Origin: an uncultured delta proteobacterium
GTDB lineage: Bacteria; Myxococcota_A; Polyangia; Polyangiales; Polyangiaceae
Assembly: GCA_963841435.1 (NCBI GenBank)
Contig: CAWJCS010000004.1
Coordinates: 32,001-96,000, forward strand
Reading direction: 5' to 3'
DNA: 64,000 bases
Part shown: positions 1 through 64,000 of the stretch, piece after piece
Numbering within the stretch: position 1 is the first letter of the stretch
How the letters are laid out: every line of letters begins with the position of its first letter
The notes under the pieces: model-generated
Told to the model about the DNA's origin: nothing
The model's database searches: none
The model's input: only the letters and a program-made list of their open reading frames with translations
Made by a program: the position numbers and the translations under genes

Positions 1-61
1 GCACGGGCTCACCTTCCCCTCGCGCCTTTCGCTGCGACGCACGCCGCCGTCGACGGGCCGC

Positions 62-577
62 GTGCTGCTCATCCCGGTTGACGCGACGGACGGGCCCGAG
101 CTCTGGGAAGCGGTCGAGGGCTCGCGCTGGCACCTCGAGCGCTGGCTGCCCTGGGTGCCGTTCAACTCCTCGCCCGACGCGAGCCTGCGCTACGCCGAGG
201 CGTGTGCCGTCGACTGGGACGCGGGGCGCGCGGCTCGCTTCGCGCTACGCGACCGCTCGACGAACGAGCTGCTCGGCGTCGTGGGCCTCGACTCGTGCGT
301 GCACCTGCACCGCTCGTCCGAGCTCGGCTACTGGCTGCGCCGCGAGCACACGGGGCGCGGGCTGATGACCGAAGCGGCGCGCGCGTGCGTCGAGTTCGCC
401 TTCCAGCGCATGGGCATGCACCGCGTGCGCTGTGCGGCAGCGACCGACAACGCGCCGAGCTTGCGCGTCATCTCGCGCCTCGGGTTCCGCTTCGAGGGCA
501 TCGCGCGCGAGGCGGAGTGGGTGGGGTCGCGCTGGCTCGACCATGCGCTCTTCGCCAAGCTGGCGACGGACGAGTGA
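62..577 (+). CDS. GNAT family N-acetyltransferase (RimJ/RimL-like)
   Basis: Motifs ELGYWLRREHTGRGLMTEA and NAPSLRVISRLGFRFEG are typical of the RimJ/RimL family. The frame is open to the window start, so the true start may lie upstream. Confidence 0.9.
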   Translation: MLLIPVDATDGPELWEAVEGSRWHLERWLPWVPFNSSPDASLRYAEACAVDWDAGRAARFALRDRSTNELLGVVGLDSCVHLHRSSELGYWLRREHTGRGLMTEAARACVEFAFQRMGMHRVRCAAATDNAPSLRVISRLGFRFEGIAREAEWVGSRWLDHALFAKLATDE

Positions 578-2082
578 GCGGGCCACGCGGGAGGCAGATT
601 TTCAGCCGCTTCGGCGGCCGCTGGCCGCCGTTCGTGGTGCTCGCTCCGACGCTCGTGGTGGCGTTCGGCCTGCTGCTCGGCGTGGGCATCGGCACTTTGG
701 GCCTGCGCGAGCTCCGCCACCAGGGCGACGCGGGCGCGTCCCGCAACAGCGAGCTGCTCGCCAAGATGCTCGCGGCGCGCCTGGGCGCCATCCCGAGCGA
801 ACACTGGCAGCCCGTGCTCGAGCTTGCCGCGCTGCGCTCGGGCGCCGAGCTCTTGCTCGCCGCCAGTGACGGCCAGGTCGCGATCGATCTCACGCGCGGG
901 GTCGGCGCGGCGCCGGACATTCGCGAGCTCATCGACGAGAGGACGGGCGAAGCCATCACCAAGCTCGGACGCACGCGCTTCCACGCCCAGCACTTGCCAC
1001 GGCCGTTCCAGGCGCTGTCCCTGCTCGCCTTCGTGAGCGTGCCCGAGGCGCCGTTCGCGACGAGCTCGCTCATTCGCTCGGTGGCCGCGTTGACGGCGCT
1101 GCTCGTCGGCGCGGCGGGCCTCGTGGCATTCGCGCTCGCGCGCGACGTGCACGCCGACGTGCGTTTCGTGATGATTCGCATCGCGCGCATGGCGCGCGCC
1201 AAGAATCAGCCTGCCGGGCAGACGATCCCCGTCGGCTCCGTCGACCAGGTGGGCGCCCTCGCGAGCGCCTTCAACGTGCTCGTGGAGCGCTTCGCGGCGG
1301 CCGAGCGCGCTTATCGTCAGGATCTCACCGGGGCGCTCGCCTACGACCACGACCGGAGCGCGTTCCTCGCGGCACTCAGCCACGAGCTTCGCACGCCGCT
1401 CAACGCCATCCTCGGCTTCACGGACGTGCTTCTCTCGGAGGTGGACGGCCCGCTCAGCGCCGACGCCCGCGAGGGGCTGACGGTGGTGCGCAAGAGCGGC
1501 CAGCACCTGCGCGCGCTCATCGACGACATCCTCGACCTTTCCGCGCTCGAATCGGGCGAGCTCCGCCTGAGCCCCGGTCCCGTCGACGTTGCGGGCGTCA
1601 CGGCCGACGTCGTGCGCGAGGCGCGCGTGGCCGCCGAGGCCAAGGGGCTCACGCTGACGCTCGAGGGTGCCCGTGCGACAGCCTGGGCCGACGAGCGCCG
1701 CGTGCGGCAGATCATCGGCAATGTCGTCGGCAACGCCGTGAAATACACCGATTCGGGCGGCGTCGCGGTGCGCGTGAGCCCGGGGCCGGTCGAGGCCACG
1801 GTGTCCGTCCGCGACAGCGGCCCCGGCATCGCGCCGGAGGACCACGAATCGATCTTCCAGGAATACTGGCAAACGCGCGAGGCGGCGCGCCGGCGCGCCG
1901 GCACCGGGCTCGGCCTCGCCATCGCGCGACGCCTCGTCGAGATGCACGGCGGACACATCGAGCTCACGAGCGCGCTCGGCGAGGGCTCGACATTTTCCAT
2001 CGCGCTGCCCATCGACGCGCCGCCCGAATCGCGGCGTGATCGCTCACAGCCGCGCACGCTGCGCCCCTCGGAGCCGCCGTGA
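574..2082 (+). CDS. Membrane sensor histidine kinase (HAMP-HisKA-HATPase_c)
   Basis: GTG at 574 overlaps the upstream TGA. Two TM segments, H-box SHELRTPLNAI, N-box NVVGNAVKYT, G1 DSGPGI and G2 GTGLGLAI. Confidence 0.92.
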   Translation: MSGPRGRQIFSRFGGRWPPFVVLAPTLVVAFGLLLGVGIGTLGLRELRHQGDAGASRNSELLAKMLAARLGAIPSEHWQPVLELAALRSGAELLLAASDGQVAIDLTRGVGAAPDIRELIDERTGEAITKLGRTRFHAQHLPRPFQALSLLAFVSVPEAPFATSSLIRSVAALTALLVGAAGLVAFALARDVHADVRFVMIRIARMARAKNQPAGQTIPVGSVDQVGALASAFNVLVERFAAAERAYRQDLTGALAYDHDRSAFLAALSHELRTPLNAILGFTDVLLSEVDGPLSADAREGLTVVRKSGQHLRALIDDILDLSALESGELRLSPGPVDVAGVTADVVREARVAAEAKGLTLTLEGARATAWADERRVRQIIGNVVGNAVKYTDSGGVAVRVSPGPVEATVSVRDSGPGIAPEDHESIFQEYWQTREAARRRAGTGLGLAIARRLVEMHGGHIELTSALGEGSTFSIALPIDAPPESRRDRSQPRTLRPSEPP

Positions 2083-3920
2083 ATCCCGCCGCTTCCCATC
2101 TGATCCGGCGCGTGCTCGGCCTGCAGGCTGCGTTCACGCTGCTCGGCGCCGCGCTGGTCGCGGTGTTGTCGCCGCGCTTCCTCCTTTTGGGTGGCTCGGT
2201 CGCGATCGAAGGCGCTCGGGCGCTCGGCGTCGGGCTCACGGCGGGCGGGCTCTTTGCGCTCGTCCCGTCGGGGCTCAGGCTAAGGCGCCATCGTTTCGTG
2301 CTGCGGGCGCTCGCGCTCGGCTCGCGTGCCGTCGAGGCGCACGATCTTTACGCGCTCGCCGAGGAGCCGCGGCGCATCATCGTCGGCTGGTTCGTCCCCT
2401 CGGCGCTCGGCTGCGCGCTTTCGACGCTGCCGTTCGGCCCGAAAACGCTGGATGGCGGCACGAGCGTCACGCTGTGCTTGCTCGGTCTCGCCATGGCGGG
2501 CTCGGCCTCGTTGCCGCTGTTCGTCATGCTGCGCACGGCCGTCGCCCGCGCGCTCATGCTCGCGCCCGTCTCCGTGATGCGCGAAGTGATCGACGACGCC
2601 GAGCGGCTCGGGCTCGTCGCGCGGCGCATCCCGCACCGCATGGTGTTGGCCGTCGCGCTACCGGTCGGCTGCCTGGCGCTCGGCTCGTTGCTCATCGTGG
2701 CCGGGCACGTGCGCCGCGCCGACGAGCGAAACCGCGAGGAGACGGCGCGTCTCGTCTCGCGCGCCGCGCTCGAGCCAGAGCCGGGGCCGCAGGCCTGGGC
2801 TGGGATTCGCGAGGCCGTCGTCCAGGCGCGCGCCCTCGGCTTCTACGCGAACTCGCAGCGTGAGCCCGACGAATACCGCGTGGAGCACGGCAAGGGTGGG
2901 CAGCTCATCGTGATAACCCCGCTCGACCGCGGCAGCGCCAGCATGGAGTTTCCGGCGTCGACCGTCACCGTGGTCAACGGCGCGGCGCTGCTCGTCGCGG
3001 CGATCGGCACGCTTCTCGCGGCCCTTGCGGGGCTCGGTGTGGGGCGTGTGCTCGGCGCGGATCTCGAAGCCGCCACGGCCGACGTTCGGGCGCTCGGCAC
3101 GGAAACCGTGATCGGCGGCGGGCGGCGCCTCCTACACCGGGCACGCTTTCCGATCGTGGCGCGCCTGGGGCTCGCGATCGCGCGCCTGACGGGCCGTTTC
3201 CGCGTCTTCGCGCGCGCGCAGGAGCGCACCATCGCCGCCAAGGACGCCGCGGTGCGCATGCGCGGGCTGTTCTTCGCCTCCGTGAGCCACGATCTCAAGA
3301 GCCCGCTCAATGCCATCCTGGGGTTTACCGAGCTCGTGCGCCGCGCGCAGCCGGTCACGGCCGGTCAGGCCGAGAGCTTGAACCTCATCGAGCGGCGCGG
3401 GCGCGAGCTGCTCGCGCTCATCGAGACGATCCTCGACGCCGCGCGCGTCGAGGCGGGCCAGCTCACGCTCGTGCTCGACGCCATCGACGCGAAAACCGTG
3501 CTCGAGCAGTCGATCGTCAAGGGGCGCGACCTCGGAGGCGACTACGACGTGCAGGCCGTCGTCGAGATCGCGCCGGGACTCCGCCCGCTCTCCGTCGACC
3601 GGGTGCGTCTGCCGCGGGCTCTGTCGACCTTCCTCGCCTGCGCGATGCGCGCGGCGCGCGGCCCTACCTTTCGCATCGTGGTCTCGCCGGACGGCCCCGA
3701 CCTTGCCCGCATGGAAATCGAGGTCCAGGGCGAAGCGAGCGTCACCGACATCGCGGCGATCCTCGATCCGACGCGTGCCACGGGCGGCGCGGTGCACCGG
3801 GGGTTCGCCATGGCCCTGCGCCTCGGACGTTCCATCGTCGAGCTGCACCAGGGGTCCCTCTCGCTTTCCAAGCACGAGGACGGCGGCTCGATCGTGCTCC
3901 ACTTGCCGACGGTTGGCTGA
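2079..3920 (+). CDS. Multi-TM HisKA protein with degenerate ATPase domain
   Basis: Several TM helices and an intact H-box SHDLKSPLNAILGF. N, G1 and G2 boxes are not recognisable. GTGA overlap with the upstream kinase. Confidence 0.85.
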   Translation: MNPAASHLIRRVLGLQAAFTLLGAALVAVLSPRFLLLGGSVAIEGARALGVGLTAGGLFALVPSGLRLRRHRFVLRALALGSRAVEAHDLYALAEEPRRIIVGWFVPSALGCALSTLPFGPKTLDGGTSVTLCLLGLAMAGSASLPLFVMLRTAVARALMLAPVSVMREVIDDAERLGLVARRIPHRMVLAVALPVGCLALGSLLIVAGHVRRADERNREETARLVSRAALEPEPGPQAWAGIREAVVQARALGFYANSQREPDEYRVEHGKGGQLIVITPLDRGSASMEFPASTVTVVNGAALLVAAIGTLLAALAGLGVGRVLGADLEAATADVRALGTETVIGGGRRLLHRARFPIVARLGLAIARLTGRFRVFARAQERTIAAKDAAVRMRGLFFASVSHDLKSPLNAILGFTELVRRAQPVTAGQAESLNLIERRGRELLALIETILDAARVEAGQLTLVLDAIDAKTVLEQSIVKGRDLGGDYDVQAVVEIAPGLRPLSVDRVRLPRALSTFLACAMRAARGPTFRIVVSPDGPDLARMEIEVQGEASVTDIAAILDPTRATGGAVHRGFAMALRLGRSIVELHQGSLSLSKHEDGGSIVLHLPTVG

Positions 3921-3950
3921 CGAGTAGAGTCGCGAAAGGGCCCACCCCGT

Positions 3951-5030
3951 ATGCCGAAGAGGAAGACCCCGCACGCCGATCACGACGAGCGCGCCCGGCC
4001 TGACCCGGCGAGCGACGGCGTCCTCGATCCGGGCGAGGGCTCGGACGACGAACGTTTCGATCGCGTGTTCCGACCGACGTCGCTCGCCGAGTTCGTGGGG
4101 CAGGAGCAGCACAAGAAGAACCTGCAGGTGTACGTGGAGGCGGCGCGCCGCCGCGGCGAGCCGCTCGACCACGTGCTGCTCTGCGGTCCTCCCGGGCTCG
4201 GCAAGACCACGCTCGCGCACATCCTCGCCAGGGAGATGGGCACGCAGATCACCGTGACGAGCGGCCCGGCGGTGGAGCACAAGGGCGTGCTGACGGGCAT
4301 GCTAACGCGCGTCGAGCGTGGCGACGTCGTGTTCATCGACGAGATCCACCGGCTTTCGCCACCCGTCGAGGAAGCGCTCTATCCGGCGGTCGAGGATTTT
4401 CGCATCGACGTCATGATGGGCGAGGGGGCGTTCGCCGAGAGCCTGACGCTCGACGTGAAGCCCTTCACGCTCGTCGGCGCCACGACGCGCACGGGGCTTC
4501 TCACCAAGCCCTTGCAGGAGCGCTTTGGCGTCACGCTGCGCCTCGATTTCTACCCCCCCGCCGATCTCGAGCGCATCGTCGATCGTAGCGCCCGGCTGCT
4601 CGGCGTGCCCTGCGATCCGGAGGGCGCCAGGGCGCTTGCCATGCGCTCGCGAGGCACGCCGCGCGTCGCCAACCGGCTGCTCAGGCGCGCGCGCGACTTC
4701 GCCGATATCGAGGGCTCCGGCCGCATCGATCGCCACATCGTCGAGCTGTGTTGCGAGCGAGTGGGCGTTGACGAGGTCGGCCTCGACGAGATGGACCGGC
4801 GGCTGCTGCTCGTGCTCATCGACCACTACGACGGCGGGCCCGTCGGCGTCGAAACGATCGCCGCGGCGCTCGCCGAGCCGCGCGACACCATCGAGGACGT
4901 GTACGAGCCGTACCTCTTGCAGCAAGGATTTCTGGGTCGCACGCCGCGCGGCCGCATCGCGACCAAGAAGGCGTTCGAGCACCTCGGCCGCACGCCGCGC
5001 GCCACCACCGAACAAGGAAGGCTCTTCTGA
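3951..5030 (+). CDS. ruvB: Holliday junction branch migration ATPase RuvB
   Basis: [40 protein letters not shown] and [10 protein letters not shown] motifs. Confidence 0.98.
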
Positions 5031-5827
5031 TGGTTGCCACCGCCGACGTCGAGCTCGCCTCCGCTCGGCCGAGCTCGGAGCCGTGGTCTCAGGCGGGCAG
5101 CGGCGAGCGCGCGCGCCGCGGCATCCTGCTCGTGCATGGCTTCACGGGTAGCCCCGTGTCGCTCCGGCCGCTCGCCGAAGCGCTCGCCGCGCGCGGCTTC
5201 ACGGTGGATCTCCCGCGTCTGCCGGGCCACGGCACCAACTTTCGCGACATGGTGAAGACCCGCTACGCCGACTGGCGCGAGGGCGTCCGAGCCGACGCCG
5301 CTCGACTGCGCGGTCGCGTGGACCGCCTGGTGATCGTCGGCCTGTCGATGGGCGGCACGCTCGCGCTCGACATTGCGAGCGGCGGGGACGTCGCGATCGA
5401 TGGTGTGGTCACCATCAACGCGCAAATCCTCGACCGCGAGGGCATCGTCGTGAAGCTCGGCCCCATCATCGAGAAGCTCTTGCCCATCGTTCCCGCGGCC
5501 GTCGCCGGTATCACCAAGAACGACATCGCCAAGCCCGACGTGCTCGAACAGGCCTACACCTGGGTGCCGACCGCGGCAGGGAATTCGCTGCTCCGCGCGC
5601 TGCCGCGGGTCCGCTCTCAGCTTTCCAAAGTGTCGTGCCCCGTGCTCGTCATGGTGTCGAAGAACGACCACAGCGTCTCGCCCAAGAACTCGGCCGCTCT
5701 GCTCGAGCTCATCAAGAGCCCCAAGCTCGAGAGCCTGGTGCTCGAGCGCTCGTATCACGTCGCGACGCTCGACTACGATCGCGAGCTCATCGAAGAGCGC
5801 GTCACCGCGTTCGCCGACGCGCTGTGA
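5030..5827 (+). CDS. Carboxylesterase / monoacylglycerol lipase-type alpha/beta hydrolase
   Basis: HGFTGSP, LPGHGT, GLSMGG nucleophile elbow, DHSV and SYHVATLD catalytic-triad motifs. Confidence 0.92.
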   Translation: MVATADVELASARPSSEPWSQAGSGERARRGILLVHGFTGSPVSLRPLAEALAARGFTVDLPRLPGHGTNFRDMVKTRYADWREGVRADAARLRGRVDRLVIVGLSMGGTLALDIASGGDVAIDGVVTINAQILDREGIVVKLGPIIEKLLPIVPAAVAGITKNDIAKPDVLEQAYTWVPTAAGNSLLRALPRVRSQLSKVSCPVLVMVSKNDHSVSPKNSAALLELIKSPKLESLVLERSYHVATLDYDRELIEERVTAFADAL

Positions 5828-6026
5828 CGCCCGAGCCGCGCGCCGAGACGCCCTTTTCGTGTTTGGGGTAGGGGCGACCGCCGCCCGACGGCGCGAGTGA
5901 CGCCGCCCAGCGCCGTTCCACCCCAGCGTCAGCGCTCGTCGCCGCCCGCCCGTCGCGGCGCGTCGCGCCGTTTTTGGTGTAAGGCGCGGCGGCGGCGCGC
6001 GTTCTCAGGTTCGAAAGGACCCCGCC

Positions 6027-6635
6027 ATGACCCGGATGCCGCTCGCTTTGCTCTCGCTGCTCCTCTTTTCCCGTGCCGCCGCCGCACAAGAGTTCGCCGA
6101 GCCGCCCGGCGGGCCCCTGCTCCCGAGCGAGCCCCCCACCGACGCGCCCTTCGTCGAAACGCGGCCCGACCCTCCCGCCGACTCGAGCACGCTGCGCGTC
6201 AGCGTGGGCCCGGTGCTTCGCGTCGCTCGGACGACGGCGGACGGCGGGCTCGCCGCAGCGCTCGACGTGGGCTCGGGTCCGGCCGGCGCGCGGTTCACGG
6301 GCACGTGGGTGCGCGTCGGCAGCGACGAGGGACTCTCCGAATACCGCGGCGAGCTCTTCATCGACTTCGGCTCCGAACGCCGGCTCCATCCCATCGTCGG
6401 CGCGGGTGCCGGCATTGCGCGGCTCGGCAGCCCGGGGCCGGACGGAACGCCCGTCATCGCGACGTACGGCGTCGGCGTGCTCAGAGGCACGCTCGAATAC
6501 GTGCTCCCCGTGTCGCGTGCCGACGCCCGCATCGGCATCGACGCGAGCGGCAGCGTGCCGGCAATCCAGGCAAAATCTGCCGCGAATGCCGGCCCCTGGC
6601 TGCTCTTTACGGCGCGCGTCGGCGTGGGTTTCTGA
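6027..6635 (+). CDS. Exported protein, probable small outer-membrane beta-barrel
   Basis: Signal peptide ending AAAA-Q, alternating beta-strand pattern and C-terminal RVGVGF (terminal Phe). Confidence 0.7.
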   Translation: MTRMPLALLSLLLFSRAAAAQEFAEPPGGPLLPSEPPTDAPFVETRPDPPADSSTLRVSVGPVLRVARTTADGGLAAALDVGSGPAGARFTGTWVRVGSDEGLSEYRGELFIDFGSERRLHPIVGAGAGIARLGSPGPDGTPVIATYGVGVLRGTLEYVLPVSRADARIGIDASGSVPAIQAKSAANAGPWLLFTARVGVGF

Positions 6636-6713
6636 GCTCGCCGTCGTACGGCGCTCGGGCAAGCTCGACGGTTTGCTCGCATCTCGCGAGCGGTGCACTA
6701 CGATCCCGCCCCG

Positions 6714-8447
6714 ATGAAGGTCCGTGCCGTGGCGGTCGCCTCCGAGCGCAGCAACGCGGTCGGAACCGTCGAGCTGGAATGCACGCCGCACGGCCTGTCG
6801 CTCGTGCACCTCGGTGTGGGCGCCTTCAGCGAGGACTATGCGCCGGGGGCCCTCACGAGCGGGACGCGCGTGCTCGTGCCGTGGTCGGCCGTCGACGAAG
6901 CACAGGTCGAGGGCGAGCGGCTCTATTTGGCGTTCGATCCCGCGCTGAGCCCCCACCATCGCCTCTTGCTCTCGAGCTTTTCCACGGGCCGGAGCAGCGA
7001 GCCCCGCACCGTGCGGCGCCAGCGTGCCCTGGTGCGCGCGGCGACGGGGGCCTCGGCCATACTCGCAGCGTTGCTCTCCGCGCTCTTCGCGTCGCGCGTC
7101 ACGGGGCTCGGCCCGGCGCTCGCCGTGGGCGCCGGCGCGTTCGGCGCCGTGCTCGTGCTCGCGATCGGGGTCATGGCCGACCGCCTGGTCGCTTTCGGCA
7201 TCGTGCCGCCCGACACCGTGCGGGCCGAGCTCTTCGGTCAGCTCGACCGCTACTTGCCGGCGCTGGCGCGCGCCGAGGCCGCCCCGGCGAAGAAGATGCG
7301 CCGCCTCACGCTCGGCGACCTCCAGGGCGTGCTGCCACGGACGACGTTCGCCATCGTCGTCACGCTGACGGCGAGCAGCCTCGCGGCCGTGCTGGTCGCG
7401 CACTGGACGTTCGGTGACGAGCGGCGCGCGGTCCGAGCGCTGCCCGCGGCGCCGCGCGAAGAGCCCGCGAACGTGGCCGTGCAGGCGCCGCGCCCGCTCG
7501 AGCCCACGTCGCGGCCGTCCGCGGCCCCGGCGGCGCGAGCGCCGGCCCGCCCCGCGGCACCGATGGGCGGCGCAACACTCGGAGACCCCTGTCGCTGCGC
7601 GCGCGCCGATTCGCTGCTCTGGTCGGATCCCATCCCGCGCCTGAGCGTGCTTTTCCTGCGTCAGCGCGTGCGTGCGGGACGCGGCGCGCCGCACCACGAG
7701 AGCGTTCGCAAGCGCTACCTCGACCTCGACGTGGCCGTCGTGAACAACGGCGACACCGACATCGACGAGATCACGCTCGTGGTGCTCTTCTACGCGCGCG
7801 ACGCGGGGGGCAAGCACCGCGAGCAGGTGGCGAGCCGCCCGCTTTTCTACGAGGGGCCGCTGCGGCCAGGGCAGGCGATCAAATGGAGCACCGACGCCGA
7901 AGGCACCGAGGTGGAGGTGCAGGCACCCGTGCTCGGCAGCCTCGGGCTCGAAGGCGAGTCGCTCGCGCCGTCGGACCGCTTCGCCGAGCTGCTCGAGGCC
8001 AACAACCGCCCCGTGCGTTTACACGCGGCGCGGCTGCTCGCGTTCCTCGGCGATCGGCGCGCGCGAGAGGGCATCTTGAAGCTACGCGAAGCGCTGCGCG
8101 AGGACGAGGCGCCGTACCTCGACCGTCTGCTGCAGGCGACCGCTGAGGCACGCGTCTGCCGGCTCGACGTCGCCGACGAGGCCGGCGGTCGCAGCGTGCG
8201 CGGCTGCCTGTTCAACGCGAGCCACGAGGCGAAGAAGGATCTCGGCGTGAAGCTCAGGGGTCTCGATCAGGGCGTCGTACCGGGCGATCCGGTCGGCGCG
8301 CCACCCACTCTGCTCGTCGAGCAGGTGCTCTCCGTCCCGGGCGAGCTCGCTGCCGAGACCGGCGTCGCGTTCACCGGTCGGCTGCCGAGCGAGGGCACAC
8401 CGGTCGTTTGGGAGGCGGTCGCCGACAGGGTCGATCTGCTACGCTGA
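6714..8447 (+). CDS. Hypothetical membrane protein (three TM segments, Pro/Ala linker, HEAT-like helical segment)
   Basis: Long ORF with GC3-biased codons and hydrophobic segments. RPVRLHAARLLAFLGDRRA resembles a HEAT repeat. Confidence 0.75.
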   Translation: MKVRAVAVASERSNAVGTVELECTPHGLSLVHLGVGAFSEDYAPGALTSGTRVLVPWSAVDEAQVEGERLYLAFDPALSPHHRLLLSSFSTGRSSEPRTVRRQRALVRAATGASAILAALLSALFASRVTGLGPALAVGAGAFGAVLVLAIGVMADRLVAFGIVPPDTVRAELFGQLDRYLPALARAEAAPAKKMRRLTLGDLQGVLPRTTFAIVVTLTASSLAAVLVAHWTFGDERRAVRALPAAPREEPANVAVQAPRPLEPTSRPSAAPAARAPARPAAPMGGATLGDPCRCARADSLLWSDPIPRLSVLFLRQRVRAGRGAPHHESVRKRYLDLDVAVVNNGDTDIDEITLVVLFYARDAGGKHREQVASRPLFYEGPLRPGQAIKWSTDAEGTEVEVQAPVLGSLGLEGESLAPSDRFAELLEANNRPVRLHAARLLAFLGDRRAREGILKLREALREDEAPYLDRLLQATAEARVCRLDVADEAGGRSVRGCLFNASHEAKKDLGVKLRGLDQGVVPGDPVGAPPTLLVEQVLSVPGELAAETGVAFTGRLPSEGTPVVWEAVADRVDLLR

Positions 8448-8453
8448 GTCCCC

Positions 8454-9646
8454 ATGATTTCTGCTTCTTTTCCCTGCTTGGCGTTGCGAGCCGGTCGGCG
8501 CGCGGTCGTCGTGCTCGCGTTCACGCTCCCCGCCTGCGGGGGTGGGGCGGACGACGAGCCCGCGGCCGAGGCTCCCGCGCTGGTTTGCGATCCGAGCTTG
8601 CGCGCGCTCGGCGACATCACCGCGAAGAATCCGCTCGTCTCCGTCGGCGCCCGCGTCAGCGCGAGCGCCGGCGTCGAGAATCCCGAACGTGCAGTGGACG
8701 GGTACTATCACCAGAATGGCCCGGCGCGCCTGGGCACGCCGACGGACGACGCGCCGGCCTGGATCGCCATCGAGCTCGAAGGCGATTTCACGCGGCTGCT
8801 CCTGAGCTGGGACGATGCCGGCTACGGCAACTACACCCTCGCCGACGAAGCTCCGCTCGACTACGTGCTCGAGACATCGGGCGACTCGACGGACGGCGAG
8901 GACGGCAGCTGGACGAGCGTCGTCGCCGTCACCGGCAACCCAGTGCGCTCGCGTGCCCATTCCTTCGATTTCGTCGATCGACACTGGGTCAGGATCACCG
9001 TCACCGCGGGTCACGCCAAGCCGGTCACGCTCGACGAGATTTCACTCTTCGATCTCGGGGCGGTGGGTGACGGGCGCGCGCCCGACACGTGGTTCTTCCT
9101 CGGCGACAGCATCACGGCGGGCGCGTTCCAGAAGACGGCTGGCTCGTTCGGCAACTTCGACGCACGCATCCACGCGGCTCTGCCGGGCTACAGCCCCGCG
9201 GTCATCAACGGCGGCATCGGCGGCGAGCTGTTCAACGGGCGGTCGCGACCGGCTCGACCAAGTCCTCGATTCTGAATCCCGACTTCACGTTCTTCGGCAT
9301 CGGCTACGGCACCAACGACTCGTGGGGCGACCAGCACCTCGAATTCACGAGCTTCGAGAGCGCCATGACCGACATCGTCGATCGGCTGCTCGCAGCGGGG
9401 AGGGTGCCCATCCTCGCGCGCATCCCCTACGCCTCGACGGCCCACGACACCCTGCCCGAGTTCAACGCCGTCATCGATCGGCTCACGCGCGAGCGCGGGC
9501 TACCCTGTGGGCCCGATCTCTACGCTCATTTCCAAGCGAGCCCGGACGAGCTCAACACCGACGGCGTGCACCCGAACAGCCTCGGTTACACGCAGATGAA
9601 CGGCGTCTGGGCCGACGCTGCGCTGCCGCTCTACGCCGAGCCCTGA
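8454..9646 (+). CDS. Lipoprotein with discoidin-like N-domain and SGNH/GDSL hydrolase (frameshifted)
   Basis: Lipobox LPAC. FLGDSIT and NGGIGGE are in one frame, GYGTND and DGVHPN in another. Two apparent extra T bases near 9231 and 9270 rejoin the frames. Confidence 0.8.
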
Positions 9647-10338
9647 GCCAACCCGGCGCGCCGGCCGAGCCGCGGGGCCCGCGACGCTTCCTCGGCCGGG
9701 ACCTCGCGGGCGAAGGCCGTCGCGAGCGCGTCGAACACCGCGTCCGTGCCGGTCACCTCGAGTCGCCCCGCGGCGCGGAGCGCGCGCGCGTCCTGCCCCA
9801 TGAAGAGCCAGGCGAGTAGCGCGTCGATTGGACCCGTGACGACGACATCCGGCGCGGCGGCGCTGCGCTCGCTCACCGACAGGTATCCGGGCTCGAGCCC
9901 GAGCTCGAACGTCCGCGCATCGATCCGGAGCTCGACGCTGGCCCGCATGCCGCCGATGTAGCGGCGCTTGAGCGAAAGCAGCCCCCACGCGACGTTGAAA
10001 CGATCGTGCGGACCGCGCTCGCCCATGTAACGCGCTCCCCAGCGCGCAAGCTCCATGACCGTCGCCTCGAGCGCGCGACCGCTCTCGGTGAGCTCGTAGA
10101 CGCGCGCCGCGAGGGGCGGCGGCATCACGCGGCGCGATACGAGACCGAGCCGCTCGAGCTCCCGAAGCCGCCTCGCGAGCAGGTTCGTCGTCAGGCCGGG
10201 TAGGGCGCTCAAGAGATCCGTGTAGCGGCGCGGCCCGAGTAGGAGCTCTCTGACGAGGAGCAAGGTCCAGCGCTCGCCCACTCTGTCGAGCGCCCGGGCA
10301 AGACCGCATAACTGACTATAATTCCTCTTTGTTTCCAA
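9631..10338 (-). CDS. HxlR-family winged-helix regulator with C-terminal SCP2-like domain
   Basis: YSQLCGLARALDRVGERWTLLLVRELL...YELTESGRAL, followed by a sterol-carrier-like tail (GRLEVTG). Confidence 0.9.
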   Translation of the reverse strand: METKRNYSQLCGLARALDRVGERWTLLLVRELLLGPRRYTDLLSALPGLTTNLLARRLRELERLGLVSRRVMPPPLAARVYELTESGRALEATVMELARWGARYMGERGPHDRFNVAWGLLSLKRRYIGGMRASVELRIDARTFELGLEPGYLSVSERSAAAPDVVVTGPIDALLAWLFMGQDARALRAAGRLEVTGTDAVFDALATAFAREVPAEEASRAPRLGRRAGLAQGSA

Positions 10339-10399
10339 TCTAACTTATACTATCATATTTAATTGTTCTAACTAATAAAAAATAAAGTAGGCTGCGCGC
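10310..10399. promoter_or_regulatory. AT-rich divergent promoter/operator region
   Basis: Sharply AT-rich ~80 bp stretch between divergent genes. TAGGCT (10388-10393) lies 6 nt before ATG 10400. Confidence 0.7.
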
Positions 10400-11122
10400 A
10401 TGGTTTCTCCCGTGGTGCGGCTCGGCATTCCCATCCTGGCGCTTTCCCTCTTGCTGCTGTTCGGGCTCGGCGTCCGCCGGGCGGAGCAGCGGCTCGGGTC
10501 ACCTCCGGGGGCGGCGCTTTGGCGCGCGCTCTTCGCCGGCAGCGTGATGGCGGCGTGGATGGCGCTCATCGGCGGTCTCGCGGCGAGCGGCGCCCTCGCG
10601 CACTTCGACCGGCGTCCACCGCCGATGATGGGCGTGTTCGCGGGCACCATCGTGCTCGCGCTCGGTGCGGCGCTCTCTCCGCTCGGGCGCCGGCTCGCCG
10701 GCGGCCTGCCACTCGGCGCGCTCGTCGGCTTTCAGGCGTTTCGCCTGCCGCTCGAGCTCTTGATGCACCGGGCGGCGCAAGACGGCCTGATGCCGAGCGT
10801 CATGTCCTTCGGCGGCTACAACTACGACATCGTGACGGGCGCGAGCGCCGCGCTACTCGGCCTCTGGTTCGTCATCGGCCGGCCATCGCGCGCCGCGGTG
10901 ATGCTCTGGAACGCCCTCGGGAGCACGCTCCTCTTGGTGATCACGTTGATCGCCGCGGCAGCCATGCCAAGCTTTGCCGCTTTCGGCCCCGACCAGCTCA
11001 ACGTCTGGGTCACGCGCTTCCCCTACGTCTGGATGGCCATCATGGTCGGCTCGGCGTTCTTCGGGCACGTGCTCGTGTTCCGGCGCCTTTCGATGGAAGC
11101 CGCAGCACCGCTAATGTCCTGA
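10400..11122 (+). CDS. Integral membrane protein of unknown function
   Basis: About seven hydrophobic helices with conserved-looking FQAFRLPLEL and GYNYDIVTG segments. Confidence 0.85.
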   Translation: MVSPVVRLGIPILALSLLLLFGLGVRRAEQRLGSPPGAALWRALFAGSVMAAWMALIGGLAASGALAHFDRRPPPMMGVFAGTIVLALGAALSPLGRRLAGGLPLGALVGFQAFRLPLELLMHRAAQDGLMPSVMSFGGYNYDIVTGASAALLGLWFVIGRPSRAAVMLWNALGSTLLLVITLIAAAAMPSFAAFGPDQLNVWVTRFPYVWMAIMVGSAFFGHVLVFRRLSMEAAAPLMS

Positions 11123-11152
11123 TGAAGCGCGTCTCGCGCACCCTCCGGCCCG

Positions 11153-12711
11153 TCACGCCAGCGGTGGCACGGGGATGTTGTTCTGTTGGAAGATGCTCGC
11201 CAGCGTCGCGCGGTCGTTGCTCTTGGCGAGGGCCTCGTCCGGGGCGACCAGGCCGTCCTTGACCAGCTTGAGCAGGCTGTCGTTCAAGAGCGCCATGCCG
11301 AGCTTGCGGCCCGTTTGCATGATCGACGGGATCTGAAAATCTTCTGCTCGCGGATGAGGTTCGCGATCGCCGGGACGGCGAACATCACCTCGAGCGCCGC
11401 CACGCGGCCGCCGCCGATCTTTTTACAGAGCATCTGACAGATGACGCCGCGCAAGCTGCTCGAAAGCATCACACGGATCTGATTTTGTTGCTCCGGTGGG
11501 AACTGATCGATGATGCGGTCGATCGTGGAAGGCGCGGAAGAGGTGTGGAGCGTCCCGAACACCAGGTGGCCCGTCTCGGCCGTCTCGATTGCGATCGACA
11601 TCGTCTCGAGGTCGCGCATCTCCCCGAGCAGGACGATGTCCGGATCCTCGCGCAACGCCGCCCGCAGGGCGCGCTTGAAGGAATCAGTGTGCTCGCCGAC
11701 CTGACGCTGGTTGATCAGGCACTTCTTGTTCGGATGCACGAACTCGACGGGATCCTCGATGGTGATGACGTGCGCGCTCCGCATGCGATTGATGTAATCG
11801 ATGAGCGCGGCCAACGTGGTCGACTTCCCCGAGCCGGTCGGTCCCGTGACGAGCACGAGCCCCTTCGGCAGCGCGCACAGGGTGAGCAGCTCCTTGGGTA
11901 GCCCGAGCTCCTCCACCGTGAGGATCTTCGTGGGGATGACGCGCAAGACGCCGCCCATGCCGTGTAGATCCACGAACACGTTGACGCGAAAGCGCGCCTT
12001 GCCCGCAAGCTCGTACGCGAAGTCCGAATCGTGCGTGCGCTGGAATTCCTCGCGGTTTCTCGGCGGAACGATCGGCATCAAGATCTTTTGCAGCGCCTCG
12101 GCGCTGAGCGGCCCTTGTCCCGGGATGGGCGCCATCTCGCCGTCGAGTCGCAAGATGGGCGGCGCGCCCGTCGAGAGGTGCAGGTCCGAGGCGCGCTTGT
12201 CGAGCATCACGCCGAGCAGCCGGTCGATCTCCGCGGTGGAGCCCCCGCTCAGCCCGGCGTCGTAGACCAGCTTGTCCGGAGCGATCGGCGGCTGAGTCGG
12301 CAGCGGCCCGAGCCGCGCCTCGGGCTCGACGGGGGGCGGGGGAGCCGCGGGGACGCGCGGCGGGCGCTCCGGCAGGGGCGCCGCACCCGACGGATCGCAG
12401 CGGTCGAGGAACAGCGACACGTGGAGCAGGCCCACCTTGACCTCGCCGCAGGCGCGCACCGGACCCTTGCCGTCGAGATCGAAGTCCCACTCGGCCCAGC
12501 CCGAGGACAGCCCGCGCTTCGCGATCGGCGTCGCGATCGGCGCGATCAGCTCGTCGATGCGCTCCGGCGTCAGCGGATCACCGCGCACCTCGCTCTCGCC
12601 TTGCGGCAAGACGACAATCGTCCGGCGCCCCGGCACGAGCCGCACCTCTGCGGCGCCCACGGACAGCGCGCGCTTCAGCAAATCCACGAGGCTCAGCGAG
12701 GCTTGTGCCAT
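11153..12711 (-). CDS. pilT: Type IV pilus retraction ATPase PilT/PilU family (frameshift near C-terminus)
   Basis: GPTGSGKSTT, TIEDPVE, ALREDPD, GEMRDLET, GHLVFGTLH and AIANLIRE motifs. One missing base near 11335 restores QIPSIMQTGRKLGM...PPLA-stop at 11153. Confidence 0.9.
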
Positions 12712-12771
12712 GACAAAAGAAGACTATCGATCGCCCCTCGACGCAAGAGGCTCGCGTTCGTCCTGCCTGTC

Positions 12772-14355
12772 TCAGGGCCGCACGAGCACCACCGTCCCGC
12801 GCTCCTTGTTGAGCACGGCATGCCAGTCGGCCGGCACGCTCGGGTCGGTCCATTCGAAGAGCCACGCGGCATCGATGGGCGAAAGGTTCACGCAGCCGTG
12901 GCTTCGGGTTTTTCCGAATTCGTCGTGCCAGTAGGTGCCGTGCAGCGCGTAGCCCTTGTGAAAATACTGGACGAAAGGCACGTCGTGCAGGTTGAAGGAA
13001 TCGGCGTGGTCCTCGTCTCCGTCCATCGTCGAGCTCACGTCCTTCTCGTAGATCATGAAGGTTCCGCGCACGGTCGAGTCGGTCTTCTCGGGATCCATCA
13101 GGCCGGAGCGTCCCGTGCTCACGAGCGTCACGTACACCGGCCGGCGACCGACGTACGCCACGAGCGACTGCTCCTTCACGGAGACATCGACCCACTTGCG
13201 ATCGCCCGTGGCAAAGCTAGGGAACGACGTGCGGCGGGGGATCACGCGCAGCGCTGACGCGGCGACGAAGCTGCCGTCGGTCGCCTCGAGGACGCCGCCC
13301 GGACGGCGCTTGCCCGTGAGTGGCACCGCCTCGCGGCGCCCGAGCGCGCCGGTCGGCATGAGCGGACCTGAGCCCCGATCCTCGTAGCGTTGCGCGAAAC
13401 CGGGGATCGCGAAGCCGACGGGGAGGTCGTCGCTCCCGTCGAGAGCGAGCCCGTGGAAGCTGCTCGGGACGACCGGCTTCGTGCGGTCGAGCGCGATGAT
13501 GTCGAGCTCCGTCGTGAGCCCGAACAGGCGTCGTTCCCAGTCGAACGTGCGCCCGATCGCGAAGCCGCTCTCGGGGTTTGCGGCGCCCGCGTGGTAGGCG
13601 AAACGCAGCGGTTGCGCCACGCCGTGCGGCTTGACGAGCTTGTGGCCACCGAGCAAGAAGTCTGGGGGCGCGGCCGGGACGAGCAGCGCGTCGAGCCCAC
13701 TGTGCACGAGCCTGCCGCGCAAGAGCTCCGTGCGCCCGGACACGTCGCCCTCCGACTCACGCATCTCGCGCGCGGACGGCAAGCGAAAGTAGAGCAGCGG
13801 CGACGGCTCGCTCGAGAGCGCGTAAAGGTACGGTAGGCCCTCGGCGCGCGTGGGTCGCGTCGAAGAGGCGACGACGACGGGATTTTGCAGATTGAGCGTC
13901 GCGCCGAGGCCGAGGCACACGAAGCCGCGCGGGTTCACGCGGTACCAGCCACCGCGGCAGCCGTCATTGACGATGGAGGGGCCGCGCACGTCGAACACCG
14001 CGCCGGCGCGCAGATAGCCGTAGCGCGTGCGCGTCGGGCCCACGTCCGTGTAAATCCACGTGCGCCAGGCGATGCTCGCCGCGCGCTCGCCCGTCGGCTC
14101 GAACGGCAGTGAATCTTGGATCGTCCCCGGGTTCGCCGCCGCGGGGCGGGCGGGCGCCGCTCGCGGCGCTTCGGCGCTGCCAATCACGACGGCCGTGGCG
14201 CGCGGTTCGCGTTCGGCGCCGGGCGGCTCGCCCCGCTCGAGGCAACCGACCGAAAGGAGCAACAACAGGCAGGCGGGTCTCACGTCGGGTCGAAATAGCA
14301 CGGGGCCAGCGTGCGCGCGGCTCGTCCTCTTCGAGGGTGCCGTCGTGCTGCTCAT
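12772..14355 (-). CDS. L,D-transpeptidase (YkuD) family lipoprotein
   Basis: C-terminal ALHGTYWH...SHGCVNLS catalytic motif and lipobox LSVGC. The true start is probably downstream of 14355. Confidence 0.88.
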   Translation of the reverse strand: MSSTTAPSKRTSRAHAGPVLFRPDVRPACLLLLLSVGCLERGEPPGAEREPRATAVVIGSAEAPRAAPARPAAANPGTIQDSLPFEPTGERAASIAWRTWIYTDVGPTRTRYGYLRAGAVFDVRGPSIVNDGCRGGWYRVNPRGFVCLGLGATLNLQNPVVVASSTRPTRAEGLPYLYALSSEPSPLLYFRLPSAREMRESEGDVSGRTELLRGRLVHSGLDALLVPAAPPDFLLGGHKLVKPHGVAQPLRFAYHAGAANPESGFAIGRTFDWERRLFGLTTELDIIALDRTKPVVPSSFHGLALDGSDDLPVGFAIPGFAQRYEDRGSGPLMPTGALGRREAVPLTGKRRPGGVLEATDGSFVAASALRVIPRRTSFPSFATGDRKWVDVSVKEQSLVAYVGRRPVYVTLVSTGRSGLMDPEKTDSTVRGTFMIYEKDVSSTMDGDEDHADSFNLHDVPFVQYFHKGYALHGTYWHDEFGKTRSHGCVNLSPIDAAWLFEWTDPSVPADWHAVLNKERGTVVLVRP

Positions 14356-14442
14356 CGTGCTCGAAATCGTACTGGGGCTTCCGCATCGCTGAGGCCCCGC
14401 TCGGACGCGACAGCGCCGCCGGAAACGGGCATGCTACCCGCC

Positions 14443-14907
14443 GTGAAGATACCAAGCGCGCTCTTCGGCATCGTGAAGGAGGTGGCGCGACACCTCCTGC
14501 GCCGGCCCGTCGTCGGCATCGGGGCGGCGGCGCGCACGCCGGACGGCCGTCTGCTCCTCATCCGACGCGGCGACACGGGAACGTGGGCGCTACCGGGGGG
14601 CACGCTGGAATGGGGCGAGACGCTGCGCACGGCCTTGGCGCGCGAGGTCGAAGAAGAGACGGGCGCACGTGTGCTCGGGCTCGGACGCCTCGTCGGCGTC
14701 TATTCGGGACCCGAGCGCGATGCGCGCTTTCACGCCGTCACGGTGATCGTCGAGGCTTCCGTGAGCAGGCCCGAAAAACCACCCACAAACCCGCTCGAAA
14801 TCCTCGAGGTGCGGGCTTTTTCCGACGAGGAGATACCGAAGGACCTCGCCTTCGGCATGCAGGACATGCTCGGTGACGCGCGCGCCGGCCGCACGGTGTG
14901 GGAATGA
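14443..14907 (+). CDS. NUDIX hydrolase
   Basis: Nudix box GGTLEWGETLRTALAREVEEETG. Start is GTG 14443 or ATG 14431. Confidence 0.92.
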   Translation: MKIPSALFGIVKEVARHLLRRPVVGIGAAARTPDGRLLLIRRGDTGTWALPGGTLEWGETLRTALAREVEEETGARVLGLGRLVGVYSGPERDARFHAVTVIVEASVSRPEKPPTNPLEILEVRAFSDEEIPKDLAFGMQDMLGDARAGRTVWE

Positions 14908-15995
14908 AACCAACGCTCGTGTTCCTGCCACTCGTCGCGCTCTTCGGTACGGGCTGTGGCCTGCTCGGAGGCGTCCGCGTCGAGACGCTCGACGTGAGCG
15001 CCGAGAAGCCCTCGAACGTCGCGTTCTACGTGGCCGTGACCGAACAGGGGGAGCCCGTGACCGATCTCGAGCCGAAGGACTTCAAGATCTACGAAAACGA
15101 TCAGCTCCTTTCGCCCGGTCAGATCGGGCGGACGTTGCTCGCCGTCGACGCCGTGACCGATCAGCGCGCGCTCTTGCTCGTGGACTTGAGCGGCAATCCA
15201 GGCGTCGATCAGCGCGCGCTCTACGCCCAGGCTGCCGCGGCGTTCGTGCGCAAGCTCGTCGAGAGCATGCCGGTCAGCGTGCGCGCGTACGCCGGCGGAG
15301 AGCGGCTGCTCGGCGTGGCCGACTTCGCGCGTGGGGCGACGCGCGTCGCCGTTCCGGGCCTGGCGACGCTGAAATCATCTGATACGTCGCGCAATCTGAA
15401 CGGCGCGATCCGGGCCGGACTCGAAGAGCTCGACACGCACCAGGGCTCGACCGAAAAGCCCATCAAGCTCGGGACGCTCGTCGTGTTCGCTCGCGGCCCG
15501 GACCTTGCGGGTCGCGTCCCCGAGGACGCCGTTAGCGACGCGCTCGGCGAGACGAAGCACGCCGTGCTCGGCATCGTCATCGGCCCCGATGCTTCCCAGC
15601 TCGATTTCCTGCCGGGTGGCGTCACCCACTCGCAGGACGGCGACGCGCTGCCCATCGCGTTCGAGGAGGCCGGCTCGCGCGTCGCCAAGCTCGCCCACGG
15701 TCACTACCTGGTGGCGTACTGCTCGCCGGCGCGCGCCGGGACGCGCAACGTGCGTCTCGAGGTCGCGTACACGAACGCCGAGGGCAGCGAGCTCAGCGGC
15801 GACACCTACTACGAGCTCGACGCGACCGACTTTCGTTCGGGTTGCGACTCGAGCAAGCTGCCGCGCTTCGAGAAGCCGCCCGCGCAGAAGGGGGCCACGG
15901 CGACGCCCGCCACGGCGACGCCCGGTCCCGCGAGCGCCACCGAAGCGGAGCCCGAGGTCGTCGCACCGCCATCGGGCGGGGACTACGCCCAGTGA
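14904..15995 (+). CDS. VWA-like domain lipoprotein
   Basis: ATGA overlap with the NUDIX gene, lipobox FGTGC, DFKIYEND, LLLVDLSG (degenerate MIDAS) and YLVAYCSPAR. Confidence 0.8.
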   Translation: MKPTLVFLPLVALFGTGCGLLGGVRVETLDVSAEKPSNVAFYVAVTEQGEPVTDLEPKDFKIYENDQLLSPGQIGRTLLAVDAVTDQRALLLVDLSGNPGVDQRALYAQAAAAFVRKLVESMPVSVRAYAGGERLLGVADFARGATRVAVPGLATLKSSDTSRNLNGAIRAGLEELDTHQGSTEKPIKLGTLVVFARGPDLAGRVPEDAVSDALGETKHAVLGIVIGPDASQLDFLPGGVTHSQDGDALPIAFEEAGSRVAKLAHGHYLVAYCSPARAGTRNVRLEVAYTNAEGSELSGDTYYELDATDFRSGCDSSKLPRFEKPPAQKGATATPATATPGPASATEAEPEVVAPPSGGDYAQ

Positions 15996-16360
15996 GCGCC
16001 CCGCCCGGCCCCAGCCCGGTGCGCGTCACGCTGGTGGAGGAGGAAGTGATCCGCGACGGCGGGCCCCGCACCGTGCGCTATTCCGTACGGCACAACGCGG
16101 GCTGGGTGCACGCGACCTCCCACCCGAGTGCGGCGGTAAAATCCCTGGATCGTGGCCCGGGGGTCGTGTTCCGAAGGCACGTCACGCTGCTGCTCGCCCC
16201 CGGCACCGAGGTCGAGCGGGTCGCGCTCGGTCCGGCGCGTCGCACTGCCTCGACGCTCGAGCACCTTACGGGTGGCGCGCGTGGTCCTCGGCAGCGACGG
16301 GACGCGACCCGGTTGCGCGTGGGCTCGAACGGCGCGCTCGAGCCCGAGGGTACAAAATAA
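15992..16360 (+). CDS. Hypothetical protein (122 aa)
   Basis: GTGA overlap with the upstream stop, GC3-biased codons, and a stop immediately before the terminator hairpin. Confidence 0.65.
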   Translation: MSAPPGPSPVRVTLVEEEVIRDGGPRTVRYSVRHNAGWVHATSHPSAAVKSLDRGPGVVFRRHVTLLLAPGTEVERVALGPARRTASTLEHLTGGARGPRQRRDATRLRVGSNGALEPEGTK

Positions 16361-16397
16361 CGCGAGGGCGGCGTCGGTTTCCCGAGCCGCCCTCGCG
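16354..16397 (-). terminator. Intrinsic terminator for a minus-strand transcript (possibly bidirectional)
   Basis: 12-bp stem 16361-16372/16386-16397 plus an inner 4-bp stem with a GAAA loop (minus sense), followed on the minus strand by UUAUUUU. Confidence 0.85.
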
Positions 16398-18059
16398 GAA
16401 GCTGCTTGCCAGTGGTGGGCGCCATCGCGCCGCCTGCCGAGGTTCTCACCGGCTCCCCGATCCGGAGATCGGGGCATCGTTGACGACGAGTGGGTTTTCC
16501 GAACATCGTGACCGCTCGGGTTCGCGCCCATTGGTCACGCGAGGATGGCGACGGTGTTGGCGTTCGCCAGCTTCGATCGACGGGTGCCGGTTGCATCTCG
16601 CCCTCGTGGGGCTCGGCGCGGCGCAAGCGCCACGCGTGCCGGACCCTCTGCGCCGTTGGCTGAGAGAGCCCAGGGTCGGTGCCGTCGATGTCTGACGCTC
16701 CCTGTCGGCTCGCGGCCACCCCGCGCCGGCTTTCCAAGCTGCCGGCCGAGGCCGCCGACCCTTTCGGGTCGGAGCCGCGTGCCCAGGGCACCGGGGCGCC
16801 CACACCCGGATTAGGGATGCAGAGCCACGTGGTGCCCGAAGCGTCTCGTCCTGTCGATGCTCGCAGTGTTGCCACCGTGACTGCCGATCCCTGGCCTTTG
16901 GCCAACGACGCGGGGCAGGACGGGCCGAGCTTCCAGGCGCCTCCGCGCGGCTCCGTCGAGAGCACACGCGGCCACGCCGTGGATCGGGCCGGCCGAGCGT
17001 CCTTGCGGAACTCTGCCTGCCCTGGACCCGTCGATCGAGGACGTGCAAACCCACTTGTCAAAGATCAGCACCCGCGGTTCCGTGTCGGATTGCCGTCGCC
17101 GGGCCCGTTAGGGTCGGCGAGCGGCGGGCGTTGCGATTCACGTCGCTTCACCCGCTTCGGCTTCCGGACCCGCGCTCCGCATCGGCGTTCTCTTCCGAGG
17201 GGGGGCACGGCCCGTTGGCCTCTGACGCTTCCGGGCTCGCGGGGCGAGCGGTCTTGCGACGCACTCGAACCACGCACCCTGCACCTGCCGCCCCGGAGAC
17301 TCTGGCGTGAACCGAGACCCGGATGCGAGCGGGTGAGAAGCGCCTTCCATCGACGACGAGAGCCCAAAAGCTCGCGCCCCGCACATCGCTGTGCGGGCAT
17401 GCCGCGCATTCGGCGAACGGGGGACGAGTCCCACGCACGCCTAGACTCACCCGGTCCGACACGGCCGCAACCGCGCCCGACTCGGGGGAACCACACAGCA
17501 AGCGCCGACTTCTGCAGTCGACACGAAACCCGAGCACACCCGCCGGTGACCCGTTACCTCGTCCGCCGCGCGGTCACCCTCGCGGCGGTTGCCAGGTTTG
17601 GCTACGAGCGGCGAGATGCGAGCTTTCGCTCGAGCCCACCGGCCGTGTCGCCCCTCTCGAGCACGCACATGGCTGTGCGGAGGCCCAGGAGGAGACGGTC
17701 ACGGGCTCCCTTCGTCGTCGTGCTCGCGGGTGGCGCAGCCTGGAGCGCTGTGCACTCACGAGTTGACCGAGGCGATCACCATGTGCCCGCGCGAACGGAC
17801 GCACGGTGGTTGCCGCCAGGAAGCCTTCCCGCCACGAGATGCCGCGCCCGGAGGCGCTGCACGCCACCACCACTAGGGTGGCAAACGACGCTTTTTTCGC
17901 GCGCCGCGCGACTGCCCTCGACGAGGCCAGGGCGCAAACGTGCGGCAACGAGCACCGACCAGGGTGGCTCAGCTGCCAGCCCGGTCGCCGCCCGCTGCGG
18001 CGTCCCCGTGACGTTCTGCGAAACGTGTCACCCGCGAGCAGATGTGCCGCGAGCTTCAT
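16354..18059 (-). ncRNA. Candidate ~1.7 kb highly structured non-coding RNA of unknown class
   Basis: No credible CDS in any frame. Flanked by a promoter and a terminator on the minus strand. Many hairpins carry GAAA/GCAA/GCGA/GUGA/UCCG/CUUG loops in minus sense, and there are multiple 9-15 bp long-range complementarities. Confidence 0.75.
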
Positions 18060-18064
18060 TAAAT

Positions 18065-18093
18065 AATCTAACCACCGAAGCGTCATGATTCAA
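18065..18093 (-). promoter_or_regulatory. sigma70-like promoter driving the candidate ncRNA
   Basis: Minus strand TTGAAT (18093-18088), 17-bp spacer, TAGATT (18070-18065) and an AT-rich discriminator. Predicted TSS ~18057-18059. Confidence 0.75.
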
Positions 18094-18199
18094 GCCCAAA
18101 ACGCGCATGATCGTTGCTATTTTTTTCCACAGCTTGTCTTCAGGTTTCGGTCCCGCCGGGGTTGATGTAGTGAATCGTGCTCTCGACCAAGGATAAAAA

Positions 18200-18406
18200 G
18201 TGCCGATCGATCTTGGGATTCTGCAGGGTGAGCGCGACCTACTCAGGGAAGCGCTGCGTGAGACGGAAGCCGACGTCCGCAAGGTCGAGGCAGATCTCAA
18301 GACGCTTCGCCAGCGCGAGATCCAGACGAAGCGCGAGATTGAAGCGCTCACGACTCTGATTGAGATGAAAGAGCAGCGCGACGCGAAGGGACCGGACGCC
18401 GGCTAG
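18200..18406 (+). CDS. Small coiled-coil protein (68 aa)
   Basis: AAGGA SD-like motif before the GTG start and a heptad-rich charged helix LREALRETEADVRKVEADLKTLRQRE. Confidence 0.75.
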   Translation: MPIDLGILQGERDLLREALRETEADVRKVEADLKTLRQREIQTKREIEALTTLIEMKEQRDAKGPDAG

Positions 18407-18409
18407 CGC

Positions 18410-18826
18410 TCAGAGCTTCGTCTTGCCGAGCTCGAGGACGCGGGCGAACTCGCCCGGCGTGACCGGTACCACCGAGAGGCGAGAACGCCTCAAGAGCTGG
18501 ATCGAGGCGAGCTTCTTGTCGGCGCGAATGGCTTCGAGTGAAACGGGGCTGGCCAGCGCCTTCACGGGCGCCACGTTAACGGCGGACCAGTCGCCCTCCT
18601 TCGCGGTCGGATCGGGGTAGGCCGTGCGCGCGACCTTGGCTACGCCGACGACTTCCTTGCCCTCGTTCGAGTGATAGAAGAGCAGGAGATCGCCCTTCTT
18701 CATGGCACGCAGGTTGTTGCGCGCCTCGAAGTTTCTGACGCCGTCCCAGCGCGTGAGCTTGTCCTTCTGCAGCGTTTCGAAGGCGTATTTGTAGGGCTCG
18801 CTCTTCACCAGGAAATGAGCCGGCAT
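18410..18826 (-). CDS. EVE domain-containing protein
   Basis: LVKSEP, WDGVRNFEARNNLRAMKKGD, FYHS, AYPDPT and RLSVVPVT motifs. Confidence 0.95.
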   Translation of the reverse strand: MPAHFLVKSEPYKYAFETLQKDKLTRWDGVRNFEARNNLRAMKKGDLLLFYHSNEGKEVVGVAKVARTAYPDPTAKEGDWSAVNVAPVKALASPVSLEAIRADKKLASIQLLRRSRLSVVPVTPGEFARVLELGKTKL

Positions 18827-18919
18827 GGCGCGGACGATAGACAAGCCCCGTGCTGCTTGGAAGCGCCCATCGCTCCGCGCGTCGCCCCCGCGGGCGTTCG
18901 CTCGATGCGCCGAGGGGGG

Positions 18920-20071
18920 TCAGGGTGCCGGAGCGAACCGTTTCGGTCGGTTGACGTCGTCGATGTCGACGTAGATCGGGCAGTGGTCGCTCAGGCGCTC
19001 GACGTCGCGCTCGGGCGGGTGGCCACCCGAGCAGCCGAGCTCCGCGCAATAGCCGGACACGACGAGCTTGCGCCCCGAGGGTAGCTCGCCCAGATCGCTC
19101 GCGGCCGCCCAGTCGAGCAACGTGGTGCGTCCCTCGTAGAAGTGCGAGCAGGCGGGTGCCGCGTCGAGCCGGCGCAGGGCGGGGGAGCGAGCGGCCAGGG
19201 TCCGGTCTGCTTCGGCGAGCTCTTCGAGCGCCGACACGGACGGGGAGCAACGAGGGCACCCCATGCTGTTCATGTCGCCGATCACGAGCACGTCGTCGTC
19301 ACCGCCGAGCGCGCGCGCGGCCGACACGGCATCGGCGAAGGAATTTAGCGACTTTTCCCGGAGCGAAAGCGCGCGGCGGTCGGTGCCGCTCTTCAGGTGG
19401 ACGGCGATCACCGCAAGGTCGAGCCCACCCGGGAAGGCGAAGCGCGCCGCGAGGCCGGGGCGAAGCTGGTCCTTGCAGGGCTCACCGTGCGGGTTGAGCG
19501 CGCCGACGGTCGCGCTGCCTAGCAGCCGGGCGCGGCGCGCATCGAAGAGCAGCCCTACGTGCTGCTGGGACGCCCGAGGGCAGTCGTCGAGAACCACCTC
19601 GAAACGGCCGCCCGTGATGAGGTCGAGCTCCGCGCGCAGGGCGGAAAGCGCCTGGCTCGGGCGCGCTCCCGGCTTGATCTCCTCGATGGCGAGCACGTCG
19701 ACGCCGAGGAAGGCGACGGCGCAGGCGAGCCATTTCACGTCCGTGCCGGGACCCTTGGGTGACTTGCCGGGCCTGCCATCGGGAAACCAATGCAGGTTCC
19801 ACGCGCCGAGCCGTGCGACGCCGGCCGGCCGTCGCGCCCCAGCGTGGGCGAGGGCTGCCCGGCATGCGTCCGGGTCGTGAAAGGGCGACGCCGAAGGGAG
19901 CGGGGCGCCCTTTTTCGCCGATGTCGAAGGGCGCGCTGCGTGTTGGCCGGCGTCGCGCGAGCGGGGCCGGTGCTTTCCCGGCTCGGCATGGCTCGTCGTC
20001 CGGCGGGAGGCGCCGAACAGCGCCACGAGCACGATCCCGATGAGGACGACGAGCGCGCGCGTTCGCTTCAA
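18920..20071 (-). CDS. Exported endonuclease/exonuclease/phosphatase (EEP) family protein
   Basis: AWNLHWF, AIEEI, VHLKSG, IGDMN and SDHCPI motifs with an N-terminal membrane anchor. Confidence 0.9.
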   Translation of the reverse strand: MKRTRALVVLIGIVLVALFGASRRTTSHAEPGKHRPRSRDAGQHAARPSTSAKKGAPLPSASPFHDPDACRAALAHAGARRPAGVARLGAWNLHWFPDGRPGKSPKGPGTDVKWLACAVAFLGVDVLAIEEIKPGARPSQALSALRAELDLITGGRFEVVLDDCPRASQQHVGLLFDARRARLLGSATVGALNPHGEPCKDQLRPGLAARFAFPGGLDLAVIAVHLKSGTDRRALSLREKSLNSFADAVSAARALGGDDDVLVIGDMNSMGCPRCSPSVSALEELAEADRTLAARSPALRRLDAAPACSHFYEGRTTLLDWAAASDLGELPSGRKLVVSGYCAELGCSGGHPPERDVERLSDHCPIYVDIDDVNRPKRFAPAP

Positions 20072-21990
20072 TGCAACGCCGGGACTTCGATCTGCCTTTG
20101 CCGCTCGGCGCCCGGCCCGAGAAGCCTGACGAGGTCCGGCTTCTCGATGGTTTCACGGTCGAGCAGCTCGATGACGAGCCGGTCGAGCTCCGGGCGGCGT
20201 GATTGCAAGAGCTGGCCGGCCGCTTCGAGGGCCTCGGCGAGGAAGCGGCGCGCCTCACCCTCGATGAGGTGGACGGTCGCGTCGCTCGTCTGGCCTTCGG
20301 TGGCGAGCATCTGGCCGAGGAACGGGTGCTCGGTGCGATGCTCGTGGTAGACGGGGCCGACCTTCGGGCTCATCCCGTAGTGCGCGACCATCTTGAAGGC
20401 GATGTCCGTCGCGCGCTTGAGGTCGCTCTCGGCGCCCGATGACACGTTGCCGAGCACGGCGCGCTCCGCCGCATAGCCGCCCAGCAGCACGCGCAGCGTG
20501 TCACGGAGCTCGGGCTCGGTGAGGATGTGACGATCGGCTCCCGGCGCCTGCTGCGTGACCCCGAGCGCCATGCCGCGCGGGATGATGGTCACGCGGTGCA
20601 GCGGCTCCGCTGACTCCGAGAAGTGGGCGACCACGGCGTGCCCGGATTCGTGCACGGCAACACGCTTTCGTTCCAGCGGGTCGAGCTTGGTCTCGCGCGG
20701 ATCCCCGAGCACGATCTTGTCGTAAGCGTTCGTGAAATCGTTCATGCCCACGGCATCGGCGCCACGGCGCGTCGCGTTCAGGGCGGCCTCGTTGGCGAGG
20801 TTCGCGAGATCGGCGCCCGAGAAGCCGGGCGTGTTGCGCGCGATCTCGCCGAGGTCGACGTCGGGCACGAGTGGGATCTCGCGCGTGTGCACCTCGAGGA
20901 TCGCCTTTCTCGCGCCGACCTCGGGGCGATCGATGATCACGCGTCGATCGAAGCGTCCGGGCCGGAGGAGCGCGGGGTCGAGCACGTCGGGCCTGTTGGT
21001 GGCGGCGAGCACGATGGCGAGATCGTTGCGCGAAAAGCCGTCCATCTCCGAGAGCAGCTGGTTCAGCGTCTGCTCGCGCTCGTCGTGCCCGCCGCCGAGA
21101 CCGGAGCCGCGCGAGCGCCCCACGGCGTCGATCTCGTCGATGAACACGATCGCCGGAGCGACCTTCTTCGCTTCCTCGAACAGCTCTCGCACGCGCGATG
21201 CGCCGACGCCCACGAAAAGCTCGATGAACTCCGAGCCGTTGATCGAGAAAAACGGCACTCCCGCCTCGCCGGCCACCGCGCGGGCGAGCAGCGTCTTGCC
21301 GGTGCCGGGAGGGCCGACGAGCAGCACGCCGCGCGGCACCTTGCCGCCGAGGCGCCGAAAGCGTTCGGGCTCCTTCAAGAACTCGACGATCTCTTGCAGG
21401 TCCTGCTTGGCCGATTTGAGGCCGGCGACATCGTCGAACTTGGCCGAGACGTCCGTCTCCTTCTCGAAGCGGCGCGAGCGCGCCTTCAGCATCCCGAAGG
21501 GGCCGCCGCTGCCCATCATGCTCTGCGTGCGACGCGACAGGAACGTCCACACCCCGAGAATCAAGAGAAGCGGCAAAATCGAAACCAGAACCTGGAGCGC
21601 GAACGGCTGTTCCTCGCTCTTGAACTCGACCTTCACCTGCTTGTCGCGAAGCAGCGGCAACAGATCCCGATCTTCCTGGGAGGGGAGCAGCGTGCGAAAG
21701 GTCTGGCTCGTCGCGCCCTCGAGCTCGGTCGGCTTTTTGAGCTTGCCGAACAGGGTCTGCCCCTTGATGCTGACGCTCTCCACTTGGCCGTCGGAAGCGG
21801 CCTTGTAGAACGCCGTGTAGGGGATGAGCGGGCGACCGTCGTCGTGGCCCAGCATCTGGCTGACCCCCCACGAAATCGTCAGGGCGAGCGCTAGGAAGGC
21901 CCAGTTTCGCCAAGCGGACCCAGCGGGCGGGGGCGGTCCCGGTGCGCGCGACGGACGCGGTGGTGGCTCTCGGGTGCCGGGTGCCGACAT
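20068..21990 (-). CDS. ftsH: ATP-dependent zinc metalloprotease FtsH
   Basis: Two TM segments, [29 protein letters not shown] and the HESGH zinc motif. Confidence 0.97.
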
Positions 21991-22099
21991 TCCGGCAACC
22001 TAACGACGACCAAGGGCTTTGTCGATGGCTCGCGCGCGGCGAGCGGATCGCAGCAGCGGCCCGGCGGACGGTATCTGGGCGCCCGGGCGCGGCGGGGGT

Positions 22100-23428
22100 T
22101 CAGGCGAGCGTGGAAAGCGGGCCCGTGCAGTAGTCCGGCAGGCCGAACGTCGTGGTGTCGACGCCCATCGCGTTGAGGATCGTCACGAGCAAGTCCGTGT
22201 GCGAAGCGCCCGCGGCGTCGAGGTAGCGGCCCGTTTCGAAGTGCCAGCCGCCGCCCATCAGCAAAAACGGCATGTTGGTGTGCGAGTGCACGTTGCCCTC
22301 GGAAACCTCCGAGCACCAGACCAAGAGCGTGTTGTCGGCGGCCGTGCCGTCACCTTCCGGGATGGTGGCGAGTCGATCGTAGAGCCGCGCGATGAGGCCG
22401 CTGTGCCAATTCGCGCGCGCGACGAGCTGTGCGTGCGCGTCCGGATCTTCGGGTGGCATGTGCGACAGCGGATGTCCTTCCCCCAGGCTGTCGAGCCACG
22501 GATAGCGGATGCGATTGAGACCCGTCGAAATTTCGAAACTCGCGACGCGAGACAAGTCACACGCGAAGGCGATCGCGAGCAGGTCGATCTCGAGCGCGGC
22601 GATGGTCGGCATGTCAACCTCGCTCGTCGGGTCGAGCTTGGCCGGCGCGTCGGGCTTGGCGCATTCGACGGCCGCTCCCGAGAGGCGGCGCTCGACGTCA
22701 CGGATGAGCTCGAGGTGCGCGTCGAGGCGTTGCTTGTCCTCGCTCGATACCTTGGTTCCCAAGATCGCGATCTGTTCCTGCACGGAGTCGAGCACGCTCT
22801 TTCTTTCCGCGATCATCGGGTCAACGGGCGGAGCGTTGGGATCATCGGGAACCACGAGATCCTTGAAGATGCGGTTGTAGACATCGAGTGGCTCGAGCAT
22901 GGGCGGCAGCGGCTGGCCCGGCCCCGCGTAGGCGATGCGACCCTGTACGTCGTTTTCCGTGGCGCGCACGCCGAGCTCGAGACTCTTGAACGGCGTGTCG
23001 AGCTGGAGGTTCGCGACGACCTGGTCGATGCTGATGCCATCGGCCCAGCCGGCCTGCGAGCCGCAGCCGTCGACGAACTCGCCGTCTTGGAGCTGCTGGC
23101 CCGTGAAGAGCGTGCCGATGCCGCGCTGGTGCGGCCCACCGGGTCCACCGCTCGCGGTCTTCAGGTCCACGTTCTTCAGTAACGTCAGGCGGTCGCGGTG
23201 AAGCTCGAGCGGGGTGTGGATTTCGTTCAGCACGAAATCCTTCTCGCCGCCCCCCGTGGGCCACCACCCCGAGTGGATCTGCCCGTTCGGCGTGTACATG
23301 GTGACGAGCCGCTTCGGTGCCGCTGCCTGTTGGCCGCGCGCGCTGAGCGACGGCAGGAGCGGGACTGCGACGGCGAGGCCCGATGCGGCCCGCAGAAAGT
23401 GGCGACGGCCGAGGCGCCGACCCTTCAT
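22100..23428 (-). CDS. DUF1552 family protein with Tat-like signal
   Basis: GRRHFLR...PLLPSL, SIDQVVA, LDAHLELIRDVERRL, AFACDLSRV and HSHTNMPFLLMGG segments. Confidence 0.88.
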   Translation of the reverse strand: MKGRRLGRRHFLRAASGLAVAVPLLPSLSARGQQAAAPKRLVTMYTPNGQIHSGWWPTGGGEKDFVLNEIHTPLELHRDRLTLLKNVDLKTASGGPGGPHQRGIGTLFTGQQLQDGEFVDGCGSQAGWADGISIDQVVANLQLDTPFKSLELGVRATENDVQGRIAYAGPGQPLPPMLEPLDVYNRIFKDLVVPDDPNAPPVDPMIAERKSVLDSVQEQIAILGTKVSSEDKQRLDAHLELIRDVERRLSGAAVECAKPDAPAKLDPTSEVDMPTIAALEIDLLAIAFACDLSRVASFEISTGLNRIRYPWLDSLGEGHPLSHMPPEDPDAHAQLVARANWHSGLIARLYDRLATIPEGDGTAADNTLLVWCSEVSEGNVHSHTNMPFLLMGGGWHFETGRYLDAAGASHTDLLVTILNAMGVDTTTFGLPDYCTGPLSTLA

Positions 23429-25170
23429 GGCGCCCCCATGGCGGGCCGATAGCGGAACGCGTCGGAGAGCACGATGCCGACCAAGAGCTCGCGGAACTTT
23501 CCGTTGCTCTCCTTGAAACGCTCCTTTACGTCGTCGAGGCTGCAGGTGTCCGCTTGGTCCTCGACTCGGCCCATCGCGTAGCGATACCACTGCGTGGCCA
23601 GGCAGTCTCGCACCCGACCCGAGGCGGCGAGGCGCATCGCGAGATCCGAGGCACCGGCGATGGGTCCGTCGAGCTCGGGGTCGTTCGTGTCGATGACCTC
23701 GCCGGAGGTGTCGATGGTGAGCCCATTTTCCGTGGCGCGGTAGCGGCCGAGCTGATCGTACGCCTCGAATCCGAACCCGATGCCGTCGATGAGCTCGTGG
23801 CACCCCGCGCAACTGGGGTCGGCCGTGTGCTGACGGAAGCGCTCGCGCGTCGTCGCCGTGGGATCGACGGCCGGCGGGTTGGCGTTCACGTTGGGGGGCG
23901 GCGGCTCCACCTCGACGCACATGATGTGCTCCCTCACGAATGCCCCGCGCAAAACGGGTGCCGACTGATCGGCGTGGGCGAGCACGGCCATGAGAGCGGG
24001 CTGCGTGAGAATGCCCGTGCGCTCGCCCGGTTGGGATACGGCGACGACGCCCGACGCGGGCGCTGGGGAGACGCCGTAGAGCGGGGCGAGCGCGGGCGTC
24101 ACGTAGATGGTCGGGGACGTGAAGAGCGCCGCGACGTCGCCCTGAGCCCAGATCGCGTCGTCGAGAAAGGCGGACAGCGACGTCTTCCAGTCGCCGACGA
24201 AGTCGGTGGGGCCGGCGTTCACGTCGGGCGCCTGGCGGGCGGCGCCGTCGAGGCGGCCGATGCCGAGCCACTGCTGCATGAAGTCGGAGGCCATCGCGTG
24301 CGCGCGCGGGCTCGCGAGCAAGCGCGTGACCTGGGCCTCGAGCTCGGCGTCGGTCGAGAGCGTACCCGCATCGGCAGCCGCGAGCAGCTCCGCGTCGGGC
24401 GTCGAGTTCGTGAGGAAGAACGCGAGGCGCGCCCCGAGCTCGTGCGGGGCGAGCATCACGGCGCCGGTTTCTGCCGTCGGCGCGCGGTACGCGTCGACGC
24501 GGTAGAGGAACTGAGGCGACTGCAAAATCGCCCGCAGCGTGAGCTCGACGGCCTTGGCGTAGCCCTGGGGCAGCGTCGCAATGAACAGCCGGTCGAAGAC
24601 GCCGATCTCGTCCGTGTCGAGCGGCCGCCGGAAGGCGCGTTCGCCGAAGGACGCGACGAAGTCGTGTCCGCAGGCTTCGCTGCCGGCGGTGTCCGCGCAA
24701 GGGGCGAGCCCCGCGAGATCGTTCGTCACGGCCGTCAGGGCGAGGGTCTCGGCGGCTGCCTGGTAGGCCTCGACGAGGCGCGGGTTCACCTTGTTCGCGG
24801 CGACGTTGTTGCGAAACCCCGCGACCTCGTTTTCGGCCGGGAACGCCGACGACGGGGCCGAGGTATCGCCCAGCAGATCGGCCACGGCATTGTCGTACTG
24901 CACGTGCGTGAGGAGCCGGATCGGCGCGGCCCCCGGCGCCGTGTCGCCACAGCTCACGACCGGCGCTCCCGCGCTGCCGCCGGCTCCGCCGCCGGCTGCT
25001 CCCGCGCCGCCCGCCCCGGCGCCACCCGCCCCGGCGCCGCCCGGTGGCATCACGGCTCCCGCGCTACCGCCTTGACCCGCGACCGCGGGGCTCGGTGGCG
25101 CGGGACTCGGCGTCGCACAGGACAGGGCCCCGAGCGCGAGGGTCCCAACGAGACGGTGGCTGACACGCAT
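23425..25170 (-). CDS. DUF1587/1595/1592/1588/1585 multidomain lipoprotein
   Basis: Lipobox ALSC, RLLTHVQYDNAVADLLG, RAFRRPL, LQSPQFLYRV, PVLRGAFV, CAGCH heme-type motif and GFEAYDQLGRYR. Confidence 0.88.
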   Translation of the reverse strand: MRVSHRLVGTLALGALSCATPSPAPPSPAVAGQGGSAGAVMPPGGAGAGGAGAGGAGAAGGGAGGSAGAPVVSCGDTAPGAAPIRLLTHVQYDNAVADLLGDTSAPSSAFPAENEVAGFRNNVAANKVNPRLVEAYQAAAETLALTAVTNDLAGLAPCADTAGSEACGHDFVASFGERAFRRPLDTDEIGVFDRLFIATLPQGYAKAVELTLRAILQSPQFLYRVDAYRAPTAETGAVMLAPHELGARLAFFLTNSTPDAELLAAADAGTLSTDAELEAQVTRLLASPRAHAMASDFMQQWLGIGRLDGAARQAPDVNAGPTDFVGDWKTSLSAFLDDAIWAQGDVAALFTSPTIYVTPALAPLYGVSPAPASGVVAVSQPGERTGILTQPALMAVLAHADQSAPVLRGAFVREHIMCVEVEPPPPNVNANPPAVDPTATTRERFRQHTADPSCAGCHELIDGIGFGFEAYDQLGRYRATENGLTIDTSGEVIDTNDPELDGPIAGASDLAMRLAASGRVRDCLATQWYRYAMGRVEDQADTCSLDDVKERFKESNGKFRELLVGIVLSDAFRYRPAMGAP

Positions 25171-25417
25171 GGCGGCTCGGAGGGCGAGAAGCCCTCTCAG
25201 CGTGCCCCGGGCTCGGGGGGCCGTCAAACCCCTCGGTCCTTCCGCGCGGTGCACCGTTCCGAACGCCTGCCCCGCGACGTTCGCCTGCTGCCCGACGCCA
25301 TGCCTTTCAGTGGGGCGACTCGCTGCGAGCGGCTCACAGCAACGGTGTGACTTTCGCCGCGCGGACGAACGGCGACAGGCACGGTCGTGGTAGGCTTCGG
25401 CGCGGAGGCAATCCATC

Positions 25418-25645
25418 ATGCACCGCACCGTCACCTTCCTGCTCGTCGGCCTGGTCTCGGGTTTTGCCCTCACCGGGTGTCCCGACAAGAAGGCCGAGAA
25501 GGAGCCGCCGGCGGTCGAGGACGATCCCGCGACGGCCGAGGACCAGGGGGCCGATGACGATCAAGCGGACGAGGAAGCGGCCGATCAAAAGAAGCCGGAC
25601 CCGAAGAAAGCAGACAGCGACGACAAGGACGAGGGCGGCTGGTAG
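25418..25645 (+). CDS. Small acidic lipoprotein
   Basis: GGAGG SD, lipobox LTGC and a D/E/K-rich disordered mature part ending GGW. Confidence 0.75.
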   Translation: MHRTVTFLLVGLVSGFALTGCPDKKAEKEPPAVEDDPATAEDQGADDDQADEEAADQKKPDPKKADSDDKDEGGW

Positions 25646-25714
25646 GCGGCCGCGCGCGCGCGGCGGGAGCGGAACCGGGGAGCGCCGGGCGGGGCATGCT
25701 ATAGACGCGGCCCC

Positions 25715-27353
25715 GTGAGCGACGCGACCGTGATGGACAAGAATCGTCTCCCTCTGCAAAAGGAGGGGTTTCGTCTATCCAGCGAGCGAGATCTACGGCG
25801 GCATCAACGGCTTCTGGGACTACGGGCCGCTCGGTGTCCTGCTGAAGAACAACATTCGCGATTCGTGGTGGCGGGCAATGGTCAAGTGTCCACCACTCGG
25901 CCCGGACGGGCACCCCGTGGACGTGGTGGGTCTCGACTCGTCGATCATCCAGCACCCCAAGACCTGGGTCGCGAGCGGGCATGTCGGTGGGTTCAGCGAC
26001 CCGATGAGCACCTGCCGGCAGTGCAAGCGCCTGTTCCGGTCGGACCACGTGCGCGACATGTTGCGCGAGGCCGAATGGGTCAAATCGTTCTCGGAGGCTC
26101 TCGGCGGTGACGCCGAGAGCGCGCCTTTCGACGCGGGGCAAGCGAGGCAGTGGGCCGAGCGCAAGGGCAAGAAGCTCGCGCCCGGGCTCGCGCTCGTGCG
26201 TCAGACGGCGCCCACGCTCGAGCACCTCTCGCGGGATCTCGCTGCCGGGTCGGTCGTGAAGCTCGAGCGGCTGCTCGCCCTCGCGGCGAGCCCGACGCCC
26301 GGCGCCACGGAGGTGCCCTGCCCGGCGTGCGGCGGTGATCTCACGGAGCCGAGGCAGTTCAACCTGATGTTCGAGTCCCACGCGGGCGCCGTGAAGGACG
26401 AGGCGAACAAGGTCTATCTGCGCCCCGAAACCGCCCAGGGCATCTTCCTCAACTACAAGAACGTCCTCGACACCTCGCGCGTGAAGATCCCGTTCGGCGT
26501 CGCGCAGATCGGCAAGAGCTTCCGCAACGAGGTGACGCCGCGCAATTTCGTGTTCCGATCGCGCGAGTTCGAGCAGATGGAGATGGAGTGGTTCTGCCAC
26601 CCCGACGAAGCCAAGGATTGGTACGAGTTCTGGAAGGCCGAGCGAATGCGTTGGTGGCGCTCGCTCGGCGTGTCCGAGCAAAACCTGCGCTTCCGCGATC
26701 ACGAAGAGGACGAGCTCTCGCACTACTCGAAGATGACGGTCGATATCGAATACCGTTATCCGTTCACGGCTCCGGAATACGGTGAGCTCGAAGGTATCGC
26801 GCATCGCGGCAGCTTCGACCTCACGCAGCATCAGTCGCACTCCGGGCAGAAGCTCGAGTACTTCGACCAAGAGCTGCAGCTCAGGCTCAAGGCCGAGGGC
26901 CGGCCGGAGGAAGAGATCAAGGCGCGTAGCCGCTACCTGCCGAACGTCATCGAGCCGGCTTCGGGGCTCACGCGCGCGCTACTCGTGCTTCTGTGCGAGG
27001 GATACGCCGAGGACGCGTCGCGAGCGAGCCCCGTGTACCTGCGCTTCGACCCCAAGATGGCGCCGATCAAGTGCGGCATCTTTCCGCTCGTCAACAAGGA
27101 CGGCCTGCCCGAGATCGCGGAGAAGCTCTACCTCGAGCTGCGCGGGCGCTTCGCATGCGAGTACGACGCCAAACAGTCGATCGGCAAGCGCTACGCTCGC
27201 ATGGACGAGATCGGGACACCGTTCTGCGTCACCATTGACGGGCAAACGCGCGAGGACGGCAGCGTCACGCTGCGGCACCGTGACACGGCCGCCCAGGAGC
27301 GCGTCGCCATCGACCGCATCCCCGCGCTGCTCGCCGACAAGCTCCTCGACTAA
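25715..27353 (+). CDS. glyQS: Glycine--tRNA ligase, homodimeric type (frameshift near N-terminus)
   Basis: Removing one A at ~25742 gives [23 protein letters not shown]...DYGPLG. Downstream motifs include LRPETAQGIF, GKSFRNE, FRSREFEQME and IGKRYARMDEIGTPFC. Confidence 0.95.
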
Positions 27354-27412
27354 GTCCAGCACTCACGCCGGACCAGAGCTGCTCCGGCCAAAAGCTGCGG
27401 AGTCATGGCCCG

Positions 27413-28627
27413 TCAGGCGAAGCGCCGCGTGAGCGGTGCGGCGCCGAGCGCGACCGCGAGGCTCGTCGCGAGGAAGGCGACCTCGTAGCCCACGGCGCCC
27501 ACGAGCCAGCCGCCGACCCACACCGTGACGAAGGCGCCGGAGCAGAACAGCGCGTAGAGGCGCGCGAGCGCCGAAGGCGCGCGTGCGCGTGCCGAGCGTT
27601 CGACCGCCAGTGCGGACAGCGCCGGCCAGACGAGGCCGTGCGCCACGCCGAAGCCGAGCCCCAGGACGAACATCCCACCGGGCCTGAGCGCGGCGGCGCC
27701 GGCCGTGACGAACGCGTAGAGCATCAACGCGACCAGCGCGGACTGTTGCCTCCCGAAGCGATCGACCAGGCCACCGAGTCCCACGCGCACGATCAGCACG
27801 GTCACCGTGTACCCGACGAACAGCGCCGCGACGTTCTGGCCGCCGAGCGACAAGGCGTACGGCTGCGTGAACGTCGAGATCATCCCGAAGCCGACGCCGG
27901 CGGCGAAGGCGCCCGCGCCGATGGCGCGCCAACCCGAAGCATCCGCTGATTTGCGTTCGACGGGGCCGGCGAGCGAGCTTGAGGGGCTGGGCGCGCTCGA
28001 CCGTGCGTTCGGTAGCGCGAGCGCGACGGCGACCCCCGCGAGCGCAATGGAGCCTGCGACCTGGAACGCCACGCGCCAGCCCCAGCTTCCGGCGAGGTAC
28101 TCCGTCGCCGCGGGGCCCGCGGCGTTCATCACGAGCGAGGCCGAGCTCGCCGTGCCGAAGGCGCGACCGTGCCGCTCCGCGGGTGCGAACAGCGTGACGA
28201 ACGCTCCCGTGCTGCCCATGATCGCGGCGCTCGCCACGCCGTGCAGCGCGCGCAGTCCGTAGATGAACGGCCCCATCTCCGTCGTCCGCGCGAAGAGCAG
28301 CGTTGCGACGGCGAGCAGCCCCGTGCCGGCTATCATGACGAAGCGCGCGCCACCTCGATCGAGCGCTCGCCCGACGACGGGAGTCGCCGCCACGACGGCG
28401 ATGCCCGTGCACGCAGCGAGGGCGCCGATCTCGCGCGGCGTCGCGTGCAAGCTCGTGACCGCGTACTTGGGCGCCACGAGTAGCGCCGAGAAGGCGTAGC
28501 CGAAGGTCGATTGGACCAAAAGCAGCCGACGAAAGCGCGGATCGGCCCACTCGGTGCGGGCGCGTCCGAAGCTCGCGCTCGCGTCGGCCGCGGACGAAAA
28601 GGGGCTCGAAGGGGTGGGGGCGTTCAT
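27413..28627 (-). CDS. MFS transporter
   Basis: About 12 TM helices with motif A-like GRALDRGG and GGLVDRFGR. Confidence 0.92.
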   Translation of the reverse strand: MNAPTPSSPFSSAADASASFGRARTEWADPRFRRLLLVQSTFGYAFSALLVAPKYAVTSLHATPREIGALAACTGIAVVAATPVVGRALDRGGARFVMIAGTGLLAVATLLFARTTEMGPFIYGLRALHGVASAAIMGSTGAFVTLFAPAERHGRAFGTASSASLVMNAAGPAATEYLAGSWGWRVAFQVAGSIALAGVAVALALPNARSSAPSPSSSLAGPVERKSADASGWRAIGAGAFAAGVGFGMISTFTQPYALSLGGQNVAALFVGYTVTVLIVRVGLGGLVDRFGRQQSALVALMLYAFVTAGAAALRPGGMFVLGLGFGVAHGLVWPALSALAVERSARARAPSALARLYALFCSGAFVTVWVGGWLVGAVGYEVAFLATSLAVALGAAPLTRRFA

Positions 28628-28813
28628 CTGGCTCCGGGAAGCCAGGTGATCGGAGGGGTTCAGGATCCAGCGACGCTGCCCTTCCGACCGCCTGGCGGGG
28701 AGGGCTGCGTCTCGTCTATCGGATCAGCGTGACGTCGAGCCCATGCCCACCGGTCGGACCGGAATCCAAAGCTTGTGGGCGCAGGTGCTCGTCGACACGG
28801 AAAACCTGTGGGG

Positions 28814-28842
28814 GCTATAGCGCCCACCTGATGAGTCGTCAA
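28814..28842 (-). promoter_or_regulatory. Putative sigma70-like promoter upstream of the MFS gene
   Basis: Minus strand TTGACG (28842-28837), 17 bp spacer, TATAGC (28819-28814). Confidence 0.55.
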
Positions 28843-28978
28843 CGCCCGCCATGGAGCTCGGACGAGGCAAATCCTTTGCGGGTGCGTTTTTCGGGCGTGC
28901 CCGTCGTCTCTCGCCATGCCGCTGAAGCTCGCGGGACTGAGCCATTTATCCTAGTCTCCGCTACCGAACGTGTTTGCC

Positions 28979-30010
28979 ATGCGCCGCTTCGAGCTTCGCT
29001 TCTTCCTACTCGCTTCGAGCCTCGGCCCCTCCGCATTCGCGCAGACGCCGCCGACAGCCGGTTTTCCCGTCGAGCGCGCGGGCAGCGCCGCGCCCCCCGC
29101 AGCGCCCGCGCCCTCGCCGCCGAGCGCGTCGCCCGCGCCGGCAGCGCCGCCGCCGAACGCTCCGCCGGCCCCGGCGTCCCCACCGCCGACTGCAGCGCCT
29201 CCGAGCGCGACGGCGCCTGCGCCCGCCGCGCCCGTCGCACCGAGCGCTGCACCCGCCGCACCGAGCGCCGCACCACCCGCTGCGCCGTCATCGGTTGCAC
29301 CTCCACCTGCTGCGCCCCCGCTCGCTGCGGCTCCACTCGCCGCGGCGCCGACCGCGGGGTCACCCGCTGCCCCCGCACCGGCTGCAAGTGAGGTGCCCGC
29401 CGAAGAACCGTCCGAGTCTGCACACCAGCTGGTCCTCGTCGAGATCCGCTTCGAGGACGAGCCGGGCTGGTCCGTGGGGCTCGAAGGGTTCGTCGGGCTC
29501 GCGTCGCTGTTCGGTACCGATACGCGTGGCGCCTACTCGCTTGCGGGCGGCGCGCTGCGCGGACGCTACCGGTTCATCGAGCTCGGACCGTATTTCGAGG
29601 CGACCGACACGCTCTCGGGGGGCGGGCACTGGAAGAGCTTCGGTGCGTATGCCGGCGCGTATCTGCCCTACCAAAACTGGGTCGATTTCCAGATCGGTGC
29701 TCGCCTCGGCAGCCGGGTCTATTCAGACTCCGACACGCGGTACGGGGTCGATGGCTACAAGCTCGGGGGCGCTGCGCTCGGCTTGGTTCTCGGCGTGTCG
29801 GACCGCGCCAAGAGTGGGCTCTTTGGGGGACGCGTCGGCAGCCAGCTGGTCACGACCTACGACTTGAAGCAGCGGGACCGCGACTGGCGACTCGAATCGG
29901 CGGATCCCGACACGGGCGTCGCGGTGGTCACGACGGGGACCACGCACGTAGGTGGCTTCTCCGCGGCGCTGTTCGTCACCGTGGCGCTCGACGTTGGCGA
30001 AGGCCCCTGA
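28979..30010 (+). CDS. Exported protein with Pro/Ala-rich N-terminus and probable beta-barrel C-terminus
   Basis: Signal peptide ending AFA-Q, ~110 aa P/A/S linker and amphipathic beta-strands. Confidence 0.75.
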   Translation: MRRFELRFFLLASSLGPSAFAQTPPTAGFPVERAGSAAPPAAPAPSPPSASPAPAAPPPNAPPAPASPPPTAAPPSATAPAPAAPVAPSAAPAAPSAAPPAAPSSVAPPPAAPPLAAAPLAAAPTAGSPAAPAPAASEVPAEEPSESAHQLVLVEIRFEDEPGWSVGLEGFVGLASLFGTDTRGAYSLAGGALRGRYRFIELGPYFEATDTLSGGGHWKSFGAYAGAYLPYQNWVDFQIGARLGSRVYSDSDTRYGVDGYKLGGAALGLVLGVSDRAKSGLFGGRVGSQLVTTYDLKQRDRDWRLESADPDTGVAVVTTGTTHVGGFSAALFVTVALDVGEGP

Positions 30011-30045
30011 GTCCCCCGTCGCTCCGTGCTTCGAGACGCCCGCGC

Positions 30046-31152
30046 TCAGGGCGCGATCGTGATGACGAGCTCGTGCGTGCGCGGCTCGGATTGTTCGCTG
30101 AAACGAACGAATTCGGGCTGATTCTGTCCGCTCCACGTCGCCATGTGCAGGCCCACCGCGAAGGGGGCCCCGCGCGCCGCGAAGATGTCGCTCGCGGCGG
30201 TGCCGGAGAGCGGCACATCGACGACCGTGCCGACGTTCGCGCCCGCCAGGCTGAACATCGCGTACACCGTGCCGCTCAGAAGGTCGGCGTAGACGACCTG
30301 GCCGCTCGGACCCATGCCGTCCGACGCCACGGTCGTCACGTTGGAGCTCACGTCGAACACGCCGAGCGCCTCCGACGCGTCGCCGCTCGTGTAGTTCTCG
30401 AGCTCGAGTCGCAGTTTCACGGCCGTGATCGTGCCGGACAGCGGGGGGATCGAGAAGACGAAGTAGCTATTGTAATCGTTTGCCGTCCCGCAGGAGCAGT
30501 TGCCCGTCAGCGTGTTCTTGTTGAAGGCTTCGTGGCGGCCCGTGTTGTCCCACCAACCGCGGTCGATGGCGCCGAGCGTGAGCACGCCGGATTCGCAGTT
30601 GACCCCGCCGAGCCCCGGCGGGCAGGAGCAGCCGAAATCCACGCCGAGGGGGACGCAGGCGCCACCGTTGAGGCAGGGGTTCGGGTCGCAAGGATCTTCC
30701 GGGGCGCCTGCCGCGCCACCCTCTTCGATGATGCCCGCCGCACCGCCCGGCGGCATGCCACCTCGGCCGCCGAAGCGTCCGCCGGCCCCCGCGCCGCCGA
30801 CACCCACGCCGCCGCCGACACCCCGCCCGCCGAAGCCGGTACCCGCCGTCGGGCCTCCGCCCGTGCCTGCCACGGGAAAGCCGCCCGTCGCGCCGACGCC
30901 GCCCGTCGCGCCGACGCCGCCCGTCGTGATGACGGTGCCCCCGACGCCGCCGACGCCGCCCACCATCGAGGCGCCGCCGGTGCCGCCGCTTTGCGGGAAG
31001 CCGCCCGTGGCCCCCGAGCCGGTCGCGCCGCCCGCACCTCCTTCACCCGCCTGGGGCTCCCCGTCGAGCGAAATGGAGCGTCCGCCGCACGCACCGGCCA
31101 GGGCGATCGCGCTGCCGATCCAGGTCAGCCCTCGAGCGTGCGGCACCACCAA
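30046..31152 (-). CDS. Lipoprotein with Gly-rich linker and EGF-like domain
   Basis: Lipobox LAGAC, GGxGG repeats and DPCDPNPCLNGGACV...CSCPPGLGGVNCE. Confidence 0.85.
   Translation of the reverse strand: MVVPHARGLTWIGSAIALAGACGGRSISLDGEPQAGEGGAGGATGSGATGGFPQSGGTGGASMVGGVGGVGGTVITTGGVGATGGVGATGGFPVAGTGGGPTAGTGFGGRGVGGGVGVGGAGAGGRFGGRGGMPPGGAAGIIEEGGAAGAPEDPCDPNPCLNGGACVPLGVDFGCSCPPGLGGVNCESGVLTLGAIDRGWWDNTGRHEAFNKNTLTGNCSCGTANDYNSYFVFSIPPLSGTITAVKLRLELENYTSGDASEALGVFDVSSNVTTVASDGMGPSGQVVYADLLSGTVYAMFSLAGANVGTVVDVPLSGTAASDIFAARGAPFAVGLHMATWSGQNQPEFVRFSEQSEPRTHELVITIAP
30881..30926. repeat. 18-bp coding tandem repeat (about 2.5 copies)
   Basis: CCGCCCGTCGCGCCGACG at 30881 and 30899 and partially at 30917, encoding VGATGG units. 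Confidence 0.8.
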
Positions 31153-31211
31153 GCGAGCTCACTCTTACCCTTCCTTGGGGAGCGGTCAAGCTGCGCGCTT
31201 TCGCCGCCTCG

Positions 31212-34181
31212 TCAAATCGAGTCGCGCCGTTTGAGGATGACGAGAATCGCAACGAAGGTGACGAGCATCATGAAAGCGAGCACGACCGGGGGCAGCCAGG
31301 TCTTCTGGTAGTCGACGAAACCCCAGGCACCGTTGAAGTCGGTGCTCGCGAGCTGCGCCTCCGCACAGTGGAATTTCCCTCCGAACACGAACTGATCGGC
31401 GGCGTTCAGGTCGGGTCGTTTGAGATCGAGCACCCAGGCGGTGTTGGCGGCGACCGCCATGCGCTCCTGGGCGACGAGGCCCTGAAAGCCCCAGCGTGCC
31501 GGCATCAGCATCATCGGGAACTCCAGCATGGAGTTCGTGGTCATGGGCACCATGAGGCCGCCGAGCACCACCTGGGGAATCAGCGCGATGGGCGTGAGCG
31601 CCATGGCGGCTTCGCTGCTCGAGACCAGCGTGCTCAGCAAGAGACCGGTGGCGACCGAGTTCATCGCCACGACGACGAGCGTCAGAAGCTCGATGCCGAA
31701 CGCCTGCAGCCCCCCGTTGTAGCCGAGCGAGAAGAACACGATCGCCAGCAGCACCGAGCACTGGATGAGGCAGAAGAGGCTCAGCAGCAAAAACTTCGAA
31801 AAGACGTAGTTGAAGAGCCTGAGGTTCACCATGCGCTCGCGCTTGTAGATCCCGACCTCGCTCACGATCTCGCGGGCTGCGTTGCTGGTTCCGAACCAGA
31901 CGGCCGCGACGACGAGAAAGAAGATCGAGCCGGCGTTGTCGGGCGTGACGGCCATGTTCTTCAGCAGATCCAAGCCTTGGCCGCCGCCTTGCGACTTGCT
32001 CGAGAGCTCCTGCAGAGCGCCCAGGCACCAGTAAGGAATCGCGTCTTTCTGCCCGCCGAACACCAGCGCGAGCAGGACGCCGATGATTGGCGCCTGCAGC
32101 AGCATGATGGCCGTGCCCCCGACGTCGCGCGCCTTGACCTTGAGGTAGCGCCCGAACAGGAGCCCGAACTGCCCTCGACTCGGTGCACGACCGGGCACGC
32201 CGTGTTGGCTGCCACCCGTGCCGACGGCGCGACGCCCGGCGTACATGCGCTGGAAGATCGGGTTCTCGGGGTTCATGAACTCCGCGTTCCATTCGCGCGC
32301 GGCCTGCATGCGCGCCCGGAAGCGCGGCGTCGACGGATCCTGGGCACGCATGGCCTCGTAGATGGGGCGCTCGCGCTGGTTCAACATGTCGAACATGTCG
32401 CGCGGATTGTCGACGACGCCGGGCTTGCCGAGCCGGTGCAGCATCGAGCCGAAGAACTGATAGCCGTCCGACGGCGGCCCATAGAACATCGTGATGCCGC
32501 CTTGCCCGAGCACGAGCGCGAGGTTGAATTTCTCGAACTCGGCCTTTGCGGGCTGGTGGATCGTGGTGATGATCGTCTTGCCCGTCTGCTTGGCGAGATC
32601 GTGGAGCAGGTTGACGAGCCCCGCCGTGTCGTCGGCGGCGAGCCCGCTCGTCGGCTCGTCGAGGAACATGATCACCGGATCGGTGACGAGCTCCATCGCG
32701 ATGTTGACGCGCTTGCGCTGCCCACCCGAGAGGATCTTCTTTTCGGGGCGGCCGATCTGCAGGTGAGCGACCCCTTCGAGGCCGAGCTGCGCGAGGGTCG
32801 TTTCGACGCGGCGCGCGATTTCCTCTTCGGTGTAGTCGGGGGGGAGGCGGAATTTCGCGCTGTAGCGCACGGCCTCCCAGACCGTGAGCTCTGGGTGCAC
32901 GATGTCGTCCTGCGGGACGTAGCCGATCGAGCCGCGCAGGGCGTCGTAGATGGCGTAGAGATCCTCGCCGTTGATGCGGACCTGACCGGTGGTCGGGGGC
33001 AGGTAACCGTTCAGCGTCAAGAGTAGCGTCGTCTTGCCCGCGCCGCTCGGCCCCATCAGCGCGATGAAGTCGCCCGGCAGCGCCTTGAAGCTCACGTGGT
33101 CGAGCAGCGTCTTGAGCTCGCTCGGGTTGTCCCGGTCCGGCACCTGCGACACGAGGTCCCAGGCTTCGATCTCGTAGAGGGGCCGGCCCGCCCAGTCGGC
33201 CTGGTCCTCGACGATGACCTCGACGCCCCGCCCCGACACCGCAAGGACGAGCGGCATCGGCCCGATGAAGACCTTCTCGCCGTTCTGGACGGGAACGCGC
33301 TGGCCCGGCGCGAGCCGCTGGCCCCGCACGTAGGTGCCGTTCGCGCTCGAGCGATCCTCGAGGAACAGCTGCCCGCCGATGCTGTGCAAGATGGCGTGGT
33401 GGCTCGAGACCTGTGGGTGCGGGATCTTCACGTCGTTGTCCGGCGTGCGCCCGATGGTCTTTTGCGTGGCGCCTCCCCCGCCGAGATCCACCTGGCCGAT
33501 CACCGTTTTGTGGCGCGGTTTGGCGGGACTCTCGGCTGCTGGCGGCTGACCCGCCGGTGCGCTCGAGAACTGTGCGGCGAGGCCCGTCGGCGCTTGCGCC
33601 GCCGCCTGCGCGCCGGGAGCCACTCCCATGGCCTGGCCGAGCTGCAGCACGAGTGCCGCGGGCAGCACGACCGGGCCGAGCGCGACATAGGCCTGCGGTG
33701 CGAGCGGCGTCGGCCGCTCGGGCGTCAGGCGCGCCCGGTCGAGCCAGGTGCCCGAGGTCGAGCCGTGGTCGACCACGGCGAAGGGGTGAAGCTCGAAGCT
33801 CGCGTGGCGTCCCGAAACGTTCGGGTGTTGGACGACGACGTGGCACTGGTCGGGGTCGCGACCGAACACGAGTCGCCCCAGCTGCTTCGGCGCGCGGCCC
33901 ACGCCGAGTAGCATCAGTGCCACGGCGGGGTGCGCGTTCGGGATGGGCGTCTGCCCGACGACGAACTGAGTGCGAAGATCGAACGGTACCGTGGCTCCCG
34001 CGGCGAGGGGAGCACCGTTCGCGAGCGTCGGCCCGGTGCCGAGATCGACGAGCAGCAGCACGCCGCCCCCCTGGTGTACGATGCGAGCGTGCTCCGCCGC
34101 GACGCCGGGCCCGCCCAAGCGGATGTCGGCATGAGGCGCACTCCCGACGACGATGGTCTGCTTGCCGAATCCGGGAACCAT
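31212..34181 (-). CDS. FHA-domain ABC transporter (three FHA + ATPase + ABC-2 permease; Rv1747-like)
   Basis: FHA motifs ([35 protein letters not shown]), [26 protein letters not shown] and a C-terminal TM domain. Confidence 0.93.
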
Positions 34182-34258
34182 GCACCGGCTCTAACAGACC
34201 CAAATCCCCGATGGAACCGGACGTGGCGAAGCGGCGCGCCGCGCCTTATCTTGTGAGT

Positions 34259-35491
34259 ATGGGTCAGGCATACATCATCGACGCCGTCCGAACGCCCCGA
34301 GGGCGTGGGAAGGCAGGCAAGGGTGCGCTGAGCGCCATCCACCCGCAGGAGCTCCTCGCGCAGGTGCTCCAGCAGATCGTGCGGCGCAACGACGTGCACG
34401 CCCAGGACATCGAAGACGTCGTGGTCGGCTGCGTCTCCCAGGTGAAGGAGCAGGGCGCGAACCTCGCGCGCAACGCCGTCCTCGCGGCTGGCCTGCCTGA
34501 CGCAGTGACGGGCGTGACGCTGAATCGCTTCTGCGGGTCGGGCCTTCAGGCCTGCAATTTCGCAGCGCTCGGCGTGATGGCCGGGCAGCAGGATCTGGTC
34601 GTGGGAGGCGGCGTGGAGAGCATGTCGCGCGTGCCGATGGGCTCGGACGAAGCGATGATGGATGGTCTCAATCTCGAGCTTCGCAAGAAGGTGTTCCAGG
34701 TACCCCAGGGCATCAGCGCCGATCTCATCGCCACGCTCGACGGCCTGTCTCGTGAAGACGTGGACCGCTTCGCGCTCGAAAGCCAGGCACGCGCCGCTCG
34801 TGCCATCGAGGAGGCGCGTTTTTCGAAAAGCCTGTTCCCCGTGCTCGCGGCCGACGGCACCGTCGCGCTCGATCACGACGAGCACCCACGGGCCGACACG
34901 ACGCTCGAGGGGCTCGGTTCCCTCGACCCCGCCTTCGCCAAGCTCGGCGCGATGCCCGCTGGGCCCGCCGGCGAAACGCTCGACGCACTGGCGCTCGCCC
35001 GCTACCCCGAGGCGAAAGCCATCCGGCACGTGCACCACGCCGGCAACTCGAGCGGCCTCGTCGACGGCGCCGCCGCGGTGCTCTTCGCCTCCGAGGACTA
35101 CGTGAAGAAGAGCGGGCTCAAGCCTCGCGCCCGCGTGCGCTCCGTGGCGACGCTCGGGACGGAACCGGTGATCATGCTCACGGCGCCCGCCCCCGTTTCG
35201 GAGCGTGCTCTCAAGAAGGCGGGGATGAGCGTGAAGGACGTGGACCTTTTCGAGATCAACGAGGCCTTCGCCGCGATTCCGCTCGACACGATGCGAAAGC
35301 TCGAGCTGGACCACGAAAAGGTCAACGTCAACGGTGGGGCCATCGCGCTCGGGCACCCGCTCGGCGCGACCGGGGCCATTCTGCTCGGCACCGCCTTGGA
35401 CGAGCTCGAGCGCCGGGGGCTCGGGACGGCGCTCGTCACCCTGTGCATCGGCGGGGGTATGGGCATCGCCACGATCATCGAGCGGCTCTGA
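34259..35491 (+). CDS. Acetyl-CoA C-acyltransferase (thiolase)
   Basis: [44 protein letters not shown] and LCIGGGMG motifs. Confidence 0.96.
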
Positions 35492-35611
35492 GCGCCCGGC
35501 CGGCCGCCTCGAAAAAAAACAGCACCCGACCTGTTCAACCGGCGGCGGCGCCGTTCGATTACTGCTCGAACGCCGGCCCAATGGGGGTTGGCCTTCCGAA
35601 GGAGAATGGTC

Positions 35612-35968
35612 ATGGAATACGTGCTTTTGATTTACGAAAACGAGGCCGAGGCGAAGGGCATGAGCCCCGAGGCGAAGGGCAAGATGTTTCAGGAGTATGG
35701 CGCCTTCACCGAGAGCATCAAGCAAAGCGGCGCCATGCGCGGCGGACAGCCGCTCGAAAGCGTCAGCACCGCGACGACCGTCCGCGTGAAGGGCGAAAAG
35801 ACGCTGCGCACGGACGGCCCCTTCGCCGAGACGCGCGAGCAACTCGGTGGCTTCTATCACATCGAGGCCAAGGATCTCGACGAGGCGGTGAGCATCGCGG
35901 CGCGTATCCCGGCGTCCCGTTCGGGGTCGATCGAGGTGCGGCCCGTCATGAAGATCCCGGGCATGTGA
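35612..35968 (+). CDS. YciI-like DGPF-domain protein
   Basis: [22 protein letters not shown] and IEVRPV motifs with an AAGGAG SD upstream. Confidence 0.93.
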
Positions 35969-37251
35969 GCGCCCTGTCGGCGGCCTTGCTCCGCGGCCCG
36001 AGTGCTAGCCTCGGGCCCGTGGACGCGGCCGTCTTCGGTGAGCTTTACCGGCGTGAGTCGGGAGCGATCGTCGCGCGCATGATCCGCGTGCTCGGCGGCG
36101 ACTTCGCGCTCGCGGAAGAGGCCGTCCAGGACGCGTTCGAGGCGGCTCTCGCGCAGTGGCGAAGCGACGGCACGCCGCCCAACCAGCGCGCGTGGCTCCT
36201 GCGCACGGCGCGCAACAAGGCCATCGATCGCCTGCGGCGAGCGCGCTTCGAGGTGCCCGCCGCCGACGAGGCGCTGCTCGACGCGCTGAGCCGCGATCCT
36301 TTCGAGGACGACGCCCCACCCACCGAACAGGATGACCGGCTTCGCCTCATCTTCACCTGCTGCCACCCTGCGCTCGGGCTCGAAGCACAGGTGGCGCTCA
36401 CGCTTCGCACCCTCTGTGGCCTCGGCACCGAGGAGGTGGCGCGCGCGTTTCTCGTCGAGCCGGCGACGATGGCGCAGCGCCTCGTGCGGGCCCAGCGAAA
36501 GATCAAGGTGGCCCGGATTCCGTATGCCGTGCCGGGGCGCGAGGACCTCGACGAGCGGCTCGATGCCGTGATGAGCGTCGTGTACCTGGTCTTCAACGAG
36601 GGCTACGCGGCGACGGCGGGCGACGTCCTCGTTCGGCGCGAGCTCTGCGCCGAGGCCATCCGCATCGGCCGTCTGCTCGAGGCGCTCATGCCCGAGCGTC
36701 CCGAGCCGGCGGCGCTCCTCGCGCTCATGCTGCTGCACGACGCGCGTCGCGACGCGCGCATCGACGCCGCGGGCGAGCTCGTGCTGCTCGACGCTCAGGA
36801 TCGCACGAAGTGGGATCACGCGCAGATCGCCGAGGCGCTGCCGCGCGTGGAGCGGGCGCTTCGCGTGGGGGCGACGCCTTACGCCCTGCAAGCCGCGATT
36901 GCGGCGCTCCACGCGCGCGCGCCGCGTGCCGTCGACACGGATTGGCCCCAGATCGCGGCGCTCTACGCGGCGCTCGAGCGCCTCACGCCGACCGCCGTCG
37001 TGCGGCTGAATGCCGCGGTCGCGCTCGCCATGGCCTGGGGGGTCGAGCGGGGGCTCGAGGCGCTCTCGCGTCTCGAAGCGAGCGGCGAGCTCGGTCAAAA
37101 TCACCTTTACTTCGCGGCGCGCGCCGAGCTCTTGAGCCGTGCAGGTCGCGATGACGAGGCGCGCGGCGACTACGAGCGCGCGCTCGCGCTCGCACGGAGC
37201 GAGCCCGAGCGGCGCTTCCTCGCGAAGAAGCTCGGACGGGCGGCGAGCTGA
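35965..37251 (+). CDS. ECF sigma factor with C-terminal TPR extension (ECF42-type)
   Basis: AEEAVQDAF, WLLRTARNKAIDRLRR, DDRLRLIFTCCHPAL, YLVFNEGY and LDAQDRTKWD, next to a DGPF gene. The start could instead be GTG 36019. Confidence 0.92.
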   Translation: MSALSAALLRGPSASLGPVDAAVFGELYRRESGAIVARMIRVLGGDFALAEEAVQDAFEAALAQWRSDGTPPNQRAWLLRTARNKAIDRLRRARFEVPAADEALLDALSRDPFEDDAPPTEQDDRLRLIFTCCHPALGLEAQVALTLRTLCGLGTEEVARAFLVEPATMAQRLVRAQRKIKVARIPYAVPGREDLDERLDAVMSVVYLVFNEGYAATAGDVLVRRELCAEAIRIGRLLEALMPERPEPAALLALMLLHDARRDARIDAAGELVLLDAQDRTKWDHAQIAEALPRVERALRVGATPYALQAAIAALHARAPRAVDTDWPQIAALYAALERLTPTAVVRLNAAVALAMAWGVERGLEALSRLEASGELGQNHLYFAARAELLSRAGRDDEARGDYERALALARSEPERRFLAKKLGRAAS

Positions 37252-37275
37252 CGGCTCGGCGCCGCCGCCTGCGTT

Positions 37276-37692
37276 TTACGGTGGGCACTCGCTCGTGCCC
37301 ACGTAGTGGAGCCGCAGCGTATCCTCCGCGAGATCCACGACGACGTCGTCCGAGCCGCCGGCTTCGAGGAAGGCGTTCGTGTAGTCGCGGCGCGCGATCT
37401 CGCCGCCGTTGCCGTTCCGGACGATGACCGAGATGCCCTGGTCGCGCGGGACGTACTCGACGGAGTACGGCTGCATTCCGCCCGGTCCGCCACCAGCGAC
37501 GCCGCTCGCCGCCGAGCCCGTGGCCCCCGCGCCCGACAGGATGCAACCGCGACCGACGAGAGTTTCCGTGCCCTGCCGCGTGTAGAATTCCTGGTACGAG
37601 AGGTACGGATCATCGCCACCGCAGCCTGCCGCGAGCGCCCCGAGCAGCCACCACCACGAAGCCCCCGAGCATCTGCTGGCACCACGGCTCAT
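37276..37692 (-). CDS. Hypothetical lipoprotein
   Basis: GAGGTGAGG SD and lipobox LAAGC. Confidence 0.75.
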   Translation of the reverse strand: MSRGASRCSGASWWWLLGALAAGCGGDDPYLSYQEFYTRQGTETLVGRGCILSGAGATGSAASGVAGGGPGGMQPYSVEYVPRDQGISVIVRNGNGGEIARRDYTNAFLEAGGSDDVVVDLAEDTLRLHYVGTSECPP

Positions 37693-37774
37693 GACCTCAC
37701 CTCACGGCCTTGAGTTTCCCCCTCTCGAGCCGGCCTTCAACCTCTTTCCGGCGGGCGGGGGCGTGTGGGTAGAG

Positions 37775-40042
37775 TCAGCCCACGCGGGCGCTGAACTCGA
37801 CCGGGCCGAAGCGAACGATCGAGCCCGTGGGGATCGGCGTCCAGACGCCCGGCGAGAGGCGCGCACCGTTGACCAACGTGCCGTTGTTGCTGTTCTCGTC
37901 GCGGACGAGGAGCTGGCCGTTGTCGAGGCGCACCGTGGCGTGAACGCTGGAGACGCGCGGCTCGTTGAGCACGATGGCGCATTTTTCCGTGTCCCGGCCG
38001 GCGCGCATCTCCTGGCCGGAGAGGATGGTGAACAGTCCGGCCGAGCCCTGGAGCGTGGCGCTCGAGCCGCCGTACGGGCTCGGGGGCGCGTCCTGGGGAG
38101 GAGGCGTCGCGACGCCGAGCGCCGCCGCCTGGCCCGGGGCCCCGTACAAGAACTCGGGGCTCGGAGGCGTGCCGGGTGCTGCTCCGTAGCCGCCACCACC
38201 TGGAGGAGGACCACCGCCGTACCCACCGGGCGGGTTGCCGCCGCCGTAACCGCCGGCAGGACCGCCGCCGCCGTAACCACCGGGCGCACCCCCATAGCCA
38301 CCGGGCGCACCCCCGTAGCCGCCGGGGGGCCCGTAGCCCGGACCCGCCGGGGCCGGCGGCGTCGGACCACCGCGCTTCTTGCCGCCGCCGCGGAGCAGCA
38401 CGACGAGCAAGAGCGCGACGACGACGACGCCGAAGGCGCCACCGAGGATCAGCATGAGGTTGAGCGGCGGCGTCGTGCCCTTGAGCTGGATGATGCTGTC
38501 GGCGGTGACGCCGCTCGTGCGGTGCGCGCGGTTGTCGTAGAGCACGAGCCGCACTACGGCTTGCTCGCCGGAGCCGTGCAGGATCTTGTCCTTGTCGGGC
38601 GCCATGAGCTCCACGTACGTGTCGCTCGCCTCGATCGCCGTGCCCTTCATGCCCATCGCGATGAGCTGCTGCTGGGTCCGCTTGGCTTGCTCGATGTTCG
38701 CGCCCGCGAGCGCTGTCGGTAGCGGCTGCCCCGCCGGCAGGAAGTAGACTTCGGCGCGAGACTTGTCGCCGCCCCAGCAGAAATCGCCGTACACCCGGAA
38801 GCGCCCGCCGGGGTAAACGCCCTCCCGCTTGGCGATTTCCTGCGAATACTGCAGGTTCACGTCGAGCGGCCAGGTCGTCGGGTCGATGCCGATCGGCACG
38901 TCCTTGAACGTGTTGTCGCCGAGCAGCGGCGTGCTCATGTCCTTGAAGAACAGCTTGAAGCTCTGCGTCACGCTCGGGGCGACGCAGGAGACGCGCCACC
39001 TCACGAGGCTCATCTTCGAGAAGCGCTGCCGCACGGTGCCGACGATCGCGGGCGCGCGACTACCCTGACCCTCTTGCACCACCGTGAAGAACCCGCCGAT
39101 GTCGGGGTTCGCGAGGTTCTGCATGAACTCGAGTGAGTTCTGGCGAAACTCGTCGAGCGTCCGGAGCGGGAAGTAGACGCTGATGACGGGGACGGGCGAC
39201 TTCGGCAGCGCCGTGTTGTCCTCGGGGAAGCGGCCGTTGGCGAGATACTGCTGGAGCTGCAAGGCGCCCGGGCCCGTCGTCGCTGGGTCGGCACCGCCGA
39301 AACCGCTCGAGAGCACGACCATCGCCTGGTGCAACGGCACCTTCACGTCCTCGCCGACATTGCCGAGCGAGCCGAAGCCGTCCGTCGCCGCCGACTTGAT
39401 GATCGTGAGCAGCGAGCGGTTGCGGCCGCTGTTCGGGTAGGTCTCCGTGGCGGCGGAGATGAACGCGGCGCCGCTCTTCTGGGCGCCCGCCATCCACTTC
39501 GAGTCGCGCACGACCTGGCGGTCGTTGAAGAACATCAGGTCGACGATGTCGCTCGGTCCGAGGCTCGCTATGAACTGCTGGGCGACGGCCTTCGCGTCCT
39601 CGAACGATTTGGACATGCGCCGGTCGGCGTCGATGAGGATGAGCCAGGCGGTGCCCACACCGGGCTGCTGCTGGCTATCGCCCCACGACGCGTGGCTCAC
39701 GTACTTGGCGGGGAAATCGCTGCCTTCGACCGCCACGGTGAAGATGGCGTTGGACGCCGGGAAAGGGAACGGCGTGTAAAGGGCGAACGGACGCTCGAGC
39801 GCCTGGCTCATGCAGTCGAGCTGGGCGTTGCCCGTCATGCGGGCGCAGGTCGTGGTCGCGTCGCTGATGCGCTTGCTCTGTGCGACCTCGACCACCGTGG
39901 TGAGCACGGGGTTGCCGTTCTGCGACGCGGCGCGCGGGTCGATGCGCAGGATGCGCGCCTGCGGCGCCGCCAGAGCAGCGCCCGCGAGGAGCGAAGCCGC
40001 GAGCCCGGCCGCCAGCGCCTGCAATAGTCGGGAAGCCCGCAT
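37775..40042 (-). CDS. Exported VWA-like protein with TM, Gly/Pro/Tyr linker and C-terminal FHA domain
   Basis: Signal peptide, LILIDAD, a TM segment, GGYGG repeats and FHA AGRD..VSSVHA..SNNGTLVNG. Confidence 0.88.
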   Translation of the reverse strand: MRASRLLQALAAGLAASLLAGAALAAPQARILRIDPRAASQNGNPVLTTVVEVAQSKRISDATTTCARMTGNAQLDCMSQALERPFALYTPFPFPASNAIFTVAVEGSDFPAKYVSHASWGDSQQQPGVGTAWLILIDADRRMSKSFEDAKAVAQQFIASLGPSDIVDLMFFNDRQVVRDSKWMAGAQKSGAAFISAATETYPNSGRNRSLLTIIKSAATDGFGSLGNVGEDVKVPLHQAMVVLSSGFGGADPATTGPGALQLQQYLANGRFPEDNTALPKSPVPVISVYFPLRTLDEFRQNSLEFMQNLANPDIGGFFTVVQEGQGSRAPAIVGTVRQRFSKMSLVRWRVSCVAPSVTQSFKLFFKDMSTPLLGDNTFKDVPIGIDPTTWPLDVNLQYSQEIAKREGVYPGGRFRVYGDFCWGGDKSRAEVYFLPAGQPLPTALAGANIEQAKRTQQQLIAMGMKGTAIEASDTYVELMAPDKDKILHGSGEQAVVRLVLYDNRAHRTSGVTADSIIQLKGTTPPLNLMLILGGAFGVVVVALLLVVLLRGGGKKRGGPTPPAPAGPGYGPPGGYGGAPGGYGGAPGGYGGGGPAGGYGGGNPPGGYGGGPPPGGGGYGAAPGTPPSPEFLYGAPGQAAALGVATPPPQDAPPSPYGGSSATLQGSAGLFTILSGQEMRAGRDTEKCAIVLNEPRVSSVHATVRLDNGQLLVRDENSNNGTLVNGARLSPGVWTPIPTGSIVRFGPVEFSARVG
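38270..38330. repeat. Imperfect 21-bp coding tandem repeat (GGYGGAP)
   Basis: CCACCGGGCGCACCCCC units repeated at 21-bp spacing. Confidence 0.7.
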
Positions 40043-40998
40043 CAGACGATCTTCACGATGGCGACGTAGCCACCGAACCGCACAACGTCGCCGTCCTTCA
40101 GCTCGTGCTTCTTGCCCCGCTCCAGCATCAAATCACCCACGAACGTTCCGTTCGTGCTGCCGATGTCCTCGACCTTGATGCGGCCGGGGCGCGCCGCAGC
40201 CCAAAGGACGGCGTGGCGCGACGACGCCGTGCCGTGCTCGAGCTCGATCTGGGCCCCCGACCCCGCGCCCTTGCGCCCGACGAGCGTCTGACCCTGAAGG
40301 ATCGGGTACGACACGCCGAGCTCGCTACCCTCGTAGCTCACGAGGAAACCCGCGAGCACGCGCGGCGCGTTCGGGTCAACCTGTTCGGGATCGAGCGACG
40401 GCTGTTGGCGCTCCTGAGGGCGGGGCGAGGGAGGCGGTGCTACCGGCACCATCGGCGGCTGCTGCGGACGCTGCGCGCCGTAGTCGTTCGGCATGGCGGG
40501 CGGCGGACTCGTGCCCGGATACTGATTTTGTCCCCACGGGGGCGCGGCCGGCGGGGGCTGCTGGGGAGCGCCGGGATAGGGCGTGCCGTAGCCGCCCTGA
40601 TATCCCGGCTGCGGAGCTTCCTGGCCGCCTGGGTTCGGTCCCACCGTGGCGCCGAACGGGTTCGGTCCCTCGGGCGGTCCGTAGCCTGGTTGCGGGCTCG
40701 GCGCGTAGCCGCCCTGTGGCTGATAACCACCTGGCGCCGGCCGCGGCTGTCCCCACCCCGCGTTCGGATCGCCCTGAGGCGGTGGTTGCTGGGGCGGCGA
40801 GCCATAGCCCCAGTTCGGCTGGCCCTGTGGCGCTGGCTGAGGCGAGCCGTAGCCGCCCGGATTCTGGGGAGCCGGCGCCGGCTGCGGGTTGGCAGCTGGC
40901 TGGGATTGTGACGGCGTTTTCTGAACGGGCGCCCCGCACGACAAGCAAAACTTGTTCGTGGGTTGGTTCTGGGCGCCGCAGCGGGCGCAAACAATCAT
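40042..40998 (-). CDS. Zinc-ribbon / Pro-Gln-rich / FHA domain protein
   Basis: CARCGAQN...FCLSCG, a PQ-rich linker and FHA VGRK..ASSRHA..STNGT. TGATG coupling to the next gene. Confidence 0.9.
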   Translation of the reverse strand: MIVCARCGAQNQPTNKFCLSCGAPVQKTPSQSQPAANPQPAPAPQNPGGYGSPQPAPQGQPNWGYGSPPQQPPPQGDPNAGWGQPRPAPGGYQPQGGYAPSPQPGYGPPEGPNPFGATVGPNPGGQEAPQPGYQGGYGTPYPGAPQQPPPAAPPWGQNQYPGTSPPPAMPNDYGAQRPQQPPMVPVAPPPSPRPQERQQPSLDPEQVDPNAPRVLAGFLVSYEGSELGVSYPILQGQTLVGRKGAGSGAQIELEHGTASSRHAVLWAAARPGRIKVEDIGSTNGTFVGDLMLERGKKHELKDGDVVRFGGYVAIVKIV

Positions 40999-41082
40999 GC
41001 GAAAACTCCGGTCCGCGAGCATTGCCCCAGGCCGCGTCCGGGGCAAGCGCGAGGCAGCATAGCCTCCCCACCCCCTCCGAGC

Positions 41083-41442
41083 CTAGCGGTCCTTCTCGTC
41101 CTGGACGCGGGCGGCTTTGCCGGAGAGGTTCCTGAGGTAAAACAAGCGGCCACGGCGTACGACGCCGCGTGAGACGACCTCGATGCGCTCCAGACGAGGA
41201 GAATGGAGCATGAAAATGCGCTCGACGCCCACGCTGAAGCTCACCTTGCGGACGGTGATCGTGGACCTCACGCCCGCCCGGTGGCGCTTGATGACCACGC
41301 CACGGAAGACCTGCACGCGGAGCTTGTCTCCCTCGACGATCTTGTAGTGAACGGCGATCGTGTCGCCGACTCTGAAGTCCGGGAGATCCTTACGGATTCC
41401 AGCAGCTTCGAGGGCCTGGATCTTGGAAAGCGTGGCGAACAT
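41083..41442 (-). CDS. rplS: 50S ribosomal protein L19
   Basis: [41 protein letters not shown] and [12 protein letters not shown] motifs. Confidence 0.97.
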
Positions 41443-41591
41443 CGAGGGGGGCCTCTCTTGGAGAGCGGGCGCGGGATTATGCACCCTCGAGGGGGCCCGT
41501 CAAGCGGATCGGCCTCGGATTTCCCCGCAAGAGCCGCTTTCACGCCCGCTCGGCGGTTGTCTCCGTCGCTGGACCATGGGATGGGCGCTCC

Positions 41592-43887
41592 ATGATCATT
41601 TCTGCTCTGTCTCGTCCACTGCTGCTCTCGGCCGCCGTGCTTGGAGCGGGGTGTATGGCCGGGCCCCAGGCGGGCGCGCCCCCGGCCGGCGCGCCGCAGA
41701 CGATGTCGGCGGTCACGGTGGACCCAGGCCCGCCCACGAGCGCCGCCGGGACACCGTACCAGTGGAAGAACGTCACGATCCTCGGCGGTGGGTTCGTGAC
41801 GGGCGTCGTGTTCAGCCCGGTGACGGCCGGAGTCGTCTACGCGCGCACCGACGTGGGCGGCGCGTACCGCTACGACCCGAAGGCCGAGGTCTGGATCCCC
41901 ATCACCGATCATTTCGATCGGAAGTCGAACTTCATGGGCATCGAGAGCATCGCGGCCGATCCGGTCAACGACGAGAAGGTCTACGCGGCCGTCGGGACGT
42001 ACACGCAATCGTGGGCGGGCAACGGCGCCATCCTGCGCTCCAAGGATCGAGGCAACACCTGGGAGCTGACGGACATGCCCTTCAAGATGGGCGCCAACGA
42101 GAACGGCCGCTCCAACGGCGAACGCCTCGCCATCGATCCCAACCAGCCGGCCATCCTCTATTTCGGCTCGCGCAAAAATGGCCTCTGGCGGAGCGAGGAT
42201 TCGGCCGTCACGTGGAAGAAAGTGGAGAGCTTTCCCATGCAGGAAGACGCAGAGGGCCTCGGCATTCCCTTCGTCGTGTTCGATGCCAAGCGAGGCGCGA
42301 AGGGCAAGCCCACGCCCGTGATCTACGCCGGCGTGTCGCGCACCGACGTGTCGCTGTATCGGAGCACCGACGCCGGCAAGACCTGGAAGCCCGTGCCCAA
42401 GCAGCCGGCGGGGATGATGCCCGCGCACGCCGAGCTCGACGGCGCGGGGATGCTCTACCTTTCCTACGGCAACCTGCCGGGCCCGAGCGACGTGACGGAC
42501 GGCGCCGTCTACAAGCTCGACCCGCGAAGCGGAGCGTTCACCGACATCACGCCACAGAAGCCGAAGAAGGACGACTCGGACAGGTTCGGCTACGCGGGGC
42601 TGTCCGTCAACACCGCTCACCCGGGCACGGTCGTGGTCACGACGATCGACCGCTGGACGAAGGGTGACGAGGCGTATAGGACGACCGACGGCGGCAAGAC
42701 GTGGAAGCCGATGTTCGCCAAGGCCACGTGGGACATCGCCGGAGCGAAGTATCTGTACTGGCATCGCGACAAGCTCGGCGTGCCGCACTGGCTGGGGGAC
42801 ATCGACATCGATCCGTTCAACCCCGCGCACGTCATGTTCGTCACCGGTGCGGGCCTTTGGCGCACGACCGACGCGACCGAGGTCGACAGCGACAAACCGG
42901 TGCACTTTCGCTTCGCGCCCCAGGGGCTCGAGGAAACCGTCGTCAGCGTGCTCGCGAGCCCGCCCGCAGGCCCGCCGCTTTTCAGCGGCATGGGTGACAT
43001 CTGCGGCTTCCGCCACGACGACCTCGCCACGGCGCCGAAGGACGGCATGTACTCGGACCCCGTTTGCAACGGCACGACGGGCCTCGACTTCGCGGAGCTA
43101 GCGCCGGATCTCGTCGTGCGCGTCGGAACGGTGTGGGGCGAAGGCAAGCACGGCGCGTACTCCGAGGACGGCGGTGTGAGCTGGAAAGCGTTCGGCAGCG
43201 AGCCCAAAAACGGCAGCACGGGGGGCAACGTCGGCATCAGCGCCGACGGCAAGACCGTGGTGTGGGTGATCAAGAAGGAAGTGCCCGTGGTCTCGAGCGA
43301 TTGGGGCCGCACGTGGACAGCGATCGAGGGCCTGCCCGTGCCCGTCGACGCGCCCGACTGGGTCCCCGTGAATCTGCGCATCGCTGCTGATCGCGTGAAC
43401 CCGCAAAAGTTCTACGTATACGACAGCGCCGAGGGACGCATCTACACGAGCAGCGACGGCGCACGCCATTTCCAGGCGACCGCGAGCAACATGAGCGGCC
43501 TGCCCGACTACGCTCGCTCGTCCGGCTCGATCCGCGCCGTGCCCGGCCTCGAGGGGCACGTGTGGCTCAGCACCGGCAAGGCGGTCTTTCGCTCGACCGA
43601 TTCTGGCGCGAGCTTCACCGAGCTCTCGAACGTCCAGGAAAGCCACGCCATCGGCTTCGGCAAGGCAGGCCCGCGGCGCGCCCATCCGGCGGCCTATCTC
43701 GTCGGCACCGTGAGTGACGTTCTACGGATTCTTCCGCTCCGATGACGCGGGCGGGACGTGGGTGCGCATCAACGACAATCGCCATCAGTTCGGGTTCGCG
43801 GGCGTCATCACGGGTGACGCGCGCGTGTTCGGACGCGTGTACGTCGGCACGGGCGGTCGCGGCATCCTGGTCGGTACGCCGCGCTGA
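41592..43887 (+). CDS. GH74 xyloglucanase-like lipoprotein (frameshift near C-terminus)
   Basis: YQWKNV..GGGFVTG, YARTDVGG, GRSNGERLAIDP, GLEET and MGDICGF motifs. An extra base near 43722 restores GFFRSDDAGGTWVRIND...VYVGTGGRGI. Confidence 0.92.
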
Positions 43888-43977
43888 CGGTCCGATCGTC
43901 AGCGGGCGCGTCGCGCTCGTCGGGTTGCGTCCGGCGTCCGTCGGGCAGGAGCCTTCTGCTATGCTCGTCGCGCATCG

Positions 43978-45577
43978 ATGAGGACGGAGCGCCTGGCCCT
44001 GGTCGCGTCCCTCGCTCTCGCGCTCGCGTGCGGTGAGAGCGCCGGCGAGGCGCCCGCTGCCAGCGGCACGGGCAACGGGTCGGGTGGCAGCGCCGGGACG
44101 GGGCAGGGCGGAACGTTCGACGGGGGGCGGTCAGGTGGGGGCGGGCGGCTCGGCGGGCGGTGCGGGCGGCGCCGGTCAGGCGGGCGGTGCCGGCGCGTCG
44201 GGCGCGACGAACGAGATCGTGACCTTTAGCAACGGTGACTTCTGGAACGACACCACGGGCAAGCACATCGAGGCGCACGGCGCCGGGTTCCTCCGCGCCG
44301 GCGACACCTGGTACTGGTTCGGCGAAGACAAGTCGGGAAACTCGAGCAATTTTTTGGCCGTCAACTGCTACGCGTCGAAAGACCTCGTCACCTGGGAATT
44401 TCAGAACGCCGTCGTCACGCGGAGCACCGCGTCCGAGCTCGCGGCCGCCGACCGCATCATCGAGCGCCCGAAGGTCGTCTACAACGACACCACGAAGAAG
44501 TTCGTGATGTGGCTCCACTTCGAGGGCGCAAACTACGCCGAGGCGGCCGCCGGCGTGCTCACGAGCGACACCGTCGACGGCGACTACCACTACGAAAGCT
44601 CGTTCCGCCCGAAGAACCACATGTCGCGCGACGACAACCTGTTCAAGGACGACGACGGCAAGGCGTACTTCGTGTCGGCCGCCAACGAAAACGCCGACAT
44701 GATCCTCTACGAGCTCAGCGCGGATTACCTGAGCATCGCGCGCCAGCTCGTGACGCTCTGGCCCGGCAGCTACCGGGAGGCGCCCGCGCTCTTCAAGACC
44801 GGCGGGCGCTATTTTTTGGTCACGTCCGCGGCGACCGGCTGGGACCCGAACCAGGCAAGATACGCTTCCGCAACGTCGATCGACGGCCCCTGGTCGTCGC
44901 TCTCGGATCTCGGCGACGGCACCACCTACGACACGCAGCCGAGCTACGTCATCCCCGTGGTGGGCAGCGAAGCGACGACGTTCGTCTACGCGGGTGACCG
45001 CTGGAAGGACCCCGAGCTCCGCGACTCGAAGTACATCTGGCTGCCGCTCGTCGTCGAGGGCTCCACCCTGCGGCTCGACTTCCAAGAAACGTGGCAGCTG
45101 GATCTGGGCACGGGGCGCTTCGCCGCCGTCGACGAATTCGTGCCGCGCACGGACTGGAAGCTCGTGTTCGTCGACAGCGAGGAAACCAACGGCGAGGACG
45201 GCCGCGCGACGAACGCCTTCGACGACTCGAGCTCCACCATCTGGCACACCGAATGGCAGGACGCGCAGCCGCCCCCCCCGCACGAGGTCCAGATCGACCT
45301 CGGCGCGAGCTACGCGCTCACCGCCTTTCGCTACCTGCCGCGTCAGGACAAGGACGCAAACGGCATGGTCAAGGACTACGCCTTTTACGTCAGCGACTCG
45401 ACGTCGAGCTTCGGGACGCCCGTCGCGAGCGGCGCCTTCGGCAGCGGGCGCGGCGCCACGCGCGTCGATTTCCCCGAGAAAATCGGGCGCTACGTGCGCT
45501 TCGTCGCCAAGAGCGAACAGGCGGACAAGGCGTACACCAGCATGGCCGAGCTCGACGTCGTCGGGACGCGGCAGTGA
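43978..45577 (+). CDS. GH43 (exo-beta-1,3-galactanase-like) + F5/8 type C (CBM32) lipoprotein (frameshift in Gly-rich linker)
   Basis: Lipobox LALAC, IEAHGAG, YWFGED, IERPKV, SRDDNLFKDDDG and REAPALFK. C-terminal AFDD..TIWHT..IDLG..YLPRQD. Confidence 0.88.
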
Positions 45578-45586
45578 CGGAGGCAG

Positions 45587-47239
45587 TTGGCGTTCGAGCG
45601 TGCCACCGTGCCCTTCGTGGCCTCTCGCGTCCTCTACGACGCCGAAGGGCTCCTCGTCGTCGATAAGCCGCCGGGCCTCGTCGTCCACGGCGGCGACGAA
45701 GCCCTGTCGGGTGACCTCGTGTCACGGCTTGCGGCGCACAGGCGCGCGCAGGGCCGCGACGACTACCTCGGCGTGCACCAGCGACTCGACGCGCCCACCT
45801 CGGGCGTGATGCTGTTCACGACGGCGCGCGAGAGGAACGCCGAGGTCGCGGCGGCCGTCGCCGAGCACAGGCTCGGACGCCGCTACGTCGCGGGCGTCAC
45901 GCTGCGCTCGACGGCGCTCGCCGCGCGGCTCGCGGCGGGACCCGAGCGGCTCGAGCACCGGCTCGCCACCGACCGGGGCGAGACACGTGTCGTCGCGGCG
46001 GGCGGCGTAAAGGCCGCGGCTCGCGTCGAGCTCGTCGAGCGGGTCGGTGCGCGCGCGCTCGTCGCGCTCGAGCCCGAGACGGGGCGCACCCATCAACTCC
46101 GCGTGCAGCTCGCCCACGAGGGTGCGCCCATCGGCGGCGACGCCGACTACGGCGGCGATCGCGCCCCGCGGCTCCTGCTCCATTCGAGCGAGCTGACGCT
46201 CGGCGAGCTGACGTTCGAGACCGCGCCGCCCGGGGCGCTCGCGCGCTGGGTGCGCGGCGAACCGGCGTCGCTCGGCGACGCGCGCGAGCTCGCGCGGGCC
46301 GTCGAGGACGCCGCCGTGCTCCGGGCGCCGCTCGCGAGCTTCACGGACGCGTACCGGCTAGCGAACGAGCTGGGCGACGGCTTGCCCGGCGTCACGATCG
46401 ACCGCTACGGCGACTTTGCCGTGCTCGTCGCCACGAGCGACGAGGCGGGTCGGCGCGCTTCGGAAATCGCCGAGGTGCTGCTGGAGCTCGGCGCGCGCGG
46501 CGTGTACCTGAAGAGGCGTCGCAAGCTCGACGCGCGGCGCGCCGACGCCACGCTCGCCCCCGAAGCACCGCTCGCGGGCGAGCCGGCGCCCGAACGGCTG
46601 CTCGTCTCCGAGCGCGGCGTCCGCCTCTGGGTCGAGCTCGGGCGTGGCCTCTCGACGGGGCTCTTCGTCGATCAGCGGGAAAACAGGCGCCGCGTGCGCG
46701 AGCTCGCGAAGGGCGCGCGCGTCTTGAACCTGTTTTGTTACACCTCGAGCTTCGGCGTCGCGGCGGCGCTCGGCGGCGCGCGCGAGGTCGTGAGCGTCGA
46801 CAGCTCGGCGCCCGCGCTCGCCCGTGCGCGCGAGAACTTCGGCGTTAACGGGGTCGGCGACTCCGCGCACCGTTTCGAGCACGCTGACGCGCTGGACTGG
46901 CTCGCGCGCGCGGCCCGCCGCGGCACGCGTTTCGACATCGTCGTGCTCGACCCACCGACCTTCTCGAGCTCGGCGGGGGGCGCGCCCTTCGCGGTTGGTG
47001 AGCACTACGCCGGCGCCGCGGCGCGCGCGCTCGGCGTCCTCGCTCCCGGTGGTCGTCTGTTCGCCGTCACGAACCACAGAAAGACGAGCCGCGGGCGGCT
47101 GCGCGAGATCGTGCGGCGCGCGGCGGCCGAGGCCCGCGTTGACGTGGCTCAGCTCAAGGATCTGCCCGCGGCGTTCGACTGCCCGGACGGCCCCGACGGC
47201 CCCGTGCCGTCGAAGAGCGTGCTACTCACGCGAAAATGA
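45587..47239 (+). CDS. Fusion of RluA-family pseudouridine synthase and RlmI/RlmK-like SAM methyltransferase
   Basis: N-half DKPPGL, QRLDAPTSG, TGRTHQLR, PIGGD. C-half GLPGVTIDRYG, TGLFVDQRENR, VLNLFCYT, VVLDPPTF. Confidence 0.9.
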   Translation: MAFERATVPFVASRVLYDAEGLLVVDKPPGLVVHGGDEALSGDLVSRLAAHRRAQGRDDYLGVHQRLDAPTSGVMLFTTARERNAEVAAAVAEHRLGRRYVAGVTLRSTALAARLAAGPERLEHRLATDRGETRVVAAGGVKAAARVELVERVGARALVALEPETGRTHQLRVQLAHEGAPIGGDADYGGDRAPRLLLHSSELTLGELTFETAPPGALARWVRGEPASLGDARELARAVEDAAVLRAPLASFTDAYRLANELGDGLPGVTIDRYGDFAVLVATSDEAGRRASEIAEVLLELGARGVYLKRRRKLDARRADATLAPEAPLAGEPAPERLLVSERGVRLWVELGRGLSTGLFVDQRENRRRVRELAKGARVLNLFCYTSSFGVAAALGGAREVVSVDSSAPALARARENFGVNGVGDSAHRFEHADALDWLARAARRGTRFDIVVLDPPTFSSSAGGAPFAVGEHYAGAAARALGVLAPGGRLFAVTNHRKTSRGRLREIVRRAAAEARVDVAQLKDLPAAFDCPDGPDGPVPSKSVLLTRK

Positions 47240-47844
47240 CGAAAAACCCCTATCGCGGCGCCGATGCTCGCACGCGCGAGGCCAAGGCGAAGGGCTATCC
47301 CGCGCGCAGCGTCTTCAAGCTCGAGGAGATCGACCGCCGCGTGCGGCTGCTGCGCGCGGGCGACCGCGTGCTCGACCTCGGCGCCGCCCCGGGCTCCTGG
47401 TCGCTCTACGCGGCCACGCGCGTGGGGCCGCGCGGCCTTTTGCTCGCCGTCGACCGAACGCCCATCGAGCAGGCCTTCCCCGAAAATGTCCGCGTCGTCA
47501 CCGGTGACGCGCTCACGCTCGAGACCGCAGCGCTCGCCGAGCACGCGCCGTACGACGTCGTCCTCTCCGACATGGCGCCCAACACGTCGGGCTCGAAATC
47601 GGCCGACCAGGCGCGAAGCTTCGAGCTTTTCATGCGGGCGCTCGAGGTGGCCGTCGAGCTCGTCCGCCCGGGGGGGCACTTCGTCGGCAAGCTCTTCATG
47701 AGCAACGATTTTCAGGCCGCGCGCAGCGCGGTGACGGCGGCGTTCGAGCGCTGTCAGGTGATCCGCCCGGCCGGAACGCGCAGCCAGAGCTCGGAGGTGT
47801 TCCTCGTCGGGCTCGCTCGCCGTGCGCCCGCCCTCGGCACATGA
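47236..47844 (+). CDS. rlmE: 23S rRNA Um2552 methyltransferase RlmE/FtsJ
   Basis: ARSVFKLEEID, VLDLGAAPGSW, VLSDMAPN, FVGKLF and SSEVFLVG motifs. Confidence 0.93.
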   Translation: MTKNPYRGADARTREAKAKGYPARSVFKLEEIDRRVRLLRAGDRVLDLGAAPGSWSLYAATRVGPRGLLLAVDRTPIEQAFPENVRVVTGDALTLETAALAEHAPYDVVLSDMAPNTSGSKSADQARSFELFMRALEVAVELVRPGGHFVGKLFMSNDFQAARSAVTAAFERCQVIRPAGTRSQSSEVFLVGLARRAPALGT

Positions 47845-47896
47845 CGCCTGCGCTCTGGTCTCTTTCCGTTCCCGCGCAGCGTGCCACAATGAGCCC

Positions 47897-48505
47897 ATGC
47901 AAGGCGTTGACGACGTGCTCTCTTTCTGGTTCGAGCCGAAACCCGACACGACGGAAGCCGTCGCCAAGCGCAGCAAGTTCTGGTTCGCCGGCGACCCGGT
48001 GGTCGACCAGGAGATCAAGGCTCGCTTCCGCCCGCTCGTCGACGCGGCGCGCGCCGGTGAGCTCGGCGACTGGGCGGCGACGGTGCGCGGCCGTCTCGCG
48101 CTCACGATCCTGCTCGATCAGTTCACCCGCAACGTCTTTCGCGGCAGTCCCGAAGCGTTCGCCAAGGACCCGCTTGCGCTCGAGATTGTGAGGAGTGGCT
48201 GGGACGCTGGCCTGTTCGACGCCTGCGACGCCCTCGAGCGCGTGTTTCTCGCGCTGCCGTTTTTACACGCCGAAGATCTCGAAGTGCAGAAGCGCGGTGT
48301 CGCGCTCGAGATTGGATTGGTGGCGGGCTGCCCCGAGCACTACAAAAGCTTTCTGATCTCCGCCGTCAACTCCGCGCGCCGCCACCTCGACGTCATAGCG
48401 CGCTTCGGCCGCTTCCCGCATCGGAACGCCGTGCTCGGCCGCGCGTCGACCGCGGAAGAGCTCGCGTACCTCGTGTACCTGAAGGACGCCGGGCAGTGGC
48501 TTTGA
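47897..48505 (+). CDS. DUF924 family protein
   Basis: VLSFWF, ILLDQFTRNVFRG, LPFLHAED and RFGRFPHRNAVLGRAST motifs. Confidence 0.93.
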   Translation: MQGVDDVLSFWFEPKPDTTEAVAKRSKFWFAGDPVVDQEIKARFRPLVDAARAGELGDWAATVRGRLALTILLDQFTRNVFRGSPEAFAKDPLALEIVRSGWDAGLFDACDALERVFLALPFLHAEDLEVQKRGVALEIGLVAGCPEHYKSFLISAVNSARRHLDVIARFGRFPHRNAVLGRASTAEELAYLVYLKDAGQWL

Positions 48506-48825
48506 ACGCCAAAATGCGCTGACCTGCGCGAGTTTGGGGGTGGAAATGGCGGGCGCGGCCCGGCGGGGCAGGCGCCGTCGTGTCGCGCCGTTCCACCCGG
48601 GGCGTGCCGCGCCGTCCATCACCCGTGGGAGTTATGCTGTGAGCGGCCGCCGTCGGGTTGGCCGGCACTTCGTGGTCGGGTGAAGGCAAACTTTGCGCGA
48701 AGAAGCTGCCGTGGCACCTCGACGGCGCCGCGCCCCGCGCCGAACCCGGCGATTGTGTTGGTGATGTAACGAGCACGTCGCGGGGCGAGAGCGCTTTTTC
48801 GAAAAGGCGTGTATCGTGGTGTTCG

Positions 48826-49395
48826 ATGCCGACGCACAAGCTCTGGATCGAGCACACCGAGCGTGCCGCTTGGCAGTCCGTCGATGCACTGCGCGACAAG
48901 CTCGCCGAAGCCGAGCAGCGCGCGGCCCGCCTGTCGCCGCCCGTCGAGGGTTGGCCCGCGCTCCTTCAGGCGCTCGACGCGCTGCACGCCGAGCAGAAGC
49001 TCGCGGGCGAGACTCACGCCGAGCGCGTCCGCGCCCTCGTGAGCAAGCTCGGGAGCGCGCTCGTCAGGGTGCGCGAGCTCGAGGCGGAGCTCGAACGCTC
49101 GCGTGCGACGTCAACCGTGCCGCGCTTCACCGGCAGTGAGCCCGTGCCGCGGCGCTCGCTTCCCGACGACGAGCGCGGCGAGCCGTCGCGTGGCCTCGAG
49201 CGGCTCTCGCGCGAGATCGCGCGCCGCCACAGCGAGCTTCGTCAGGGGCGCTTCGATCCCGAGGGAACGCTCGCCGACGTCGAGTCGCGCCTTTCGGACC
49301 TCGTCGATCTCGACCCGGGCGAGCTCTTCGACGCCGCCGCCGACCTTTCGGCTCTCGCGCTCGCCGTCCGGCGGGCCGCCTCGAGCGACGACTAA
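48826..49395 (+). CDS. Hypothetical coiled-coil protein
   Basis: GC3-biased ORF with helical heptad segments. Start uncertain. Confidence 0.65.
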   Translation: MPTHKLWIEHTERAAWQSVDALRDKLAEAEQRAARLSPPVEGWPALLQALDALHAEQKLAGETHAERVRALVSKLGSALVRVRELEAELERSRATSTVPRFTGSEPVPRRSLPDDERGEPSRGLERLSREIARRHSELRQGRFDPEGTLADVESRLSDLVDLDPGELFDAAADLSALALAVRRAASSDD

Positions 49396-49446
49396 AAAAG
49401 CCCGAGAAATTGGGCCGGCGCACGGGCCGGGCGGTAGGGCTCGTGG

Positions 49447-51085
49447 GTGGCCCGCCCCCTTCATCGAGCCGCGGCTCGGCCGCTCTTCTTGCTCGGCCTG
49501 GCCGTCGCCTGCTCGGGCACGGAGCCGCCGCTTTCGCGGGCTGTGCGGGCCAGCAGTCTCTTCGGTGGCGAGGGCCAGCGTGACCCGAACCCGGGCGCCG
49601 TCCGTGCCGAGCGCGCCTTCACGAGAACGCCGGATGTCGCCGCGCACCGAGCTCCGGCCGCGTCCATCGCCCGACCACGCTCCGCCGTCACGGACGCGCT
49701 CACCGCGGCGGCCCCCACCGGGACACCCGTGGTTCCGGCGACGGCTCCGGCCGCCGAAGTCGCGGGTGGCGGGGGCCCCGAGCATCCCGCAGCCGCGTCG
49801 CCCGAGCTCGTCGCCACGGCGCGCGAGGTCATCGTTTACGAGGCGCCCACGCGCCGCTCGGAGAAGGTCGGGTACTTGCGGCTCGGCGCCCGCGTCGCCC
49901 GCGACGCGGAGCCCCGCGGACGCGAGGGCTGCCGGGGCGGCTGGTACCGGATCGCGCCCTACGGCTACGTGTGTGCCGGCCCCGCGGCGAGCCTCGATGC
50001 CGAGGAACCGCTCGGCGCGCTGGCGTCGCGTCGCCCTGACCGCGAGGCGGCGCTCCCCTATGCCTACGGGCGTTCCAAGGGTGTGCCGCCCCCGCTCTAC
50101 CGGCGACTGCCGACCGCCGAGCAACAGCGGGCACTCGAAGGGCGCGTCGGCGCCTTGGACCCGACTTTCGGTGATCTCGCGCCCAGCCCCCTGCCGGAGA
50201 GTCTCGCGCGGGGCGAGACTGTGCCGGCACCGCTCGGGTTCGCCCGCGAGTCGGCGAACGCTCCCGTGCGTGCGCTGCCGAACGCGGGGTTCGCCTTGCT
50301 CGAACGTCTACGAGCACGACGGGCGTCGCTTTGGCCTCACGACCGAGCTCGAGCTCGTGCCCCTCGATCGTCTCGCGCGCGTTTTACCGAGCGAATTTCA
50401 TGGCGTGACGCTCGATGCGACGACGACGCTTCCGGTCGCGTTCGTGCGCGCTCGGCACGGCATGCTCTACGAGCCCCTCGAGCCCGTCGGCGTCAAGGCG
50501 CTGCGTGCTCTGTCGTACCGCGAAGCCTTCGCCGTCGCGAAGGAAGCGCGCCTCATCGGCGGGCTGCGTTTCCTGGTCACGGCCTCGGGCGCGCTCGTCC
50601 GTGCCGACGACGTGCAGGTCGTCGAACGACCCGAGGCGCTGCCGCCCTGGGCCACGGGCTCGCGCAGCTGGATCCACGTCTCGATCGGCGCACAGAGCCT
50701 GGTGCTCTACTCCGGCGCGACGCCGGTCTACGTCACGCTGGTCTCGACCGGGTCGGGCCTCATGGGTGACCCGAAGGAGACGCACGCCACGCCGCGTGGG
50801 GAGTTCTTGATCCACACCAAGCACGTCGCCGTCACGATGAGCGGCGAGGAAGTGGGCGACGAGTTCGACCTGGGCGACGTGCCGTACGTCCAGTACTTCA
50901 CCGAGGGCTATGCCCTCCACGCCGCCTACTGGCACGACGCGTTCGGCACGGCGAAGAGCCACGGCTGCGTGAATCTCTCGCCGCTCGACGCGCGCGCCCT
51001 CTTCCACGCCACGGAGCCCGCCGTGCCACAGGCCTGGCACGGCACCTACTCGCGAACCGGGACGCTCGTTTCAATCACGGGCTGA
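49447..51085 (+). CDS. Second L,D-transpeptidase family lipoprotein (frameshifted)
   Basis: Lipobox LAVAC and GYLRLGA..GCRGGWYRIAPYGYVC. After one extra base near 50305 the frame continues to ALHAAYWH..SHGCVNLS. Confidence 0.85.
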
Positions 51086-51138
51086 CGCTCGCCTCGCGCT
51101 GAGCGATCTCGGAAGAACGGATCGAGGCTAGCGTCGCG

Positions 51139-51693
51139 TCACGCCGGCGGCCGCAGGAGCTCGACGCCCGTTGCCACGAAGCGCACCTCTTCGGCGCTGC
51201 CGTCGGGTGCCTTTTCGCCGAAGCGGGCGCCCTCGGACTCGAGGTGCTCGACGAGCTTGGGTGCGACGTGCCGCACGGTCAGCGTGCCTTCGAGCCGGGC
51301 GCTCGAGCCGGCCGAGTCCGTCGGCACGAAGAAGCCGTAGTCCTTGAACGTGACGCGGCAGCTCGGCGAGCTCGGATCGGCGCTCGCCGCGAGCTCCATC
51401 CAGCAGCCGCGGCGCGAGCAGGCGCGGCGCACGTGCCCTGAAAGTCCCATGGATTGGTCCGCGAAGTCCGCCGGGCGCGCGAGCACGCTCGCGAGCGACG
51501 CCGGCGGCGCGGAGCCGAGCGGTACGCCGAATCGCTTCCAGTCGCCGGCGGCACGAGCTTTTTCCGGCGTGGCGCCGGATCGCCCGTTCGGAGCGGACAC
51601 GTCGGCGGCACCCGCTCGCTCGCTCTTCTCGACCGATCCCGAACGGCAGCTCACGACGAGCACGGCGACCGCGAACGCGCGTACCGTCTTCAT
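51139..51693 (-). CDS. DUF4920-like lipoprotein
   Basis: Lipobox VVSC, ACSRRGCWMEL, RVTFKDYGFFVPTD and ATGVEL. Confidence 0.85.
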   Translation of the reverse strand: MKTVRAFAVAVLVVSCRSGSVEKSERAGAADVSAPNGRSGATPEKARAAGDWKRFGVPLGSAPPASLASVLARPADFADQSMGLSGHVRRACSRRGCWMELAASADPSSPSCRVTFKDYGFFVPTDSAGSSARLEGTLTVRHVAPKLVEHLESEGARFGEKAPDGSAEEVRFVATGVELLRPPA

Positions 51694-53195
51694 GTGCCGA
51701 GCGCTCCCCGCACGCGGTCCGTCAGGCGCTCGCGGGCGCCCTTGATGGTGTCCCGCGCGAGGAGCACGGGATAGCTCGCTTCACCGTCGGGCATCAGCAC
51801 CTCGAAGCGCAGCGGGCCCTCCGGGGCTACGTCGTTGTCGTTCCAGCGCCCGGCGCCGTGAAAGCAGAGTATCTCACCGACGTACGCGCCGGCGAGCACG
51901 GCGGCGCGCCGTTCCGCAACCTCGGTGGAGGGCGCCCCAGGCACGGCGACGCCAGGCGCGACCAAGGCGAGGAAGCGCTCGATGGCCTCCAGGCTTTCGA
52001 GCGAGCGATCGAGAGGCAAATGCACCGAGCGCTCCGCCCACAGGCCGATGGCCGAGCTCCTGAGCGTGCGTCCGAGCTCCCCCAGGCGCGAAAGCTCCGG
52101 CCAGGTCGCGGGATCCCAGGGCGTCGGGGGATCGATCGGCCTGAGGTGAGGGGCCTCGGGTGGTTCGGCTGCGGGGTGCGGGCTGGGCCCGGCGTCCAGA
52201 CGCAAGGAACGGCCCGCACGCAACGCCTGCTCGACGTGGTCGAGCGGTTCGTAGCCCTCGTTGCCGTAGGAGACGATCAGCGTCGTGGGCTCGGCGACGC
52301 GACCTTGCCAGGTGCCGCCGCGCGCGAGTCGGACACACTCGCCAGCGTAGCACGCGAGCAGCATGGCGAGCGCGTACGGCGGTGTGCGAAGCTCCGGCGA
52401 GGCGACGAGGGCGAGCACGGCGTCGAGGCGTTCCAGGCTCTTCAGCGACAAGTCGTACGGTGCGAAGTGCCACGCCGCGGGCGCGCGCGTCAAAAAGGCC
52501 GCTGCTTCCGTCGCGAGCCTTGGCGCCTCGGGCATGTCGTGCACGAGCAACGTGTCGAGGCGATCGGCGGCGAGGCGCTCGAGCGTGGCGAGCGCCGCCT
52601 CGAGGTTCCCGTTCGCGAGCTCGAGCTCGAGCGGGTCCCACGTGGTGGTACCGGCCGGTCGCGGGCTCCGTAGCGCGATTTTCGGCGACGGCGGGACGCT
52701 CTCGACGGGCGCGGGCGCGGGCTCGGTGGGTACCTCGGAGCGCGGCGGCTCGAGCCGTCCGAGATTGAGGGGCGCGAACGGCGGCCCGAGACGCGCCGGT
52801 GGTGGCACGGACGGGGTCTTGAGCACGAATTGTGGAAACGTTCGCGCGCTCGACGGCGGGGGAGCCGACGGCGGCTCGTTGGGCCTCGACGGCGGGGGCG
52901 CGGGCTCGGTGGCGGGGCGCGGTGGCGGTGGCGGGCTCGTGACGCGCAAGAGCGCGCGCGCCTCCGGAAAGTCTGGGCACTGGGCGAGGACATCCTCGAT
53001 GCGCTCGCGGACCGCCGCACGGTCGAGACGCCCGCGCAAGAACAGGAGGCGCGTCGTCAGATAGGTGAGCGCGGGGCCGAACGCACCCGAGGGTCCGAGC
53101 GCCGCGAGCCGCTGCTGGGCTTCCTCGAAACGCCCAGCGTCGAGGCAACCCTCGACGGCCCGAAGCCTGTCATCGTCGAGCGGGCCTCCGGACAT
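51690..53195 (-). CDS. Hypothetical protein: TPR-like N-terminus, Pro-rich linker, two DUF3806-like repeats
   Basis: Repeated DxSLxSLExxxxxL...YxGExx....GxW units. Confidence 0.7.
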   Translation of the reverse strand: MSGGPLDDDRLRAVEGCLDAGRFEEAQQRLAALGPSGAFGPALTYLTTRLLFLRGRLDRAAVRERIEDVLAQCPDFPEARALLRVTSPPPPPRPATEPAPPPSRPNEPPSAPPPSSARTFPQFVLKTPSVPPPARLGPPFAPLNLGRLEPPRSEVPTEPAPAPVESVPPSPKIALRSPRPAGTTTWDPLELELANGNLEAALATLERLAADRLDTLLVHDMPEAPRLATEAAAFLTRAPAAWHFAPYDLSLKSLERLDAVLALVASPELRTPPYALAMLLACYAGECVRLARGGTWQGRVAEPTTLIVSYGNEGYEPLDHVEQALRAGRSLRLDAGPSPHPAAEPPEAPHLRPIDPPTPWDPATWPELSRLGELGRTLRSSAIGLWAERSVHLPLDRSLESLEAIERFLALVAPGVAVPGAPSTEVAERRAAVLAGAYVGEILCFHGAGRWNDNDVAPEGPLRFEVLMPDGEASYPVLLARDTIKGARERLTDRVRGALGT

Positions 53196-53312
53196 GCCAA
53201 CGGACAGGGTCGCGCGACGGCGACGGGGACGCAATTCGCGCGTACTCTGGGCCGAGTTTCCGCGCAGGATCGTCCGGTCGCGCCCGGCCCGCCGGAGGGG
53301 GGGCGCGGCCGC

Positions 53313-55403
53313 TCAGGGGGCCTTCGGTTCGAGCGATTTCGCGCAGCGAAAGCCGATGCCGTAGCTGAGCGCGCTCGGGGCCTGCGCGTAGCGGAACGAG
53401 GGCCGGAGCCAGCTCGCGTAGCTGCCGTTGAACGCTCCGCCGCGGATCACGCGCCGCTCGCCTGTCGCGGGGCCGGTCGGATTCTTTTCGGCATCCGGGC
53501 CGTAGGGGGCGTACCAGTCGGCGACCCACTCCCACACGTTGCCGACGACGTCATAGGGACCGAAGCGCGAGCGGCCCGCGGGGAATTTCCCGACGGGAGC
53601 CGTGCCGGCATAGCCATCGTCGTCGGGGTAGAGCGCGGCGAAGGGAGCACCGTGCCGCTTGCCCCACGTGACGCATTCGCCGCCGCACGCGTTCAGGTGC
53701 TTGGCCGTCGGGGCGTCGTCACCCCACGGGTAGACGCGACCGTCGGGCCCGCGTGTCGCGTACTCCCATTCGGCTTCGGTCGGGAGGCGTTTGCCCTGCG
53801 CCTCGCAGTAGATGCTCGCCATCTCGTGGCTGACGCAGTTGATCGGGTGGTCGGAAAGCTCGGGCTTTCCGAACGTGCAAAACCCCGCGTAAAGCCGCTT
53901 GTCCTTGGGCGTGATCTCCGGCCAGTCGAGCTCGTTGGTCACGCGCTTGCACTTGCCGATGTCGGAGCAAGCTTTGTATTTCCCGGCCGTCGTCTCGTAA
54001 AGGTCGATGCAGTAGGCGTTGAGCGTGACGTTGTGGCTCGGCTTCTCGTTGTCGAGCGCATCCTTCGCGTCGGAGCCCTGGAAGAACTGACCTGCCTTGA
54101 TTGTCGCCATCTCTTCGGGGCAGGTCGGCTCGTCGGCCACGCTCTTCGCGGGGGCAGGTGCCGGCACGCTCGAAAACGACGGGAACGGGGCCGCCGGGCG
54201 CACGCTCTCGTCGCTCGCGCCGCGCCGCGCGATGAAGATGCCCCCGACGCCCAGCATGCCGACCACGACGGCGCCGAGGATGACGAGCCCGGCCTTGCCC
54301 GCGGAGGGGCGCGCGACGTCGCCGCTCGTCGCGCTCGAGCCGTCGGTCGTCGGGGAAGTGCGGGCACCGAGCGCCCCTGGCGCGAGCTCGGTGGGCGCCG
54401 TGCTCGGACGCACCCGGCCCCCCGCCGCGGCCACGCCGCTCGGCACGGCGGCACCGGGGAGCGCCGGGAGCCCCTGCAGCGCCTGACCGAGCGCCGCCCA
54501 GAATTCGCCGGCCCGCGGATAGCGGTCCTCCGGCTTCACCGAGAGGGCCTTTTCGAAGACTGCTTCCACGGCGTCGGGCAGCGCCACGCCGAGAGCGCGC
54601 GGTGTCGGCCGCTTCACGGGGTTGCCCGAAGAGAAGCCGAGCTGCACGAGATCGTCGCCCTCGAGCGCCACGTGCCCGCACAGCATCTCGACCGCCACGA
54701 GCGCGAGCGCGAACACGTCCGTCCAGGGGCCCGTGGCGCCATAGCTGCGGCTGAACTGTTCGGGCGCGCCGTACTGCGGCGTGAACGACGTGACGCCCAT
54801 GCCGGTCTTCGCGAGCGCGGCTTTGAGCTGCGTGTTGTCGCTCATCATCTTGGCGACGCCGAAGTCGAGCACCTTGACGACGGCCTTGCCGTCGCGCGGA
54901 TCGCCCAGCACGAACAGATTCGGCGGCTTGATGTCGCGATGCGCGATGCCGCGACCGTGCGCCACGTCGAGCGCGGCGGCCGCCTGCCCGAGCAGGGCGT
55001 AGACCTCCGAGAGGGTGAACGTGGTGCGCCCCGCCAGTCGCTCGCTCTCGATGAGCTCGTCGAGAGCGAGACCGTCGAGCCACTCGAGCACCATGTACGG
55101 CATCCACTGCCCGTCGGGTGACGTGTACGTCCCGACGTCGCGCGCCTGCACGATGGCCGCGGTCTGGCTCGAAAGCTCGGTGAGCAGCGCCCCTTCCTGG
55201 ATGAACGCCTGCTGGAACAGATCGCGCTGATCGGCGGGGGCCGAGGAGAGCCCGCTGAAGAACTTGATGGCGACCGGCTTTTGCCAGATCGTGTGCATCG
55301 CCCGGTAGACGACGGCAAAGCCTCCCTCGCCCACGAGGCGCTCGACCCGATACTTCTCGGCGACGATGCGGCCGTTCAGGCCCAACGGATCGTGATCGCT
55401 CAT
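53313..55403 (-). CDS. Ser/Thr protein kinase with TM and FGE-sulfatase (SUMF1-like) domain
   Basis: GEGGFAVVY, VAIK, HRDIKPPN, DFGVAK and APEQ, then a TM segment, then RLPTEAEWEYA, GNVWEW, RGGAF and GFRCA. Confidence 0.95.
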   Translation of the reverse strand: MSDHDPLGLNGRIVAEKYRVERLVGEGGFAVVYRAMHTIWQKPVAIKFFSGLSSAPADQRDLFQQAFIQEGALLTELSSQTAAIVQARDVGTYTSPDGQWMPYMVLEWLDGLALDELIESERLAGRTTFTLSEVYALLGQAAAALDVAHGRGIAHRDIKPPNLFVLGDPRDGKAVVKVLDFGVAKMMSDNTQLKAALAKTGMGVTSFTPQYGAPEQFSRSYGATGPWTDVFALALVAVEMLCGHVALEGDDLVQLGFSSGNPVKRPTPRALGVALPDAVEAVFEKALSVKPEDRYPRAGEFWAALGQALQGLPALPGAAVPSGVAAAGGRVRPSTAPTELAPGALGARTSPTTDGSSATSGDVARPSAGKAGLVILGAVVVGMLGVGGIFIARRGASDESVRPAAPFPSFSSVPAPAPAKSVADEPTCPEEMATIKAGQFFQGSDAKDALDNEKPSHNVTLNAYCIDLYETTAGKYKACSDIGKCKRVTNELDWPEITPKDKRLYAGFCTFGKPELSDHPINCVSHEMASIYCEAQGKRLPTEAEWEYATRGPDGRVYPWGDDAPTAKHLNACGGECVTWGKRHGAPFAALYPDDDGYAGTAPVGKFPAGRSRFGPYDVVGNVWEWVADWYAPYGPDAEKNPTGPATGERRVIRGGAFNGSYASWLRPSFRYAQAPSALSYGIGFRCAKSLEPKAP

Positions 55404-56221
55404 CGGGGACGCGGATCGGGGTTCGAACCTGCCATGCTCCTCCCAACGCTCTCCCGGGACAAGGGGTCTACGCCCAAAAGCGCTCCGCGCTCCGAAAGGT
55501 CCGCGAGCAGCCTGCTCGTCCCATCGAGCACGGATGGGCTCGTCGGGACCCCAAAGCTCTCGCAGGCGAGCACGACGGCCTGCCCGAGCGCGGCCCCAGC
55601 GAGCAAGGCGTCGAGCATGGTGGCGGCCAGGGGCGAAAGCTCGAGGTAGCGCACGTCGTCGTTCGCGTCGCGGTAGACGGCGAGTGCCGTCGGCTCGCGC
55701 ACGGGCTCGCTCCGGTCCGCCTCGTTCTCGGGAAGGCGATGCACGGCGTGTTCGTAGCGCGCGACGACGAGCGACGGCGAGAAAACGAGGCAGGACTCGG
55801 GAGCGAGCTCGAGGCTCGCGGTTGCGCGCGCGTCGGGGCTCGAGGCGACGACGATCGACAGGGCCTCGTGGCGCGCGAGGTCGAGGGCCCAGGCGGGGAC
55901 CCGCGGATCGCGCGGCCAGAGCGGGGCGCAGAAGTCGAGCAGCTCGGTCGTCACGTCGCGCAGGTAGTGCGTGCGGGGGCCGCGCTCCGTGAGGAAGCGT
56001 GCGAAGTACTCGTCGAACAGCGGTCCGAGGCGGGCCATGGTTCGCGGGATCGCGAGCTCGAGCGCGCTCCGAAGCGTGCCGCGCGCGAGCGTGCGGTAGA
56101 CCAGCAACCGCGGGAAATCGCGGCGTATCGCCGTCGCGTCGCGCCCGCTGATGCCGTGGCGCAAGAGGAACGGGTCGAGATCGCTCGGTGCGAGCGCCGG
56201 CCCGAACACGAGCTCCGCCAT
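55400..56221 (-). CDS. DUF2063-type MNIO partner protein (HvfC/BufC-like)
   Basis: RLLVYRTL, AIPRTMARLG and DLARHEAL motifs. GAGG SD before ATG 56221, directly downstream of the DUF692 gene. Confidence 0.8.
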   Translation of the reverse strand: MAELVFGPALAPSDLDPFLLRHGISGRDATAIRRDFPRLLVYRTLARGTLRSALELAIPRTMARLGPLFDEYFARFLTERGPRTHYLRDVTTELLDFCAPLWPRDPRVPAWALDLARHEALSIVVASSPDARATASLELAPESCLVFSPSLVVARYEHAVHRLPENEADRSEPVREPTALAVYRDANDDVRYLELSPLAATMLDALLAGAALGQAVVLACESFGVPTSPSVLDGTSRLLADLSERGALLGVDPLSRESVGRSMAGSNPDPRPR

Positions 56222-56228
56222 GGCGTCC

Positions 56229-57104
56229 TCAAGCGTTGCTTGCACGGCGCTCCTGCCCGAGGGCGGCATCGACCACGCTGCGCACCACGCCGACCTCGGC
56301 GACCAGCTCGTCGAGCGAGGGGACGAGGTTGTCGCGCTCGAGCAACACCGGGACGGGTCCAGTGCGCGCGAGACTGAACGAAAGGAGCTCGAGAACGCTG
56401 GGGATCACGGGGGCGCCGTGGTTGTCGATGAGCAGTCCATCGGGTCGAACGAGGTGCCCCGCGACGTGAATCTCGATCACGCGCTCGAGCGGTAGGGCCT
56501 CGATGAAAGCGAGCGGGTCGAAATCGTGATTGATGGCGTTCACGTAGACGTTGTTCACGTCGAGCAAGAGCCCCGCCTGCGTGCGCTCGAGAATGCCGGC
56601 GATGAGCTCGCTCTCGGCGAGCTCGGGCTCGCCCGGGTGCGCGTAGTAGGTGACGTTTTCTAGCGCCATCGGGCGGCCGAGCCGCTCCGAGAGCTCGTCG
56701 ATGCGGTCGGCGATGCGAGGCACGGCGTCGCGTGCGAAACGGAGCGGCAAGAGCTCGTGAAAGCTCCGTGGCCCCGCGCTCGTGACGGCGAGGTGATCGG
56801 AGTGCCAGGGCGTCTCGAGGCGATCGAGCTCGTCACGCAAGGCCGCCACGAACTCGACGTCCGGCTCGCGCTCGGCGCCGAGCGACAAGGTGAGCCCATG
56901 CGTCACGATCGGGTAGCGGTCGCGCACGCGTCCGAGCGCGGCGGGGTAGTAACCGCCCCGCCGCATGTAGTTTTCGGGGGACACCTCGAAGAAGTCGATG
57001 TCGAGCGTGGGCCCGTCGATCACCTCTTCGAGAAACTCCCAGCGCAGCCCGAGCCCGATTCCGCGCGGCGCGCGGCGTAGCTCGGGACCGGGGATTGTCG
57101 TCAA
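56229..57104 (-). CDS. DUF692 multinuclear non-heme iron oxidative enzyme (MbnB/TglH/HvfB family)
   Basis: GIGLGLR, FFEVSPENYM, HGLTLSLG, WHSDHL, LENV, LLLDVNNVYVNAINH, EIHVAGH, IDNHG and LLERD motifs. Confidence 0.95.
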   Translation of the reverse strand: MTTIPGPELRRAPRGIGLGLRWEFLEEVIDGPTLDIDFFEVSPENYMRRGGYYPAALGRVRDRYPIVTHGLTLSLGAEREPDVEFVAALRDELDRLETPWHSDHLAVTSAGPRSFHELLPLRFARDAVPRIADRIDELSERLGRPMALENVTYYAHPGEPELAESELIAGILERTQAGLLLDVNNVYVNAINHDFDPLAFIEALPLERVIEIHVAGHLVRPDGLLIDNHGAPVIPSVLELLSFSLARTGPVPVLLERDNLVPSLDELVAEVGVVRSVVDAALGQERRASNA

Positions 57105-57119
57105 TGGACGTCGACGCGG

Positions 57120-57476
57120 CTAGCCGCAGGTGCCCGGACCGCAACCGGCCTTGGCGCCGGCCGCCTTCTTCTTGGCTGCGGGCTTCGGGGCCGCGGGTGC
57201 CGCTTCCGTTTTCGCCGGGCTCGTGGCCGCGGGCGCTTCGGCGGCGGCCGCTGCTGGCGCTGCGGCCGGGGTTGCCGCGGGGGCTTCGGCAGCGGCCGGT
57301 GCATCCATCGCCGGGGCGGCCTCGGCGGCCGCTTCCGGTGCGGGCGCTGCGGCTGGGACCTCGGTCGCCTCGACGGGGCTCGACGCCGGCTCGGCGGGAG
57401 CGGCTGCGCCGCCGCAGGCGGTCGAGCCGAGCGCTGCAAGCGCACTCGCAAAGGCATACTGACTGAGCTTGTTCAT
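57120..57476 (-). CDS. Putative MNIO substrate (RiPP precursor) lipoprotein ending GCGPGTCG
   Basis: AAGGAG SD, lipobox STAC, Ala/Pro/Glu linker, Lys-rich stretch and a C-terminal CGxGxCG. First gene of the DUF692 operon. Confidence 0.85.
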   Translation of the reverse strand: MNKLSQYAFASALAALGSTACGGAAAPAEPASSPVEATEVPAAAPAPEAAAEAAPAMDAPAAAEAPAATPAAAPAAAAAEAPAATSPAKTEAAPAAPKPAAKKKAAGAKAGCGPGTCG

Positions 57477-57593
57477 GTTCGGAATGCTCCTTGGTCGGTT
57501 TGAGCTCGGGTGGCCCGAGCATACTCAAAGGAAGGACGTTTGAGGGGGTACGGCGCCCCGGCGGTCGCGGTTTCGGTCGGTGTCGTGGCGCAG

Positions 57594-58373
57594 CTATTGC
57601 TTCCTCAGTCTGAGCTCCACGGAAACGCGCGCTTCGCGGGCGATTTTCCTGCTTTCCAGGGCTCGGTCACGGACCAGGGGCGCCCCGTGCCCGTCGCGCG
57701 CGCGGATGTCGTGCGTCGCAAACGACACCACGAGCGGGGTCCGCGTGTGCAGCACGAGCTCTGAGGCCGGAGGCGCTCCGGAGGTCGGACTCGGCGTCAC
57801 CTCGAGCTCGACGCTCGCGGGAGCTCGCATGCCGTGCAGCGAAAGTGTCCCGCGTGCGAGCCACCCGTCCCGGTGGGTCGCTTCGAGCCCGAGAAGCTCG
57901 AAGGTCGCGACGCGCGCGCTCGCGCGAGCCGCCGCGGGAGCTTCGGCGCCGAGGCCGAGCCAGTCGAGCGCTGCTTTCGTGAGCTCGGGATCCACATCGC
58001 CGTCACCCGACAGAAGCTCGAGGGACGTGAGGTCCGCGTCGATCTTGCCGCGCGCCGACGATGGATCGTTCGGATCGAAATCGACGGAGCCGCTCGCTCG
58101 GGTCACCCTCCCCGTGGGGGAGCCCTTGCGGAGAGGCAGCTCGAGCTCGACCTTGGCCCATACGACCGCGTAGCGCGCTCGCTCCCCGGCGGGGAGGCTC
58201 CGCGCACTCGCGGGAGCGGAGGGTGGCGTCGCGGGCCAGGGCTCGGTGCGCTCCGGCTGAGGCGGCTCCCGCCGGCAGGCGACGACGAGCGCAACCAGCG
58301 CGGCCGCGGCCGTCACGGCGCGAGCGGAGCGCTTCTGCGGTCGGCCGCGCGCGGTTCGCCGATCCTTTCGCAT
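57594..58373 (-). CDS. YceI-like domain lipoprotein
   Basis: Lipobox VVAC, GSVDFDPNDPSSARGKIDADLTSL and GTLSLHG. TGATG coupling with the upstream gene. Confidence 0.75.
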   Translation of the reverse strand: MRKDRRTARGRPQKRSARAVTAAAALVALVVACRREPPQPERTEPWPATPPSAPASARSLPAGERARYAVVWAKVELELPLRKGSPTGRVTRASGSVDFDPNDPSSARGKIDADLTSLELLSGDGDVDPELTKAALDWLGLGAEAPAAARASARVATFELLGLEATHRDGWLARGTLSLHGMRAPASVELEVTPSPTSGAPPASELVLHTRTPLVVSFATHDIRARDGHGAPLVRDRALESRKIAREARVSVELRLRKQ

Positions 58374-59887
58374 CAGTGCCAGACTCCGATGGCGAGGCCC
58401 CAGCCGAGGTAGGCGCGTGCGACGTCCAGGGAGCCGGTCAAGCGGAACCAATTTCCTTCCGGGAACGTGCCGAAGACGTCCCAGGGCAAAAGCTTCTGAT
58501 CGATGCCGAGCGTCGCATGCGCGCGTCCGCCGTCCGCATTGTCCGGAAAGCGGGTGGGCTCGAAATAGATGCCACCGCGCAGCTTCGTCCAGCGCAAAAT
58601 CGGCTCGAGCTCCACGGCGAGGCGGGGCGAGAGGCTGAGGTGCCTCCCGGAGCGTTGCGCCTTGCCGTCCAAGAACCCCTCGATGCCGATGCCGCCGTCG
58701 ACGTTGCCCGTGAGCACGAGCGAGCTCGTGATGAGCACGTACCGGCGAGGCAGGGCCTCGAACGTGGCACGGACCTGGCGGTCCACGTCGTCCTTGGCTT
58801 CTTCGACCTCTTCCTCGTCCCTTTCCGCTGCGAGCGCTTCTTCGCGTGCGAGCTCTTGCTCGAGCGCCGTCACGTCGGCGCCGCCGCGGCGTGCGGCCGC
58901 GATGCGTTGCCTGTCCCTTCGCGCGCGCTCGCGCGCCCCGTAGTCGACCCGGCGCCGCACGCGATCGACCACGTCGTCGGGATTGACCCAGCGCGGGTTG
59001 ATGGGGCGCGGGCCGAGCTGCAGCGCGGCACCGAAGTTCAGATCCCACGGCACGGTGACGCGATCGGGTAGATACCGGTCGTCGCTGGGGTCGGCGTTGT
59101 CCGTGTTGAGCTGTTGCCTTCCGCTTTTCGGCGTTTCGGCGTTGACGGCCGTGCGAAACGCAGCGCCGACGCGCACGTGCTCCCAGTTGGGTCGCCAAAC
59201 GAAGCCCGTTTCGAAACCCGCCCCCGTCGTACTGAGCAGATTCGTGCCCTCTTGGAGCACGGTGCTGCGCGTCGTGACGGTGAAGGTGGTCACGCGCATC
59301 CCGAGCCCGATCGCGAGCTGCCCGTCCCCGACTCCGTAGGCGCCGAGCACGTGGTTTTGCACGATCTGCCCGGCAAGGTCGCGCTGCCCGTCGTTCTCGA
59401 GCTCGCTTTGGCCGCGAAAGCTGTACTGCTGGAGATCGGCTGTCGCGGCGAAGCCGAAGTGGTCGATCTGGACGTGCACGGCGCCACCCAGAAAAACGTA
59501 CGGTTGCTTGCCCGTGGGCAGGCACGTCTCGCGCCCCGAGTTGAAGTAGTCGTAGTGCTCGAGCCCGCTCGGGAACGTCAGGCTGCCGCCGAGCTCCTGA
59601 TCGGCGCTCGAAAACGACGTTGGGGCGCGCACCGCGGGCGAGGCGGGGTTTTGGGTGTCGCCGTCGACGCCTTCGGCGATGGCCACGAAGGCGCCGGCGA
59701 GGCCGATCACGCGAGTGCTCGCGAACACCGGGCCTTGGTAGAGGTCGAGCGCGTAGTCGTTGGTGCGAAGGTCGGGCACCGTCGGAGGCCACGCCGCGCT
59801 GCCGTCGCTGCATTGTGCCTGCGCCCGCCCCGTGACGAACGCCGCCGCCGCGGCCGCGGCAAAAAGCCAGGGTCCGGCGGGGCGCAT
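58373..59887 (-). CDS. Probable outer-membrane beta-barrel protein (FadL-like N-terminal signature)
   Basis: Signal peptide, RVIGLAGAFVAIAEGVDG..NPA, amphipathic strands and an aromatic C-terminus (IGVWH). Confidence 0.7.
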   Translation of the reverse strand: MRPAGPWLFAAAAAAAFVTGRAQAQCSDGSAAWPPTVPDLRTNDYALDLYQGPVFASTRVIGLAGAFVAIAEGVDGDTQNPASPAVRAPTSFSSADQELGGSLTFPSGLEHYDYFNSGRETCLPTGKQPYVFLGGAVHVQIDHFGFAATADLQQYSFRGQSELENDGQRDLAGQIVQNHVLGAYGVGDGQLAIGLGMRVTTFTVTTRSTVLQEGTNLLSTTGAGFETGFVWRPNWEHVRVGAAFRTAVNAETPKSGRQQLNTDNADPSDDRYLPDRVTVPWDLNFGAALQLGPRPINPRWVNPDDVVDRVRRRVDYGARERARRDRQRIAAARRGGADVTALEQELAREEALAAERDEEEVEEAKDDVDRQVRATFEALPRRYVLITSSLVLTGNVDGGIGIEGFLDGKAQRSGRHLSLSPRLAVELEPILRWTKLRGGIYFEPTRFPDNADGGRAHATLGIDQKLLPWDVFGTFPEGNWFRLTGSLDVARAYLGWGLAIGVWH

Positions 59888-59971
59888 GCGCCCGCCTACC
59901 ATGAATGCGTGACACGGTGGTTCCGTGCCCCAGCCTTTACCGGGCTTTTTCGGCGTGGCATTCTGGGAGCT

Positions 59972-60553
59972 ATGGCTCGCGCAGAGGCGTTCCTCGTCGT
60001 AGCAGGCTGTGCGCTGTCGGCTCTCGGCTGTGGCAGGACGGCGGGCTCGGCGTGGCTCCGCGACGACAGCGTGCTCTTCGCGGGAGGACCCTCGGACGAC
60101 GCGACCGAGGGTCTCCGGCTCCCGTCCCGCCTTGGCGGTGACGTGCTGCCGGTGTCGGCCGCGGTGGCGGGCGCTCCGAGCGTCTCGCGGCCTCGGCTCG
60201 ACCACGTCGTGAACTTGGGCGAGAGCTACACATTGAACGAGGGCGCTCGGGCGAGCGCGCCGCTTTCGGGCCCCGCCCAAGCGACGGTCGTCATCGTGAA
60301 CCAGGTGACGCCCTCGGCGGCGTACCAAGATGGCTACCTCGTTGCACCGGCGCTCGTCGGGGAACGCGCGCACCGCGGCGCCCCTCGGCGTACCGGGGCG
60401 GTGCGGCATCACGAGGTGCGCTCCGACGGCCCCGAGCGCGATCGGCCGGACCCAGCGGCGCCCACGCCGCGCCCGAGCGTCGAGCGCGACGGCGCGCGGG
60501 GCGTCGCCTTGTTCGTGCGCCGGCCGGTGCGCCAAGTGCCGCCCGTGCACTGA
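59972..60553 (+). CDS. Hypothetical lipoprotein
   Basis: GGGAG SD and lipobox ALGC. The C-terminal part looks low-quality and may be frameshifted. Confidence 0.55.
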   Translation: MARAEAFLVVAGCALSALGCGRTAGSAWLRDDSVLFAGGPSDDATEGLRLPSRLGGDVLPVSAAVAGAPSVSRPRLDHVVNLGESYTLNEGARASAPLSGPAQATVVIVNQVTPSAAYQDGYLVAPALVGERAHRGAPRRTGAVRHHEVRSDGPERDRPDPAAPTPRPSVERDGARGVALFVRRPVRQVPPVH

Positions 60554-60612
60554 GCTTTCGTCGTGCAAGCGAGCGGGGTCGCGCGAACGATTCCGCATAG
60601 TATAGTCCGCGC

Positions 60613-61938
60613 GTGCCATACTCCGCCGAGTTTCGCTGCTTCAACGGCTGCGAGGGCTCCTACCCCGTCACGCAGCCCATCTACCGCTGCCCCAAGTGCG
60701 ATGGCCTGCTGCAGGTCGTGCACGACGTGGAGGCGCTGCGCGACCGGGCCGGCCCCGTGTGGATGCGGCTGTTCGACGAGCGCTACCGCCAGAACGCGTG
60801 GCCCTACGGGTCGGGCGTCTGGGGCAAGCGCGAATGGGTGATGCCCCAGATCCCCGACGAGACCATCGTCAGCATGTACGAGGGCGCGACGAACCTGTTC
60901 TGGGCCGATCGCTACGGAAAGACCCTCGGGCTCGAGGAGCTCTGGGTCAAGCTCTGCGGCAACAGCCACAGCGGCTCTTTCAAGGATCTCGGCATGACCG
61001 TGCTGGTGAGCGTCGTGCGCCAGGCGATCCAGCAAGGCCTGAAAGTGAAAGCGATCGCCTGCGCCTCCACGGGCGACACCAGCGCGTCGCTCGCCGCCTA
61101 CGGCGCTGCCGCCGGCCTACCCGTCGTCGTGCTCCTGCCGCACGGCAAGATCTCCACGGCGCAGCTCGTGCAGCCGCTCGCGCACGGTGCGCTCGTGCTC
61201 GGGCTCGATACGGACTTCGACGGCTGCATGGCGATCGTCCAGCGGCTGGCCGCCGAGGGCATGGTCTATCTCGCGAACTCGATGAATCCGCTACGGCTCG
61301 AGGGCCAAAAGACCGTCGCCGTGGAGATCGTGCAGCAGTTCGACTGGCAGGTGCCCGACTGGGTGATCCTGCCGAGCGGCAATCTCGGCAACGCGTCCGC
61401 CCTGTACGCGGGATTCAAGCTCATGAAGGACCTCGGCGTGATCACGCGCTTCCCGCGCCTCGCCGTGGCGCAGGCGGAAAACGCCAACCCACTTTATCGC
61501 GCCTGGAGCGCGGGCAAGCGCACCGTTGACCCCATCCAGGCGAAGAGCACGCTCGCCACGGCCATCCAGATCGGCAATCCCGTGAGCGCTCCGCGCGCCA
61601 TCCAGGCGCTCGAAGCCATGAACGGCATCGTCGAGCAAGCGAGCGAGGAGGAGCTCTGCGAGGCGGCGGCGCGGGCCGACCGCACCGGCATGTACACCTG
61701 TCCGCACACCGCGGTCGGGCTCGCGGTGCTCGAGAAGCTGGTGTCGCGCGGAACGATCCAGCGCGGCGAGCGCGTCGTGTGCGTTTCCACCGCCGCCGGT
61801 CTCAAGTTCACCGAGTTCAAGGTGCGCTACCACGAGCGTGCCATCGAGGGCGTCTCGGCGAGCCTCGCGAACCCGCCCGTCAAGCTCCAGCCGAACTACG
61901 GCAACGTTGTCGACGCCATCAACCACCGCTTTTCCTGA
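60613..61938 (+). CDS. thrC: Threonine synthase
   Basis: [11 protein letters not shown] (PLP Lys), [31 protein letters not shown] and AIQIGNPVS motifs. Confidence 0.96.
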
Positions 61939-61986
61939 GCTCTAGCGGCGCCGGGCGCACCTTTTGCGCTCGCCACGCTGCCGCCG

Positions 61987-64000
61987 TCAGGGCGCGCTCT
62001 CGAACGTCGCGCCCAAACACGCCGTGTAGAGCACGGCGCCGTTCGCGGGAACGCCCTCGCCCATGTAGCGCAGCATGCGTCGCTCGGAGGGCTGACAGCC
62101 GCTGACGAGCGATGCCGAGCCGATGCCCAGCTCGGGATCGACGTAGCAGTAGCCGTACAGGTTCGGGTCCTCCGAGCCGGACTGGCAGGCTCGTTGCGCG
62201 CTGCCCGTGAGTGCCGCGAGCTTGCAGAAGCAGAAATCGTGACAATCGATGCCGGTCGAGCCGCCGCATTGATCCGTGGCCGCCAGCTGCGCGAGCACGG
62301 CGCTCGGCAGCTTCGCGTCGCCAGCGCCCAGGGTCTCGCGTCCGTGGCTCGCATCGCAGCTGCAGGCAGCGCCGTTCTTGCGCGTGGCCTCCACGACGGC
62401 GCAGGGCACCTGACCGAAATCGGCAGCGTTTGCGTCGCGCTCGACGGGCAGCTGGCGTGGGAGGCACTGGCCGCCGAAGCGCTCGGTGAAGACCTCGAGA
62501 ATGGCCTGGACCGCGGGGTTGTAACCGTAGGAGGGGTCCGCCGCGGGCGCGAGGCCGGCGGCCGGGGCCGTGTGCTTGGGACAAATGCTCGCGACGATGG
62601 CGTTTTCCCCGATGCCGCGCAGGACCTCGAGCTCGCGGACCGCCGGGTACGCCTTGGCCGCGACCTGTATGCCGTCGCCGCCCGAGGCTCCCGCGTAATC
62701 GCAGAGCGGACGATTGTTGGACTGCTCGTCGGCGTTGCAATCGCAGCTCGCCTCGTTCTGAGCGGTGCAGCGTCGTGGCTCGGGCAGATCGAACGTGCAG
62801 GCGTACTGCAGGTCGTCGCCGTGTGCGATGTTCTGTTCGTGGCCGTTGATGGGATTGGCATGGCGATCCGTTCGACGTGGCTGGCGCGAGCGGCACGTGA
62901 AGCAGCGGGTGGTCACCGCTTCTCGGTGCGAACGACTCGCGCATCAGCGGGTCGCTCGGTTGTCCGCCGTCCTTTGCGCCGAGCACGACGTCCCAGCGGC
63001 CGTTCATCTCGAGCTCGCCGGCGGTCATGAACTCGAGCCCGGCGCCGTCCCAGCTCGCCGGGGTGGAGATGTCCTGCCAGGGAACGCCGACGATCCCGGC
63101 AAGCAGGACGTGGCTCGCGTCGCGCGGCGGCGTGCCCGGCGGCGCGGCGAACAGGGGGTTCGGGACGAGCTCGCCCCTGCGGTTCGGGACCTCTTTCTTC
63201 GTCAGCCCGTCGACGTAGCGCTGCACCGGGTAGAGCAAATCGAGCCCGAAGCGCCGGCGCTGGTCGAAGCAGCGCGCGTTCGGCTGATCCTCGTCGATGC
63301 CGAGCTTCGCGTAGTCGTCGGTGGGCTCCTTCTTCGAGCACTCCGCGTCGGCCTCGTTCGGCACGCAACCCGCGGGCGCGGGCGCGGCGCAGCTGTGGCA
63401 GCAGCGGTCATCGGGGTTCTGGCAGGCCGACGACGCACGGGGTAGCCGGGTTGCTAGCGTCGTGGCGAGCCACCCCTGCGAACCGTCCTCGTCGGTGATG
63501 GAGCAGTCGTTTTCGTCCGTGAGCATCACGATCGCGACCAGCGAGTCCGGCCGCAAGAAGGCGTGTCGCTGCGCGAGGATGGTTTCGTTCACGGGACCCT
63601 TGGTCGTCACGATGGCGTGCGCGTTCGTAGCGAGGGCGGACGACACGGAGAGTGGCGGCTCGGGGTCCACGAGGAAGCGGTACCAGGCTTCGAGCTGGCC
63701 CTCGAAGCCGCAGCCGAGCTCGCCCGTCGCGATCACCTGATCGGAAAAGTCGCCGATCAGCGTGCCGAGGTTCGCCTCGCCGGGAGGCGAGTTCTTGTCC
63801 TCTCCCGGGTCCCAGGCGAGAAATCCACTGCCGTTCCAGGAGGGCAGGGGGCCGCGCACCGCGGGATTCGCCGTCGGCAGGAGCTCGGCGCGGTCGTCGG
63901 CCGTGCGCGAGGCCGTGCCGCTGTCCTTCTGTGCGTCGCACTCCACGCCGCCGTGCGCGCCGAGGCTCGACGTGATGACGCCGACGTGGATGTCCTTGAC
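61987..64000 (-). CDS. Large Cys-rich myxobacterial exported protein (VWA-like core), partial and frameshifted
   Basis: HVGVITSSLG, GCGFEGQLEAWYRFL and FLRPDSLVAIVMLTDENDCS. One extra base near 62870 joins it to the 61987-62916 ORF. The 5' end lies beyond the window. Confidence 0.8.

Follow-up and report, generated by a model that had tools for sequence, protein, structure and literature searches.

A probable single-copy gene for a large, highly structured non-coding RNA of an undescribed family in Polyangiales

Large RNAs with intricate folds are scarce in bacteria and, to our knowledge, every such class so far (rRNAs, RNase P, group I and group II introns, OLE, GOLLD and ROOL) has revealed new capabilities of RNA. 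GOLLD, ROOL and OLE form homo-oligomeric RNA assemblies, and genes of dedicated partner proteins adjoin the OLE gene. Group II introns begin with GUGYG, end with AY, feature a domain V hairpin and often harbor an intron-encoded reverse transcriptase (RT). One of our literature searches on large bacterial non-coding RNAs (ncRNAs) retrieved work on GOLLD, ROOL, OLE and raiA only. In the abstract of PMC12054373, OLE (Ornate Large Extremophilic) is given as a ~600-nucleotide RNA. ROOL (Rumen-Originating, Ornate, Large) is described in PMC12286853 as a homo-octameric cage maintained by kissing loops and A-minor contacts, and the same text assigns GOLLD and ROOL to prophage or phage genomes, frequently in the vicinity of tRNA islands.

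The window, i.e. the whole 64-kb stretch of DNA that was analysed, holds on its minus strand what is, with a probability of roughly 85%, a single-copy gene whose product, an independently transcribed and highly structured large ncRNA, belongs to an undescribed Polyangiales family. A sequence-only reading had proposed such an RNA for the only long non-coding gap of the window, with open reading frames (ORFs) lacking third-position GC (GC3) bias, its own promoter and terminator, a minus-strand orientation, no hallmarks of rRNA, RNase P, tmRNA or introns, and neither RT nor transposase next to it; each of these points is upheld by the data presented below. The gene and its control elements are as follows:

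16352..18057, minus strand: RNA gene, ~1,706 nt, from GAAGCUCGCGGCACA through the U-run past the terminator, with no codon signal and a conserved fold
18094..18135, minus strand: putative upstream control region, in which a TGTGGA box (18131-18126) merges into an A-tract, followed by a T-run ahead of the -35 element
18065..18093, minus strand: predicted sigma-70-type promoter with -35 TTGAAT (18093-18088), a 17-nt spacer and -10 TAGATT (18070-18065)
16352..16397, minus strand: predicted intrinsic terminator, a 16-bp stem with GAAA loop (16397-16361), then UUAUUUUGU (16360-16352)

Among the described classes, GOLLD is likewise a very large, ornate bacterial ncRNA that is defined by covariation and displays many hairpins with conserved loops; however, the present RNA is ~2-3 times longer, lacks a match to the Rfam GOLLD model and is a chromosomal, single-copy RNA of Polyangiales. 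ROOL is also a large structured RNA, and two invariant complementary loops of the present RNA could establish contacts like those of ROOL, but the present RNA is much longer, shows no sequence or model match and occurs in other taxa and another genomic context; no phage genes, integrase or tRNA-island setting were apparent in the gene neighbourhoods of 15 further loci. OLE resembles it as a highly structured, well-conserved, stand-alone bacterial ncRNA, which acts within a ribonucleoprotein. It is, however, mostly found in Bacillota, whereas the present RNA is 2.5 to nearly 4 times longer and is devoid of any consistently adjacent protein gene across genera. Group II introns share a comparable size range, a multi-domain fold, long-range closing helices and GNRA loops, yet the present RNA possesses its own promoter and terminator, resides at a fixed syntenic locus, has a different 5' end and lacks flanking exons. 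No domain V or intron model matched it and no RT was present among its neighbours; intron-like mobility was not apparent either, as there is one copy, located in the same slot in all loci of genus g1, and nearly always one match per genome. Finally, 16S-sized rRNA is similar in length, in the A/T-rich element upstream of the promoter, in long-range domain closure and, presumably, in high abundance, in contrast to which the present RNA matches no rRNA model, is confined to one order, has been lost in some species and evolves fast.

Homologues were obtained in two ways. Of 46 other genomes in the same genus, 3 contain collinear matches, and a search pattern based on the 3' domain retrieved 15 metagenome contigs, all of which align to the RNA. 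The 14 close homologues comprise three genomes and 11 metagenome contigs, and two alignments were analysed, namely A1 with 15 close sequences and A6 with 17 sequences from five genera. Identity between clades of one genus amounts to 56-69%. In every sufficiently long DNA contig with the RNA, the same gene order recurs: L,D-transpeptidase, NUDIX, two unknown genes, the RNA, a 68-aa coiled-coil protein, EVE, an unknown gene and FtsH. Among genera the neighbours vary and include response-regulator-EAL (RR-EAL), a small coiled-coil protein, radical SAM and a TonB-like protein, with FadL or HPPK on the 3' side.

The comparison of these homologues shows that the predicted promoter region, 5' end and terminator are conserved. 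Upstream, the pattern TGTGGA(N)AAA..AAAG..GAT...TTTT.G.TTGA is kept in genera g1, g25, g79, g57 and g42, with two to three copies of the TGTGGA box in the last two; this region may constitute a factor site or an UP element. The TTGA of the -35 element and the position of the -10 element are retained in all DNA-derived homologues, and conservation of the upstream region, -35 and -10 extends across the five genera. A generic promoter consensus scan did not report the TTGAAT-17-TAGATT site, since it scores 8 of 12 consensus matches at a threshold of 9. The RNA starts with GAAG(C/U)UCGCGG in all genera compared. At the opposite end, the terminator stem comprises 16 pairs in the 15-sequence fold (helix 65), 99.3% paired and with compensatory change in four pairs, while 10 of 15 pairs changed on both sides in the 17-sequence cross-genus fold (helix 66); its loop reads GAAA in g1, as opposed to GUGA elsewhere among the genera compared. 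The terminator scan reported an inner part of this stem only.

Five of the 15 metagenome contigs (L045, L049, L051, L055 and L057; 1,488-1,662 nt) are bounded by the predicted start and the terminator. They start 7-15 nt past the predicted +1 (alignment columns 8-16) and stop at columns 1759-1772, at the onset of the terminator stem; L054 stops there as well. These five contigs are read, from their ends alone, as assembled transcripts, and the RNA is probably strongly expressed, since its full-length copies resemble assembled transcripts. A search of sequencing runs for the sequence listed no RNA-seq, but three soil DNA runs containing 0.00-0.16 of its words. The minus strand is supported by promoter, terminator and contig ends as well as by the excess of G-U/U-G over A-C/C-A cells in the consensus pairs (775 versus 216 and 958 versus 321).

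These data bear on a cis-acting or antisense transcript, in which the RNA would serve a neighbouring gene as its very long leader, its 3' UTR or its antisense RNA. Such a reading would accommodate the divergent control region, which is shared with the small coiled-coil gene (g1, g57) or the RR-EAL gene (g25, g79). It is nonetheless very improbable: the RNA has its own terminator facing the convergent gene and overlaps no gene, it is conserved while its neighbours change among genera, and the transcript-like contigs stop at the terminator and contain no coding sequence.

The single-copy ncRNA gene, as the preferred reading, is further supported by its fold, of which the principal parts are:

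18041..18050, minus strand: 5' arm of the closing helices, predicted to pair with 16475-16497 and with AGCUUC at 16402-16397
17538..18039, minus strand: domain 1, ~500 nt, closed by a predicted long-range helix; hairpin CGUUCGCGCG (17797-17788) invariant; GGGCCUCCG (17686-17678)
17068..17537, minus strand: domain 2, ~470 nt, predicted to be closed by GUGCUCGGGUUUCGUGUCGA (17537-17518) with 17068-17090
17055..17064, minus strand: invariant single-stranded linker UCUUUGACAA joining domains 2 and 3, unpaired in both consensus folds
16507..17038, minus strand: domain 3 with sub-domains 3a-3d (helices 42-62 of the cross-genus fold), including, on the same strand, the CCCUAAUCC loop (16816-16808), GAGCGUCAGAC (16700-16690), the CAGCCAACGGCGC hairpin (16662-16650) and GGCGCGAACC (16528-16519)
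16401..16474, minus strand: 3' domain with the CCCCGAUCUCCGGAUCGGGG hairpin, GGUGAGAA, the GGCGCGAUGGCGCC hairpin and CCACUGGCAAGCAGCUUCC; this domain shares 87-89% identity with homologues of the same genus

Consensus folds were computed with ViennaRNA, and controls consisted of partners slid along the alignment and of 500 shuffles. In the A1 fold (513 pairs), 88.3% of 6,907 cells are paired, compared to 39.4-42.9% in the slid controls, and in the A6 fold (454 pairs) 84.2% versus 37.0-41.4%, percentages that are inflated because the folds derive from the same alignments used for pair counts. Changes on both sides of a pair, whose counts relative to the slid controls are not inflated in this way, affect 257 of 513 pairs in A1 (93-112 in slid controls) and 291 of 454 in A6 (125-149). 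None of the 500 shuffles reaches the observed values on any measure in either alignment. Some helices are only 65-75% paired, and in variable regions the alignment underlying the fold is certainly wrong in places. Overall, the alignments show more than 60 predicted helices maintained by compensatory substitutions, with long-range helices that would close three large domains and place the 5' end beside the 3' domain.

With respect to the individual domains, the closing helix of domain 1 (columns 20-37 with 634-652) exhibits both-side change in 10 of 16 pairs. The closing helices of domain 2 (columns 653-674 with 1182-1207) are 90-93% paired and changed on both sides in 8 of 20 pairs; a clade-specific insertion of ~150 nt lies inside this domain. 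The linker UCUUUGACAA does not vary in the 15 close sequences and reads U(C/U)UUUGA(C/A)A(A/U) across genera. Within the 5' arm, columns 14-18 pair with 1948-1952 and U-A is replaced by C-G in 6 of 17 sequences, a single compensatory pair for this helix; by eye, the 5' GAAG(C/U)U also pairs with a 3' AGCUUC or GACUUCC, with C-G replaced by U-A in g57. Dozens of unpaired or loop nucleotides are invariant in the RNA family, among them the UCGC loop of domain 1 and the CGCGAA loop within GGCGCGAACC of domain 3, both in 17 of 17 sequences. The loops GUUCGCGC (domain 1) and GCGCGAAC (domain 3), which are mutually complementary and likewise invariant in all 17 sequences, may engage in a kissing contact, either intra- or intermolecular; loop 2 persists even in the most distant homologues, in which loop 1 was not located with confidence. 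The tetraloop hairpins listed in the sequence-only reading are all present in the sequence, and the GNRA loops near 16866, 17000 and 17255 as well as the UCCG hairpin at 16455-16474 fall in covarying helices, whereas those at 17378-17397, 16620-16631 and 17619-17632 belong to insertions or to segments that vary between homologues. In size, covarying helices, conserved unpaired nucleotides and location outside of mRNAs, the RNA corresponds to a large, ornate, stand-alone bacterial ncRNA.

The segment 18057..16352 of the minus strand does not encode protein. Across ~16350-18060 the codon-phase GC content is flat (0.62-0.79 in all three phases), compared to a GC3 of 0.83-0.93 in the flanking genes, and the corresponding flat-GC3 run (16081-18270) is the longest in the 64-kb window, the runner-up spanning 870 nt. 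The ORFs of the region yield translations rich in Arg, Pro, Ser and Ala, as is usual for out-of-frame high-GC DNA. Between close pairs of homologues, mismatches are distributed evenly over the codon phases (39/39/38, 60/55/57, 33/36/42, 28/24/23 and 96/91/115), and of 49 internal indels, 48 have lengths not divisible by three. Neither periodicity nor triplet indels nor similarity to protein families, as expected for a coding gene or pseudogene, were found in the RNA region.

A dual-function RNA that mainly encodes one or more small proteins is very improbable, although very short conserved ORFs may be present. Long random ORFs do exist, as they do everywhere in DNA of 70% GC, but none displays GC3 bias, single-base indels are spread along the RNA between close relatives, and conservation tracks base-pairing rather than reading frames.

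To probe the distribution of the RNA, we derived two covariance models, R1 and R2, from the domain 3 sub-domain 16543-16692. All but two of the R1 matches lie in the 3' portion of non-coding stretches at least 1.9 kb long, and most of them coincide with collinear nhmmer matches to the full-length profile. The two exceptions, G243 and G115, have no long non-coding stretch and no nhmmer match at E<=0.01 (weak E 0.2-0.5), and were excluded from R2. R2 matched 36 of 151 sampled Polyangiaceae genomes in 27 of 89 genera, nearly always once per genome. In the order sample 13 of 151 genomes matched (family f1, 6/23; f9, 4/23; f11, 2/9; other families, 0/95), and in the class sample none of 132 genomes of families f25-f49. 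RNA length among relatives ranges from 1.5 to ~2.3 kb. These matches support a candidate RNA family that is present in many genera of the order Polyangiales, including at least two sister families of Polyangiaceae; this agrees with the undescribed class that had been proposed from the sequence and widens its spread to many genera, with members up to ~2.2-2.3 kb.

Other searches were less specific. When the G049 copy served as BLAST query across the family, 141 of 383 genomes yielded short matches at E<=0.001; of 16 loci checked, only G150 was real, and the other 15 are regarded as chance matches of GC-rich sequence because they lie in coding DNA and show no other signal. Similarly, a three-block pattern scan of genome contigs returned 104 stretches, merely three of which were real homologues.

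The RNA is dispensable in some lineages. In G043, the sister of G049 in a tree of flanking genes, a terminator-like hairpin alone remains in a spacer of ~150 nt, and the RNA is absent from G044 and G013, too. Five large, nearly complete genomes of the family likewise yielded no match. Within the genus, the slot is occupied by response-regulator-EAL and FHA-GGDEF genes in seven other species and is nearly empty in three.

Such patchiness with losses, together with one f9 homologue (L229) situated ~2 kb from a relaxase gene, would be in line with an RNA that, like GOLLD or ROOL, stems from a mobile element or a phage. This origin is very unlikely, given that the g1 locus lies among housekeeping-type genes in conserved order with the G+C content of its genome, that genomes carry one copy, and that a phage or integrase context is missing from the 15 loci.

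Comparison with Rfam 15 encompassed 4,227 models, including rRNAs, RNase P, tmRNA, SRP, 6S, group I and II introns, OLE, GOLLD, ROOL, raiA and HEARO. At gathering score, there were no matches in the 64-kb window or in nine homologous loci (102 kb in all). At E<=10, three RNA regions gave 3, 4 and 6 weak matches to small RNAs, mostly on the terminator, with no family occurring in all three. Our literature searches, Polyangiales included, retrieved no description of such an RNA in the texts covered; supplementary tables of large ncRNA-discovery surveys (e.g. PMC8632094, PMC2864571) might list it as an unnamed candidate. The results support assignment of the RNA to a family not yet described, about twice the size of the largest described bacterial structured RNAs of unknown function. 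It is extremely unlikely that the RNA belongs, as a divergent form escaping the models, to a known class (group II intron, rRNA-like RNA, RNase P, OLE, GOLLD, ROOL or raiA): the resemblance is a general one in size and ornate fold, and it is opposed by the Rfam results and by the distinct 5' end, the own promoter and terminator, the single copy at a fixed locus and the lack of an RT.

A functionless remnant of a decayed protein gene or insertion element, for which the evolutionary instability of the slot might speak, has a practically negligible chance, as the slot proteins of relatives match the 15 RNA sequences only at tblastn E>1, substitutions follow no codon phase and indels very rarely come in threes, the RNA is single copy with no transposase or RT nearby, and decaying DNA would not be expected to retain conserved long-range helices and compensatory pairs by the hundreds in five genera.

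The RNA would act in trans as a compactly folded particle rather than as a cis-regulatory element, antisense RNA or mRNA. This particle might be a ribonucleoprotein scaffold, an RNA-only assembly as for OLE, ROOL and GOLLD, or a ribozyme. A more far-reaching proposal, which we consider tentative and rather doubtful, is that the RNA could be the founding member of the largest structured bacterial ncRNA class besides rRNA, with members of 1.5-2.3 kb at housekeeping-level abundance, which may be catalytic, or multimeric via GUUCGCGC and GCGCGAAC, and might have a tie to the ancestrally adjacent c-di-GMP signalling genes.

Polyangiales are social soil myxobacteria with very large genomes, known for their natural products. 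For structural biology, the RNA is a natural target exceeding 1.5 kb; judging from the contig ends, its expression appears strong enough for full-length assembly from environmental RNA. For microbiology, it provides a conserved gene to delete, and its natural losses in sister species could guide the search for its function.

The predicted non-coding RNA of ~1,706 nt at window positions 18057..16352 (minus strand) represents a real new family of giant structured RNA, which is very probably expressed. Between 16350 and 18060 the G+C content (0.68-0.73) equals that of the surroundings, yet without their codon signal: GC is flat over the codon phases, while the third positions of the flanking genes reach 0.83-0.93. 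The run from 16081 to 18270 is the longest of this kind in the 64 kb, the runner-up comprising 870 nt, and the long ORFs listed in 16350-18060 give Arg/Pro/Ser/Ala-rich translations devoid of GC3 bias. Hence, the gap without GC3 bias or protein-like ORFs described in the sequence-only reading is borne out, and the promoter (TTGAAT-17-TAGATT) and terminator (GC stem, U-run) that it had placed on the minus strand are both present in the sequence.

Features of the locus
18119-18131: TGTGGA box, then an A-tract; one to three such boxes also in the upstream regions of L226, L231, L232 and L186
18093-18088, minus: -35 element TTGAAT, followed by a 17-nt spacer
18070-18065, minus: -10 element TAGATT
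from 18057, minus: RNA 5' end, GAAGCUCGCGGCACA, eight bases past the -10 element
16397-16361, minus: terminator, 16-bp GC-rich stem with GAAA loop
16360-16352, minus: UUAUUUUGU, completing the terminator
14898-15995, plus: 365-aa conserved gene, no Pfam family
15842-16360, plus: ~172-aa conserved gene, no Pfam family
18200-18406, plus: 68-aa coiled-coil protein, divergent from the RNA; no family, weak sub-threshold KLRAQ match only
18410-18844, minus: EVE-domain protein, next after the coiled-coil gene

The terminator points towards the stop codon of a convergent gene. A generic consensus scan did not list the promoter because its 8/12 consensus matches fall below the threshold, and recovered just the inner portion of the terminator. 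In five genera, the RNA start is preceded at a distance of 40-110 nt by these TGTGGA boxes with their A-tract, a candidate regulator-binding site or UP element. The RNA sequence is single-copy in the 7.8-Mb genome. The sequence-only reading had expected no full-length Rfam hit; the whole window yielded no Rfam 15 match at gathering score, and the three matches in the RNA region at E ≤ 10 are all noise.

Among 46 other species of the genus searched, full-length collinear BLAST matches were found in G005, G014 and G049, while the best-kept 3' part of the RNA, used as a metagenome search pattern, matched 15 contigs, all of which (15/15) align to the RNA. These close sequences, 1,488-1,718 nt in length, form three clades with a between-clade identity of just 56-69%. 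In all sufficiently long DNA contigs the order is identical: L,D-transpeptidase, NUDIX hydrolase, two unknown genes, the RNA (opposite strand), the 68-aa coiled-coil protein, the EVE-domain protein, an unknown gene and FtsH. Five contigs (L045, L049, L051, L055 and L057; 1,488-1,662 nt) contain nothing but the RNA, starting 7-15 nt past the predicted start and stopping at the beginning of the terminator stem; a sixth, L054, has the same 3' end. Five breaks at a transcription start would not be expected of DNA contigs, and the contig ends therefore suggest that these five are assembled transcripts.

RNAalifold, run on the alignment of 15 close sequences (A1), gave a consensus of 513 pairs in 65 helices; 17 sequences from five genera, folded likewise, gave 454 pairs. 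As controls, pairing partners were slid by 1-3 columns and 500 shuffles were made.

Pairing in the two consensus folds (slid partners in brackets)
A1, cells forming a standard pair: 88.3% of 6,907, a percentage favoured by deriving the fold from the alignment that was counted (39.4-42.9%)
A1, pairs with both-side change: 257 (93-112)
A1, cells with both-side change: 812 (167-206)
Cross-genus, cells forming a standard pair: 84.2% (37.0-41.4%)
Cross-genus, pairs with both-side change: 291/454 (125-149)
Cross-genus, cells with both-side change: 1,057 (227-283)

In neither set did any shuffle (0/500 each) attain any of the measures, and the shared alignment does not account for the surplus of compensatory pairs relative to the slid controls. 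Homologues without compensatory substitutions, a refuting condition set with the original observation, are not what was found, 257 of the 513 A1 pairs being changed on both sides. Moreover, G-U cells outnumber A-C cells in the A1 pairs by 775 to 216; such a bias would arise only with the minus strand as the RNA, and it upholds the earlier strand call. Three large domains (18039-17538, 17537-17068 and 17038-16507) are each closed by long-range helices that show compensatory changes, and such helices also join the 5' end to a segment immediately before the 3' domain.

The framework common to all copies comprises the one to three TGTGGA boxes, A-tract and -35 TTGA upstream, GAAG(C/U)UC(U)GCGGCACA at the 5' end, a 3' segment CCACCACCG(G/A)CAAGC..CUUCC, and the terminator with U-run. 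Hairpin loops unchanged in 17/17 sequences include:

17797-17788: loop UCGC in domain 1, within CGUUCGCGCG
16528-16519: loop CGCGAA in domain 3, within GGCGCGAACC

Their invariance gives no covariation signal, and the UCGC loop is not clearly retained in the most distant copies. Near-invariant in the 17-sequence set are the loops CGUGAA, UCAC, CUAAAC and AAGAGAAC. A loop-loop contact between GUUCGCGC and GCGCGAAC, intra- or intermolecular, is plausible because the two are exactly complementary.

In seven further species of this genus (L065-L069, L071, L064), the slot at 16360-18200, between the 172-aa and coiled-coil genes, is occupied not by the RNA but by response-regulator-EAL and FHA-GGDEF genes on the other strand. 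A decayed protein gene, the alternative named at the outset, is rejected: mismatches between close RNA pairs spread evenly over the three phases (e.g. 39/39/38), 48/49 internal indels are not multiples of three, and none of the slot proteins resembles any RNA of the 15-sequence set (E>1 throughout). In three more species the slot is reduced to a 100-150-nt spacer. One of these, G043 (L060, 1885-2031), lacks the RNA body but retains the leader upstream of the coiled-coil gene as well as a terminator-like hairpin in which the CUCGG.AAACCG loop region is the same. Since it is the sister of carrier G049 in the flanking-gene tree (support 100/98), the RNA was lost there, by what looks like a clean deletion; across this tree the carrier state changes at least three times.

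Beyond the genus, a first covariance model of one sub-domain (16543-16692) matched 10/151 sampled Polyangiaceae genomes. Of the 10 matches, eight are situated in the 3' portion of a long non-coding stretch, and for six of these eight nhmmer also aligned the locus collinearly with the full-length profile; those in G243 and G115, having neither, were dropped. A second model, built with seven distant copies added, matched 36/151 genomes and 27/89 genera of the family, nearly always once per genome. In the order sample it matched 13/151 (families f1 6/23, f9 4/23, f11 2/9; remaining families 0/95), and in the class sample 3/151, all inside Polyangiales, with 0/132 in families f25-f49. These counts are lower bounds, given the samples, strict filters and one-sub-domain model; five large near-complete family genomes gave nothing below E 0.7. 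A three-block pattern, run on one genome per species across all prokaryotes, returned 104 stretches, the real ones being the three known carriers only. Rfam matched no family in nine distant loci, and relaxing the cut-off to E ≤ 10 for two regions produced nothing but noise.

Full-length copies measure ~1.83 kb in genera g25 and g79, ~1.95 kb in g57 and ~2.19 kb in g42 (G103); ~1.9-2.35 kb is estimated for other genera from the spacing between 5' motif and CGCGAA loop. The clade of the present genome carries insertions of ~150 nt in domain 2 (17230-17500, minus) and ~32 nt in domain 3c (16590-16625, minus), both absent from the genus's other two clades; as parts of both recur in other genera, these are probably variable expansion sites. 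In L194 (G075, g26; ~3600-3800, minus), five tandem units 39 nt apart, each containing UGGGGGUUUCCCCCAUCGU, appear to form an expansion segment of repeated hairpins within the RNA.

The neighbours vary between genera. In g25 and g79 the RNA promoter is flanked by a divergent RR-EAL gene and the 3' side by a convergent FadL-type gene; g57 shares the latter and has, in the same position as in the window, a similar small divergent coiled-coil gene (74-92 aa) by an MscS-type channel gene. A divergent radical-SAM gene is found in g38 and g26, a TonB-like gene in g42. Species lacking the RNA can also carry the coiled-coil gene. Paralogues of the 365-aa gene are present in most of the genus's genomes, and in G077 and G090 a distant copy of it is located near the RNA. 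One f9 copy lies ~2 kb from a relaxase gene. In agreement with the earlier observation on reverse transcriptases and transposases, neither these nor phage genes were seen around the RNA in the loci examined.

Full-text literature searches gave no description of the RNA; the related work that they returned concerns GOLLD, ROOL, OLE and raiA. OLE RNA is given as ~600 nt (PMC12054373). The present RNA family matches none of OLE, ROOL and GOLLD, is two to nearly four times as long, and is chromosomal. Taken together, the gap observation is confirmed and the structured-RNA interpretation gains homologues, covariation and a wider family; the proposed undescribed class holds against Rfam 15 and the full texts searched, and its spread exceeds this genome.

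The neighbours in g25, g79 and g57, along with the EAL/GGDEF genes in the g1 slot (g1 being the genus of the source genome), suggest an ancestral order RNA, RR-EAL, GGDEF, coiled-coil gene, though such adjacency may be mere descent. Likewise, RR-EAL/FHA-GGDEF genes in the slot of seven species and divergent RR-EAL genes in g25 and g79 suggest an old linkage between the RNA and c-di-GMP turnover genes. Because its neighbours are not conserved and no reverse transcriptase, transposase or phage gene was seen near it, our interpretation is that the RNA stands alone and acts in trans as a folded particle, which would be a ribonucleoprotein scaffold, an RNA-only assembly (as OLE, ROOL and GOLLD) or a ribozyme.

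Follow-up and report, generated by a model that had tools for sequence, protein, structure and literature searches.

The window analysed here is the whole 64-kb stretch of DNA, with a GC content of 70%, and it contains a long gap between two plus-strand reading frames. To the left of the gap, a convergent plus-strand gene ends with a TAA stop codon at 16358-16360; to its right lies a small ORF that diverges from the gap, followed by ftsH, a 383-aa gene and an EVE gene on the minus strand (18410-21990), upstream of the gap in the minus-strand sense. The surroundings consist of housekeeping genes (RuvB, FtsH, a class II tRNA synthetase and YkuD) rather than prophage, and no linked tRNA or rRNA genes were found. 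The features considered here, with the strand assignments argued for below, are as follows.

16352-16397, minus strand: predicted terminator, a 12-bp GC-rich stem (16397-16386 with 16372-16361) and a 13-nt loop, then UUAUUUUGU (16360-16352)
16352-18058, minus strand: predicted transcription unit of about 1.7 kb, from the 5' block to the U-tract, with both ends predicted
16408-16474, minus strand: 3' tail, comprising a hairpin (16474-16455) and a branched element (16453-16408), the most conserved stretch
16480-17064, minus strand: domain III, closed by helices 36/37 (17064-17047 with 16499-16480)
17068-17537, minus strand: domain II, closed by helices 21/22 (17537-17517 with 17089-17068)
17538-18039, minus strand: domain I, closed by helix 1 (18039-18023 with 17554-17538)
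18039-18058, minus strand: nearly invariant 5' block, G(A/G)AAG(C/U)UCGCGGCACAYCUGC, recognised by its sequence conservation
18065-18093, minus strand: promoter-like site, TTGAAT (18093-18088), a 17-nt spacer and TAGATT (18070-18065)
18123-18131, given on the plus strand: DnaA-box-like upstream element TTTTCCACA, which reads TGTGGAnAA on the RNA strand
18200-18406, plus strand: small divergent ORF of 68 aa, coiled-coil-like, a neighbour that lies outside the RNA

The comparisons establish that the region is non-coding. Codon-position GC (GC3) showed no periodicity across 16360-18200, and when 40 six-frame pieces were compared with three related genomes the sole match was the neighbouring small ORF. 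Cross-genus six-frame comparison gave weak matches alone, scattered over all six frames, and no Pfam family was assigned to any of the region's six long ORFs. With no periodicity, no protein-level conservation and no Pfam family, a coding gene or pseudogene was ruled out. The small ORF itself shows third-position variation in the alignment and is detected by tblastn with an E-value of about 1e-27. At gathering thresholds, Rfam 15 returned 0 matches in the 64-kb window and 0 in seven homologous loci (48 kb in total). When E-values up to 10 were admitted, the interval 16200-18450 produced four matches, all below the gathering score and with E of at least 0.43; the families without a match include GOLLD, ROOL, OLE, HEARO, raiA, the rRNAs, RNase P and the group I and group II introns.

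By BLAST, the spacer is present and syntenic, with the same neighbouring genes, in three of 46 congeners, and a conserved 23-base motif led to 12 metagenome contigs (8 distinct) as well as to the same three congeners. Twelve distinct sequences in graded clades, with near-duplicates removed, were aligned in the minus-strand sense (alignment A1), and a covariance model, R1, was built for the 3' 182 positions. Within the genus, R1 detected the RNA in 4 of 47 genomes, among them that of the window, and in a family sample in 10 of 151 genomes, which belong to 5 of 89 genera; each of these genomes carries a single copy. It detected none among 139 genomes outside the family in a phylum sample and none in the genomes of 23 other families in an order sample; these searches covered samples, with strict filtering and 17 candidates scored for each genome, so 'not found' does not equal 'absent'. 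The tallies within the genus (3 of 46 and 4 of 47 above, and 46 of 47 below) take in one genome, G046, that is flagged as unpublished and from which no sequence was used. The distribution is narrow and patchy, with no match in 43 of the 47 genomes of the genus.

Homologues are carried by nine genomes from four other genera of Polyangiaceae, which makes five genera overall. In seven of these nine loci the match to the A1 profile extends almost from end to end (E-values of 1e-38 to 1e-53; 1.83-1.97 kb), and all nine contain a stretch of 2.3-2.5 kb without codon periodicity. Homology spans the full length of 16352-18058 in 20 other sequences. The predicted RNA would measure about 1.65-1.7 kb here, 1.45-1.6 kb in close relatives and 1.8-1.95 kb in the other genera. 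In all 20 of the RNA-less congeners that were compared, the sequence immediately upstream of the small ORF is coding, and nhmmer found no homology to the RNA profile in those 20 upstream regions.

The explanation that we favour, and that the sequence comparisons make likely, is a stand-alone minus-strand gene for a very large structured non-coding RNA of three domains that belongs to no described family. One neighbouring gene converges on it and the other diverges from it, so it cannot be the leader of a same-strand downstream gene. The promoter-like site agrees with the consensus at just 8 of 12 positions; a promoter scan with a threshold of 9/12 returned no site in the window or in two other loci, and TTGA and TAnnnT occur at the same spacing in the six members of the window's clade in which the site is covered. 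A sigma-54 promoter within the GGCAC block was also considered and rejected, the GG-to-GC spacing being 3 nt too short when judged by eye against the consensus. No terminator was found between the ftsH, 383-aa and EVE genes and the RNA, and with these same-strand genes upstream read-through is possible. The RNA might then be a 3' extension or processed read-through product of that operon, or else a cis element for the small ORF or the convergent gene; the small ORF adjoins the RNA in the window's clade and in five of the nine other-genus loci. However, EVE was not found upstream of the RNA in the four other-genus loci tested, and the 5' block and the upstream elements hold their position in all genera. 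The small ORF is present in 46 of 47 genomes of the genus and the RNA in 4 of 47, and a three-domain fold of 1.6 kb far exceeds the needs of known cis elements. We therefore regard an operon-derived or cis-acting RNA as unlikely, although it is the alternative that survives best.

The patchy spread (4 of 47 congeneric genomes, and 5 of the 89 genera sampled in the family) would also suit the remnant of a mobile element or a non-autonomous one (an ORF-less, intron-like RNA or a retroelement RNA), or an RNA gene that serves as an integration target. One metagenome contig, L024, carries an ORF with an HTH_17 domain (excisionase-type) that runs into the 5' end of the RNA. However, the RNA is present in a single copy per genome, and a repeat or multi-copy element was ruled out for the window's own genome, where the search gave the self match alone and no second copy. 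The chromosomal neighbourhood is the same in four species and partly so across genera, the context is a housekeeping one, and the locus contains neither a reverse transcriptase nor an integrase. The Rfam search at E-values up to 10 returned no intron or other family. A mobile origin is accordingly quite improbable.

Consensus folding was performed with RNAalifold. In the minus-strand sense, A1 folds into 539 pairs in 67 helices, with 89.6% of 6037 cells paired. Both sides have changed in 206 of these pairs, compared with 102±6 in per-pair shuffles (0 of 500 reached 206) and 66-75 in controls with slid partners. Because the consensus structure came from the very alignment being scored, we also shuffled the columns of A1 within gap-pattern and conservation classes and folded them again. 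Seven such nulls gave 71-84 double-changed pairs and energies of -711 to -755, against the observed 206 and -1041; column-shuffled nulls of this kind keep neither dinucleotides nor the tree, and the structures derive from the alignments on which the pairs were counted. The joint alignment of 21 sequences behaved in the same way, its energy of -608.8 lying below the -310 to -344 of six nulls and its double-changed pairs numbering 279, compared with 88-126. Of the consensus pairs, 76% (398 of 524) form in the sequence of the window itself; for the other sequences the figure is 81.5-94.6%. When four other-genus sequences were added out of sample by plain sequence-based alignment, they formed 58-62% of the A1 pairs and the slid controls 41-52%, a modest signal that alignment quality probably held down. 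These data show a strong conserved structure, with compensatory changes at two to three times the level of the re-folded nulls.

An earlier note on this DNA had proposed a multi-domain RNA between 16489 and 17726, drawn from eight long-range pairings read on the plus strand, two of which crossed the others as pseudoknots or kissing loops. All eight pairings exist at their coordinates: seven are perfect reverse complements, and 17351-17365/17703-17720 consists of 9+6 bp around a 3-nt bulge, as described. The GTGACC/GGTCAC hairpin that encloses 16514-16522 is present as well. The number of such complements is ordinary for this DNA. Exact inverted repeats of at least 9 bp number 13 in this interval (1238 nt), against 8.5±2.9 in 300 dinucleotide-preserving shuffles, 10% of which reach 13; those of at least 10 bp number 6, against 2.5±1.5, and the longest match, 13 bp, is equalled in 6% of the shuffles. 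At least 13 such repeats also occur in 25 of 51 equal-sized tiles of the window, which are mostly coding. Because shuffles and coding tiles give similar counts, the listed helices show essentially no excess over dinucleotide-shuffled controls, the very outcome that the earlier note had named as evidence against them.

Conservation of the listed pairings was examined in the 12 homologues, and one of the eight proved to be a conserved helix. Imposed on A1, the proposed structure pairs 63.2% of 739 cells, compared with 89.6% of 6037 for the consensus structure. The exception is 16489-16497/17047-17055, identical with consensus helix 37, a closing helix of domain III. All 12 sequences retain its core, a C-G/G-C swap separates most of the window's clade from the remainder, and across genera there is a compensatory change from G-C to A-U in G149 and G297. 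The 13-bp helix 16573-16585/17026-17038, nested within it, is specific to the window; compensatory changes support a different partner for each arm, in helix 40 (17036-17032/16860-16856) and helix 54 (16690-16685/16580-16575). One arm of 17080-17089/17455-17464 lies in a stretch that is expanded in the window and poorly aligned; the consensus partner of the arm 17080-17089 is 17519-17529, a helix that contains a minus-strand G·U and is for that reason missed by a search for exact complements on the plus strand. The pseudoknot or kissing-loop proposal found no backing in the 12-sequence alignment, where both crossing pairings are unconserved: for 16514-16522/17527-17535, four of nine pairs are kept in just one of 12 sequences, and for 17351-17365/17703-17720 the 5' arm falls inside a window-only insertion at which 11 of 12 sequences are gapped. 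The listed pairings are largely chance complements inside the predicted RNA, one of them being a true domain-closing helix. A multi-domain RNA with long-range closing helices is thus borne out in kind, on the other strand, with other helices and with wider limits, since the predicted RNA reaches further, to about 16361-18058 on the minus strand.

If the listed pairings were all there was to explain, the region could be ordinary GC-rich spacer, its helices being chance complements in 70% GC DNA with no function at the RNA level. The count and length of the complements equal those of shuffles and coding tiles, the plus-strand folding energy of 16489-17726 is unexceptional (z = -1.0; 25 shuffles), and seven of the eight pairings are unconserved. 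This explanation holds for those individual pairings alone. For the region as a whole it is already contradicted by full-length homology over five genera, by compensatory pairs at two to three times the re-folded nulls, by domain-closing helices that persist in all 21 sequences although the bases change, and by a conserved terminator, so that its chances are very slim.

Several observations indicate that the RNA of this gene is encoded on the minus strand. The folding energy has a z-score of -4.7 on the minus strand and -1.0 on the plus strand, and local z-scores in 150-nt segments are moderately negative on the minus strand and ordinary on the plus strand. With RNAalifold, A1 gives -1041 for the minus strand against -884 for the plus strand, and the 21-sequence alignment gives -608.8 in the RNA sense against -471.0 in the opposite sense. 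A structured RNA on the plus strand, as the earlier note implied, can point to a plus-strand consensus that also beats the nulls (-884 with 177 compensatory pairs; -471 with 247), which is expected because Watson-Crick pairs are symmetric. The minus strand is nevertheless better on every measure. G·U makes up 10-16% of the consensus pairs, and invariant minus-strand G·U pairs (e.g., in helix 21) would become A·C mismatches on the plus strand. In the other genera, T-runs follow a hairpin on the minus-sense strand alone. We give a plus-strand RNA very little credence, about as little as the spacer explanation.

The minus-strand RNA gene also has a predicted terminator at its 3' end. The minus strand past the hairpin (16361-16397) reads TTATTTTGT and overlaps the TAA stop codon of the convergent plus-strand gene. 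The stem corresponds to helix 67 of the consensus and carries compensatory changes, and a terminator scan returned a terminator-like match on the minus strand. At the homologous position, a canonical hairpin followed by T6-T8 is found in nine of the nine other-genus loci; in G184 a 14-bp stem precedes T8, and in G277 a 15-bp stem precedes T6. The GC-rich hairpin and the U-run are those of a Rho-independent terminator, as judged from sequence.

Upstream of the promoter-like site, the element TTTTCCACA at 18123-18131 is one mismatch from the DnaA-box consensus. TGTGGAnAA occurs at the same relative position in nine of nine other-genus loci (perfect in six), and three genomes have two copies. Because of this DnaA-box-like element and a local change in skew, an oriC was considered. 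Origins of this kind typically combine clustered DnaA boxes with an AT-rich unwinding element at the GC-skew minimum of the whole chromosome, commonly beside dnaA or dnaN. An oriC was not supported here, there being no cluster or enrichment of DnaA boxes, and dnaA, dnaN and a within-contig skew minimum lie on another contig of an assembly in six contigs. More broadly, the locus might act as DNA, by serving as a replication origin or by titrating DnaA, with the structure as a by-product, and the long non-coding stretch, the upstream boxes in all genera and the sign change of the local GC skew in the window would suit it. This is the least likely of the alternatives: boxes with at most one mismatch number two in 64 kb (one of them in the spacer) against 1.4 expected, dnaA (C5:959575) and dnaN (C5:1588837) are on a different contig from the locus (C4, 48-50 kb), the skew minimum that stands out most clearly within a contig is found near 1.70 Mb of C5, the local skew tracks gene orientation, and strand-asymmetric folding energy, G·U pairs and intrinsic terminators indicate RNA.

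In domain I of the predicted RNA, the closing helix 1 has 14 pairs, with 95.7% of cells paired in A1, and the inner helices 2, 12, 13 and 14 contain 6, 9, 13 and 8 double-changed pairs, respectively. All 21 sequences form the closing duplex of domain II, where compensatory changes are numerous, and likewise that of domain III, despite extensive sequence change. Domain II also contains four insertions found in the window alone (17485-17501, 17406-17450, 17337-17375 and 17292-17315). In the 3' tail, helices 62-66 have 98.5-100% of cells paired in A1; the tail falls within model R1, and the A2 alignment has a mean column identity of 84%. The 5' block is conserved in all 16 of the 21 sequences that cover it, representing five genera. 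A pairing of the 5' leader with the 3' trailer (GGAAG with CUUCC, 4-7 bp) was tried and dropped; it is possible in most sequences and shows no covariation.

Some metagenome contigs end close to the predicted ends of the RNA. Contigs L019 and L022 begin at the column that corresponds to window position 18042 and L029 begins about 9 nt upstream, and five contigs stop at 16394-16410, just short of the terminator stem; other genes are found at these junctions in L024 and L027. Such ends may mean that the contigs were assembled from RNA, or that assembly broke off in blocks with the same sequence in several co-occurring species, and they were not counted as evidence of expression.

We propose the following course of events for this RNA gene. 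Transcription would start at the weak sigma-70-like promoter (18093-18065), just 5' of the nearly invariant block, and would continue leftward as far as the hairpin and U-tract of the terminator, next to the convergent gene's stop codon. The RNA is predicted to fold into three large domains, each with a long-range closing helix, followed by the highly conserved 3' tail. Its convergent and divergent placement and its housekeeping context lead us to read it as a trans-acting structural RNA, which would act via its fold; in the likeliest case it would be the core or scaffold of a ribonucleoprotein, a working model borrowed from OLE. The promoter, the start site and the exact ends are predictions, and the stability of the RNA, its action in trans and any partner are presumed.

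Among the known large bacterial RNAs, ROOL, at about 580 nt, resembles the Polyangiaceae RNA in being large and ornate with many helices, and it was the source of the suggestion in the earlier note of an RNA cage. ROOL is much shorter, however, it gave no match, and the crossing pairings proposed for the Polyangiaceae RNA are unconserved. ROOL has several pseudoknots and is encoded by phages or prophages, according to the account in PMC12286853. The same account describes GOLLD as little over 800 nt, the largest of three classes, encoded by phages and prophages and often located near tRNA islands (PMC12286853). The Polyangiaceae RNA shares with GOLLD a large ornate multi-domain form, a stand-alone gene, recognition by conserved structure and a function that is unassigned. 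It differs from GOLLD in its size (1.5-1.9 kb), its chromosomal location in a housekeeping neighbourhood, its restriction to one myxobacterial family and its failure to match any Rfam model. OLE is described as an RNA of about 600 nt from Bacillota with known partner proteins. It is likewise a large structured chromosomal non-coding RNA of narrow taxonomic range, but the Polyangiaceae RNA has no linked partner gene and no match to OLE in sequence or model.

Comparison can be extended to RNAs of the same size class. The Polyangiaceae RNA is similar to 16S rRNA in size and in having large domains with long-range closing helices, and it shares with rRNA and RNase P RNA highly conserved single-stranded blocks between variable helices. 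Unlike these, it is a single-copy RNA restricted to one family, and no Rfam match to them was obtained at E-values up to 10. Group II introns are also large multi-domain RNAs with a patchy distribution; in contrast to them, the Polyangiaceae RNA has no Rfam intron match, no intron-encoded protein and one copy per genome, and it is intergenic with its own predicted terminator rather than inside a gene.

Full-text literature searches, Rfam 15 and term look-ups in the discovery papers PMC11109978 and PMC5737381, whose candidate lists are largely in supplements, revealed no large structured RNA of Polyangiaceae or Myxococcota. The RNA appears to be a new family common to several genera of soil myxobacteria, and an earlier listing in supplementary material is possible. 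A bolder version of the same reading would make it the first representative of a class that exceeds all other structured bacterial RNAs in size, those of the ribosome and introns excepted: a stable, three-domain RNA machine of 1.5-1.9 kb (a ribozyme or a self-assembling particle) whose transcription is tied to the cell cycle via the DnaA-box-like element; we consider this doubtful, though less far-fetched than any of the alternatives weighed above.

Large ornate bacterial RNAs are rare, and every new class has opened unexpected biology: RNA nanocages in the case of GOLLD and ROOL, and a membrane-associated ribonucleoprotein in that of OLE, as described in PMC12286853. If the transcript is confirmed, the present RNA would be about twice the length of GOLLD and would come from Myxococcota. 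Long non-coding gaps in 70% GC genomes can conceal RNA genes, to which composition-based searches (for GC-rich islands in AT-rich genomes) are blind. About 20 natural variants from five genera, with extensive covariation, are already available; they can serve at once for structure modelling, chemical probing and cryo-EM, and for genetics provided that a carrier strain can be grown.

Three short features within or beside the RNA are considered here.

Window 18123-18131, + strand: TGTGGAnAA element, present upstream of the RNA here and at the RNA loci of other genera (L062-L065 and L071-L075).
Window 18200-18406, + strand: conserved 68-aa coiled-coil-like ORF.
Window 16691-16699 and 17221-17229, + strand: two copies of the motif TCTGACGCT, which reads AGCGUCAGA on the RNA strand.

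In every genus, the TGTGGAnAA element precedes the predicted -35 region of the RNA by approximately 30-60 nt; it is the reverse complement of the DnaA-box consensus, TTATCCACA. The element is perfect in 6 of the 9 RNA loci of other genera, and in three genomes it occurs twice, with 23 nt between the copies. The 7.78-Mb genome to which the window belongs contains no perfect DnaA box. In that genome, dnaA and dnaN lie on a contig other than that of the RNA (C5:959575 and C5:1588837, respectively), separated by approximately 630 kb, and the cumulative GC skew of C5 reaches its minimum at approximately 1.70 Mb, nearer to dnaN than to dnaA.

Of 47 genomes of the genus, 46 carry the 68-aa ORF; in 5 of the 9 loci of other genera, it adjoins the RNA in divergent orientation. 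No Pfam family scored above cut-off for this ORF, whose end is 3 nt from the stop codon of a convergent EVE-domain gene (18410-18844). In most of the 20 congeners compared, which do not carry the RNA (L039-L057), a stretch of several hundred bases lacking codon periodicity precedes the small ORF by approximately 2.4 kb; a search of this stretch with the RNA profile revealed no similarity.

Two metagenome contigs with an RNA homologue have junctions with other genes. In L024 (1-119), an ORF encoding an excisionase-type HTH_17 domain runs straight into the RNA's first helix, occupying the place where the predicted promoter normally lies. Either a mobile element may have inserted at the 5' end of the RNA, or the contig may be an assembly chimera. 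In L027 (1251-1325), RNA homology stops inside the conserved 3' domain and is followed by an amino-acid kinase gene fragment on the opposite strand, the result of either a rearrangement or a chimera.

Elsewhere in the window, the gene preceding the RNA (14898-16360, + strand) appears to be split between an ORF at 14898-15995 and another, in a different frame and overlapping the first, at 15842-16360; neither matched a Pfam family, and codon-position GC switches near 15900; these are either two genes or the product of a frameshift. The tile 45807-47044 contains 62 exact inverted repeats of at least 9 bp, compared to a median of 12 for all window tiles, and lies within an ORF with pseudouridine synthase and methyltransferase domains (45578-47239), where a long antisense ORF likewise passes the GC3 filter.

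Within the RNA itself, TCTGACGCT is invariant. Its two occurrences lie in helices 26 and 48 of the consensus structure, each of which closes a sub-domain, and in both cases the motif falls in the 3' strand. The two copies hint at an internal duplication of an RNA module.
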